This document shows, piece by piece, positions 1 through 64,000 of a DNA stretch of 64,000 nucleotides. Each line of letters starts with the position of its first letter. Position 1 is the first letter of the stretch. Position numbers and translations under genes: made by a program. The notes beneath the pieces are model-generated. The model made no database searches, was not told where the DNA came from, and saw only the letters and a program-made list of their open reading frames with translations. The DNA lies in the NCBI GenBank assembly GCA_904063045.1, contig CAJFCJ010000007.1:62001-126000 (forward strand), read 5' to 3'. The stretch comes from Dimorphilus gyrociliatus. Taxonomy: Eukaryota > Animalia > Annelida.

Positions 1-383
1 TCACATGATACAACATAATAAAGCATATAAGATATTAATATAGATAATAAATTAGTTTGGAAAGAGATACTATCATGTGTAATTATTTGTTTATGATACA
101 AATTTACTGATTACATTATTTTAATAGATTAATAGTTATTTTAAGGCGTTTAACATGCTGATTAAGTTAATGTTTTGATTTAAATTTAGAGTATATTGTA
201 GCCTATTTCTCTTTCTTTTAAAAGATATTGTGTGCGTCAAATAACTTTTAATTGAATAAAGGTTATAATTGAAAGACGTTCAAGAACAGATGATTCACAA
301 GTTTGTATTGGAAAGTGAATTATCGAGACAACATCCGTTAGTTTTTCTGCTATAAAAAATATAATAGTCATAGGCAGGAAGAG

Positions 384-2025
384 TTATTGGTCATATATAT
401 CAAGAATTCTTTTAGCTATTCTTAATCCAGAGATCAGAGCTCCTTCAACCCATCCCCTTATTTCGGAAGTGTGCTCACCTCCAAACCATAAATTACCATT
501 CATTGATAGAATTTGTTTTTGAATTACTTCTTGTCCAGGTTTAAATAAACCAAATGCTGATTTTTGATAAATTTCATTTTCCCAGACGTGTATTATGTAC
601 TTGGTACAATATTTTGTAAAGGAATTTCCATGAATTTCTCTTAATTCCCTAAAGGATTTAACGATAAATTCTTTTTTATGAAAATTATCGTGATAGTAGA
701 GCATTTTTACATAGAATTCAGTAGACAAACTATCCGAAGGATATACGACAAAAGTATGATTTTCTAAACGACTCAGACCACCAGTTATACCAATATCATG
801 CCATATAGGATACCTACATTTAATAGCTATTCTTGCCTCTTTAACATACGATAAAGATCTTATTGGCTCGACTTGCTTTGAAAACTGTCTGTCGAAGTTA
901 ATATATTTCGAAGCTGTTCCCGAAACAGTAACTATGACATGATCAGCTAGATATTCTATTCTTTGACAGCATATTGCGCTTTTAGACTGATTAGTAGTTA
1001 TTAAGAATTTGTTAAAAAACTTTCTAATTCCCAGAACATTAGACTCTAATTGAATTTCTTCAATAAGTTCTCTAGAGAGATATTTTACTAATTTATCATT
1101 ACCACCAATAATTTGATAGTATTTCATAGTTTTTCGCCGAAGTGCATAAGTTCTTAGATACTGAATTATGCTTCTATCTTCAAATGTGTTTAACCATATA
1201 AATTTTTTTAGATATTCAAAAGTTTCCCGATTAATTTTTCTTAAGAATATATCTTTTGTTGAATATCTATCATATATTTTAACAAATTTCCTCCAACCAA
1301 TCCTATTAATTTCGTTTAATAAAGGCTTTAAAATAAGTTTAACAATCTCTGCACTCTTCAAGAACTTATTTGAATATTCATTTCCGTGTTGGAGTATAGT
1401 GTCCAATTTTATAACTCTCTTATCAATATAAAAATAATTGTTATGATTATCTTGTCTTAACAGTCTTTTAGGTAGTTTTGTATGGTTTATTAGAATATTA
1501 ATTAATTTATGAGAAGTTGGAAATTGCCATGCTCCAAATTCAAAAGTACTATTCCAATATTTCTTCGAATAGATTCGACCACCAATTCTGTTTGATGCCT
1601 CCAGAATTTTCACCTTTAAATAGAAAGAAAATAATTACCTTGTCATCCAATTTAAGTAATTTTTTTCATAAATATTAATTATTATACCTTACAACCGTTC
1701 TTTTTTAGAGTCAGGGCGCTTATCAAGCCAGATATTCCTGCACCAACGATAATAATTTTTTTCCGGCAAACGTCATTAGATTGTTTATCCTTTAAAGTAC
1801 TCTTAAGAATTTCTTGCAACTCGCTATAGTGTTCATCTTCTTCAAGTTCAGTCATAACTGATTGGTATAAAATATCTTGAGCATTGAAATATTTTTCTTG
1901 ATTGAACGTTTTAACTGAAGTAAGAAAGCATTGAATAAAGATAAAGGATGGTATACTTTAGAATGTTATCTACCTTTGTAATAAATTAAACTACAAAGAA
2001 ATACAAGTAATTTAAACAATTCCAT
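384..2025 (-). CDS. Secreted flavin-containing amine oxidase / L-amino-acid oxidase-like protein (~502 aa, 3 exons)
   Basis: Exons 2025-1974, 1914-1688 and 1613-384 join through GT-AG introns into an open 503-codon frame. The N-terminus is signal-peptide-like (MELFKLLVFLCSLIYY). It has the Rossmann motif IIIVGAGISGL, the GG motif ILEASNRIGGR, and the C-terminal FAD motif FGGEHTS..GWVEGALISG. Confidence 0.9.
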
Positions 2026-2377
2026 TGAAAATAAAATATACAAGTTTGTTTGTAAACTGTTTTAAAGAATCTTTTCTTTAACTGATGATTTCCTACTACA
2101 GTATTTTCTTATGTATTAAAATAAAGTGTTTAAAGCGTGTCAATCAATTGTATACAATAAATTGATTATTATAATGGTTCTTTTTTTAAACATAATTAAT
2201 TAACCAAAGAGAGAGAGATATATATATATATATACACATTAAGATAATTGGATATATTATAAATTTCCATAACAGCTAATTATAATAATTTTAAAATTTA
2301 AAATTATTATATTTTTAACAATAGATTAATAAAAACAAGATTTTTATCTAATAGACTAAGACCAATATAAGATTATC
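2026..2377. promoter_or_regulatory. Putative bidirectional promoter between the oxidase and BTB genes
   Basis: Head-to-head start codons are only 352 bp apart, with short (GA)n/(TA)n tracts in between. This is inferred from gene layout. Confidence 0.45.
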
Positions 2378-4291
2378 ATGCAAAGATCAAAAATATGGGA
2401 TATATTGAATAGACAACGTCTGGATAATGATAAAAATTGTGATATAATCATTAAAGTGAATAAGAGATTGTTTCCAGCTCATAAATGTATTGTAACATCA
2501 TTTATACCATTTTTAGAAGTTATGTGTAAATATCAATCAAAGGAATCAAATAAAAGTATAATTTTTATTGATGAAATAAGTGAACAGGCTATGGAAGTTA
2601 TAATGGATTTTATGTATACTGGTAAATAAATAATAACTATCAAAAATCCATTTTTCCCATACTATAAACTTACTTTCGTATTTTAGGCAATTTACATCTA
2701 TCACCTGATAATTATGAGGAAATACTAGCTGCAACTGATTTTATGCTTATTGAAGAAGCTAAAATGAAATGCAAGGGTTTCTTAATGAAAATATTAAAAA
2801 GTAACGAATACAATAGTAAAAGGTTAGTTAAAATATATGCATGATGATAAAACTTGCTGAAATATGAACTTCTAATCTACTTAGGCAATCGACAATCTCA
2901 AGAATTTTAACTATAAAAAAATATGCTGATCTTTATTTATTAGACGATTTATCTATTGAAACTATGAATATTTTAAAGTTAAAATTTAATGATGTAATCG
3001 AAGAAAATCAATGGAATGATATATCGAAAGAGGCAATTCTATCGATAATTAAAAGTGAAAACATCAAAGTTGACGAAAGTCTTATATGGTTCCTTTTAAA
3101 GTCTTGGATCGAATTTGATGTGATTAATAGAATAAAAGTGATTGATGAACTTTTGCCGTATGTTAAATTCTCTCTTATGAGTGCAGAATTTCTCTATGAT
3201 AACGTATTTTCCTCAAATTTGTGGGCAGAAAGTAACATATCGGATAATTTGGAAAAAGAAGCCTTACAGTAGAGATTAAATATTAAATATTATGTAATCA
3301 TTTTATATTTCCTATTTAAATACATAGATATCAACTTTTGACAAGTAGACAAGGAAAACTTCAAACCATTAGAAGCAAACCTCGCTGCACTAAAAATGAT
3401 AAATTATGCTATTTATTAACTAAAAGCGATCAATTTTTTATCTTCTGTCCAGAACATAATAAATGGTTTGCTCTAGAATCTCCTAAAGTATGTGAAAAAG
3501 ACATGCAACTCACAGTAGTAGCCGGCCTAGTTTATCTAAGTGTTGTGGGAAATGACGGTTGTTTAATGAAAATTAAAAAATACGACCTTTATTCCAACCA
3601 ATGGTGTGATATGACCAACTTAGCTACTGGAACAATAAGAAACCTATTAGAGTGTGCCGGAGAACTTATCGGTATTTCTTTAACTGGAATTTTTCTATTT
3701 GAGAAAGATAGGTGGGATCATATTTTAACCTGTGACCTTTCCTACATCGATTTTGCTGTTTCTCATCAAAATCATTTGTACTTTTACAATTTATCAGACG
3801 GATCAGTTAGAAAAATTAATATTTATCATCCGTTTGAAGAGGTTTATGTGTCTAACTCTCTACCCTTCTTGAGAAATTTACGTACAAAGTGTACTACCAT
3901 TGCTAAACTTTCATCAGATAGTTTTCTTATAGGTTTCCAGTCAACAATAAGAGAGAATTTTCGTTATTTTTTGCATAAAATAGGAAGTGATAAATGGAGC
4001 GAAGTAACTTTGGGAATGGAAAGGATAATGTTTGGAAATTCTACTGAAAACAACCGTCCAAAATATATTGATTTTTCTTCAAAGCTTAAAATGGTGTGCG
4101 ATAAAGATAAAGAAATAATCTATATATTATATTCAGCAAATAATATAACCACTTTTCATTCTTTATTTAACCTAAAATATTGGAATAATCTATCAAAACC
4201 ACCAGAAATTGATAGCATGGATCGGATTGCAATGTCATTTCATGATCACTTACAGGGAGATGCAATAATTTTAAACTATCCTACATCATAG
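2378..4291 (+). CDS. BTB-BACK domain protein with divergent C-terminal kelch-like beta-propeller (~575 aa, 4 exons)
   Basis: Exons 2378-2621, 2687-2822, 2885-3268 and 3328-4291 join in frame. BTB motifs are CDIIIKVNKRLFPAHKCIV and MEVIMDFMYTG. The BACK region reads IKVDESLIWFLLKSWIEFD...LLPYVKFSLMS. The C-terminus is beta-rich with kelch-like YDLYSNQW. Confidence 0.85.
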
Positions 4292-4429
4292 GCATATTAT
4301 TAACAATATTTATATTTATTAATATAATTTGACGTAAATGATTCTAAACTCTCTTTTTAAAATATTAAGCTAGGAAGTCTGAATTCAAAATATGCAAAAT
4401 AAGTAATTTATGCGATCTCGACATTCTTT

Positions 4430-6848
4430 TTAAGGGAATATATTTAAGAGTGTTCCAGGTGTTGAATAATTGAGTATAGTCATATTATAGTCAATTGTTG
4501 TGTTGATTTTAGAGTATACGTCAAAGTTGAATCCATCAGTAAAGTATTGAATAACGATTCCAGCAATGAAGACAGAGAGCGAAAATATAATGAAGATAAC
4601 TTTTGGGTATATACGTTTTCTCTTTTCAACTACATTACTTTGAATTTCATCGTTGTAAGATTTGTTAGAATAATGAGCAAGGAGAGCTGATAGCATGAAA
4701 GAATAATATAAAATTAAGGCTACTATTATAACGAAAGGCTTATCTACATTCTTTTTCTCTATCATCCTCTGTTCTCTTTGCGGCTAGTTCAACTTGACGT
4801 GGCCAATTGGTGAATATTACAAGGAGAAAATTAGTTATTCCACAAAATGTTAATCCTCCAGCTAAACCACTCCATAAACCTAGTTTTCATTAAAAAACCA
4901 ATAGTGTTTTCTTCAATTTTATTTTACGATCTGATATTTACCCAAAAGTTTTAACTTTGTTTTGAAAAGAAGAGAAATTCCGACTGCCAATGCTCCCATA
5001 TATCCAATAATTATTACAAACGCACCTGTTGATTGTCTTCCACAACCTCTTAACATACCACAACTAACCGCCTAAGAAATTAATAAGTTATAAATGCAAA
5101 AACGTTGTTTAATATGAATGTTTACATTTAACCCGTCAAAGAATAAGTAAGCCGCTAAAGCAGGCATAACTGTAGCTGACATTAAAATTACATCTCTGAA
5201 ATTTTGTTTTATATATGGTTATTAACTATATTAATATAACTTTAACAGTTCTTACTCAACATCTGTAAATATTTTTGGTAGACCATATCTTCCAATACTG
5301 AATATTAAAATAAGAATGAGAGAAAAGGTTGCTAAGGGTAATAGATAAACAATATTAATGATCTGTACTCTCTGTAAAAAGAACCAAATATGCCTTACTC
5401 ATTATTGTATATGTTACATGAGCTGACGTTCTTGCAGCGTCTTTATCACCGCTACCCAAAAATTGTCCTATTCTAATTGTTGCTGCTATTTCAAGTCCAT
5501 AGGGTAATATGTATGCTACTGTTTCTAACTGAAAGAGTACACTTTGAGCGCCTAATTCTGTTTTTCCTATGACGCCGGCAAGAAAGACACCAATTTCAAA
5601 ACTCCACCATTCAACACAGATCATTATCATTCCGGGAATTGCTAATTTAACAAATACAGACCACTCAAAGAGACATTCTTTTTGGAAGCCATCCCATGTA
5701 GGCTCGTAAAATTTACTAAATATTATATAAAGTAGTGTTAGTAAACACATAACAATAAAACAGCAGCTCTGAGCGACAGCTGATCCCCTGAAAAAGATTA
5801 TCGAAGGTCAAACTTTCATTATCTTTATTAAAGTTCAACAAACTTTATCGAAAAATCCCAGTAAATTACAAGTAGACCATGTAGACCAGCATTCACTCCA
5901 TTTGATATAAATCCAATAATTACTACTGGTAGTACTTTGTCCTGAAAAAATAAAACAAATACTTATAAAAGTTCAATAAATAACCTATATAGTGCACCTG
6001 AGTCATAAGATATCTTGAAAGGCAAATGTTAATAAAGTAAGCCTGTTTTAAATATATAAATTAGATAAAAAATACTTAAAATAAAGTAAACTACTGACGA
6101 AAATTCCTGGTAGAAGGATAATAACGTAAATTCCTGTTAGACTGTAAAAGATTGATAAATTATTATTAAATTTATTATAAAAAGACATCTTTTGCGAAGT
6201 TTCGTACTGAGATATTTCGGGATCTTGACCAATTGCTCTTAAAATGGCACCAGTGTTCACATGGATTGTCATACAGATGAATGCTGCACAACTCATAATA
6301 ACAAGACTCCTTTGCAACACAACACCTACAAACTTCTTGTTCTTACTGCCATAAATCTAATTGAATGGTAGTTAAGGGGCATTAAACTTTATCGTTTACT
6401 AATTGTTTACAACCTGAGAAAAGAGAGTTTCACAAGCCGCTCCAAGCCCCGTAGCTAATGAAAATCCAGTGACATTCACTACCTTTAAGCAGATATATTT
6501 GAACACAAGAAAGAATTATAAAATGTTAAAAACTCTCAGAGTATCTATACCGAAACAGCTAGTGAAACAGCATCCAATTCAATTTTTCCTAACCTTCCAC
6601 AAAATATAACTGCTATTGGACCAACTAACATTTGAGATAATTGAACAAAAATCTGAAAGCAAAATGAATAGCTTTCTTCTTAAATCGGAGATTCGGTGCT
6701 ATCTAAGGCTATTTTAAACATAATCATATAAATATTATATAATTAAACATACTATTCTCCATGCTAAAGAATTTATTCCCTTAAATTCTTTCCAATATCC
6801 ATTTGGAAAAGCTTTCCTGAATATATTGGTAGTTGCTGAGGCAGTCAT
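4430..6848 (-). CDS. MATE-family (SLC47A-like) multidrug/toxin extrusion transporter, copy A (13 exons)
   Basis: Spliced by hand with all phases compatible. Motifs include GLGAACETLFSQ, LQRSLVI, LAIPGMIMICVEWWSFEIG, ELGAQSVLFQ, RIGQFLGSG, LRGCGRQ and GLWSGL, plus the extra C-terminal TM helix typical of animal MATEs. Confidence 0.92.
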
Positions 6849-7427
6849 ATTACGCTTATGTTTATTAGGCTTAACTGACCAAAGTTCGTACACTACGCAA
6901 TGATGTTGAAACTTTATCAGGCCTCTTTTGTAAATAAGCCCTACCAAACATCGAAAGGGTTACACTAAACAATTTGATAAAGAAAATCCATTGTATATAT
7001 TAATTGAAACCTGTTCAATTAATCTTTAATTACTTGTAGGTGAAAGAGTATTTTTTATACATATAACATAAGAAAGAAAGATATGATTCCTTTTGAGTGA
7101 AGATAGTAAAAGATATACAACTAAAAAACAACATATTCAACACTATCGATGAATTCTATAGAGAAAAAGAAGAGTATTTTATTCGATAACATGCTATTTA
7201 TGAGCATAAAAGAACAATGCAATAGATTTCTTCAATAACCTTGATATTGTAACAAAAAAATGTTTGTATGTAGAATAAGGCTGTAGTTATTAACTACAAA
7301 AGATAAGATAACAGGATAATAATAAATTCAGTATCAGTCGCAAGATTATAAAAGATGTGTAGTATTTATTATTGATGAAAAACATAGTTTTTCAATTATC
7401 AATTAATAAATATAAATAAGAGTATTT

Positions 7428-7430
<3 letters not shown>

Positions 7431-7461
<31 letters not shown>
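7431..7461. repeat. (TA)n microsatellite
   Basis: About 15 TA units, read directly. Confidence 0.95.
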
Positions 7462-7464
<3 letters not shown>

Positions 7465-7719
7465 TTATATGTATTTATTATCGCGTTTTAATCAAAAAAC
7501 TCATGTTTACAATGAAATAAGATAATGTTTTAGAAAGAAAATGGATACTTCGAAGCAAAAGTAATTAATTAACTAAGTTCTCGCAATAGTTAATAATTTG
7601 AAAGAGAGATGCCACTTTATTAATGATACATTTTTAATATAATTAAAGTATGTTATGTAAAAATTGAAAATAGCATAAATATACAAATATATTATGATAT
7701 ACAGAAGAAATAAGTAATG

Positions 7720-10112
7720 TTAATAGGTTAATAGATATGTTAAGTTTGTTGTATTTTTATTAAAATTAAAATAATGGGTACGAAATATTGGATTCGTTTC
7801 AAAAACGAGTCTAAGAATAGTCGCTACAATGAATATACATACAATAATTATAATTGTAAATAATTTTTTAAATATTGTTAGTTTTGAAACTGAAACATTT
7901 GAATTTATATCTTCATCTTCTAACGATCTTTCTTCTGAATAAGGCTGCGGCTTATTTTCTTCATCTAGTAAAGCTGTTTTATAACAATAAATATCTAGCT
8001 TATATTCAGAATAGTATTTGTTTTATTGAAAATATTTACCTTTCCCTTCTGGATTTGTTTCTGTTCGTATTGAAGCGAGATAAGTTTCATTTATCCAGTT
8101 TGTTCTTGCAACAATTATAAAATTTACAATAGCACAAATACCAAGACCAACTGATAAACCAATCCAAAACCCTTGGGCTCTTAAAGATGTTTTAAACATA
8201 AGGGATATACCAATAGTTAAACCAACGCAATAGCCGGAAAAAATAGAAATTGCACCAATTTTCTGCCTTCCACAGCCCCTAAGTACTGCAGAGCTCATTG
8301 ACTATTAGGAAAAACAGTTTAAATATTAAAACATATTTAGATTTTGCGAAATATCTTACATTAAATCCATCGAAAACAACATATGCTGACATTATTGGTA
8401 GTAGTACTCCAACGATGTTGATAACTTGACTGTAATATTTTAATAAGAATAATGTGAACTGCTTCAAATTCGTTCATTTAGTACCTTATTGATGTAAATA
8501 TTTGAGGCAAAAGATGCTTTCCAAAGTTAAATATTAATATATTAGTTAAACCAATAGTACCTTATAACAAATCAATTATTAGTATATATATATATATATA
8601 TACAGTATATTAATCTTTTCTTTTATTAACTACCTGCTATTGTAAAAGCAACATTTGTAGAAGTTTTAGCTCCGTCTGAGGAACCGTTGCCTAGAAATTG
8701 TCCAGTTCTTATTCCTGTAGCTATTCCAAATCCTAGAGGAATGCGATAAATAAATAAATCAATTTGGAAAGCTACACTCTGGGCTGCTAAGTCAGTTTTT
8801 CCAAGTAAGCCAGCAAGAAATATACCAAGTTCAAAACTCCACCATTCAATACACAACATAATCATGCCCGATATAGCTAATTTGAGAAATATTGACCATC
8901 CTATAAAACACTCTAACGAAAACCCAGACCAAGTGCTCTTGTACAATTTACTTAACCTTATACATAAAAGTGTTGTGATAAGCATTAAGCAATAGCTACA
9001 GCTGAGAGAAATAGCTGAACCCCTGTTAGGAGAGATGTAACAAAATGTTTATAGCTTTATTAAACATATAGACCTATTACCTTATAGACATTTGAAGTTT
9101 GGTGACCAAGAGAAAATGTGATCCAATATTAAAGGCATTACAAATTAGACCTATAATCATAATTATTATGACTTTATTCTGTAGAAATTAAGGACTTGAT
9201 TATTATTTCAAAGTATGCCAATTAACTTTAAACAAACTTGAGATGAGAGATACTTGTATAGGCAAATATATATTGAATAAAACTAAAAGTGAATAGACAA
9301 AATGTCTTAATATCATGTTAATTAATAATATTAACAGTAAGGAATACTAACAAATAAGCCAGGAAGAAAGAAGGTCAAATAATCCCCGCTTACTCTGTTA
9401 AGAGTGCAAATATTAAACAATTTAAATTAATATTTTATACAAAATAAACAAACATACTGAGCTACTGAAGGATCTTGTCCTAGTAGAAGTAAGATTGCTT
9501 CACCATTAACAAGAAAACTCATAATAAGAAAAGCAGTCATACCAAATATGATAAGATTTCTTTGTAAAACTACACCCATTAATTTTTTGTTACTACTTCC
9601 ATAAATCTAATGAAAAAAAGGAAAACAATTGAAATGTGATAATATCGAAGTAATATATATATTCAATTTTGTAACCTGTGAGAATAAGGTATCACAGGCC
9701 GAGCTTAAACCAGTATATACTGACATTCCAAAAACATTGATAATCTGTTGAAAATAAAAGAAAACAAGCATATCATTAAAATTAGCAAAACTATGAAGTA
9801 TTTAAAAAGAATAAAATAAATCTACTTACTGAATTGGCTAATGCAACTCCATCTAATTCATTTTTTCCCAAATGTCCGCAAAATATTACTGCAACTATAC
9901 TATAGAGTATATTTAAAATTTCTGTTACAATCTATTGACAAATATCATTAACTTAATGCATAAATTAATAATGATGTTAAAAGAATGTTATAATAAAAAG
10001 AAAGAAACGAAAATAAACTTACAATAGGCCAAGAGAGTAACAAAATTTCTTTGAACTCTTTGAAATAACCATTGGGAAAGAGAAAAGATTGTTTTCTATT
10101 CAATTCACTCAT
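7720..10112 (-). CDS. MATE-family (SLC47A-like) transporter, tandem copy B (12 exons)
   Basis: It shares motifs (GLSSACDTLFSQ, CIEWWSFELG, DLAAQSVAFQ, RTGQFLGNG, LRGCGRQ, GFWIGL) and intron positions with copy A. The frame is open to TAA at 7720-7722. Confidence 0.92.
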
Positions 10113-10771
10113 TTTTGAATAAATTGGTAGATTATATGTGGTCCGTGATAAAAGGCAGAATGGTTTCACAATAATCTATAAACAAAAAGTTGACACCACG
10201 CCACCATAACATATTGTATTTTCCTTTGAAACTCTTATCATCTTAACAGTCCTAATTCATTGTGGTTGATTCTTTTTCTATTTAGCATCTGTATTGTGTT
10301 TTGAGCACGAGGCTATTTATAACACTTGTATCAGTTAAATGTTGTGTTGTATTCTATTCTTAAATATTGTAAGATATAAAATGTAGAAAACCTAGCGTTT
10401 TCTTTCAGTCAATATTTGAATATTAGACCCAATAAAAAATCATAATTTAACTATGATTATACTTCTCAGTGGGAGGAAAGTAGTAATAATTTGTATTGAA
10501 ATCCTAAAACCGACTAATAGATATGAATTATTTGTTGTTTTAGTATAATTACAATCTATAGTTTGTTTGGTTTGTTTATTAAAACGAAAAGCTCTTATTT
10601 ATAAAAGAAAGGGTTAATTATACATTGCTTATAAATATATATACATACATATATATATATACCATATATATATAAATATATAAATAAATCCCGATTCTGA
10701 TTGGCTATACGGTTTTTCATAAAGTATCACCCATTAGTGATAAAAATCCAGTTGAGAACGAAAGATTGAAT
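10113..10771. promoter_or_regulatory. Divergent intergenic region (MATE-B / iGluR), putative shared promoter region
   Basis: Head-to-head start codons are about 660 bp apart. This is inferred from layout. Confidence 0.35.
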
Positions 10772-13700
10772 ATGAATGTGTGTCGATGGCAGTTTCTGGT
10801 GCTCTGCTTCCTTGTTAGACTTAATTATCAATCTTCATTGGCTCAAGTCTATATTGGTAATATTAAAACTTTACTTGTTTTTCATTAATTATTAGTAGTA
10901 ACTTTTTATTATTAATTTTTTATAATTTGAACAGGAGGTATATTTGACAACGATAATTACATAAATATTTTTAAAAAGGCCATTGAATATGTTAATTATC
11001 GAAAAATCTTCTCACCCGATTATATTTTATTACCTTACGTTAATAAAACTGGACCATTGGCAAGTTTTGAAAGTATGCAATTAGGTAAGCTTATGAATTA
11101 TTAATTTGTATATACTTTAGTTAAATTCTTAGATTCTTTATTAGTCTTTTAGGTTTAATATTATCTTAAATCATTTAGTTAATATTTAAAATTATTCGTA
11201 TATGTTTTTGGATAAATTATGATAATTAAATAGCTTCGTATTAATTCGTTTTTTCAGTTTGCGAACAAGCCGAATTCGGAGTTATAGCCATCGTTGGTCC
11301 AATTAGTTCAACACCAACAGCCGCAATATCTCCGTTAACCAGCAAATTTGAGATACCTCAGTTAGCCCCAGCGGCAACCAATCCCCTATTAAGTGAGGAA
11401 AATCTATTTGTTTTATAAAATTTTTATGTATTATTCATACAAACTAGGTAGACGATCGATTATCGTATTGTTATCCATGGAACGTTGAAGGGTTTTTTGC
11501 CGTTCCATTAATTCATTAAGGCAGTTTTTCGGTGCGTGTAAACTGCAAATCGAATAAAGTTAGGATGATGCTAAGCCTTTTTTCTTTCCTCTTCCCCATC
11601 GAAAATACCAAAACTATATAAGATCATAAAAAATTCATATTAAAGCGGAATGTAGTGTATATTCAGACTTTTCTATTATAAAAAAGTGATTTATTGTCTT
11701 ATTTTCTGACTTAACTCATCATTATTTTATTTGAAAATTATAGCTTATTGCTTTTAAAAACGACATTTTGCTACTTTATATACTTCATTAATATTCATAT
11801 TTATTACTTTATTATATTCTCTGTTTGTTATTATATAGTTTTCTTTTATACATCTATAAAATTAATATAGGATAATAGATTTTAAACTCTACTAATTTAT
11901 TATATACTAATTTACATATGCAAATTTATTAATTTTTCTTTATTATTTAATTATTTAAGATTTAGGAATTTACTTTATATCTATTACGCAAACCTTCCTA
12001 GAAGTTATTATTAAAAGTCACAAATACATGTTTATTGATATATCATAGTACTAGAGTCGTATGAAATATTTATGTATTCAATGCAATTTGATACTCATTA
12101 AATAATTACTGTAGTTAAACAATGTCAGTTAAACTGTTACTTTAATGATATAACAATTAATCTAGATAATAAAGACCTTCACCGTTTTTTGATACGAATG
12201 CTTGCACCCGATTCCGTTCAATCTGCGGCGTTAATTGATCTTGTATCGAATTTTGAATGGACTAACTTGGCAATTTTAACGTCCGATACCGATTACGGTA
12301 TTAATGGTTTAATACAATTTCAAGAGGGAGCCGCTAAGAAAGGTTGGAAAATTGCTAGCGTTCAGCAATTTTCCACTTCTAACGACATTCAAAACGTGGA
12401 TGCTACCGAACAATTACAAAACATTAAAAATATTGGTATTCGTGTTATTATTTTGAACTGTTTGGACGTTTTTGGTGAAGTTATTCTTAAGCAAGCCGAA
12501 AATTTAGGTATGACTGAAAATGGATGGGCTTGGATAGTTACGGATGGTATAACAGGAACGGTATATTATTAAGTTATATTTAAAAGCTCTAGGCATAAAA
12601 ATACTTTCTTGTTACTTGTTTTGAATAGAATTTTGGAACGGAAAAGAATATTCCAAACTATATGAGAGGCTTAATAGGAACCAGACCTTCTTTTGGTCAA
12701 GGTATACTTAACAGAGACTTTCAAACATTTCTTGTTCCCGGCTCTATAAACGTAAATAAACATTATTAGCAGCTTATAATAACATATTAATAACATAAAA
12801 ACTTAAACGTTTCATTTTAATAATCAATAGGCCTACAGTTCAAAAATAGCGGATGCAGTATTAGCAGTAGCTTACGGTTTACATAAAGCTTCACAAAGTA
12901 AATCCAATCTTGAATTCCCAAAGAATTTATCCTGCAATACAGCATCTTTTTGGGAGGATGGTCAATTTCTTTTAGATAGCATTAAAAGAGTAAGTAATTC
13001 ACATAATTTAATTATATGCTAATTTCACTCTTTTAAACTTAATACTATTAAAAAGTTAAACGATGCTGGAATATCTTCGAGCATACAATTTAATGAAAAT
13101 GGCGGTCCTCTTTCTGTACAATATGATATTGTCAATATGAAACTTGATGGGTGGAATGAGGTAAATGGCTTCTTTCTCTTTTTTAACTTGCACTTAATAC
13201 ACAATTATAGATGACAAAAACAAATATGATTCTTTCATGAATTAATAATAAATAGTCATTAGAGAGGATTTACTTGAAGTTTATATAAACAATACATTCT
13301 AACATTTTAATAGGTTGGAACATGGACCCCAAATGAAGGATTACATTTACGGAATCGTCAAGATATTCGATTTCATGGAGGATCCGAAATTGTTTTAGAT
13401 GAAATAAGTCATTTAGTTAATAGAACAATAAGAGTTGTTTCCATAAGAGAGGATCCTTTTGTTATGCACTTAAGTGATGATATTCAATTGGGTTCTATTC
13501 TAACTCCTAACAATACCGAAGGTTTCTATAAAAAGATTTGTAAAAGCTATTAGAAATTTTAAAACCGAAACATTTTGGCACTCAATAGGTTATTGCATAG
13601 ATTTATTAGAGAGGCTTTCGAAAGATATCGGCTTCAAGTATCACATGTACAATGTACCTGATGGGAATTTTGGCGCAAAAGATTCCAAAACGAGACAATG

Positions 13701-16353
13701 GAATGGAATGGTTAAAGAGTTAGTTGAGAGAGTAGGCACCAATTTACAACTTTAGTTTTTTTTTCTATTTAATTAGAATACGTATTTTTTCATTTTTTTA
13801 AACTAGAAAGCCGATATGGCTGTTGCTAGTCTAACTATTAGTTATGTTAGAGAAAAGGATATTGACTTTACAAAGCCTTATTTAGATCTTGGTGCAACCT
13901 TTGTCATGAAAGTATATTAGAATTTCATATAGCGTGAATTGTCTTTATTCAATAGTCTGTTTTTTTAAAAGACACCTAAACCGGAGGCTGCACGACCATT
14001 CAAATTCCTCGATCCGTTTACAAGTGAATTATGGTTGTTCATTGTAGTAACGGCTCTTATTATTGGTATATATTTATCATTAATTGATAAATTAAGTCCA
14101 TTCGCCAGACATGGGGCATTCATTCATACGCATGGACCAAATCAAGAGGATTTGTAATGATTTAATAATTCATATAATTCAGCTATAAACATACATTTAT
14201 TCTTATTTATTTAAGATCTATGGCATCTCAAGTTGAGTATAAAAAATTTAAAAGAATGAAACACGAAGCAACTCATGAATTGAACGCGACAAATGCTACA
14301 TGGTTTTCAATTGCGTCACTTTTGCAACAAGGTGGAGAGATTTATCCGACGTCTTTATCAGGTTAAATACAATATACTTTCTTTAAAAAATTATAAATAC
14401 AATAATATTTATTGTTCTTCAGGAAGAATAACTGCTGTTTTATGGTGGATGTTAGTTGTTATTATTGTGTCTACATACACAGCCAATCTGGCAGCCTTTT
14501 TAACCGCCTCCAGAACAAAAACCAATATAAATAGCATAGAAGATCTGGCTGCTCAGAGTGATATCAAATACGGTATGAGTAAATGAGTAACTTATATTAT
14601 TTCATTGTGTTTATAGTCTAAAAAACTCGAAAGGATACAGTTCGTTTACCTCAGCCATTAACCTACAATACCATGTTTTAAACAGTTCATTCTTAATTGC
14701 TATCTATTGTTCAATCATTATAAAACTCATTTAATGAATAATGATTGGGAAAGGCTCTGACTTTTGTTATTACCGCGCATCGATTCTTCTCTATCAGTTG
14801 AATTAAGTAATTCTCTTCTTAGGCCTATTTCTATCCAACAATTACACTAATCTATATTTTACTTAGTAATTATTCCTTTCTAAAGCTTTCAACACGGAAA
14901 AATATTTTGTTTTTAAAAGTTAACATCTAGTTGTTTTTAATAGCGTACTTTTCGATTTCTCTTTTAGGGACAGTGGTTTACAGCGCTCCTTATCAATTCT
15001 TGATGGACAGTCAAATAAGCTTGTATAAAGATATGGCAAATACCATGACAACTAAAAAGACTCTAGTATCTTCAACGGCTGAAGGATTTGATAAGGCTAG
15101 AAAAGAGAATTTTGCATTTATATGGGATTCGGCCGTTCTTGAGTACGCCGTTGAACAAGAACCATGTCATACATTGCGCAGTATTGACAAACTCTTTGGA
15201 CTAATAGGGTTGGTATCAGAATAAGAATTATGAGTAAAACTTTATAGTTTAATAAGGATTCTCTTGTTTTTGTTTGCTTTTTTTCATCAGATATGGATTT
15301 GGTTTACAAAAAAGTTCTCCTTATCAAAAAGAACTATCGGCACACATCTTACGATTAAGGGAGGCAGGCTATTTAGAAGAATTAAAAAATAAATGGTTTG
15401 TTGAGAGAGGTCAGTGTGGTTCTTCAGGCACAGTTGCCTCATCTACTTCTAGCGTTATTGAGGGACAATTAGACATCGACCATATGTCGGGTAACATGTT
15501 TATTTTTTTACAGTTTGAAGGTAGAATTTAGGTATACGAGTTTATTTTTCCAGGTGTTTTTTATATTATATATGGTGGAATCGTTTTGGGTTTAATCGCA
15601 TGTGTCATTGAATGGTTAATTGCTTCACTTGCAGCGGTTGATAAATACGATGAGACTGTACTAATTTAGATATTATAAACTTAAGAAAGGCAACTAATCT
15701 TTATATTTCTTAGAAACCTCAAACTTTGGTGAATTCAATAAAAAAGAGATTGTCGAGGCTGAGGGCAGATTTTAGTGTAGGTTGGCTTCCCCCTCCTGTC
15801 CCTTGGTGTTGTCCTAAATCAGCTGCAGAATTTGAAGAACACGTATTCCCGCCTTCAAGGTTAGTTACTGTCAGGTAATAAGTAAACTAATATATCAAAT
15901 TAATCAATACCTTTCAGGAGAATGTCAAAGTCCTCTCATCAAGATCTTCACGATGGAAATGGAGTAAGTCAATTTCGTCTTTCCAGTAAGTCTGCATCTT
16001 TGAGAAGCCGGTAAGAATATATATACAGTATATATATATATACATACATCTACTGTATATTAAATAATTTGTTGACAAATTAATAAAATAACTTTATAGT
16101 CGAACTGAATCACAAACTAATCTCATACCCGATCAACCTCCATCTATCGGAAGAAAAGTTGATCCGAGAATTGCTGAATCTATATTAAATTCGTTTAAAG
16201 GTAGGGATAGTGGCAATAATTATTAAAGTCATATTTGTTTTACTAGCTACTCTTTATATTTTTGCAGACGATTCGAAAGAAAACAATACGAATGGTAATA
16301 TCTCTTCCTCACCAAAATCAAATTTAAACACAGAAACGTATTTTGTATATTAA
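10772..16353 (+). CDS. Ionotropic glutamate receptor subunit (non-NMDA pore; delta/AKDF/epsilon-like, class unresolved)
   Basis: About 20 exons spliced in frame (first 10772-10856, 10935-11084, 11258-11392, 12166-...). It has a signal peptide and a LIVBP-type ATD. S1 reads KADMAVASLTISYVREKDIDFTKPY, the M2 pore WFSIASLLQQG, M3 STYTANLAAFLT, S2 YGTV..AFIWDSAVLEY..PC..YGFGLQKSSPY, and M4 SGVFYIIYGGIVLG. The last exon is ambiguous (see findings). Confidence 0.93.
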
Positions 16354-17532
16354 GGCAAAAGTGTACGATTATCAAATAGCAATCCATAGAAAGTGTATTA
16401 CATATGTATTTATATTGGTATATATATGTTAATAGACTGCTAAAAAGTATACACAACGATGTTTATCTACAAAAAGAAAATGCTTTCAATAAACAACAAA
16501 TCTGTACAGAAATTGATCTCAGTTTTAATCAATACAGAAAGAGAACGACTATAACAATAGCTAGTTGTATATATTTTATTCTAGGAAGTAGGTCTACAAC
16601 TTAAACTATTGTATTTAGTGTGATATTTCTGTTATTTCTGTTTTATATATTGAAGTAATTTGAAGAGTATATTTGTATGGTTCAAGCAATATTGTTCTCA
16701 ATAAATTTTACTTGTTTCATTCATATAAAGAAGCATTTTCAATATGAAAACTGTATATAGTGTTTAAACTTTTTCATTATTCCTATTATGGCATATACTG
16801 CATATATGCTGCATATAGTAAATACAGTATAATACGATATAGTATAGAGTATAGGAGTATTCTTTTAGCTGCACCAACCTATTAATTGAATGTTTACTTT
16901 AAAATATTAAGTTATATATATATATATATAAATTTACTTTTAAGTCATTTAAGTTGATTTTAAAACGTCTCGAATGTATTAAAAAAGACTGAAGTTAGTA
17001 TTAAAAAAAAGAGAAGTGGATGTGATGTTTCTCGAGGCAGTGAAAATTACTATACTCCCTCATGATTGGTAATTATTAATAGACATTGTATAAAGAAGGT
17101 ACATTTTTTTTTCGACCAAGTTTAAAGAGTTCTTGCAATAAGTACATCAATATGACGAACCTTAAGTAAAGAAATACTCTCTACTATTTATAGGCTATAT
17201 TACATAGGCCCTAATATAGTTTGTTCTTATACCTTTCGTAGCTTTTTATTGATATAATATGGAGTAATATTTATCATCGACGCAGTGATTGAAAGGAATT
17301 TTTACAGGACAGATCTTCCTCCCATAACTTTTGCTCTTTGGAGATAAATTACCAGCCATTGTTATTGAACATGGTCATGTACATTATAAAAATAGATATG
17401 TTCACAATTTGTTCTTTATTTAAAGACAGGAAATTGAATAAATGTTTATAATTTCTAAAATTTTTCATTTTGTTATATCATTTATAGCCGAATAAAATTT
17501 GATAAGAGAAAGGACTGCCAGAACAAAGGAGT

Positions 17533-18985
17533 ATGGATAAACTATTTACGATTTTAGCTGATATATCAGACGCTAGGAAAGGTGGTGGCGATAGTTTTAG
17601 CGATCGATTGAGTAGTAGATATACTGTTTTCTTATTAATTATATTTTCGGTTATTGTTACAACGAGGCATATTGTTGGTAGCCCAATTTCTTGCTGGTGT
17701 CCTCCAGTTTTTACTTCAAGCCATATAGATTATACCAATAAAGTTTGTTGGACAACAAATACATTTTATTTACCTGTTTCTGAAGATCATTTAATTCCTG
17801 ATGAAAATAAGATAGACAAAAGAATTGGATACTATCAATGGGTTTCCCTCATTCTATGCTGTGAAGCTGTGTTCTTTTATCTGCCGAGACCATTATGGAT
17901 CGCACTTAGTAAAAAATCAGGCATCGAAATTTCGACACTTATCGATGCAGCAATCGAGTGCGAAAAATCTCTTTCGAACATGGAGAAGACAAAGCGCTAT
18001 ATAATTAAGATAGCAAGTAAATTTCTTCAGAAAGTTAGCAGAAAGCATATGACTACTTCATCGTGTAGATGGATCATGTGGAGATTCTATGGCCATTATT
18101 TGACAATCTTATACAATTGTTTTAAGATTATCTACTTGTTAAATGTTGTTGTTCAACTTCAATTGTTAAATTTCTTTTTAGGAACTGATTATACCATGTA
18201 CGGATTGAATACAATGTCAAATATCATCTTTAGAGGACAATGGGGACTATCAAAAACATTTCCAAGAGTTACTATGTGCGATTTTAATATAAGAATTATA
18301 GGAAATGTTCAAAGACATATCGTTCAGTGTACCCTTCCAATCAATATGTTTAATGAAAAAATTTTTCTAGTCATTTGGTTCTGGCTTGTTTTTGTTGCTA
18401 TAGTGACAGCTGCTAGTTTAATTCTATCATTAATGGTAAGTTAACAAAAAGAAAGCAAGACTATTAGATTATAAATGATTCAACTCTTTAGTTAATTTTT
18501 AAATAGTTATATAAAGCTGGGGTCTTTAAATTTTCCACTTTCAGAGTTTACTTCAAAGTGAGGACTACGTAAAAACGAGACTGATAACTCTTAAAGAGTA
18601 TCGAGGGAAATGGGCTACTAAATGTAATGTTAAACATTTTTCTCAACATTATTTAAGAAGCGATGGTCTCTTTATTCTTCGAATTTTGGCCAAAAATACA
18701 AATGATTTACTTGCATCTGAAATTTTAATTGGACTTTGGAAAGAATACCAAAAAGAAAGACAAGATATTTATACAATGAATAAATACGAATTACAAGTAA
18801 TGGATATTACGTTACATGAACTCTCTCAGGATCCTGCAACAAAGCTGCCTACCTTAGAGTTTGATCGTACAGATTCAGAACATGATAACAGAATAAAAGA
18901 TGAATGCGAAACTCAGGAAGAAGAAAAACAACAACAACAAGAACAAAACGAAATAGAAGAGAAAGAAAGAGAAGATGAAATGTAA
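17533..18985 (+). CDS. Innexin (invertebrate gap-junction protein), ~447 aa, 2 exons
   Basis: Exons 17533-18435 and 18545-18985 join in phase 0. It has DRLSSRYT, ISCWCP, YYQWV, FPRVTMCDF and QCTLPINMFNEKIF, with two Cys in each extracellular loop and an acidic/poly-Q tail. Confidence 0.95.
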
Positions 18986-20969
18986 AAAGTAGATAAAAGC
19001 TGAAAGAAGAAAAACCTCTTTATATGATTGATAATAGTTAAAAAAACACAAAAAGAAAAGAAGCCAATAAATAGCAAATCCGTAGCCTAGATTTAATTTT
19101 ATATTTAGAAGAGACTGATTTCGAGTGAGTTTGTATTGTTATAGATAAATATATAAATGATTTAAAAAGAAACGCTTTGCAATAACTAGTTACGAAAATC
19201 AACCTACAACAGAAAAATTGTAAACATCTTTATAAAATCATATTTTTTTATTTTTGAAATGAAACATCTTTTTATAGAAGAAAGAGAAATTTTCTTCTTA
19301 ACTATTCAAAGTATTTATAGTTTAGACTATAATTTATTAAGTAAACATTTAGTATGCTTTTATTACTTAATTACACTTTAATTATCACAAAATTCCTCTT
19401 ATCATTATGTACAGTAATATAATAAAATATCAATTATATCTATACACATTAGACGGAATGAATAGAAAGATAGTTTTAAAAAAAAGCAGTTATTTCTCTT
19501 ATATATAGTTTTTACATTTCCTGAGCCATTTGAAACTTCAATAGAAATGTCATGTATGAAAAGGAAATCATTAGGTTATATAATATAAGATATTTGAAGC
19601 TTTCTTATCTCAAAAATTCATTATTTAAACCTTATTTTATCCAATTGTACTGTATATATCTCCAATGTATTGTGAACTAAAAGTAAACTTAAAAAGTCTA
19701 GTTGTACTTTGAAACATAGATGTAACATATCCCTACAATGTGGGCTGTGACAAAGCCTAGCCATTTGCAAACTGATCCTGAAGAATACGCTTCATTGAGT
19801 CTTAAATATAGCTTATCTATAGATTTATTTGCTAGTTAATTGCCTTCTCTTCTAAATTTAAAAGATAAGGAAAAGATGATCAAGCCTCTTTAAGGTAAAT
19901 TGTCTAAAATACAATATTATATGGTCAGTTTGTACGGTTTTTAGGTCAACTAAAAATTTGGAGAAATAATTTCTATAGCTGTTGTACGCTATCACAAAGT
20001 TGTTTTTTAAGTTTACACAAGAAAACTTGGCTAAATAAGGCCTATATTCTCTTGTCTCCTTACTTAAAGAAACAAGCCTTCTTATAAAATCTTTACAACA
20101 AATATGCTTAATAATAACGCTAAAAGAAGAAATAAATGACCAAATAGGCCTCTTTGTGAAGACTATTTCTCACAGGGATGCCGTATTCGTGAACGTAATA
20201 TTTTTCTTCAATTTTGTTAATTACTTCTCTATTAACATAAAAAACTTGATATATACAACAGAGTAGAAGAACCTTTAAAAAAATCATTCAAAAATCTTAT
20301 ATTCAAGAGTATCTTTTGTCCATCAGTCTTTCTTATTCTGTCTAATCATTCCCATATTCATTTCTTTCTCTAACTTGTCACTTTTTTAATTAGACTTTTG
20401 GATTAGCTGCATTTCATATAAAACCACTAATATGTAGGCCGAACAGGATTTACTGAAATTCCGTTTCTTTAGCGATGAATAACTAAAGAAGAAACAAATA
20501 GATAAAATGAAAGAATACGTATACTTAAGGAAAAACTGAATAAAAAACTATAAATTAAGTAAATAATTCTACTTTAAGATTGTTTGTTAATACTTTTTAA
20601 CATCAGAAAAAACCTTTTAAGAAGTAAAAAAAAGAAAAACTTTTTAGTGTAATTTTCTTTCGCCAGATGGCCTCCGAAAAAAACTTGTAACACATTAAAA
20701 ATTTCATTGCATATAGAGAGAGAATTTTCGATCCTAAATGCGGGTAATGTAAAATGTTAACGTCTTTATTCTTACAATAAAAGAGGAAGAAAGAGAAAGG
20801 AAGAGAGAAGAAAGATTGTATACTTTTTTCTTTATCTAAAAATATCTCTTACTAATATTTAAAACTTCTAAATATTTTGACTGACACGGATAGAGAAAGA
20901 AGGATATTTTTTCTTCATTAATCAGGTAATTCTTTTTAAAAGAGATCCTTTTCTCAATTGGCTAAATAT

Positions 20970-21004
<35 letters not shown>

Positions 21005-21573
21005 GAGATTTATACTGTTAAGCAGGTTTTATAGTCTAAGATATTTTCAATTTTATTTATACAGTATCTTGTTAAAATAAATGTTAACAAAAAAAAAAAG
21101 AATTTAATATCCAAACATTTAATCCTTCCTTCCTGCTCTTTTTAAGAAGACAGAAAACCTAAAAACCTATGTGTACTTTACGATCATTATGTTTTTTAAA
21201 ATATTCAAGTGTTTCCCTTCTTCATTTTCTTAAATTTGAATAATTGAAACTTTAGACATTCTATAAAAACGTATGGATAATGATTGAAAATGGTCTTGTC
21301 TTAATGATATTATAGGATAAATGCTTCAATTTTATAAAATATTTGTTGATATTATTTGATTATACGATGAATTAAGATGTACTTTATTATTAAACTGACA
21401 GATTAATGACTCATTTAAGTCAAAATTGAAAAGGAAAAAAAAAAACAGGCCTTAGCACTTTTCTATTTGTAATAAATACTGTATTTATACGTAAATATAT
21501 CAAGAGAAATGTTTGATATCTTTCGTATTTTCATCCTTTTTTAGGTGTTGGAGCTGAGAGTTTTGACAAAAGA

Positions 21574-23926
21574 ATGAATTTGAAATTTGTCGTAATTGTT
21601 TGTATCATTAAGGAAATTCACTTAAATATTCTCAAAAGTAGAAATGAAAATGGCAAAATTGTTACCGTGTACACTTTACCTTATTTCAATACAACTCTAG
21701 AGTGTTCAATTTATTGTGAAAAAGGAGCATACGTTTGGGAATCAAAAGCTCTATTCGATTACGATCCAGTAATTTCCAGCAACTACGAAATATCAATAGA
21801 ACGGGCAGATCAAAAGTTTTCGTTAACTAGAAAGAATGACTTAGTATTTCTTAAGACTTTACCAAGATGCTTTGACAAATTAATCAAATGCTACTGCCAT
21901 GATCGTAATCGTTCAGTAAATTACCTCATAAAAGAAACAAGTAAGTATAACTAGTCTAAGAAATCGGCTTTGGCAATAAAATTTTGTTTATATAATGGTA
22001 ACTTTTTTACTTTATTTGCTATTAACTTTTTATACTTTTGATGTACTTAAATATAAGAGAGAATACAAAGGAAATTAATATTAAGAGTACACTAAAAAAA
22101 GGACACTTAGGTTATTAAGAGGAGAAACAATTGCTTTCTCTTTCGTCGTTTGAATATGAAATACGTTATATTGACAATGGTTTATTTTCTAATATTTAGA
22201 GCCTCCGAATAAACCCGAAATATCAATTAAGATGATTGATAGAAAACCGGATAAAATTTATAATGTAACATGTAAATTTGAAAACGCTGGTGTACCTGAA
22301 GCAAAAATAACTTGGGAGGTTAATGGAAAAATTTCGAAAACTAATTTAAATAACTTTTCTACTCTACTACCGCAACAAAAAGAAAATAAAATATCATGCA
22401 GATTAAGAAATACATATACTGTATTAAAAAACGAAATTATTCAAGTAACTGCAATAATATCTTTTGAAGGTAATAAAAGACTAGAATACTTTTTATTTGT
22501 TTTAATGGCTCTCTCTCTCTCTCAAATCTATTATTTTTTATACTATTGAATCCTTTTATCCTAAACTAACTTTGACAAGCACGTGCTTGAGAGGTTATGT
22601 GAAAAGTGATGCAACATTTAAGTTACTTTGTTTTCATGTTTGATGTCATTTCTTTTAGTACATTTTCTTTCTTCTCTTTTTTAATACAGATGAAGGAAAT
22701 CCCCTGAACGAGATGTCAAAAAAGCCTATTAATCAGGGTAAGCCAAAAAAAAATTCGATATTTACATTTCCTATTCTTTCAGTATTATCGTTTAGTCTCT
22801 CTTTGACTTGAACAACCAAATATCAATTAAAACGTTCTAACTATTTAACTTTCTATAGTTGTATCAATACTTTTACATACTGTATATCAATTAATAACAT
22901 AGTAGACTTTACTAAATTAATAGTATTTAAAATAAGGTACTTCTTTTATTTTTATAAAGGAACTTAAATAAGGTCATTGTATAAATGAATAACCGATTAT
23001 ACCGACAAAAGCCAAAGTTCCTTTATATAGATTGCATTTAGTATCATTTCATTATAAAATCAAGGCGAATATACTGTATGTTTCAGTTTTTAAAACTAAT
23101 TAAAGGATAAATTTCTTTAATAAAAATTATAACTGATCTGCTAAAGGTTTTTGATGCTTGTAATTTGCTCTCTTATCTCTGTTTGTTTTATTTTGTTTCT
23201 TTTTTTTTATAGATGAACTAAGAGCAACATCATCACTTCAACTTTATTTTAATATAATAATTTGCATGCTTCTGTGTGCAGTTTTATGCGTAATGGCCAC
23301 CTTGATCATATACGTTTGCAAAAAGAAGAGAACAGCTACAGGTAAGAGATAGAGATATGATATGTTTAAATCCAAGAAAGGGAGAGAGAGAGAGAGAGAG
23401 AAAATTAAATTAATAAATACTTAGTTGTCTTCTTATAATGTTTTTTAATACCCAAATTAATGTATTAAACATTATAGATATATATTAAAAAATATTATTA
23501 AAGTATATTTAGCCAAATCGGTCTTAATCATAAGTCGATTACAAAATTGTAAGCGTCATTAGACTTATTTTAATTTCAGGATTAGTTCTAGGCAAGAAAT
23601 CTCCTCGGGCAGCCAAATCATGAACCTTTTTAAAAAGTCCAATATATTTTCTATATTGATTATTCTTATTTCCTCACTGTGTTTCTTCAGATGTCACTGG
23701 TCAAGTTAAAAGTTATCGGCCTCCTGAACTAAAAACAAATTTAAATCGATCGGATTCATTTTACTCCGAAAACTATTCATTTCCCGATGTCCGCTCCAGA
23801 AATACATCAGAATATAGGGATTGTACCCAACTGGCGCCATCTTGTGACTGCCGCAAGCATCTAAAATCTATACATGAAAAAACAAATGAGGTGGAAATCT
23901 ATGATCGAGTTGGCACAGATGTCTAA
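21574..23926 (+). CDS. Type I membrane protein with two divergent Ig-like domains and a Tyr/PDZ-motif tail (~349 aa)
   Basis: Exons 21574-21940, 22200-22469, 22690-22737, 23213-23341 and 23691-23926 are all phase 1 and total 350 codons. It shows Ig C...W...C patterns (TLECS..YVW..IKC; VTCKF..ITWEVNG..ISC) and a TM segment IIICMLLCAVLCVMATLIIYVC followed by KKKR. The start codon is uncertain. Confidence 0.75.
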
Positions 23927-25274
23927 TAATCATAAAAAAAAACAAATTCAATAATTCCAACCATTCAAACAAATGAACAGGAAAAATCTTATACTTTTTA
24001 TCATGAGAGTTATGCAATGAGACATGGATGTTAAAGTACTTTCCAATGTATCCATTTTACTGCAATGGTAAAATATAAAAATTGAATACAATACAGTATA
24101 TCGAAAGTGTAATATAAAAAATATAATAAACGAAAAAACCTCTTTATTTTACAGTTGTTTCTTGTCTTTTAATATTTCTTTTTTGTAGAAAAAAGTGTAA
24201 TTGATCTTTTAAGAGGAAGCCTCTTTAGGTTGCTTTTAAGTAGTTAATCCTTTATTATCTTACTACTCATTTAAATGTAAAACGTCTATTATTTTAGGTA
24301 TATTTTTTTCTCTGTCTTTTTTTTTGTTGATGTTGTTAACACTTTGTTTTTGATAAGAAAAAACATATTTAATAGCTTTTTAACTACGTAATTATCAGCA
24401 AAAAATGAATCAATTAAAGAGTAGAAAGAAAAAACTGTAACTATCTTGGTGAGCAGTCTCATATTCAGATGTTTATCATTTTACCACTTTTATCCTATTC
24501 TCTAAAATATCTTTTTTACATTTAGTAAAAGAAATTATAAAGATTAAATGGAATTATTTTCGAATTACTGTAATTTGTTCGTAATACTTGTTTACAGAAA
24601 TAATATTGAACGTTATATAAACTCTTCTTTTTCTTTCTAAAAGTAACATTATAAACAAAAAATAACCTTTATAAAACATCGAAAGTAGTGTAGAAAAGAG
24701 ATTTTTCCCACGTCTGCTTTATTTTACTGAACGATTTTTCTTCCCCCTTGCGTAAGAGATGGGCGAGAGACAGAGAGAGAGAGAGAGAGGGAGAGAGTAT
24801 CTGAAGAATTACTTTCAAATATGATGCTATCTTTTGATCAATTACAAATTATTGCTCGAGGTTTGTAAGTAAGGGATACGTTGATGGAGAAGAGGTGAAA
24901 GTAACACATTGAAGAAGATATTCTATTTTGTTTTAATTGAAATGTAGAAATACTGTACATTAACAAGAAATTGTAATCAAATTTATGCTTAAAGCAGTAA
25001 TTATTTATAGCATATAATTTTACATATATAAGCAGAATGTATGAAAGTATTAAAGGAAATCAAAATATATATATATTAATTTATATAAAGCTACACAATT
25101 AAGTTGAATAATAGTTAAAAACTGTTATATTGTATAGCTATGTCTTTTTTAAAATAGCTCAAACAAGCCAAATTAAACGATATAATAAAATCCTTCATGA
25201 TAAAATAAAAATACTTTTAGAAAGAGGATTTTCATATCAAAGAAAACTCTCTGCTAGCAATTAAACTTTAAAGT

Positions 25275-28200
25275 CTATAAACAACTTTCATCCACTTCTT
25301 TTCCCGAAGAAGCTGGTAATCTGTTATGACTCCTTGACGTTGCACGACTAGAGCTATTTTCGCTAGACTCTTCCATAATCTTTCGTAATTCTTTTGAATA
25401 CTTGTGTAAATCGGTATTTTGATATTTACCGTCCCTGATAATCTTTGCGCAATTTTTACAAAGAGTACCATCAAATTTGTTGGTGGCATTTGAATAATGG
25501 TAATTGGCGTATGACAGTTTAGTCGTTGCTGTTTGAGAGGAGTTAGCACAATTTCTATAGCGAGTTTGATGAGTTGTTGGGTATTTCTGTTGATTTCTTA
25601 CAGAATTCTCGCAACATGGGCAAAATTTTTTCAGCATTTTACTACTGAAAAGCACATATATCCATGGATTTACGCAAGCGTTGAAATTTCCCAATAATAC
25701 GCACACAATGAAAGCTTTTTCTGTACGGAGAATAATAATAATAATAAATATACATTCTTAAAGAATTCTATTAGGCCTATATACTATAGTTGTTTTTAAA
25801 CCTAACTTTTAAATTAATTTGCATATACTTGAAGATAAAAGAATAAAATCTAGTTAATTTTGATTTGATAGAATAAAAGATAAAATATTAAAAAAACAAA
25901 TATAAGGATGAAACGGAGACAAAGACAGTAAAAGAGAGAGAGAGCCGAATTTCATGAAAAACAATACTGTTAATTAATACTTATCTTTTATCAAAAGTGT
26001 CAAACTAAATAAACAAATCACTTTTTTATATTTAAGTTGATATACTAGCAAGCGTCTACGCCATCTTTGGGATGTTTTACTTATCAGTTATATTAAAAAG
26101 AATTAGGCGAAACGGTAATTCTCTTTTTTTTTGTTTCACTTGATTAAACTTACAGTTTGAATAATTGTGTAATTAAATCAAAGGCCCTTCATTAAGAATG
26201 TACTCAAAGTATAATAAAGTATGAATGTTATAAAGCTTCTTCGTCAGCGCTTATAGAAAGAGTTAAATTTGTACGATACTTACCACCAATTATCTCCCAT
26301 TTCGGAGCGATAATCCAAATTAGATGTGTTGCAAAAAATGGACCCCAACACACCAAATAGGTCAGGCAGACGACAATTGCTAATTTAATCGTCTTCAACT
26401 TCGCTTTAGACATAGCTAAATTGCTGTTTTTACGAACTTCCTGAACGGAATCGCACAAACTGCAATTTACTCGGCCCTTGGTTATCACTGATATATGACC
26501 CGTTCCGTTAAACTTGTATACAACTGTACCGCAAGCCAATTTTTGAGGATCATTCTTCCAGATTGTATATCCGATTCTTCCATAAAAGTAGACAAAAGTG
26601 AAAAATGGAATGACATAAATTGTAACAAAAAATAAGCAAGTATATATAGCCACATTTCTATTTGCAACATGATTTCCCCCAAAGTTTGCTTTGCACGTGT
26701 TTTTTATGTCAGGATCCGTAGACCAGATAAACAGTTGCGGTAAAGATAAGAGTCCAGCCGGAATCCACGGTAAAATTATCATCTTAAACCGATTTTCGGC
26801 AGAAGATAGCTTTTTTAAGGGTCGACATAAAGCCATATAACGGTCATATCCGATAGTAACCAAAATAAATGAGCTTAGAAACATTGATAGTGTTGTCATG
26901 TACTTAAAGTATGAGCCAACTAAATGAATTATGCGTTAAAACGAATGGTTGAGTCTTAATAAAACAGTAGAATATTTTATAGTTTAAACGTTTGTTTATA
27001 GAATAATCAATTATCATGTCGTCAAAATTTCCCTATTTTCCCACAGCGTTTAGATGTTTCTTAATTTTTGTTTTTTTTTTATATATTCCATTAATTAGGC
27101 ATAGTAAACTACAAAAATGATATTCTTGTACGATATTTAATAATTGATATGTTATTTTTGTTAAGGGTAAGTAATATAACACCTAAGGCAATACGTTTTT
27201 GTATTTTCATATTCGTTTTCATGTTCATTTACAGTTTTGGGATAAGCCATTATCACGCTTGATTAATACTCTCACGAGGTGTTTTCCTTTAATTCCAACG
27301 ACAAAGCATAAATTCCCTCTTACTCACTCGCACACTCGCCCACTTTCCATCTCTGACAATATCTTCTCTCTCGTCTCCCTTCCCCCCCTCTCTCTCTCTC
27401 TTTTATCCTGTACTTCTTTCCCCGCTGTTTTATGCTCATTTATCTACTTCTATTTTAACCTTGCTCGTTACTTCCTGAAAATTTTTTCCCCTTTCTCTGA
27501 CTATCTTATAACTATATAACGAAAAACAGATAAGACAAATATTTTAATTAAGCATATATAAAGATAATTTGTAATTTTGCGGGAGAATAAGAAATATCTT
27601 CATCTCAAGTTTTCATATATAATAACTGGATATTTTTGCCATTTCCCTTTTCACGAGAAATATCGTGAAGTATAATGAAACACTACAGTCTACTATTCAA
27701 CTTTTTATCAACGAACCATTAGACATTCACCTACAAACAATATTTGTCTATTCGTCTGTCACTTTATTATTGAAAAGAAAAACATCTCATTTCGTTCTTT
27801 GTTGTCAGAAATGAAAAAAGTTGTAGAAAATGAGTAACGTGTGCTGCAAAATCTCAATTTTTCACCTAAGAAATACTCGACTAAAAGAAAGGGCAAAAAA
27901 GGTAATAATAACTTTATTTAAATAATGAAATTCTTTTATTCTAACAAAAAAAAAGTAGTCTAATTTTATATTAAGACCAAAAGAAATATAGACAAAGAGA
28001 CAAGATGAGAGAGAATGAGTTAATTCTTAGTTAAAGGGACCAGAAGCGGTTATTTAGTACAACTATTAATGTATACTAATATATATATATATACTTAAAG
28101 GTGCATATAGACTCTCTGAATTAGAAATCATCAGTACTTCAACAAAAAAGCAAGTATGTAAATCTATAGAAGAAAGCTATTATCTCACCATACTACATAT

Positions 28201-31200
28201 ATACATATTTTTTAAGACTAAGAAAAAATGAAATTCAAAGAAGGCTATATAATTTGAAGGAACAAAAAGAAGAAACTATATAATATACAGTATACAATAC
28301 ATTAGTAAAATGAAAATATAGGAAATATATATTTTGATAATCTTGCTAGAGTGCACATGTGTTTTAAAGGTAAAATAAACTAAAGCTATGATATGGTTTT
28401 GTTATTTGTGATTATTAGAAAAGGCTAGAGTTAAAAAATAATATACAAAAAATATTATCAGGTTACATTAATATGACATAAACAAAGATTTCAATTTATT
28501 ATTCAATAGTATAAGTAAATAATCAAATGCTTTTAGAGTGTGTAATATAATACATAACCTTCTTAGTTTTTTTCTACTGGAGACGGGAAATTTGTGATAA
28601 TCAAAATAAATTTAATTTTGATTGATAAAGCATGTGTTTTCTTCTTCTTCTTCTTCTTCTTCTTCCGCTTTTTGCTTTTATATTTCTTTATCTTTTTATT
28701 CGATTCTTAGAAAATATAACTATTGTATATACCCTGAGCTAAGTGAATCCATTCAACTTCTTGGCATCTCTCTTGCTGAAAATTTGGATAAAGAAGAAAA
28801 CCAGTCATGAAAATCTCAAAGAAATTTTCATTGTATAGGTTTCATTCGTTAGTTATTCTTTCTAGATTGAAAAGGGTATTAGCTTGAGAGTCTGTGTTCA
28901 TATCGTAAGATTTAACTGATGTTCGTAACATATGCTAATTAATGAATGAGTAAAAGAATTTATAGAGCATTAGGAGAATAAGAATATCTCAAATTCCCCA
29001 AGGACTAATTATACGGTTATTTATTACTAATTGAACTCGATTATTTCTACGCGGTAAGCATAATTGCAATAAATTTTCTTGTTAAACAGCGAAGTAAATA
29101 AATTGACCAAATTTGCATTCTTCTATCTCTGCTCTAAATGATCTTACTCTTTCATTTGTCTTTATAATACAAGTTATTTATTTACAAAAAAAAATCAATA
29201 GGATACACTTATAGCCATGAAAACGAAGTTTAATTTTAACATATTTAAGACTAATCGAAAATAATGAACAGTCGCGTAGTTTTTATTCGAAAAATGTCTT
29301 ATTTATTAAGAAAGAAAAGAAAAACTTTTAGCATTAAATATATGATTAGCATCCCTCCGGGACAATTATAAGCTTTTAGTAGTAAGCCACAAGCGATAGT
29401 AAAGTTTTTTCTATCTATCTTTCCTTCTTTTTTTTTCCCTCGCTCATTCACTTACTCATGGCGTGCCCCTCGCTTTCTCGCTCTCTCTCTCTCTCAACCT
29501 CTCTATTCCCTTTATCTCACCCTTGCTCTCTATCTTTCCAGCTCATGTTCTTCATCTCTTGTCTTTTAGTTGCAACATTGATTGAAATCGATAAATCTGA
29601 CAAATTTCAATTCTTGACTCACAAATATATAATACGCAGTTTGTATTGTTGTCTTTATATATATTAATAATTGGAAAAATACTGCTATTTCTGATCTTAA
29701 AAAATTATAACCACTTTTTTGTTGTTGATGTCTGCCTTTAAAATAATTAATTCTAAATAAACTTTTCTAAATACTCCATACAAAGAGACTTTTGAGAAAA
29801 GCGTCTTTTCTAGACTTTAGCAATATTTAAAAATTGTAAACGAAATATGATGAGTATTAAATGTTAAAAACTAGTTTCTTAAAGGTTATTCTCCTATTTG
29901 TAGCAAAGTACAAAAGAAGACAAGAAAAAATGAGAAGGAATAAATTAAATAAGTTAATTAGTAACATTAACAGGCTACTATGAATAGTATACTGTAATGA
30001 GGAATTAAAATATTTCGTTATTAACAGTTAATTAGATATATCATTATACTAATATATATCAATTTATATATAGATATATAGAGTATATATTTAGAAAAAA
30101 AATGCTTTTTTGTATCTCAATTTAGCTTTCTTGCTGTCATTTTGAAAGATTTGTTCGTCGTTCTTTATGCTTTATATCGCAAGGAATCTATAAGATCTGT
30201 TATAAATTTAAGATCTATCTAAACTGCTGTCATATAACCGGTTTAATAATACAATTACTTAAATAACTGCCTGTATTACATGGTTTTTGTAAAATGCGTC
30301 GGTTACTGTAAACGAAGCTTCTTCTGATAAATACATTTATAAAATCGTCTCTAACACTGGGGATGAATTAATGGGTGACGCTAAGTAAGTGTTATGGCAC
30401 ATATTGGATCCTAATTAAATTTATTTAGGAAATTTTGTTAGAAATAGAAAGAATAAACTATTTTCGGTAATCAAAGTTGATTGATGTAGTTTGACAGTAA
30501 AATAAGATGGAATGGAAAAGTGGGGAGAGGCTATAGAGACGAGGTGGAGAGAAAATAAACTTTTAAGAGTCACTATATGGACTAGTGAAGCGAGAAACTC
30601 CTGAAGGAATAAAACTCTTGGTCAATGCAGTTGCTATAATAATAGATGTGTTAGAGAAAAAGGAATTACTAAGCTGTAAAATATAAAAAGAGAAAAAATG
30701 TTCATTTTCTTTATTCTAAACATGTGAACGGAGTGCTTTCTACCTTTTTCTTCTTTGTCTCTAATATTATATTTTTAATATACAACATGCATTTGATAAA
30801 CAGCTTATAATAGACTTTATTCATTAAAATCTTTTATATTAATGATTTCTATGTTAATTAGGGTTCAAAGGTTTTGACATAATGTCAATTTTCATATTTT
30901 TCGGATAATTGACTTTGAAAAATTTTCCCTTTAATGATTCTATTATTATTACTGTTTAATAGTATTAATGGTATGGTACTCTTTCTATATCTATTAATTT
31001 GTATTAAGGGTTTTTTATACTATATACACTTGACATAATACTTTGAATATTCTTTAATATTTGATGGATAATTAGATAATTAAGAGATTATATTACTTTA
31101 TAGGAAAAAAATTATTTTGACTCATACTTTAACGAATTTACAGCAACCATTAGAACCGTAAAATAATAATATGCTCTCATCGTATTGGCTCGCGTACTGC

Positions 31201-31430
31201 AGACAGTGCTCGATCAATTGCGGTCCAACCTGAAAAATTGCTACGAGCAGGTCGGCCAAGCATAAATGGAGGATTAGGACGTGAATTCTGCTCGTTTTTC
31301 TTTTTTGCAGTAATAGTAAAGTAACAAGAAAGAAGTTTGCAAAAACAATAAAACAGAATAGAATTGCTTGAACAACAACTTCAGTTAATCTATTATCAAT
31401 TCGAGTTGGAATTGTCGAATTGTTCGACAT
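25275..31430 (-). CDS. Vasopressin/oxytocin-family neuropeptide GPCR (annetocin/conopressin receptor-like), 455 aa, 3 coding exons
   Basis: Exons 31430-31128, 26902-26284 and 25720-25275 give 456 codons. It has HLCLADLLVAIFQVGPQL, GYDRYMALCRP, SLPQL, SKAKLKTIKL, CWGPFF and NACVNPWIY, which are hallmark motifs of the VP/OT receptor clade. Confidence 0.88.
28639..28665 (+). repeat. (TTC)n trinucleotide repeat in receptor intron
   Basis: About 9 TTC units, read directly. Confidence 0.9.
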
Positions 31431-32094
31431 GATGAAAAGAATCTGTAAAAATTGACTATTGTGAAATATTTATTAACGTTGGTCAATGAGATTCTTATGA
31501 TACAACTTGAATGACTTATTGATTTATAGACAAAATTATTTTAACACTTTTCTAGCTTTCATGAATTCTAAATATCTTTTTTATAAAAAATAATACTTTC
31601 TAGTTCATAATATATAGCAGAGCTTGTCTGGGATAGTCTACATTCGTTAATCCTCTTAAAGGATTAATAGAACAACTTTTATTGGCCATTAATTTGTCGT
31701 TGGTCCAAGAAATCTATCATTTACACATGCGAATGATTTCCTTTTTCTCTGCACTTTTCTACATCCTTAGCTTTCTTCCTTAGTCTTAAAAAAGACTAAG
31801 AGAAAAATTTAACATTTTCAAAAGTTTTATTAAAATTTTTAGAGTTCAACGGAAAAGGTAATAAGCACTATTAAAAAAGTTAAAAGTGAAAACAACTTAC
31901 TTAACCGTTGAAACGTGATCAACCCTATGAGAAAGAACTAGATTCTCAATGACGCTCTTGATAGTTGTTTGTTCAGGGCAAGAATTTTAGCCATTTTCAA
32001 ATAATGCTACCTAATCTTTTTCTCACATATAATTGCTCAAATTCCCTTTGGTTATCCTTCCTTTTTTTCTTCTTTTTCGTACTCTTCTCCTCCT

Positions 32095-32095
32095 C

Positions 32096-32120
<25 letters not shown>
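32095..32120 (+). repeat. (TC)n microsatellite upstream of the VP/OT receptor
   Basis: Read directly, within a pyrimidine-rich block. Confidence 0.9.
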
Positions 32121-32126
<6 letters not shown>

Positions 32127-35100
32127 TTTCTTTTTTTTTGCTCTCTCTCGTCCTTTTTTGGTTTTTCTTTTTCACTTGATCATTAACACAGTTTCACAAT
32201 ATCCTTGTCTTTAGCTCTTGCTCTCCTCTCGAACTCTTTCTGCTCACTCGTTCTTTCCCTATAACATAATTTTCTTTCTTTTCCCGTCAGGGGGGGTAGG
32301 AAGCAGTTTGGCTAGATGGCAGTCTTCGGTGAAGGGTAAAACGATATTATTGGATCTTCTCTGTCCAATTGTATACCAATTTAGAAGAAACTTCTAAAAA
32401 AAATAATAATAAATATGAACTCAGCCAACAGTTATCAGTTATCAATCTTCTGCATAGGTCATATTTTGTCTGTAATGCAATTCATCTACAACCTAATGAC
32501 TAACCTTTCAAAAATTTATCTTAGTTAAAAGTTATATAATTTAAAAGACCCTGCACTTGTGTCAATGTGACAAACAAAGAAACAAAACGAAACGTTTTTT
32601 TCTTGAGTATTTGGTGTTTATAAAATTTAAAGATAATATCTTGTTCTGAGTATAGTATGTATAGAAACAGCTTGGTTAGAGGGCATGCTGGATTCGATTT
32701 TCCAACAAAATTGACATTTTTAATACGGGACCGACCTAAATAGACAGGTGCGCTTAGATTTAAAGGGTTGTGTTTTGTACTTAAATATTTAGTTAAAAAG
32801 AAAAAAATTCCAGCACTTTTGTATAATCTTATTCCACCGTGTGTATCAATTCAGTAGACCATAATAATAACAACTGAAGGACCAATATATACTCCCTTTT
32901 AGCCCCTTTTAACTCAAATGCACGAAGGAAATAACAATTTAACCTCGTAAAGTTACAATAGAAACCTAAGGTACGAGTTTTTTAATTTAATTCCCTATTT
33001 TTTAAATTTCTATCAATTAAAATAAATTTATTCAGATCAAAGATTTTCAATTTTCTTACATAAATAAAAAAGAGAAAATATCAAAAGAGAAAAAGAGAGT
33101 GAAAAGGTAAATTTATGTAAATTAGTGGTCTATAATTTGTTATCCTTTTCATTATACAAAAAGAGATTCATCATGTTGTATGTTCTTCAGATATAAAGAG
33201 AAGATAGATTCTTGAATCGCTTCTATGTGTTAATATAAGGAAATTTAAAATTCTTGAAGAGGAGACTTAATGTAGTTTTGTGTTTAAGTATACTTACTGT
33301 TCTTTTTTATATGTATATACTGTACATATACTGTATATTGTGCGCGTGTATATGAAACGTAATAAATTTTTAGGTTGTCTCTTCTAGACATATCAACCGT
33401 TCAACCGTAAACAATTACGAAATCCATAACCCTATCATTCTTATTTTTTCGGCTTAATAATAAACTAATTGTCCGAATATTTCTCTTCAGCCTGTTTCTC
33501 TATTCATTTCTTTATATCTTCAAAAATACCACCACCGCCACCGTGTGTCACGCCACAACTGTTGTATATTTATGAACCCGAAAAATGGCATTTAAGAGGT
33601 AAAATTCATAACCATGCGAACTGTAAATTATGTGTTTATATATACAGTATATATATATGTATATATATATATATTAGTATATACAATTAAATGAATAAAA
33701 ATCTGCTATAAAATGATTTAAGACTGTATATCTACCTACACAAAGGTATTTTTACATTCCCTCTCTTTTCCCCACCCTTTACTCTATCTGGAATACAATA
33801 ACCCTTGAACGCGGTAAAATAAAATCGTATTAACAACTAAAATGGCTTGCCATTGATAAAAAAAATTTAGTATCGAGTTCACGCGTCAATTGTTGTAGCA
33901 TTGAAATTGCTTTAGAATTTAAGGTTTTTGAATTTTTACCTGTCTAAGAAAACAGAACTTCTCTTTCTAATAATTATTTTTTTATATTATATATATATAT
34001 ATATATTTATATAAATATGTATTTAGTTTACATTATAATGAGAAATATAGTCCTTTTTAATTGACTTTATTCCAAATTCTAATCATTTCAATGCGTGATT
34101 TGTTTGTTAATCAAGCACAGGCTGTGTTAATTATATAAATAAACATGATCTTGTACAGGATGAACAGCTCATGAGTTGTTAACAAATGCTTTTCTTCAGT
34201 TGCATACTGTAATTTCGAATAAGTATACAAATTAAATGGACGTATTTCTAAACTACATTTTTTAGGTTGATGTTAAGTATGTACTGCCAATACTGTATAG
34301 TGCAATAAGTATTGTATATATAATACGTCAGTTTGTTGTAAGGAATTAAACGAATAAAATTAATAGTAATGTAGCACATATAGATAATTTTACAAGTAAT
34401 TCTTGAAAACGTGTCAATACAAGTTATATTTGCAAAATATAAGAATACATGTAAATATACTAATATATATGATTAGTATATATACAATATACAGTATATA
34501 CATATATATATATATTTATGATAAATGCAATTGTAACAATATATAAATTTTCCTGGATAATGTAGACTTTACCAACAGCATGTTTTTTGACAAACCAGAT
34601 TTTGCGGGGTTTGGTTTTTTTAAAAGGAAGAATAAATGAGTTAATTTGCAGCATTTACCTCTTTTATTGCGTTTGTTCTGATATAAATATTTATGCGTTT
34701 CAAAGTAGTATACTATTATCCTAACAGTATTGATAAGCCATTAAATAGTCAACAGCGACATTTTGATCTATTTTGGGAAACTTAACTTTTCAAGTTGCTT
34801 TCAAATAGACAATGCAAATCAGTCTTTTAGTCTAGTCTTTTAGAAAAAAATTGAAATATTTACGTAGTAAGTTAGCCCAATATATATATGCAATAATAAA
34901 GTTTAAATATTCTTATATTTATTCAATCAAGATTTTTTAATTCATATTCACCACAAAATGCTATAAGTTATATTGAAAAAAAAAGTCTTGTAATCTATTA
35001 ATCTCTTTAAAAAGAACGACTAACAAATAGATACCTTTATTACAAATGTGTTTATATAGCTGTAACTTTGTGTTTATCACGCGAAAACAGACGACTATGA

Positions 35101-35341
35101 CATATGAATATATGTGTATATATAATTTAATAATTATTAAATAATTGTTGTACCATCATATTTAGATTTTAGAATAAATATCATATTTTTTCAAAGATAT
35201 TAAAATGTAACAATTAACTGGAATTAATTAATTCTAAAATAATTCATTTTACTTCTATTATGTAAAGGAAATGTCAATTTTTTATAATGATTAATTGCAG
35301 GTTGATAGAGAATTGTTCTCCTTAAGAAATATCTATTATTC

Positions 35342-35347
<6 letters not shown>

Positions 35348-35383
<36 letters not shown>
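35348..35383. repeat. (TA)n microsatellite
   Basis: About 18 units, read directly. Confidence 0.9.
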
Positions 35384-35388
<5 letters not shown>

Positions 35389-35717
35389 ATAAGAAAGAAT
35401 CTATAACCTAATTTTTATCATTTTCAATCGGCGAACTTTTCGTAAATCGTAAATCAATATATATTATTACTAACCGATTCATCAAAAAGCTTTTCTTATA
35501 TAGAATATTCAAGCTATTTATGACAGTATGAAAAGGAATGGAAAAAATAACAAGAATATCTTTGCTATCCTAATCGTTTAGATCAATGCTCTATTTCTAT
35601 TTTAGTCATTAACTACCGAATACATTATGCATTCTGTTTATTTTAATGTGACATATATTACTAAATATAAGTGTATATATATGTCAGACGGTGATAATGA
35701 AAGAGAATAAGCTCTGC

Positions 35718-35748
<31 letters not shown>

Positions 35749-36562
35749 AGTTTACTTAGAAATATGTAATCTATACAATGTATATATTTTACGACAGAAT
35801 AGCACTCTCCTTATCATTCTATATTGTTAAATATTCTTTTCTCCATATTTTTTTTAATAGTAATTTCATATATCAATTGGAATGTTTCGTCCATAGCTGT
35901 TAAACCTTTCCTATAAAGTTAGCAGACCCGTAGTTGGCGATTTATCTATTGCAAGACAACTACCGACACTGCTATACGTATAGAAAAGATATGGCTGAAA
36001 GAAATATCGCATTGAAATCTCCTCATAAAATCTCTTAAACCAAAAGATATCTTTAACAACTGTATATAAAAAAATTTAAGATAAATTTTCTATTAAACAT
36101 ACCAATTCTCTTATTTGAAGAAATTTCGTAGTTGATTGTACGATGTGTTACAACGAAGTGAATAAGAATTGAAGAAACATTTTGAAAGGCGCCAACCAGT
36201 AGACCGTTGATGATCAATGGATCATTTCGATTCCTCATTCGAAATAGCATTTACCTCAAATACCTATTATCACTCTTTTATCAAGCATATTATCTTATCT
36301 AATTTTATGGTATTTCATATTTTTATTAATAAATACATTTTTAAATTTTTTAATATAGATTCCATTTCGGTAAGTTGAATTTTATTTTGGGCGATATTAG
36401 CCAGAGCACAGCCTTCAATATTCTGCCTAAAATTCGTTTAAGGCTGTTACATTGTGATAGCGCCGCCGTTGTTGAATAGGTATTCAAGTCGCTACAGACA
36501 TTTTTCGGCTTTTTATAATTTGAATGGCTGACAGTGAGCAATGGCTTTTTTTCATACAAGCA

Positions 36563-36567
<5 letters not shown>

Positions 36568-36606
<39 letters not shown>
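36568..36606 (+). repeat. (AG)n microsatellite
   Basis: About 19 units, read directly. Confidence 0.95.
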
Positions 36607-36613
<7 letters not shown>

Positions 36614-37058
36614 TATAACAGAAGGACTAAACAATGGGGAAAAAAGGCTATATCATGTTTTGCCTATTTTAATTGAAAGTAAAATCTTTATAATAAAATT
36701 TTATCTCTTTTAATTTTATTTGTTATAAATATAAATACTAGTTTTTTGGCAATTTTCACATTTTTTATCAAAAAAAGAGAGAGAAAAGATAAAATTTAAA
36801 ATAAAAAAACAAAACAAGGAGGAGACTAGAAAGATGTTTTCCTGAAAACCGATATGGTGTTGATTTAATGTCAACGTCCTCTCCCTTACATGCATCGGGT
36901 CAATTGGAATTGATTTTTTTTTTTTTTGTTTTGGAAGTTTTTCTTTTAAAAATTTCTTTTCTCTTCTTGCTTGAGATCTTTTCTATTTTTCTAGATCTTT
37001 TTGTTGTACAGTACTCTCATTCTATATCCTTTTGTCTATCTCGCGCTTATATATATAG

Positions 37059-37059
<1 letters not shown>

Positions 37060-37101
<42 letters not shown>
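37060..37101. repeat. (TA)n microsatellite
   Basis: About 21 units, read directly. Confidence 0.95.
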
Positions 37102-37102
<1 letters not shown>

Positions 37103-38692
37103 TGTATATACATCTACACCCACGACTTTGATTCCTAAATCTCTTACCTTTCCTGCTTTATTACACATGTACCTCTTAACGCGCCAATATTGTATTAGCG
37201 CCATCTATACCTCACGACAAATAGTTGTTGTTTTGAGCCCTAAGGCTAATGCCCTTCTCAAATCTCTGTACTTTCACTCCCTTCTCATAACTCCAAGTTC
37301 CTTTCTTATTCGTTCTCAATACCCTATTTTTAAGCTGTTCTCTAACGATTTACTTTATTATCCTTTCCAACATACTTGATTACATTTCATCTTACTACTA
37401 TATACCTCCAGTATTAAAAGTCCACTTTTTTATTATACATAATGGTTTCATTGTAAAAGGGAAAAATATTTACAATAGAATAAAATTAAAAAGGATTTAT
37501 TTCATCATGGATATTGCCCTTTCTTTAATTTTATTTTAAGAGTTAATTATTCACAAAAAGAAATACATGTTTCAGATATTTTCTGTCGTTGTAAGAAAAT
37601 AATTAATTAAACTATAAGGGAAAATTTAAAGCAAAATATATACTCTATAAATACAATATGTAAAGCTGTTTATGACTTCTATCTAAAGGAGAACAGATTT
37701 AATTTTAATAAAAATAAAACAGTACTGGATAATTAATTTCCATTTAAGAATTAGAGTAAAAAGACGGATGTATCTTCCTTAAAAAAAAATGTCATCTTAA
37801 AAATTTTCAAAACCATTATTACATTACATTATTCTATAAATATAATCAATTATTTAAAAAGCTGACGAAATCTTTACACGAACTACTTTACTTTATTTCA
37901 ATACGAAAATTTTGGAGTTGAGTTTTACCTTTCATCAACTTCAGAAATATTATCTTTTCCTAATATTATTTTTACTACAAAATGCATCGATTAGATATTT
38001 TTAACTTAAAATGAAGAGAAAGATAGAAAGAGAGAGAGAGAGAGAGAAAAGAAAAATTATTTTAATCTATTTTCAAGAAAGAATCTATAAATATTGAACG
38101 AAAAAACTAAGGAAATTATAAAAATATTAATTATATCATTAACTTTCTCTCGTTTTGAATATTTTACAAATTTCTCTGCCACTATATACAGTATGATTGC
38201 TTCCTTGAAGTGTTCCTAGCGAGATTAATTATATTAGAGCCACGTGTAATAGATATAATATTCTATTTTAATTTGTGACTAATTTTAAATATTGATTAAA
38301 AATCTAAATATACTACTCACACCATTATTACAAATATTATGTATTAATTTATAAATTAACGTCATTTTGTCATTTTATACATTAAAAACTTTTTATCATT
38401 ATTATTATTTTGCACGGAAACGATAAATTTGTAACTAATTACATAGTAGATCCCTTTTAAAACTATCCATGTTAAACGATCGTGCTATCTCTGATTTTTA
38501 TTCCTCAACAGCTGTCTATTCCAATAATGTTTATAAATAACAACTTTCATAAGCAAACTCGTTAAACAGAGCAATTTTAATATTATAGACTATTCTCTTT
38601 GTTATTTCTTTTCATCCCATGTTTCAATATGCTGCAAAAGCTTTGTCTCTGTCTACAAACTATCATCTATCATCATTCTCTACTGCCCATTT

Positions 38693-38732
<40 letters not shown>

Positions 38733-39956
38733 AGTTTGTCTTTATCCCTTTTTCTCTCCCTCTCTTGTTTTGACTATCCCCTCGATTGTTCCGTCTATAG
38801 TTAACAAATAATACTATCATTTAGATTTTTCCACTTGATTATTTCTCATCATACAATAATTAAAGCTAATAATTCTTTAAGAAGCTGGATTGATAAGCGA
38901 GATACTGCTTTTAAATGACGATATTACGCAATATCGGTATTTTATAGTACGTATGCAATTAAAAGAAAACGCAATACAAAAGCCTAAATTATGCCTAAAG
39001 TTTTCAGTTTTGATGTCAGGTGTTATGTATTGTTTAATAAAGGAAGTACTTAAAGAACAGTGTCTTCAGTTTCAAGTATATAGAATTTACCAATTTTGAA
39101 TGTAGCTAGTGACATCTTGCGACAATACAAGATAATTTACTAGTCAAATTCTAGTTTTAATTAACATAAGAAATTGTAACTAACTTAATTAGCCAGAAAA
39201 AATAAGCATGAAATAAATAATTCAATCTCTAAATTAATGAAAGAAAAGATACCATTAGAGATATTTTCAACTGATCTCAGTTAATATTAAAATCGATTCA
39301 TTAATAAAATCCCTTTCTTTATTTTATTGTTTTGCAATTTTAAATGATTTAGTTTAAACAGGCCTAAGATATTAATAACGTGGGTGTCTTAATCCAACTC
39401 TTTCAAAAAATATCATATCTTTATTCAAGCTTTGACTCAAATACCTATTACTAAATGCAATAGTATATGCAGGTATATATATAGAGATAGATATATATAT
39501 ACAGTATATTGCATACAAAGTGTTCTCGAGTTCAGCCTGAAATACTATATACTTATTATAGGTTGGTAAAGTAATAAAATAGATATAAATTGTTACTTAT
39601 GATAGAAGTAACTATTTAAAAAACGAAACTATGAAGTGTTTTCAATTAAGAGAATAAGTGAAATTTATTACAAAAAGGTAAATAAGCTACAACCAGTCTG
39701 TTTAAAGAAACGATCATTAAAGGATTGAAAGGAAAGAGAAAAATTAAGAGGAAAAAAAGGAAGGAGAAAGAAGCTACACGAAAGAAAGGACAGTTTAAAC
39801 AGAAAGAAAAAAGAAGCGGATTGAAGCAGAGAGAGAGAGAGAGCGCGATAGACTTTCGAGAAATATGCGCTTTTCTTGGTGCAAAGATTAAAGGATTGTT
39901 AAGAGTGATAGAGGCTAGAAAAGTTAGAAGCAAAACACATTATAGAAAACATCATT

Positions 39957-42900
39957 ATGGCTAGTGAACTGAATAGTTTACACAACCAAATAGCTTTGTT
40001 GAAAGCTAAAATATTCCGACAAGTTTGTAATCCTTATAACATATCTGTATGAAAAGATAATTTGAAATTCCTCTACCAAAAGCTTATAACCTAATGCAAT
40101 TTTGCTGATAATAAGAAAAATAGTCTTATCAGTCTATAATTCAAAATATAATATAATCAATAAAATCGTATTAAGGTTTATATATATGCACCTTAGAGAT
40201 TATAAGTAGGATACTCGAGTTTGGTAGTACCTGTAAATTAGATATTACTTTACAGATTAACACTTGCCATAACAACTCTTGCATTTGTCTGGTAAATAAG
40301 TTAATTTTTACTAAATTATATTTTTTAATATAATACATCTATATATATATATTACTAGATATAGCTTAATGAATCTTTTATAGAAAATATACTGGTACAT
40401 AATTAGATATTACTGGCTAGAAAGTTTAACGTTATTTATATTTTAGATAGGATATTGGTATAGAAACAGTAAACTGATAGTTGCTTAGGAAAAGCAGGAT
40501 TGTTCTATTGATTAATATAAATATATATTTCTTTTCTGTATTTTACCTAATTTTGTATTATATATATATATATATATATATCGTTTCTTTTTCCTATATA
40601 ATTTACAAGAAATTGGATGGAAATGAGGACGTGGAACGTTTACGTACTGCTTCTCTGAAAAAATTTCCAATAGGTTGTCATTGTTTATTTCAAAACGTTA
40701 TTATTTACTTTTCCGTATTAAATTACATAAATACAGAAGAACGTCATTTTCCTGACGCTCAGCAGCTAGATCCTGAGATGGAAATTAGCGAGGACAATGT
40801 AAAACTGCATCAAGCTATGTTAAGACGGCAAGAATTATTGGATAGAATAAGGGTGAACTTAGCAATTTATCAAGAATCTGATAGTTTAAACTGTTTTATT
40901 TTTTCTTTCCCTACTCAATATTTTCTCTTTTACATTAGCACGAACGACAGGTTAATGACGAATTAAGGAGGCCAAGATCCTATACAGGTAAAAGGTATAG
41001 AAGTCCTTCTCCTATAGCTCCCTCGAGACATTCTCTTCCTGGTTAGTTATCATTACTACTAAAAAATATCTTACTGAGTAATCACGATTCTTATCGTAAG
41101 AGAGAGGAAACCGTCACGTTATAGAACATCAATTCAGGCATGTTCAGCAAAGCCCTGTCCATTTACCACCTATCCAACAGCATCCTCCCAGTCAGCCAAT
41201 TTATTACCCACCGCCTGTGGTAGAGCAAAAAAACAGCAAAGCAGGTAATTAGCGAGTTAATTAGAGAACTAGTAACGTTATTTTTTATCTTATGAAATAT
41301 TTAAGATGTGATAAGATTAATACATTTTTTTATATCTTTGATTAGAACTTATGGAACTGATGCTTATGCAAAACGCTCAAATTCATCAAATGGTTATGCA
41401 ACAGATGATGTTAAGTGCAATTCCTCCAAAACCTTACCAGAATTATCCATCAGAACAGCAAGTAAATTATATTCCGCATTTGATATTAATTCTCAAGCAA
41501 AATCTATAGTAATACTAACCAAACTATTTTCACCTAGAAACCTACAATTAACCATTTCCATCAATATCCTAATCAGTATACCCAACTGCCTCCAATTCGA
41601 ACGTATGTATTTTCTACTCTATAATAATCGATTTATCGGTTATTAAAACCATCAATTTTTAAACTGGTTCTTCACAGACAAGGACTTTTGCCGACAAGAC
41701 ACGAACATAGGCCTCTTCCTATAGGTGATTAAAAATCATTAACTAATCTTTATAAATTAAAATTTACTTATCTGTGTTAATTTATCCTTTTGTGCTTGTG
41801 TAGTTTATGCTAGTCTCTTTTTCATTTGTATTTACGCTGCTTCAGATGCTCAGCAATTTCAAGAATCAGAACTAATCCAGAATTACAGACAGCAATGATT
41901 AACTGTGTGTCAATAATTTTACAATTCCATTATATGATTGTCTTTATTAAGTAATATACTTCTCTGCAAATACCAAAAACAAAAAGAATAACGCAAATTC
42001 TAAAATAACCGTCGAATACTATTTTGTCTTGACTGTTTTAACAATTATAGTAATAATAGTAATAATAAATTATTATATCAATTATCAAATACAATTTTTA
42101 ATAAAAATCAAAAATCTTCGGCAGAACGTAAATCGTCTAGAAGAAAGCGAAAAATTCCTTTTCCTGGCCCAGGTATATAGGCCTATATTATTAATAATAT
42201 TTAATTTATTTTTAATAAACAAATCTTAACAATTAGCATTAAAAAAAACTATTTTCTCTTTGTAAACAGAGTCTTTAAGAAAGTTTAGACGTGCGGCCTA
42301 CGCAGCGTATTTCATTAAATTACTTGCCAATAAAAGATTCAGGGTAAGGGATAGTTAGTGATAATTAAATATAAAATAAAGAGATTAAAGATAAAAACGA
42401 ATATAGTACATACTATATTTATAGAAAGAATACTAATAATTAAGTAAAGATAAACTAAACTGAGGTATTTATAACATGTAATTTTTGACTATTTACTAGC
42501 TTCGTACATCGGATAAAAATACATCTTTTATGTTTGGTATCAACTTGAAGGAGATAGTAGCAGCTCTACATAGAATTTACTTGGAAGTAAGTAATAATTT
42601 ATGATAAAATATTATTAGAAGACAGATTAATTCTATGCTATCTAACCTATTAACAAATGAAAAATTTTGTTAAGCGTTTAATTACAAACTATTTATCAGC
42701 CTACTGGGAAAATTTATTCCGCTTTGAGAGATGCAATTTCCGAGAAATCATCACCGTATGCCATTATCTTTGATTCAAATGCTAAAAAGGAAGAGTTGAA
42801 GAAAACTTATACAGAAATGGAATATGTAGTCGAAAATGTTGTTTACGGAATTACAGCTATTATGGTATGTATAGTTTTTTATTGCGTATACTCTAATCTC

Positions 42901-45900
42901 TGGAAATAAAAAAATAAGTAGTTTTTGATGAAATATTTACAAAATAGCTTTCTAATCCTGTCAAGAGATTATAGTCACAAGCATAAAAAAAACTTCACCC
43001 CCTCACCCCCTACCCACCTTCTTTTACACCCACCGTTATATCTTTCTATTGATCAATGTTGGTAAATCTTTAAGAGAGCTTAAAATAAAGCCAGATTTAT
43101 TCCAAGAAAATACTCCTTGTTTTGTAAACAAGGAAGTATTTGATATATTTTTTTATAAATATAAATATGCAAATGATTTAATATTTATGAATAAATAATA
43201 GGTAATTAAGTTTAGTAATATTTTATGCATATTCTCATAATTTACTCTCTTCTTTTTGGGTTCTTTGGCACAAGGAAATGTATATTGTATAGTTTTTTTT
43301 GTTTTAATATTGTTAAAAAAAAGGTCGATAGCTTTTTTTTTTTATTTTTACTATGACATTGTATACTTAAACTCAAGTAAATAGGAAGGCCTTATTTTCG
43401 CCTACTTAAATTTTAACATTAAAAGTATTAGTCATCTGTTAAGGTTTTGGATAGGTTTAAATATGAAGTGACAAATACCCAAAAAATTTTTGTTGGCTTA
43501 AGATAAGGATGCTAAACCTGTAAATATCCTCGACCTGGTTATTATTTATTTAAGTATTATTCTAAGGAAAGGTTAGAATTAACTTATAAGAGCTTGAATA
43601 AAAGGAAAATCTATAAGATCACAGAGTTAATTTAAACGGAATAAAAAATAATATTGAAATATGAATGAAATTAACAATTGTAATGATAATGACGATTGCG
43701 TGCTAAAAATCAATAAGATCTCGACCTCTGATAAGACTTATCATAGTGAAACTGGTTTCGACGCCTATTCAATAGATAAAATCGATGAGAACTTGAATGA
43801 AAGAATAGAAACTATGGAAAGAGACACTAAAGAGCAGGTTGCTTCGGATACAAAAGCAGGGGACAAAGATAATATTCCCATGGAAGAGAATTTAAATGAG
43901 GAGATAAGTTATACGGCAATCAATTACAATGAAAGAGGAATTAGTCATGATAAAGAAATTAGACAAATGATTGAGCTAAATAAATCTGAAGAGATAGGAG
44001 AATTATTACTTTCAAATATAGAGTTGAATAAAAATCTGGATCTAACAGACGATGACCTCGATTCTATGTTAGAGAATACAAATGTCGAAGAGATCAAAAG
44101 CAAAGGAAATAACGTTCGATTTAAAATCGAAGACGCTGAAGAGGCCAAAATCGATTTAGAAAAGGAACTAATTAACAATGAGGCAGAATTAAGTCCTGAT
44201 GTAGAAAATGATTTAGAGCATTTAAAGTCGCAGTCTAACGAAACAAATGCTTTAAAAATCGAAGAGGTACAAGCTGAAAAAGAAATAGTATCAGAAATAG
44301 GCGGTAAGGATGAAAGAAGCGTTGAATTGCCAACCGAACCGGATGTAGAACGGACGGAACCTACATTCGATAACCAATTGGATAATAAAGAAGTAATGGA
44401 GGAAGCTGAAAGAGAAATACTGGTAGAGTTCGCTGAGAATGAAAACGTTAAAGGGTCAAAATCTCTTGAAATTAAGGAAATTAATATCGAGGCAAAGGAA
44501 ACGAATAATGAAGGCAAATTGCGTGAAAAGGAAAATGAAAAACTGGACAAAAGTGGAATCGTAGCAAATGTCCTAAATTTAGAAGAAGAACAGAAAGAGC
44601 AAATTTCACGTAAACATGATGTTGATGGCAATCTCAACCTCGATTTTATTTTAAAAACAAATCAGGATAAGGTTAACCCACAAACAACAAGTATTAAAGA
44701 CGAATATGACTATTATAAAGATCTAGAGGAAACAAGCGTCACTATTGACGAATTGGTGAAAATAAATATGAAATATTTGATTTAGATTTTTCACTGTTTA
44801 TTTCGTAAAGAAAAGCACAAGAAAGATAGATTGATTAAAAGACTTAGTTTAAATAATTCTAATATTCATTCTTACAATATATAGTAGTAACATTATCATC
44901 TTTTTCTCATTAAAAACAAAACAAAACAAAAAGAAAAGAACAAATAGAAAATGTAAACAACTTTCTAGGTTTTTTTCTTTTGCTCTTTTACGTTATTGTT
45001 TATCCTCTAATTTTTTTTTATTAATGGCTTTTTCTTTTAAATTTTGCCGTTAAAAATCAATAAAACTGTTTCATTTAATATATATATTATGTTAATGAGT
45101 TTCTCTTTAAAGCTTATTTTTTTATGCCTTCTTATCTAGCCAGAAAGCGGAGCTTTGGGAACCAAAAATGTTAAATCCTCAATATTCAGCGTAGTACAAA
45201 ATGGTAAAACATTCCCACCGTCGTATTTTTTTAACTTTGAACAGGTACATTTACAGATAGATATGTTTATAATTAATCTCTATTAATAATTATTTATATC
45301 CTCTTTTAACATAATTGAAATGCGTCTCTATCTATAAAGGAGCGTCTGCGATTTGATGATAGAGGGAGAACGATTGGTTTGACTACTCAAGATTCTGTGC
45401 TAATTATTATTGGTCTTTTTATATCACGAGCTTTGGTGACAACAGTAAGTATTAGAAATAAAACAACTTTTACCATAGAGATTTCTGAAACACATAAAGT
45501 AAATCGGCTAATACCATTTGCTATTACTCTTATCACTGGTTACTCATTCCCTTATGTATATATACTGTATTTATAGAAATATATATATATATTCAAAATA
45601 TACAGTATATATTTAAATTGTCTATTGAAAACAGCTTTTAATGAAACCGTACGACTACCAACTATCTGTATCAAGATTGAATGATAAATCAGAAGGAAAT
45701 CTAAGGGTCTTATCAAGTATATTTATATACTTGGTAAGGCTTTGCTCAGTAAAGAATGAAAAGGAAATGGCTAAAGCGCCTGTAGAATTGTCCAACTATT
45801 TGTACGATGACACCCAACTGTCTCCCATACTGAAAAAGATGTCGAAGAGTATAAAATATTCAGAAAAATTAATTAGGGATTGGAGTACAAAATATGTTGT

Positions 45901-45955
45901 ACAGCTGAATAATTTAAAAGAAGAAGTAAAAAAATTGGAAAGTTTGTACGAATAA
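39957..45955 (+). CDS. C21orf58-like (DUF4587) protein with extended C-terminal domain (~541 aa, 15 exons)
   Basis: Exons 39957-40022, 40610-40673, 40737-40852, 40939-41041, 41101-41244, 41346-41461, 41538-41602, 41678-41724, 42125-42172, 42270-42343, 42500-42586, 42700-42864, 45140-45244, 45340-45444 and 45635-45955 give 542 codons with all phases compatible. The core ELMELMLMQNAQIHQMVMQQMMLSAIPP, together with HQAMLRRQELLDRIR and a Pro-rich linker, resembles C21orf58/DUF4587 (recalled similarity). Confidence 0.8.
43661..44785 (+). CDS. 374-aa Glu/Asn/Lys-rich low-complexity ORF inside intron 12 of the C21orf58-like gene (nested gene or alternative exon)
   Basis: An ORF of 1.1 kb is very unlikely by chance in this AT-rich DNA. 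It is strongly acidic, has an ATG two codons after an in-frame stop, and has a phase-0 GT donor at 44756 (TTG|GTGAAA). Confidence 0.75.
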   Translation: MNEINNCNDNDDCVLKINKISTSDKTYHSETGFDAYSIDKIDENLNERIETMERDTKEQVASDTKAGDKDNIPMEENLNEEISYTAINYNERGISHDKEIRQMIELNKSEEIGELLLSNIELNKNLDLTDDDLDSMLENTNVEEIKSKGNNVRFKIEDAEEAKIDLEKELINNEAELSPDVENDLEHLKSQSNETNALKIEEVQAEKEIVSEIGGKDERSVELPTEPDVERTEPTFDNQLDNKEVMEEAEREILVEFAENENVKGSKSLEIKEINIEAKETNNEGKLREKENEKLDKSGIVANVLNLEEEQKEQISRKHDVDGNLNLDFILKTNQDKVNPQTTSIKDEYDYYKDLEETSVTIDELVKINMKYLI

Positions 45956-46480
45956 TACAATAGAATATCTATGCATGACAAACAATACAAATATACTGTA
46001 TATTACTAACTTGTATACGCTAAACTACTTATATAATATTTAGTTACTTTCTAATTACCTTTGCTATTTTTCTGATATCATTCTTTCAATTTATCAACAA
46101 TTCCTTTTCTGAATAAATGATTATCATAAAATAACTAATCTAATCATTTTAGTTTATATAAAGAGAATGAAAATTAAACTATTAAAAGAGAATGTAACTA
46201 TTAATAAAATATTTGAATATTTTGCTTAGTTATGTTTCTTTTTTCAAAGAGGTAACAGCAGTATCTTATTTACTATCTTTTATTGAGGACAGTGAATCTT
46301 TTTTCGAATGGATAATCCATTTTTCTGAAGAATAATACTTTCAAATTTCAGGTTCATATTTTAGATTAACTTTATCCTTCAATATAGAACAAAAAACTTG
46401 GATTTTCTCTAGCGCTAAATAATATCTATGTCGTAAAAAGTGATAGATGGACCAAGTTAACCGCAAAATAAATTACCAGT

Positions 46481-46596
46481 AGTGACATCTAAAGGCAATA
46501 ATTTGTATTAGCCGCTATTCCTGTCGTGACTACATTTTATACGGATTCTAAAACCAATATACTTTGGAATATAAATGACAATCACTAGATGCCACT
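46481..46596. promoter_or_regulatory. Divergent pair of CTCF-like motifs
   Basis: 46481-46495 reverse-complements to CCTTTAGATGTCACT and 46583-46596 reads CACTAGATGCCACT. Both resemble the CTCF core CCACYAGRKGGCRS. Binding is not demonstrated. Confidence 0.5.
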
Positions 46597-49500
46597 ACAA
46601 GAGATATGGTCTGTAAAGTAACAATCTATTTATATACTGTATATATACAATTTATATATATATACTGAAAATACCGTTATGTTTTTTGCAAATATATAAA
46701 TTATAGTAGCAGTCAGTAGGAAAATAAAGAAACTTTAGTAACAATGCACTTTACAAAATGGTATGGAAAATTCCAAGAACTTTGTAGCATTTTCATTTTC
46801 AAGTCAGTTATAGTTTTTTGTCAATCTGTCATTTAAAGAGTTTAAAATTAGAAAAATAAGAAATCTACTGTCTCTGTAAATAAATGGTGCATCTTTTTCC
46901 AAAGAATTTTATGATCGATCTATTTGAATATGTTAAAAATTCTTCTTTTTTAGACTATTCGTCCTTGAATTACTAAAATTTAATAATATACAATTGTAGT
47001 ATTAAAATTTGTGTAAAAATATAGTTTCAATGACAGTTATATTGATTATTTTGATGGATAAATAGCAGAGAAATAATGAAATATTTGAATTATACAAGCT
47101 AAAACCAATATTTTTGTCTTTTTTGAGAAAGAAACATATTCTATTCATTTGAATTTACTCAATTATGATGGAGGAATGGATGTAAGGTTAAAATTTCTTA
47201 CGACGTGTCTATTGGAACGAAAGGAAGAGACCAATGCCATTTTGCTCTCTTTTTTTCTCTTTTACTGACTAATTTTATAATAGTTAATGTAGCTATTCGT
47301 GGGTTGTCTGAAGCTAAGCTTTCATTGGAAATTGTATATGTCTGGATCCTAATTGGTATATGTCCTTATTTTAGTTCTTCTTACTTTTTTCTTATTTTTT
47401 ATTACAAGTTGCCATGCTTTTCAATCTTCAAACTACTGTATAATTGATGGATATTGGATGTCTTTTGCCGAAACTTTGCATGCTACCGCGTCTTTTTTAT
47501 CAGTTCAACTGTATAAATGTTTACTTATTGATGAAATAGCGTTTCTTTTTCAACCGAAATAACTTTAGTTTCTTGTTGCCCGTTATATTCGAATTGTTGA
47601 AATTATAAGAATTAGTATAATATTACAAATTTTAACTATTTTACGCTTTAGGAATATTTATTAGTGTATATTGTCCAGCATTAAATGATCATTGCTATCT
47701 AATATAGTATTTAATTGAAAGATAGTATATGTTAATGTTATAATAAGAAATAATCAAATAATATCGTAATATTCATTGAATATTTATAGCATTTTTATTT
47801 CTAAATAAATATCTTTTTCGATACTGATAAGAAAGTAAATTGGGTGAGACAGTCTAAAGCAAATCAATATGAAAACTAGTTTTTATTATAAATATACTAT
47901 ATATAGTCTATAGCTTCTTTTATTTTACAAGCCTATAAGGGTACTAATCTAATTAAGTAAGATTTACAATATACTGAATTATTGATATTCTCTTGTTCAA
48001 AATTGTTTATATATACAGTCTATAAATTTATATATATATAATACATTTGATTCATAAATATATATATATACTGTGTATATATATAACATATATATTATAT
48101 GTATAACAAGTCCCCAGTAAATTGTGCATTTACAACTTGAGGCTATGCGAAAAAAAGTGTAATTATCTACTGTCAAATGGGATGGTAAAAATCGTAAAAT
48201 AAATTATGGTTATAAAATTATTTTGTCATTTCTTTCCTTCTCATTCCGACCATATCGACATCATCCAATCCTCTTCTTCTTTCCCCTTCCCTCCATCTTG
48301 TTTCTTATCTTAGGGAATACCCAATAACATTTTAGTAATCATTTTCCTTCTGTTTAAATATCAATTTGAATTTTTTCTTTCTACTCTATTTGCATAATTT
48401 TGCAGCAGAAACAAGTTGATTTTATTGGCATTATTAACCGTCTCTTCTCTTTCTCTCTCTCCCTCTTTTTTTTATAGTTCCATGGCGATTGTTAAAGGCC
48501 TCAAAAGGATTTAAAATACTTTGTAAATTAGTTAATATTCCCGAAAGTTTTAATGATTAACAAGAAATATTTTCCTTTAGACTTTTTATCAAATTGTTGA
48601 GTTATTTTCGAGCATATTATTCTCTTTTCTTATGATATACTGTATTTCTTCAGCAAATAAAGTATCTATACAAAGTACCAATAAATATTTTATATGCTAA
48701 GTGTAAAAGGATACTTGAAATAAATAGATTAGTAAATTTTAGACAAGAAATCTTTGAAAATAAATATAATTGTTGGCAAACCACTTTAGTTGGATAAAAG
48801 ATATTCACACTACAGCACCCTCTAGCGTTTAATTTCCAATTATTCCGGCTGTCTCTAAAAATCAAGCCTACAACTGCAATCAAACTGGACCCGTCAAATT
48901 GCATCTGAAAAAACAACTCAACGTATTGATCAACATCTTGGATCATTTGGACACTCTTCCGTCTCTTTCTATTCACTTTACAAGGTTTATATATTTACCA
49001 TCTATTTTTTGCCGTTCGCTAGCATAAAATCTCGTAGCCATTTTAACTTGTATACAATACATGATATATAATCTTATTGAGAGCAACTAATTTCAGTATA
49101 CTCTTTCTTTCTCCCTATCTATTTCTTATATTTGTATTACCTATTGTTCGAATTAGTCAATTTTTTAGTATAAACAAGTATTTATAAGTGTTACAAGACC
49201 TTTTACGACATAAGGAAGATACAGTTTATTTTTATGTACACATACTTTTTATATTATATTTGTTAATATAATTTTCGTAATCTCATTTCCACACACACAC
49301 ACACATACACTCTCTTTTTCCCTCTCTCTCTCTACCCTTTCCCCTCTAATAATTTCTTTTTCGCTAGCCATTTGAAAAGGTGTTGGTGCTGGTGTTCTTG
49401 GATTTTTGTAAATTGGTCTTCTTTATCCTTAAAAAGAGAGGCTAATAGACGGGCTTTAACATTAGCTATAGTGAAAAATGTCCCCGGTTTCTATAATCTG

Positions 49501-49823
49501 GATTATACTTGTTTGCTTGTGCTTGTTAGCGGTGGCCACATCTGCAATTGCAGTTATAAGATACTGTCTACAAAAAAGCAGGTTGATTCTTAATTCCTTG
49601 AAATGCTTTTTTAGTAAAGAATAGTAATGATTTTTAATTTGAAGTTAAAATTCTGTATTCTTTTCTCAGGGAACAAGATTTTACAGAATTAACTGAGGAA
49701 GAGGAGGAAAACGACGCACTCTCCCATCAAGCTGGAGCATTTCCCATTTGACGAAATATGGAATATGAAACACAACCTTTCGTTCACTTTCTCGTTCTCT
49801 CTCCGCTTCAAAAGCCTGAAATA

Positions 49824-49837
49824 GCTAGGGGGCAGCA
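49824..49837 (+). promoter_or_regulatory. CTCF-like motif
   Basis: GCTAGGGGGCAGCA is a close match to the CTCF core. Confidence 0.5.
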
Positions 49838-50553
49838 TTACAAATGATTATGATTATTTCGGTTTTTCTCTATTTTTTTATATTAAATATTCTATCCTTG
49901 AAGAGATTTTACGCATATATAAACGTGATTGCATATTTTCTCAAATGATAAAGAACAGAGATGTATTCAGTTGAATTTTATACAAAAGAAATTTGCCTTT
50001 CATTCTCAAGCGAATCATGCATGACAAACTAATATCACCATGATCCTTTAAAACAGCCCGAGAGGCGAGTTGTCTCATGCCAGCTGGGTCTCTTTGTACT
50101 TAAATAGCTTAAATTTATTTATTTTTTTCTAAGAAGACAATCGTAGGTTCCAAAAAAGGACATTTTTTTTAAAGAAAAAATAGGTACTATAAACAAATGC
50201 TCCCTTTAATAGAAAATACGTAATTTTACAACATCCTTTTTCGTTGTCTTCCTTATTCTTATATTCATGGACAAGAAGTTTTAAAACTGGTACCAATATA
50301 AAGAAAATAATTTCCCTTGCCTGCAATCAATATTGCAGTCTATAAGGGTATACATAAAAAACTTGTTCTAAAGCTTATTCTGGTTGTAAAACAGCTATTC
50401 TGACGAAAAGGGGAGAACGTTATTTTTTTCATATGTTATTTTTATACAAAGATAAATAGTGTATACACAATATGTATACAAATTTTTTGCTCTATATATA
50501 TATATTTGCATATGTATATATATATATACAGTATATACTGTATATATTACAAA

Positions 50554-50559
<6 letters not shown>

Positions 50560-50594
<35 letters not shown>
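50560..50594. repeat. (TA)n microsatellite with adjacent TATACAGTATATACTGTATA palindrome
   Basis: Read directly. The palindrome is at about 50525-50544. Confidence 0.9.
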
Positions 50595-50597
<3 letters not shown>

Positions 50598-53500
50598 CAT
50601 ATTGTATACTTATAATATTTATTAATCCAGAAAATGCGATTTTTGTAACGCTAATTATGTAATTTTCTTTATACATTATATTTAATTAAACATACATCTT
50701 TTTTATTCAATGTAAAAACTTATAAATATATCCATTGGGAAACAATAGTATTACATTTTGAGGAGATTCTTTCATCAGATTGATTTTTGAAATTTCAGGT
50801 AAAACAGTTGATGTAACGAGTAAGATTAGCTTACTTAATAGAGTATTAAGGCTTTATGAAACTGTATACAAACTTGTTTGTAGTTTGATAATTCTTCTTT
50901 CTTAACTCATTTCTTCAGTCAAACAGTTTTAACATAATTAGTTTTATATTACTTTACTACTTTTATTCTCCTCCCCTCCTTTCACTAGTATTACTTCATT
51001 GACATCAAGTGTATTCATGCGTTCTTTAAGGTTTCATATTAGAATCAATCATTTCACAATGTTTTAGCTTTTAATAGATATTTACCCTAATTACCATTTA
51101 TCTGTATAATAAATGCAAAACAACAAAAATTGAAACATAGATCAACAAGTAAGAATGAGAAAAGATGATGTACACCACATTTTCTGCTACTCTCAAATAA
51201 TAACAAAATAATGATTTGAAATGTTCGTGATAATAAGAATCTGTTTAGTTGGCTCCCATATGTGTCTTTTATCATAATGATTATATGTTGCAAGGGGTAA
51301 TGACCTGCAAAAAGTTACGAATTTTATTCTTATTTACCCAACAGTTAAGTATTTAGCACTTAAAAAGCCTCTTTTCACTTCTTAGGTGTTAATTCAGCAT
51401 CAAGAAAATGTAGTTGCTATTATTGTTCTATTTTGAGAGAAGGGTACAGGGGGTTGAAAATCATATGAGCATTACTGCTATGGCAATTTAGTGTTAGTAG
51501 TGCATTGTAATTTTACTTGGTATTTTAAGTCAAAATAGAAGGTAGCTTGCTAATTATATGATCGTTTACAATGACTCAAAAAGATACCCTCTTTATTTTC
51601 TTTGATTTTTTATATAAAAACAACAAAGTTTAAATATATTCATTACATTTCCCAATGGAAATATTTATTAAATATTAGTTAACGCTAATTTATATATAAC
51701 TAAACTAATTAAACGAGATACTAAAAGCCGTATTAATCAGTGTAACTCGATAAAAAATATAAGTTAGTTAGCTGTCATAACGAAAATAAAGGTACACTAT
51801 CTAATGAATAAAAAGCACAATATTCTTTTTCCCCTTCAAAGTTTCCTAATAAACGATGGCAATTATGTAAAAATATAAAAACAAATATATATATAGCTAA
51901 AAATAGCCACCTATCATGCATTAATGAACAATTTAATAAGACCTACATATTGGTTCAATAGACGTTTTCAAGAATTTCTTTAAGTAAGATCAATCAAAAT
52001 TCTACTGTTTTTCGTTTTTTACTGTTATTAAACTTTATATATATAAAGAGAAAAGACTGAATATTATTTTACAATAGATCTGTAAATTCTATAAAATATT
52101 ATAAACAAAGAAACTAAAAAATTGCTTATCTTTAATAAACCCTTGACATATTATTTCAACTTGACCGAATTTGTAGAAGATTGAACCGTCTGCCTAAAAA
52201 GAATTGGATAAACAAATGAGCCATATATTACAATCTGCATAAGAACGATAAAGGATAAAAATAAATAACAAGAAAAAATCCCAAACTACCGTTTGTTTGG
52301 GTTTTTAATAGAACGTACACTGCTTTTTTTAGGGTGTTAAATACTACTTCAGATATTTGACAGAAAAGCTTTTTTTCGTACGGATATTTATCCATAATTC
52401 AATTTCCAATTGCTGAAATATCAGTAATAGGTTCTTATTGAAAATATGCTTTGGTTAGATGTTTAAGAGCAATTTGAGAATTTATTAAAGCTTCTTATCA
52501 CTATAAGCGATTCCATTAATTTTATATAGTTTATAAAGAAATATAATTAATAGTTTAATAAATAATACGATCGGGCATTGAACGAAATTTGATACTATGC
52601 GATTAAGGGATGAAAAGGAATGAAAACCATTATAGTTTGATATATATTCATATAGAGGGAAAGACGCTGTAATAGAATGTATAAACGTATATAGGTTATA
52701 TATAGTAGATTACATAAATACATTTAAGAGTGTTAAATCTTTATCTCTAAACTATTTAGCAAACTAATAAGCTCATTCTTATAAGCATTGCATATAGTGT
52801 ATACAGTATAATACCTATACTTATTCATTTGTACATGTGCTGCTTCGTCTTGGGGATATGATTATAATTCATATTATAAATAATAAGCTATTTAAAAGAC
52901 AGATTCTTTACTCCCTGCATCTATTTCCCTGATAGTCAACACGTATGGATTATAAAATAATGATCGTATTGTATAAATATATTTTAATAAGCCTGAAAGA
53001 GAAAACTAATATATATCCAATTTATTCTATCATCAAGTTGAGGTCAAGTCTAATAAACAAAGCTGATCAATGGTGAAAAAAGTAAACGTCAAATAAAGCG
53101 AATACAAAAATGAGAAACCTAATAGTAAATAAGCCTATAAGGCTTTTGTACATTCTGGATTTGATTAAAATTCTTCTCCATATTGATAGTTTCATTGCCA
53201 AAGATGAAAAAAGTAACGATAAAATCCTTCTTTCAGCATTTCTATTAGTTTTAAACCCTTCAATGAATAAGCATAGGTACTTTTTCTTCATCTTTTCTGT
53301 TTTTTCTTAATTTCATAATCATTCGACAATCAGGAGTAACATTTGAGAGATAAAATATAAATTCTATTTATTAAAAGATTCTTATGACACTCATCTGCTT
53401 GAAACTGTATCTTGAAAATAACATTTTCCATAGATTTATTATGCGTTTCCCTATTTTCAAACTTAATATTACTGATTATAAAAATATTCCTCTTCTATCT

Positions 53501-56500
53501 ATATCAATAATCTAGAGTTGAAAACATTTTACAGAGAAGAAAGGAAATAGAATAGGGAATAAAATGATAAAAAATAACGAGAATTTGTCGTATGAACCAT
53601 GCAATTGTGGATTTAATGACATTGATACGCTCTCACTTACAGCAAAAATTATTTCCTTTTTTTAAATACTATTGCTCCTAAGCTACTCTAATTGCTTTAC
53701 TGCAATAGGTTCTACAACAAAGTACGTTGTTATAGAACACGAATATTATTGTATTCCTCCCTCAGGTAAAGCAAATAGAATAATCCAAAATACTGTATAT
53801 CATATCTCAAAGAATTCAATTGAAAAATAATATTTCGCCAGATATCAAAAAACATGACAGAAAGAGAGAAAAGAGAGAGAGAGACGAGTGAAAAAGTAAT
53901 TTATCCTTTCAGAGATATGATTATTTTTTTGTAAGAAATCTAATAATTTATTCTTATGTTTTATTCTAATCTATAATGATGATCAATAAAATGTATAAAA
54001 TGTTTAATGACAGTCTTGTATATTGTTTTCCATAGTTCTATTAGTATGTTAGATAGTTAGAAATATGTAAATTAATAGAATAATAGTATGATAAGAAATT
54101 CAAAGAATGATTTGCATTGTTTAATTTTTCATTGGTAGTTTTCCAATGCTAATCTATATGTATATTATATCGATATATTGCATATATATGTATAATTTTA
54201 TAACTTGTTTTTTTACAAACTTACTCTTTATCTCGCAAAGATCCCAATTTCCTTCAATATATTCTTTAAAAGATAATTACCTTTACTAAATGCCTGTATA
54301 ATTAGATTATAAATGATTGTCAATTACGAAAAGATAAAGGAAATATTCGAGTATTTTCACAATGGTATACGAAAGGCTGTCTTTACTTTGGAATTACTTT
54401 ACAAAATTTTGAATGATAACAGATTAATCGTATTATAAATTTAGTATTCCAGTTAGATAAAGAAAAAGCTGTTGATGGAATAAAGTAATTTGTTTTTTTC
54501 TTTCTTGGATACTAAGATTGTAGAACGTACTTTCTGGAATTTCTTATGTATATTTTGTTTTTTTTTCTTTTTTGTTCCATTTTATATTTGTAATACGAAT
54601 GATAAAAATTTTCTTATAACAATTTGCCTATAATTAGAAAAGCTGTCATACTACTTTAACAATTAAGTTTTTCCTTGAATAGTGTAATAATAGAGTTAAA
54701 ACTAATTCTTAAGATACATTACGTATACATATTTTCAATTAGAAAACGCCATCTGTAGGCATGGAATAGAAGTTTTAACGTCTCGCTGGGATAAACAATT
54801 GTTTTTATCATTTCGTTTTATCTTTGAATTGGTTGAATGTCTCTTTGAAAATGTTAGAAATTAATTACATATTGTATTATCGATAAAATCCCCGTTAAGA
54901 AACCATTTTTCAACAACAATCATATCTTTGATTGATAATATTAGTACTAAAGAATAAGGTATTCTTCACAAAAGCACTTCAACGCTGTCAACAAGCCTTG
55001 TGATGTTCCTGACTTTTATGATAATAAAAACAAATGCTGATTTTAAAAGAGATTTTAATCTATTAAGTCATTTACATTGGATTAGGAAATACGAAACGTT
55101 AAAAGGCAAATGAATTTTTATTATAAAGCAAAACTAAAAACAAAAAATAGCTTGGTAATACAAGCATTAAAGAGTTAAAATGTTCAGCTTTGTTTACTGT
55201 CTCTATTGAGATGAGATGCTAAAAGTTAGAATACGACTAAATACCGAACATGATTAGAAAGCTTGTCAAACTATGGATAATGTTTTGATGTTTATTTTTC
55301 AAAGGCAACATTCTTTCTGTTTTATTGTAAAATTATGAAGTAGCATTTCATAAATGAAGTACAATTCTTTAATAAATTCTAGACAAGAATATTATTCCTT
55401 TTAAAATATTTAAATATGGAGATAGAATTGAAGATAGAATGAAAACAAAACCAATAAATCGTATTAAAGTATGCACATACAATTGGCTCTTCCAAGAAAT
55501 TATTTACAATTAAGATGAGTAAGTTTCTCTTGTTATGGCTAAAATGATTGATAAAGTATAAAAGTACTTTCATTCTAGTATTTCTTTACTTACGTTAGCT
55601 TTGAGAAAAATATAATTCAACGATTTTTAAATTTGCGCTTTTCATATCCCTAAATAGAAATACATTAGAAATATTAACATCATATACTTCAATTCAGAAA
55701 TGACTTTTATTCAACTAAAATCTTTTTGTCCTTCGAAAAAAATGGAATTCTTCTTAAAAGAAATAAGAAATGCGTTAAAAGAGATTCTATTGACAATAAT
55801 TTAATATAAAATATAATATAAAAATACATCAGATGATTATTGATATTTAAGGTAAACTTACCATTTTTTTTTTCAGTATTTCTTTACAACTCTGCAAGTT
55901 CTATAAGATAAATTCTAGGCCGATATTTTTATTTTTTATTTTAATTTGATATTTCTTCTTTGGACTAAAAAAATGATATTGGAAAAGCGATATTCACTAT
56001 AACCTATAATTTCCCTATAATTATCTGAAAATTAAAGAAGGACATTTGCCTTTATGTCTCATCTTTCACTAAAATAATACCCCTTTCTAGGATGTCTCTT
56101 TTTTTAGATGTTTATTGTCGTACTTTCATTATTTCAATTTATATCCAAAATTATATCTACATCAATATGTTGCAGTATTCTAAAATTATGTTTAATATAA
56201 CCTAATATAGAACATATTAATAGATAAAACTCAGTATCCTTTAATTAATGTACTCTTATTAGGATATAATTTTCCAAATGATAAAATCAAATAGACAGGT
56301 GGCATCTTCGGTCAAGTATCTTTCACTTTTTGTCATTGCTACTATAAACTTTCAAGAGGTAACAATAAAATATGTTTTATAAATAACAAACTAAGTTTAT
56401 TAAACTTATTATTAGTAAGTTACTAGAATAATTATATGTGAGGAAACTAACTTTGTTTTCTAATATAACCGGATGAGAGGTTTGCTTATCATTGTTAATT

Positions 56501-56746
56501 TTTTTTTCTTTAGTCTACAACAGAGGTACAAGGCTAAAGGCAAAAGTTAATGAACGCTACTAATTAGATCAGAGAAGAATAAAGTATTCTTTTTTCTATG
56601 AAAGAAATATAATAACTTTGGGAAGTTTCACTAAATGAATTCTTCAGAAAGTGTAACAATTTTAATTTAATAGGATACCATATAAAAGGGCAAAATACTT
56701 CATTAAAAAGAAACATTATTAGCTGTCTAGATATTCTTCAGTCGTC

Positions 56747-57801
56747 ATGAACAATTCTACGCTTAATGAAAAAGATAATGTATATCAACATCCCATGCCA
56801 TTAATTTTACGCGCTTTTCTTACGAGTTTAGTAGCCGTTCTATTGGTTGTTTGCAACATTTTTAGTATGAACGTTTTGGCAATGACCAAACAAATTCCAA
56901 AAATTTCCAGAATGTGTCTTATTAACTTGGCATTTGCTGATTGTATGCTGGGTCTTATTTCGTGCGCACCTTCAGTACCGTCATCTGTAACTGGAACTTG
57001 GTTATTTGGAGAAGTGTTTTGTCAAATTTCTGGAATGAACTTATGCGCAAACGCTACAGTATCAATTTGGAGCGTCTTATTAGTATCAATAGATCGCTAT
57101 TTCGCTATTTTACACCCAATGAAGTTAGTAAAATTGTTTTACTGTCTGATAATGTTACATAAGATGTTAATTTTAATAGATACAGAGATATAATTACTGA
57201 AAAACGTTTACGAATTACAATCGGCTTTATGTGGCTGGGAGCTTACGGTTTATTCGTTTTACCAGTTCTCCTTAGTAAGAGATTTATTTATTATATATAC
57301 TCACCAAAGGAAATTGTATGTGGAGATTTTTGGCAATTTGCTTGGTTCGGTATTATGGCTGTCGTATCTGTTCCTGTTCTAACATCAATTGGACTTTTAT
57401 ATTGTACGATTAGCATTGTTCTTCATTTGAGAGCACATAAAAATCAAATAAGCGATGGTTCAAAAGCATCGGATGGAGCTTCTAAAAGAAATATCAAAGC
57501 TATCAAATTGTTAGTCATAACAGCATCAGCCTATTATTTAGCTTGGATGCCATATGCAATTCATTTATTTATTGTCTTAATACCAAAGGATCCTCCTTTC
57601 GTCCACCCTGTGCTCAAATTTTGTCTTTTATGGACTGGAATGTCAAACAGTTTTACAAATGTGTTAATTTACTTGTCAGTTTACGCTGCCTTCAGACATA
57701 ATGGACTAATCCTTATAAATAAAGTAACATGTAAATTATGCCTTGGCAAAATTATTGAAAAAAGCCATCAAAGTACTCTGAATTCAACAGCAACAGGATA
57801 A
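56747..57801 (+). CDS. Class A orphan GPCR, GPR21/GPR52-like (332 aa, 2 exons)
   Basis: Exons 56747-57123 and 57180-57801 give 333 codons. It has NLAFAD, FCQISG..VSIDRYFAILHPMKY, AWMPY and WTGMSNSFTNVLIY. It lacks Asp3.32 and Lys7.43, and has Val instead of Pro in NPxxY. Confidence 0.8.
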
Positions 57802-59247
57802 ACGAAATTTCATCAATCAATCAAAGACTTCTTGTATAGTTTTATCTTATCCATATGAAATTAGAATCATCTTTATTCAAGTAACATTTTATTTATTTAA
57901 AAAACAACATAAAATAAATCATTTCTTTCTCTCTCTCTCTCTCTCTTACTATTTTTACCTTTGATCTGAGAGGGCTATTTGATAATTGATAACCTAAAAC
58001 TATAGAACAAAACTTGGTTTATTGAGTTTTATTTATCATTTAAAGTATAATCTGATAATGTAAATAAAAATAAGAGAAGAAACTAAAGTATCTCCTACTT
58101 TAAACATTAAATAAACAATATGTTGTTTGGCGTTTGTATTTAATTCATTTCAATCTATTTGTTTTTTGTATTATACCACAAAAATTGTATTATACTGTAT
58201 AACAAATAACTTATCCCTAAAGTAATAAACTACTCATTAACACCGTTTATAAGATATGGAAGAGAAGTTTGTTCAATATATACTTCGTATATAGTTACTG
58301 TACGCATTCATTATTTACTCTCATATGCTAATTAGGGGATGATTTAAATTTTTACAAAGAAACTTCAAACGTAAAAATCATAGTTCTTAACTATAGATAA
58401 AAGCACTTGTTAATATGATATAAAGGTTATTAATGTTAAACGATCATTTCTCAGATTACAAATATATGATTTATATCGATTTATATTATTTAAATAAATA
58501 ATAAACATTTTAAGTAAAAATCAATTTTTTTCTTTTTACATTAAATTATTGATTATAATTCTATAAATCATCTTACGACGTGTAACGACTCATTTAACAA
58601 TGATATATTGATTTGTAACGTAATTAAAACTTTTAGTGTACAAATACAAAAGAAACTTTTTGAATGGCACTACTTTAAATGTTTATTCATTCATTAAGTG
58701 AACAGATAAATATTATGAATTAAATATCAAAATAAATTTATTGAGTCATACGTCTTTAATCAATGAATAGACTAGAAAAAAACATATTACTTAATTAAAT
58801 TGTTTATCGAAGAGTTATCCGTCCAAAAAATAAGTTATAAAAAACACACTATCAGTTGTCCATAATCAGTTTAAAGATATGACTTCTTTTTTAAAATATA
58901 TGATGTAGAACTTGTTTCTTTTTTAAAGTGTAGACAGAATTGTTACGGTTTTTTTTTGTTGAATATTCCACATTTTATTTAAATATTTCCCAGTTTTATA
59001 CCATTTTCAATCTTTCGTTTAAGTAATAAATGTTATGAACAGTACTTGGACGCGCCTTATGCCTCTTTTGTCTATTGTGTAATTTATCTTGTATTTGATA
59101 TCATTGTTTGATAAGATTATTTAAAATAGTATAACATACTTTTCTAAAAAATGATAGTATATTATTAATTCACTGTGTCTGGTTGTTGATTAAGTGTATA
59201 ATTACCATTAGCAGACAAACTCTTGTCTACGATGTCATTGGATTTTT

Positions 59248-59285
<38 letters not shown>

Positions 59286-59418
59286 GATATCGTTTTAATT
59301 ATATATCCAAAGTATACTGTAGTATTCAGATTAAGCATTCATCAAGTTTCCTGAATAGGTCTATTAGCAAATTAAAGCACAAATACATGAAAAGCAATAG
59401 CCTTCATTTTTAGTTTCG

Positions 59419-59454
<36 letters not shown>

Positions 59455-59773
59455 ATTTTTTTAACGTTTTCGTCTCGCTTTTATCAGCTTTTATTTTTGT
59501 ATTGACATTCTACAATATCGTCATGACCTTCCTTTTCGTAATGTCAAATAAATGTCTTTCAATTTAGACTCGTACGAGACGTAACTTGAATTTCTTTTGA
59601 TTTCTTTAAGATTATCATATTGTTTGCTATTTTTTTGATATTCTATTTGAATTAAATCGTAGTCTTACACCAGTTTCGAGTGGAATAAGAATAATCCATA
59701 AAAATATCAAATTTCTGTCAAAGTTTATTTCAGGATTAAAAGATATTCAATTAGAAAAAGTATTGTAGTTTTA

Positions 59774-60481
59774 TTAAGTTTTATTATCGAAAGTGGGTAG
59801 TCTCAAATATCGGCAATCCTTTAAAGTCCTAAAGGCTTCATTTAAATAGCAATGTCCAATGTTGTCATTATTCTCCTCTTCTTCTGATTCTTCGACTAGT
59901 GTGGAGAGGAAAGCTCTAGTAACACTTTGCCTTTTAATGACATTCATTGCTACTGTTTTAAAGAGTTTTCCATCTTTATTTCTATCGTATTCTATACTAT
60001 TAGATCTGCTAGTGTTTTGAAAATTCAAACTTTCTGTTAGAAGAGAGCTTCTCAGAAATTTGTCAATATCCAATAATCTTCTTGTATCTTCTTCTGTATA
60101 ATCTAAATGTTTCGAGTTTGTCATACTCATAGTTCGACGAATTTCCCGTACATTTCTTTTTGGCACTGGAAAACTACTACTTACTAAACTGACCTTCCTA
60201 CTGTTTGGTATTTCCGGAAGAAAACTATGAACAACTCGCGAGAACTTATCATTAAGTAACTGATGTGAAACCGTCGGAGCCCAAGCTGGTAAAAGATTAT
60301 GACCATATTTGCCAACAAATACTTCATGGCTTCTCCTAAAAGCTGATAGTCTCTCTTTGCTTTCCATTTCCAAGCTTTGCCTATATTTCTCTAATTCTCT
60401 CTCTTCATGATGTAATAGCATTGATGTTGTCTTCCGCCGTTTTTTAGTCGTTTTTTCCATAGAAACCATTCTGTTATTCAT
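59774..60481 (-). CDS. Uncharacterised 235-aa protein with N-terminal coiled coil and C-terminal LKDCRYLR motif
   Basis: This is an intact single-exon ORF with a likely 5' UTR splice acceptor at 60522-60523 (cctcctcttgccag). It has basic, coiled-coil, Ser-rich and acidic segments. Confidence 0.75.
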   Translation of the reverse strand: MNNRMVSMEKTTKKRRKTTSMLLHHEERELEKYRQSLEMESKERLSAFRRSHEVFVGKYGHNLLPAWAPTVSHQLLNDKFSRVVHSFLPEIPNSRKVSLVSSSFPVPKRNVREIRRTMSMTNSKHLDYTEEDTRRLLDIDKFLRSSLLTESLNFQNTSRSNSIEYDRNKDGKLFKTVAMNVIKRQSVTRAFLSTLVEESEEEENNDNIGHCYLNEAFRTLKDCRYLRLPTFDNKT

Positions 60482-61039
60482 TACTGTATATTCTACTATG
60501 CGTAAATTTAAATTTCAAAGACTGGCAAGAGGAGGAAATTAAGTAACTAAGCAACAAGCCGTTTGGAGCATAGCCTAATTGGATTTAAAAATTGATTTTC
60601 CAGTTCAATCGGAAGTGTTTGAACAAGCATTAGATGCTATTCGATTAATCATGTTAGTTTTTAGCTCTAAATTATTAGATTCTTTTAGCATTAAATAATT
60701 CATCCAAGCAGCAGTTTTCATTTACTTTAAAATTGTGAACCTTTTCACGTTTCAAAAGAAAAACTATTTATCAAAATATATTTTAGTTTATTAAGATTCG
60801 ATTTAAACAGAAATGTAATCATTATATCTGAAAAAGATATACACATTTCTTATTATTACTATTCAAAGAGAGAATATTAAAAATCATTAAATCAATATAT
60901 TTTTCAAGTTGTATGTAGGGATGAAAACGTAAAAGTGCGAATAGAAGCCAAAAAGATTAATAAATATAATAGCGATGATTCCCAAATTCAGATATAGTAA
61001 TTCAAAAATCCATTCTAAGTACGCCCCCTATTGTCTGTC

Positions 61040-61395
61040 TTAAAACAAGTGCTTGCGGACTTGGACTAGATTTTGTATAGACAAATTTACATATTGAAAT
61101 GCATGTTTAAACTCTGGATCATTTGGATTAACACATGCGAAGTAAAAGAAATATGTTAGAGCATGTATAGAAAAGCTTATGGTTTGTTGCTTACAAAGTA
61201 AGGCATTATTAATTATAAATTTCAAACAGGTGGCAGCACAATTATTTTCAAGAATTTCGCCGAAATTAACTGTCAAAAATATTCTAAAAGTTTCAATTTC
61301 CCTACTGAAAGCTATAAAATATTGACCTATACAATACATGAACGATAGAAAAGTTACAATCGATAAAGTAAACGATGCAAAGTGTTTTTTACAAC
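61040..61395 (-). CDS. Possible terminal exon of an unidentified gene
   Basis: A 118-codon open frame follows a ttttttcaag acceptor. I recognise no homology and could not assemble upstream exons. Confidence 0.3.
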
Positions 61396-63004
61396 CTTGA
61401 AAAAATTTTATGATAAACACTTTTTTTTAATTTCTTTAGATAAAAATATCCATTAGTCTACAATATAATCATATTTAATATAAATACATAACAAATTGGC
61501 CTGTAGTGAAAGTATATATACAGTGGCTGACAACGATTTTTGTGAAAGGCCTATTTTGAACAATTTTTTAAAAATTTACCCTTAAAAATATATATATTAG
61601 TATATACTAATATATATATATATGTGTGTTGAAAAGTGCCTTTAAAACTTAAGTTTATTCTCTCCTCTAATAATGTATAACGTATTCTTTTTTAATACTA
61701 TGACCTTCTTATTATAAAAGAAAAACAACTAATATAAAATGTAACGTCGTATTCTGTTCATTTACTTATAATTTTCTTTCTTATCTGGATTAATAGCCTA
61801 TAGTTTTGACATAGCTCATTTTGTAATCCACTGTTTATTATATTATTTTCAACATAAAAAATATATTCCAAAGAAAAACCTGACAAGATAATTAAAAAGT
61901 AAGTTTCAGATGGTAAAAGTTACCGGACTATTGCTGATTTCTCTTCAAACGAAGAGATTAGTAATTTAAAACCTTATCAAATATACATAAAACAAAAGTA
62001 AAATTTGAAGGAAGATTTGAAAGAATATAGGTCTTGCAAACGAAAAAAAGCATTGGTCAAGATTAACAGAGAGCAGGGAAGATATATTGAAAGTATTGAG
62101 GAGGGGGAGGAAAGGTTTAAAGAAAAAAAAACCTTTTTCTTTGTAAAAAGACAAAAAAAGAAAGCGAAATAAAACAAAATGTGTTAAATATATTTATAGT
62201 GTGTTTATCAGAGTGTAGACTAATAATTAAATGGTGAAACTGATAAATGCATGTTTTCTATGAATGGATTAGATAATTTCGATACTTAATCACTTAATCC
62301 AAGAAGATTAAGACCTCAGGATGAAAATTTCAATACAAGGAACACGAATAATTTATGTAATATGTTGAAAAATGTTGTTAATGAGTCTGCTGTTAAAGCA
62401 AATTTGCCCAGAAAAGAAGCAAAGGGATAATAGACCCTATTCACCTTAAAGAAGAGGGTTTTATTGAAGATGCTTAATCAGTTTTTAACTGACTATCTAA
62501 AGTTATAAAAGACAGTTTACCTTTCTACACAATTAGCAAAACTTGAAAAGCTAAATGTATGCATTACAAATTTATAGGCAATATGAATTGAATATGATGT
62601 CAATTTTTGTAATTTTTGTTTCTTACACTAATAGATTTTGGTGAAAAAGAATTTGAATTATTCAAAAAACTTTTTAAAAGACAATCTAAAAAAGAAAACC
62701 AGCTTAATTTATAACAATTTGATGCATACAAAAGCCATTTTTTAGGGCTGTCTATCTAGGTGAAATATGTAAAACTTGTTCAAGATAGGCCTTGAATAAA
62801 TACCGTAGTTGGCCACTACATAGATACATGTATATATACTGGATACAATTATACAAGTACATATTGTATGCATATACATTGTACAAAATATTTATATATT
62901 CTAGGTATTTATTAATAAAGAACTAGATCAACGACGAATCGTTTCTTATAATTATCCTATCTAATTTATAAAAATGATTAGAAAAAGTTTTTTTTATTAT
63001 TTTG

Positions 63005-63228
63005 GCGCCATCTGCTCATGATAAAAACTTTTTATGAATCTCTTTTTCTTTAAAATCTAGCGATTGTCATGATTTTTAGTCATTTCTACTGAAGCATTAT
63101 CTATCTATTCTTGCGTTTACTTCCTACTTTTTGTACGTTAATTTATCAAATTATATAGGCTTAGTATCTTTTTCACCTCAACTAAAAGTGACCTTCAAAA
63201 AAACTACGTGTCAACACTAGATGACGCT
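63005..63228. promoter_or_regulatory. Divergent pair of CTCF-like motifs
   Basis: 63005-63017 reverse-complements to GAGCAGATGGCGC and 63215-63228 reads CACTAGATGACGCT. Confidence 0.5.
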
Positions 63229-64000
63229 GTGTTATTAATTTTTTTAAAAATGTATGCAGTTAAACTAGACTGAATAAAAATTAATCTAAACACGCAAAAA
63301 AAGGATTAAGAAAAAATAATAATAAGATTATAGAGCGTTTTCTTACCTAACCAATACAAATTATCGATTTCTAATCAATTCAACGATTATTCGCGCCTTT
63401 AGAAAAAAATATGTATTTTAGGCCTAAAACAATTTAAAAGAAAAACTTGTTGCACGTTGAAACGGAAATTATTTATGACGGAAAAAGCACTTGGTATTTC
63501 AGTAAAGTTGACTTAAATTGTTTTTCTTCCCCTCCAACTTGTCAACACAATCATTATGGTCTTAAGCACCGGATCAATAATCTTTGAAGAATGAGATTAA
63601 TACGTGTTTGCTTACTAATAGCAAATTTCATAAGCCTAGAGGAGATTTTAACGCCTGGTCATGGGTCATCTGGCCACCAGCTGCGTGCAAACAAAAAGTA
63701 AAATGTTTTATGCTCTTTTTTTATTGAAGCAGTTCGATAACACTTGAAACAGAAAGGGCTTCTAATATTCTTCACCATATTTTTTTCATAGGCTGAGTCT
63801 AGTTTTTATTGTAAGTCCAAACAAATAACAAACAGAATAGGCCATAAAAATCCTATACAGAGAAAGACTATACAATGATAGTTCACCTGCTATTTATCAA
63901 ATCTGTATGGATTATTATGCTTATTATTTATTTAAGAAAAAAATATTCCGAAAAGGAAGCAATAGAAAAACCCTAAAAGGTAAGACATAATATTGATTAG

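What the first reader, a model, noticed from the sequence alone, without database searches (positions are those of the whole stretch)
13600..15210. iGluR with a non-NMDA QQG pore but a GluN1/GluD-type ligand pocket: candidate glycine/D-serine/GABA-gated cation channel
Seen: S2 contains AFIWDSAVLEY (15114-15146) and YGTVVYSAPYQF, S1 has DGNFG and ASLTISYVRE, the pore is LLQQG (14325-14333), and M3 is STYTANLAAF. Established: GluA2 binds glutamate via G653-S654-T655 and E705. GluN1 has AFIWDSAVLE (W731/D732) and F484, which exclude glutamate and favour glycine. GluD has GTVxDSAxY and WD. As I recall, some invertebrate delta-type receptors are GABA-gated. Here the 653-655 equivalents are S-A-P (no Thr), position 705 is Asp preceded by Trp, and the E402-equivalent (IREDPFV) is kept. 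Inference: this is not a glutamate receptor in function but a possibly uncharacterised small-amino-acid or GABA-gated excitatory channel.
Basis: partly seen in the sequence, partly recalled or inferred. Interest (0 to 1): 0.72.

Follow-up and report, generated by a model that had tools for sequence, protein, structure and literature searches.

The report
Annelid epsilon-type glutamate-receptor channel, glycine-like pocket
This is an intact, conserved gene of the small marine worm Dimorphilus gyrociliatus for an "epsilon"-class glutamate-receptor-type ion channel whose binding pocket matches a relative shown to be opened by glycine rather than glutamate; the class is already described, so it is a new, untested member, not a new kind of receptor.

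Summary
Every quoted motif is present and belongs to one 20-exon gene on the + strand (window 10772-16353, 1018 aa). It encodes a complete iGluR with signal peptide, ATD, S1, M1-M3, S2, M4 and tail.

The organism is Dimorphilus gyrociliatus. The public model DgyrCDS5632 is this gene wrongly fused to the downstream innexin.

The pocket is not the glutamate type: S-A-P replaces G-S-T, and W-D replaces L-E. Among solved structures, that W-D segment matches only GluD1, GluD2 and GluN1.

The gene is neither delta-like nor NMDA-like. It falls with annelid and nemertean sequences (support 100/99). That group joins the amphioxus Epsilon receptors GluE1-GluE8 (100/99). An AU test rejects grouping it with AMPA/kainate (p = 2e-5).

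Amphioxus GluE1 (S-Q-P, W-D) is a published glycine-gated, inwardly rectifying cation channel. Epsilon genes in annelids are also already reported.

An ortholog contig shows strong purifying selection (dN/dS about 0.05) and keeps every pocket residue.

The most likely function is a glycine-preferring excitatory channel, but ligand choice switches often within Epsilon, so this needs recording. Expression was not shown here. The gene is a new member of a known kind.

The parts
10772..16353 (+). Whole coding region of the iGluR gene: 20 exons, 1018 aa. Exons: 10772-10856, 10935-11084, 11258-11392, 12166-12560, 12629-12751, 12831-12989, 13056-13160, 13314-13521, 13589-13731, 13807-13911, 13972-14153, 14216-14361, 14423-14572, 14968-15208, 15291-15490, 15554-15657, 15714-15859, 15918-16010, 16100-16200, 16268-16353.
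   Evidence: Model built from frames and GT-AG sites. The first 17 exons match P0157 (DgyrCDS5632) apart from one micro-exon. The last three exons and the stop are conserved in ortholog contig L001.
10772..10846 (+). Probable signal peptide (aa 1-25, MNVCRWQFLVLCFLVRLNYQSSLAQ)
   Evidence: Hydrophobic N-terminus followed by the family-typical IGGIF start of the amino-terminal domain. Read from the sequence; not tested with a predictor.
10847..13421 (+). Amino-terminal domain (ATD), exons 1-8 in part
   Evidence: Pfam PF01094 ANF_receptor, 1.5e-26 on exon 4. The stretch ATNPLL..LIRMLAPDSVQSAALIDLV lines up without gaps with the Epsilon ATD block TDPTL..YLLRMSAPDSVQSRALVDLV of amphioxus GluE1-4.
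13422..13911 (+). LBD segment S1. Contains E430 (13449-13451), F481 in DGNFG (13660-13674), and S509, T511 and R516 in ASLTISYVRE (13825-13854).
   Evidence: Pfam PF10613 on exons 9 and 10; alignment to rat GluA2.
14026..14085 (+). M1 transmembrane helix
   Evidence: Position after FKFLDPF and a helix in the AlphaFold model.
14095..14300 (+). Extended M1-M2 intracellular loop, spliced across intron 14154-14215. The span from FLDPF to the Q/R site is 86 residues, against 69 in rat GluA2.
   Evidence: An insertion in this loop is the feature that eLife 2018 names as distinguishing Epsilon proteins (PMC6307864).
14301..14348 (+). Pore loop M2, WFSIASLLQQGGEIYP. Q634 (14325-14327) is the Q/R/N site and E638 is the +4 acidic residue.
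   Evidence: Pfam PF00060; alignment to GluA2 FMQQGCD.
14428..14505 (+). M3 helix with the gating motif STYTANLAAF (14470-14499)
14968..15490 (+). LBD segment S2 (exons 14-15). Contains the alpha-F motif S701-A702-P703 (14982-14990), the beta10/alpha-I motif W748-D749 (15123-15128) within AFIWDSAVLEY (15114-15146), the disulfide cysteines C762 and C818, and Y777 (the GluA2 Y732 equivalent).
15556..15624 (+). M4 transmembrane helix
15625..16353 (+). Cytoplasmic tail, ending ...NLNTETYFVY with the stop at 16351-16353
   Evidence: The three terminal exons and the stop are conserved in the ortholog L001. The public annotation instead splices on into the innexin gene.
11393..11520 (+). Conserved start of intron 3. 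It holds the 36-nt micro-exon used in the public annotation, which is probably not coding.
   Evidence: 88% identical to ortholog L001. In the ortholog the micro-exon carries an in-frame TGA and a GC in place of the GT donor. The 12 extra residues would break the gap-free family alignment.

Best explanation
The locus is the single-copy Dimorphilus gyrociliatus gene for a full-length Epsilon-subfamily ionotropic glutamate receptor subunit.

Shown here:
- The domain order is complete.
- R516 and D749, which clamp the alpha-carboxyl and alpha-amino groups of an amino-acid ligand, are intact.
- The SYTANLAAF gate and a Q-Q-G-G-E pore are intact.
- The gene is under strong purifying selection.
- It sits in a spiralian clade that is sister to amphioxus GluE1-GluE8.

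Inferred:
- Subunits form tetramers that make a ligand-gated, non-selective cation channel.
- Because of Q634 and E638, the channel is expected to be calcium-permeable, blocked by polyamines and inwardly rectifying.
- Ser701 in place of Gly, Pro703 in place of Thr, and the bulky Trp748 before Asp749 shrink the side-chain cavity. The preferred agonist is therefore most likely a small amino acid. Glycine is the best guess, by analogy with amphioxus GluE1 (S-Q-P, W-D), which is gated by glycine and not by glutamate.
- If so, the receptor would give depolarising responses to glycine in this worm.
For: Gene and species:
- Clean 20-exon GT-AG model.
- It matches DgyrCDS5632 over its first 17 exons, apart from one annotated micro-exon.
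- Pfam ATD, LBD and channel domains are present.
- The AlphaFold model of LBD plus TMD has mean pLDDT 85.7 and matches AMPA/kainate LBD-TMD structures.

Selection:
- Ortholog contig L001 has the same exon structure and 88% amino-acid identity.
- pN is 0.075 and pS 0.68, giving dN/dS about 0.05 over 858 codons, with every pocket and pore motif kept.

Family:
- The closest labelled relatives are amphioxus GluE1, E2, E3 and E4. I identified them by matching their N-terminal sequence to the labelled alignment of eLife 2018.
- In the careful ML tree, Dimorphilus + Tubulanus + Lineus + Owenia has support 100/99, and this group plus amphioxus GluE also 100/99.
- An AU test rejects union with the AMPA/kainate clade, p = 2e-5.
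- The extended M1-M2 loop is present.

Ligand:
- GluE1 is glycine-selective, with S653 and W704, and rectifies inwardly (PMC6307864).
- In the alignment of tested receptors, W-D occurs in glycine-selective receptors and in the GABA-preferring starfish delta receptor, but is not among the motifs listed for glutamate-selective ones (PMC13648236).
- The S653G + I655T swap converts a placozoan Epsilon receptor from glycine to glutamate (PMC12226733).
Against: - No recording exists for this protein or for any protostome Epsilon receptor in the papers I could search.
- Ligand choice is labile in the sister clade. Close amphioxus paralogues are gated by glycine/alanine, GABA or glutamate. Pocket mutations often fail to switch selectivity as predicted (PMC13648236).
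- A Nematostella Epsilon receptor with S-Q-P responded weakly to glutamate and aspartate and not to glycine.
- The hinge residue is Tyr777 here, like glutamate-type receptors. GluE1 has Phe at this position.
- Expression was not shown. The one sequencing run found laid no contigs on the gene.
- No verified Delta, Phi, GluN1 or ctenophore sequences could be put into my tree.
Confidence: 0.6

Rival explanations
1. It is an Epsilon receptor, but its best agonist is GABA. That would make it an excitatory GABA receptor, like starfish and acoel delta receptors or amphioxus GluE8.
For: - The starfish delta receptor has S-S-L plus W-D and prefers GABA. Its conserved lower-lobe Asp binds the amine of GABA (PMC10861852; PMC13648236).
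- An amphioxus Epsilon paralogue in the sister clade is GABA-selective.
Against: - The GABA-selective Epsilon receptor has a different pocket (Y-A-T, A-D).
- The nearest tested pocket match (GluE1: S-Q-P, W-D) is glycine-selective. That study tested alanine, D-serine, glutamate and aspartate but did not report a GABA test.
Confidence: 0.13
2. It is an Epsilon receptor that is still gated by glutamate or aspartate despite the S-A-P / W-D pocket.
For: - Nematostella 5500937 (S-Q-P) gave small glutamate and aspartate currents and no glycine current.
- Tyr at the 732-equivalent position is the glutamate-type residue.
- A Y-to-S change at position 653 in amphioxus GluE6 increased glutamate selectivity.
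Against: - W-D is not among the beta10/alpha-I motifs listed for glutamate-selective receptors.
- Adding Trp at this position lowered glutamate potency and raised glycine potency.
- There is no Thr at 655 to bind the gamma-carboxylate.
Confidence: 0.13
3. It is a subunit that does not gate on its own. It would be either an obligate partner in heteromers, for instance with the second S-A-P / W-D paralogue on contig C6, or a receptor with a mainly non-channel role, as proposed for vertebrate delta receptors.
For: - Several invertebrate iGluRs gave no currents as homomers, for example oyster GluD and amphioxus GluE7.
- Dimorphilus has a second iGluR with the same pocket motifs (L009).
Against: - The gate, pore and ligand-clamping residues are all canonical and under purifying selection.
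- GluE1 works as a homomer.
Confidence: 0.1
4. It is a delta-type (AKDF) or NMDA-type receptor, as the pocket motifs alone suggest.
For: The AFIWDSAVLEY window matches only GluD1, GluD2 and GluN1 among solved structures. The S2 exon's best solved match is GluD1.
Against: - Over the full length, GluA and GluK chains score 341-361 bits and fill the whole top-60 list, with no GluD or GluN chain among them.
- The amphioxus relatives do not match the labelled GluD, GluF, GluK or GluA sequences; they match GluE1-4.
- Tree and AU test.
- The pore is Q-Q-G, not the NMDA asparagine type.
Confidence: 0.03

Closest known systems
Amphioxus (Branchiostoma lanceolatum) GluE1, an Epsilon-subfamily glycine-gated iGluR (Ramos-Vicente et al. 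2018, PMC6307864)
   Same: - Same subfamily in my tree (100/99); 47-48% identity over LBD and TMD.
- Same architecture, including the long M1-M2 loop.
- Ser at 653, Pro at 655 and Trp-Asp at 704-705.
- Phe at the 450 position and Ser at the 478 position.
- Arg485 equivalent kept, and an acidic residue at +4 in the pore.
   Different: - The middle alpha-F residue is Ala here and Gln in GluE1.
- The hinge residue is Tyr777 here and Phe in GluE1.
- In my alignment the GluE1 orthologs have F-Q where this protein has Q-Q at the Q/R site.
- It comes from a protostome and is untested.
Spiralian Epsilon homologues: Tubulanus polymorphus P0179, Lineus longissimus P0184, Owenia fusiformis P0004, P0181 and P0183. 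Capitella teleta Epsilon genes are reported in PMC12226733.
   Same: - They are its nearest relatives, 45-52% identical over LBD and TMD, in a clade with support 100/99.
- Tubulanus shares the exact S-A-P plus W-D pocket and the Q-Q-G-G pore.
   Different: - Owenia paralogues vary at the first two alpha-F positions (A-S-P, T-S-P, A-A-P) and at the Q/R site (H or L).
- Lineus has S-A-M and T-D.
- None has been functionally characterised in the papers I could search.
Vertebrate GluN1 and GluD1/GluD2 ligand-binding domains (glycine / D-serine binders), and the starfish GABA-gated delta receptor (PMC10861852)
   Same: The lower-lobe Trp-Asp segment and a Ser-x-non-polar motif on helix F. This gives motif-level identity with AFIWDSAVLE.
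   Different: - They belong to different subfamilies (NMDA and AKDF-delta).
- No GluD or GluN chain is among the top 60 full-length solved-structure matches, which are all AMPA or kainate chains.
- The NMDA pore differs.
- Pro at position 655 is an Epsilon-typical feature.
Trichoplax GluE1alphaA, a placozoan Epsilon receptor gated by glycine, alanine, serine and valine (PMC12226733)
   Same: Same Epsilon subfamily. It has Ser653 with a non-polar residue at 655, and the acidic +4 pore residue that governs polyamine block.
   Different: The Trichoplax receptor has S-S-I, Phe732 and an unusual Ser at the Q/R/N site. This protein has S-A-P, Tyr and Gln.

Membership tests
Ionotropic glutamate receptor superfamily | ATD + bipartite LBD (S1, S2) interrupted by M1, the pore loop and M3, followed by M4 | tested here: met
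   Pfam PF01094, PF10613 and PF00060 on the exons. Full-length alignment to GluA and GluK chains, E = 1e-106. AlphaFold model with pLDDT 85.7 matching LBD-TMD structures.
Ionotropic glutamate receptor superfamily | SYTANLAAF gating motif; Arg485 and an acidic residue at 705 that clamp an amino-acid ligand; the S2 disulfide | tested here: met
   STYTANLAAF, R516, D749, C762 and C818.
Epsilon subfamily (GluE) | Phylogenetic placement with named Epsilon receptors, apart from AKDF and NMDA | tested here: met
   Clade with amphioxus GluE1-E8, support 100/99. These sequences were identified as GluE1-4 against the labelled eLife alignment. An AU test rejects union with the AMPA/kainate clade, p = 2e-5. 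Caveat: the tree contains no verified Delta, Phi, GluN1 or ctenophore sequences.
Epsilon subfamily (GluE) | Insertion in the intracellular M1-M2 loop (named in PMC6307864 as the one noticeable distinction) | tested here: met
   86 residues from FLDPF to the Q/R site, against 69 in rat GluA2. GluE1 has 82, GluE3 94, Trichoplax 87. GluE2 and GluE4 have no clear insertion, so the feature is not universal.
Glycine-selective iGluRs (functional class) | Ser at 653, a non-polar residue at 655, and Trp-Asp (or a similar bulky residue plus an acidic one) at 704-705 | tested here: met
   S701, P703 and W748-D749. The rule comes from PMC6307864 and PMC12226733. It is a predictor with known exceptions.
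Glycine-selective iGluRs (functional class) | Currents evoked by glycine and not by glutamate | not testable with these tools
   Requires electrophysiology.
Delta class (GluD, within AKDF) | Placement with GluD1 and GluD2, and best similarity to them | tested here: not met
   GluD chains are absent from the top 60 full-length matches, which are all GluA or GluK. The amphioxus relatives do not match the labelled GluD alpha or beta sequences. The gene falls outside the AKDF clade. This test is indirect, because no delta sequence was in the tree.
Phi class (GluF, within AKDF) | Placement with amphioxus, hemichordate and echinoderm GluF; no Gln at position 586 | tested here: not met
   The relatives do not match labelled GluF1 or GluF2. 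Gln is present at the 586 equivalent. The gene falls outside AKDF.
NMDA subfamily | Asn-type pore (N / N+1 site) and placement with GluN subunits | tested here: not met
   The pore is Q-Q-G-G-E. The Dimorphilus GluN2-type genes (L012, confirmed against solved GluN2 structures) form a distant clade.

The most novel reading that the evidence does not exclude
This gene and its Tubulanus, Lineus and Owenia relatives would represent a spiralian-wide clade of Epsilon receptors that are glycine-gated, calcium-permeable cation channels. Fast excitatory glycine signalling through iGluRs would then exist in protostome nervous systems, where no Epsilon receptor has been recorded from in the papers I could search. 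Dimorphilus, with its tiny genome and small nervous system, would be a tractable animal in which to test that role.
Probability: 0.4. Interest if true: 0.5.

Novelty: new member of a known kind. Interest (0 to 1): 0.3.

Why it matters
Epsilon receptors are the least studied branch of the iGluR family. They are absent from vertebrates and from the classical model invertebrates. An early survey reported them as lost in protostomes, and later work found them in the annelid Capitella by phylogeny alone.

This locus supplies a corrected full-length sequence of a conserved annelid Epsilon gene. Its pocket is nearly that of the only bilaterian Epsilon receptor known to be glycine-selective. Expressing it would test two things:
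- whether the sequence rule (Ser653, non-polar 655, Trp-Asp 704-705) predicts the ligand outside chordates;
- whether excitatory glycine receptors of this type operate in protostomes.

The work also corrects a public gene model that fuses a receptor to an innexin.

Tried and rejected
1. Delta-receptor reading. This was my first guess from the Q-Q-G-G-E pore and the W-D motif. I rejected it after the full-length match list, the mapping of amphioxus relatives to GluE and not GluD or GluF, and the tree and AU test.
2. Phi-class reading. The taxon spread of the relatives looked like Phi. Rejected for the same reasons.
3. Fetching named GluD and GluN1 references. I used my last word-index search on the 101-aa S2 region. 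It returned only 3 proteins, so my trees contain no verified Delta, Phi, GluN1 or ctenophore sequences.
4. Labelling Dimorphilus paralogues through solved structures. Two calls had thresholds that were too strict and returned nothing. L008 scored about equally against kainate, delta and AMPA chains, so I left it as 'AKDF-type'.
5. Expression and splice evidence. The run search found one run of unrecorded type holding 44% of the sampled words, and laying it placed no contigs. This shows nothing either way.
6. My first gene model ended at a stop at 15876-15878. The ortholog showed that this lies in an intron and that three further exons follow.
7. The annotated 12-residue micro-exon and the fusion to the innexin are not supported.
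8. Supplementary files of the 2024 PNAS and 2026 Biochemistry papers held nothing on annelid sequences.
9. Structure search of the model only returned AMPA/kainate LBD-TMD structures, which says nothing about the ligand. Docking was not possible with these tools.

Full report
**What is in the sequence**

The window is AT-rich (about 28% G+C). Around the finding it carries a multi-exon eukaryotic gene on the + strand. Three-frame translation and enumeration of in-frame GT-AG junctions gave a first model of 17 exons. Pfam finds ANF_receptor on the large ATD exon, Lig_chan-Glu_bd on the two S1 exons and Lig_chan on the pore and M3 exons.

AFIWDSAVLEY lies at 15114-15146 as stated.

**Organism and gene model**

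I tested that. A word-index search with an amphioxus relative returned DgyrCDS5632 of D. gyrociliatus (P0157, 1412 aa, with iGluR and innexin Pfam domains). My model matches it at 925 of 926 aligned residues, apart from one 12-residue gap.

The annotation differs from my final model in two ways:
- It inserts a 36-nt micro-exon from intron 3.
- It splices the receptor's tail into the neighbouring innexin gene.

A 5.9-kb contig from another sequencing project (L001) carries the ortholog with the same exon structure. It shows three things:
- Three further C-terminal exons follow exon 17 and end at a conserved stop after ...TETYFVY.
- The micro-exon has an in-frame TGA and no GT donor in the ortholog.
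- Its 12 residues would interrupt an otherwise gap-free match to the Epsilon ATD block.

The innexin has its own ATG at 17533, and its Pfam profile starts at position 1. The final model therefore has 20 exons, spans 10772-16353 and encodes 1018 aa.

**Is it a working gene?**

Between the window and the ortholog, 858 aligned codons are 88% identical at the protein level. pN is 0.075 and pS is 0.68, so dN/dS is about 0.05, although dS is near saturation. Every pocket, pore and gate motif is unchanged.

An AlphaFold model of the LBD-TMD part, built with 33 homologues, has mean pLDDT 85.7. Its best structural matches are AMPA and kainate LBD-TMD structures.

The gene is single-copy. The best paralogues in the genome are about 40% identical. 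I could not show expression: the one public run found laid no contigs on the gene.

**Which family?**

Over the full length, the best solved-structure matches are GluA4 and GluA2 (about 361-353 bits) and GluK1 and GluK2 (about 350-345 bits). No GluD or GluN chain is in the top 60.

The profile-free search with the ATD exon and the two useful word-index searches returned these relatives at 36-52% identity:
- annelid (Owenia);
- nemertean (Tubulanus, Lineus);
- amphioxus;
- hemichordate;
- crinoid;
- cnidarian;
- placozoan.

None of them is named delta.

To label the amphioxus relatives, I compared their N-termini with the labelled alignment in the supplement of Ramos-Vicente et al. 2018. They correspond to GluE1 (P0151-P0155), GluE2 (P0005), GluE3 (P0007) and GluE4 (P0156). 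They do not correspond to the GluD, GluF, GluK or GluA sequences of Branchiostoma belcheri.

I built a careful maximum-likelihood tree of 38 sequences. It included vertebrate AMPA receptors, insect kainate-type receptors, Dimorphilus's own AMPA-like, kainate-like and GluN2-type genes (the last confirmed) and a plant outgroup.

| Group | UFBoot / SH-aLRT |
|---|---|
| Dimorphilus + Tubulanus + Lineus + Owenia | 100 / 99 |
| That group + amphioxus GluE1-E8 | 100 / 99 |
| AMPA/kainate clade, separate | 100 / 99 |

Forcing the spiralian group together with the AMPA/kainate clade costs 41 log-likelihood units and is rejected (AU p = 2e-5). I named that group only after seeing the tree.

The M1-M2 loop is about 17 residues longer than in GluA2. 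This is the feature that paper gives for Epsilon proteins.

So this is an Epsilon-subfamily receptor. The main limit is that I could not bring verified Delta, Phi, GluN1 or ctenophore sequences into the tree.

**The pocket and pore**

Alignment to rat GluA2 gives the following.

| GluA2 position | GluA2 residue | This protein |
|---|---|---|
| 402 | Glu | E430 |
| 450 | Tyr | F481 |
| 478 | Pro | S509 |
| 480 | Thr | T511 |
| 485 | Arg | R516 |
| 653-655 | G-S-T | S701-A702-P703 |
| 704-705 | L-E | W748-D749 |
| 732 | Tyr | Y777 |
| 586 | Gln | Q634 |
| 590 | Asp | E638 |

A 21-residue window around W-D matches only GluD1, GluD2 and GluN1 among the 60 solved-structure matches listed.

The same combination is the common state of this Epsilon group:
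- GluE1 and GluE2 have S-Q-P plus W-D.
- GluE3 has S-G-P plus W-D.
- Tubulanus has S-A-P plus W-D.
- Hemichordate, crinoid and cnidarian relatives have S-Q-P, mostly with W-D.

A second Dimorphilus gene (L009, contig C6) also has S-A-P plus W-D, but sits in another clade.

**What is known about such pockets**

- Amphioxus GluE1, with Ser653 and Trp704, forms homotetramers gated by glycine. Glutamate and aspartate gave no response, and alanine and D-serine very little. It rectifies inwardly (PMC6307864).
- In a placozoan Epsilon receptor, S653G plus I655T (plus F732Y) converts glycine selectivity to glutamate selectivity. The acidic +4 pore residue is needed for polyamine regulation (PMC12226733).
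- In a 2026 survey, W-D was listed among glycine-selective receptors and occurs in the GABA-preferring starfish delta receptor. It was not listed among glutamate-selective ones. Adding Trp at that position raised glycine potency and lowered glutamate potency (PMC13648236).

Against a confident call:
- The same survey shows that three close amphioxus Epsilon paralogues prefer glycine/alanine, GABA or glutamate.
- Its mutations often did not switch ligands as expected.
- A Nematostella Epsilon receptor with S-Q-P responded, weakly, to glutamate and aspartate but not to glycine.
- The Tyr at position 777 here is the glutamate-type hinge residue.

**Verdict on mechanism**

I take the protein to be a subunit of a tetrameric, ligand-gated cation channel. 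Its preferred agonist is most likely glycine, at about one chance in two. GABA, glutamate/aspartate, and 'silent as a homomer' are the alternatives. A calcium-permeable, polyamine-sensitive pore is inferred from Q634 and E638.

**Novelty**

The Epsilon subfamily, its glycine-gated members and its presence in annelids are all published. Capitella is covered in PMC12226733. The 2018 survey had reported Epsilon as lost in protostomes. I found no recording from any protostome Epsilon receptor in the searchable literature.

The finding is therefore a correct and useful reading of a pocket, attached to the wrong relatives. It describes a new, untested member of a known kind.

The scan's earlier notes on this genome concern other iGluR-derived genes on other contigs, not this locus.

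Noticed in passing
window 15860-18444: The public protein DgyrCDS5632 (P0157, 1412 aa) is a fusion of two genes. The receptor ends at a conserved stop at 16351-16353. The innexin starts at its own ATG at 17533, with its Pfam profile matched from position 1.
   Followed up: yes
window 11393-11520 (start of intron 3); L001:503-640: This intronic stretch is 88% identical between Dimorphilus and the ortholog contig, more than the flanking exons. It contains the annotated 36-nt micro-exon, which is not coding in the ortholog (in-frame TGA, GC in place of the GT donor). It may be a conserved splicing or regulatory element; its role is unknown.
   Followed up: partly
G000:C6:1245500-1249500 (locus L009): A second Dimorphilus iGluR gene has the same S-A-P and W-D pocket motifs and an M-Q-Q-G pore. 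It falls in a different clade, together with hemichordate, crinoid, horseshoe-crab and Lineus sequences. It is a possible partner subunit.
   Followed up: partly
G000:C8:430500-434000 (locus L008): An AKDF-type Dimorphilus iGluR has YGTVRDSDV and FLWDNTVL motifs, which are delta-like on their face, and an unusual S-G-G pore. It scores about equally against kainate, delta and AMPA solved structures, so its class is unresolved.
   Followed up: partly
P0151 and P0152 (amphioxus GluE1 orthologs), pore loop: In my alignment these sequences read L-L-F-Q-G-G-D, with Phe opposite GluA2 Gln586. The 2018 paper states that GluE1 has Gln at 586. This is either an alignment shift of one residue or a difference between sequences.
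   Followed up: no
window 384-1613 (-), 26228-26899 (-), 57229-57801 (+): Other genes in the window: a flavin amine oxidase ORF and two rhodopsin-type GPCR ORFs.
   Followed up: no
L001, L002, L003 (Logan contigs of SRR23372229, SRR23372231, SRR23372216): Three runs of one series hold a genomic ortholog that is about 88% identical in protein. They probably come from a closely related dinophilid worm; the species was not identified.
   Followed up: partly
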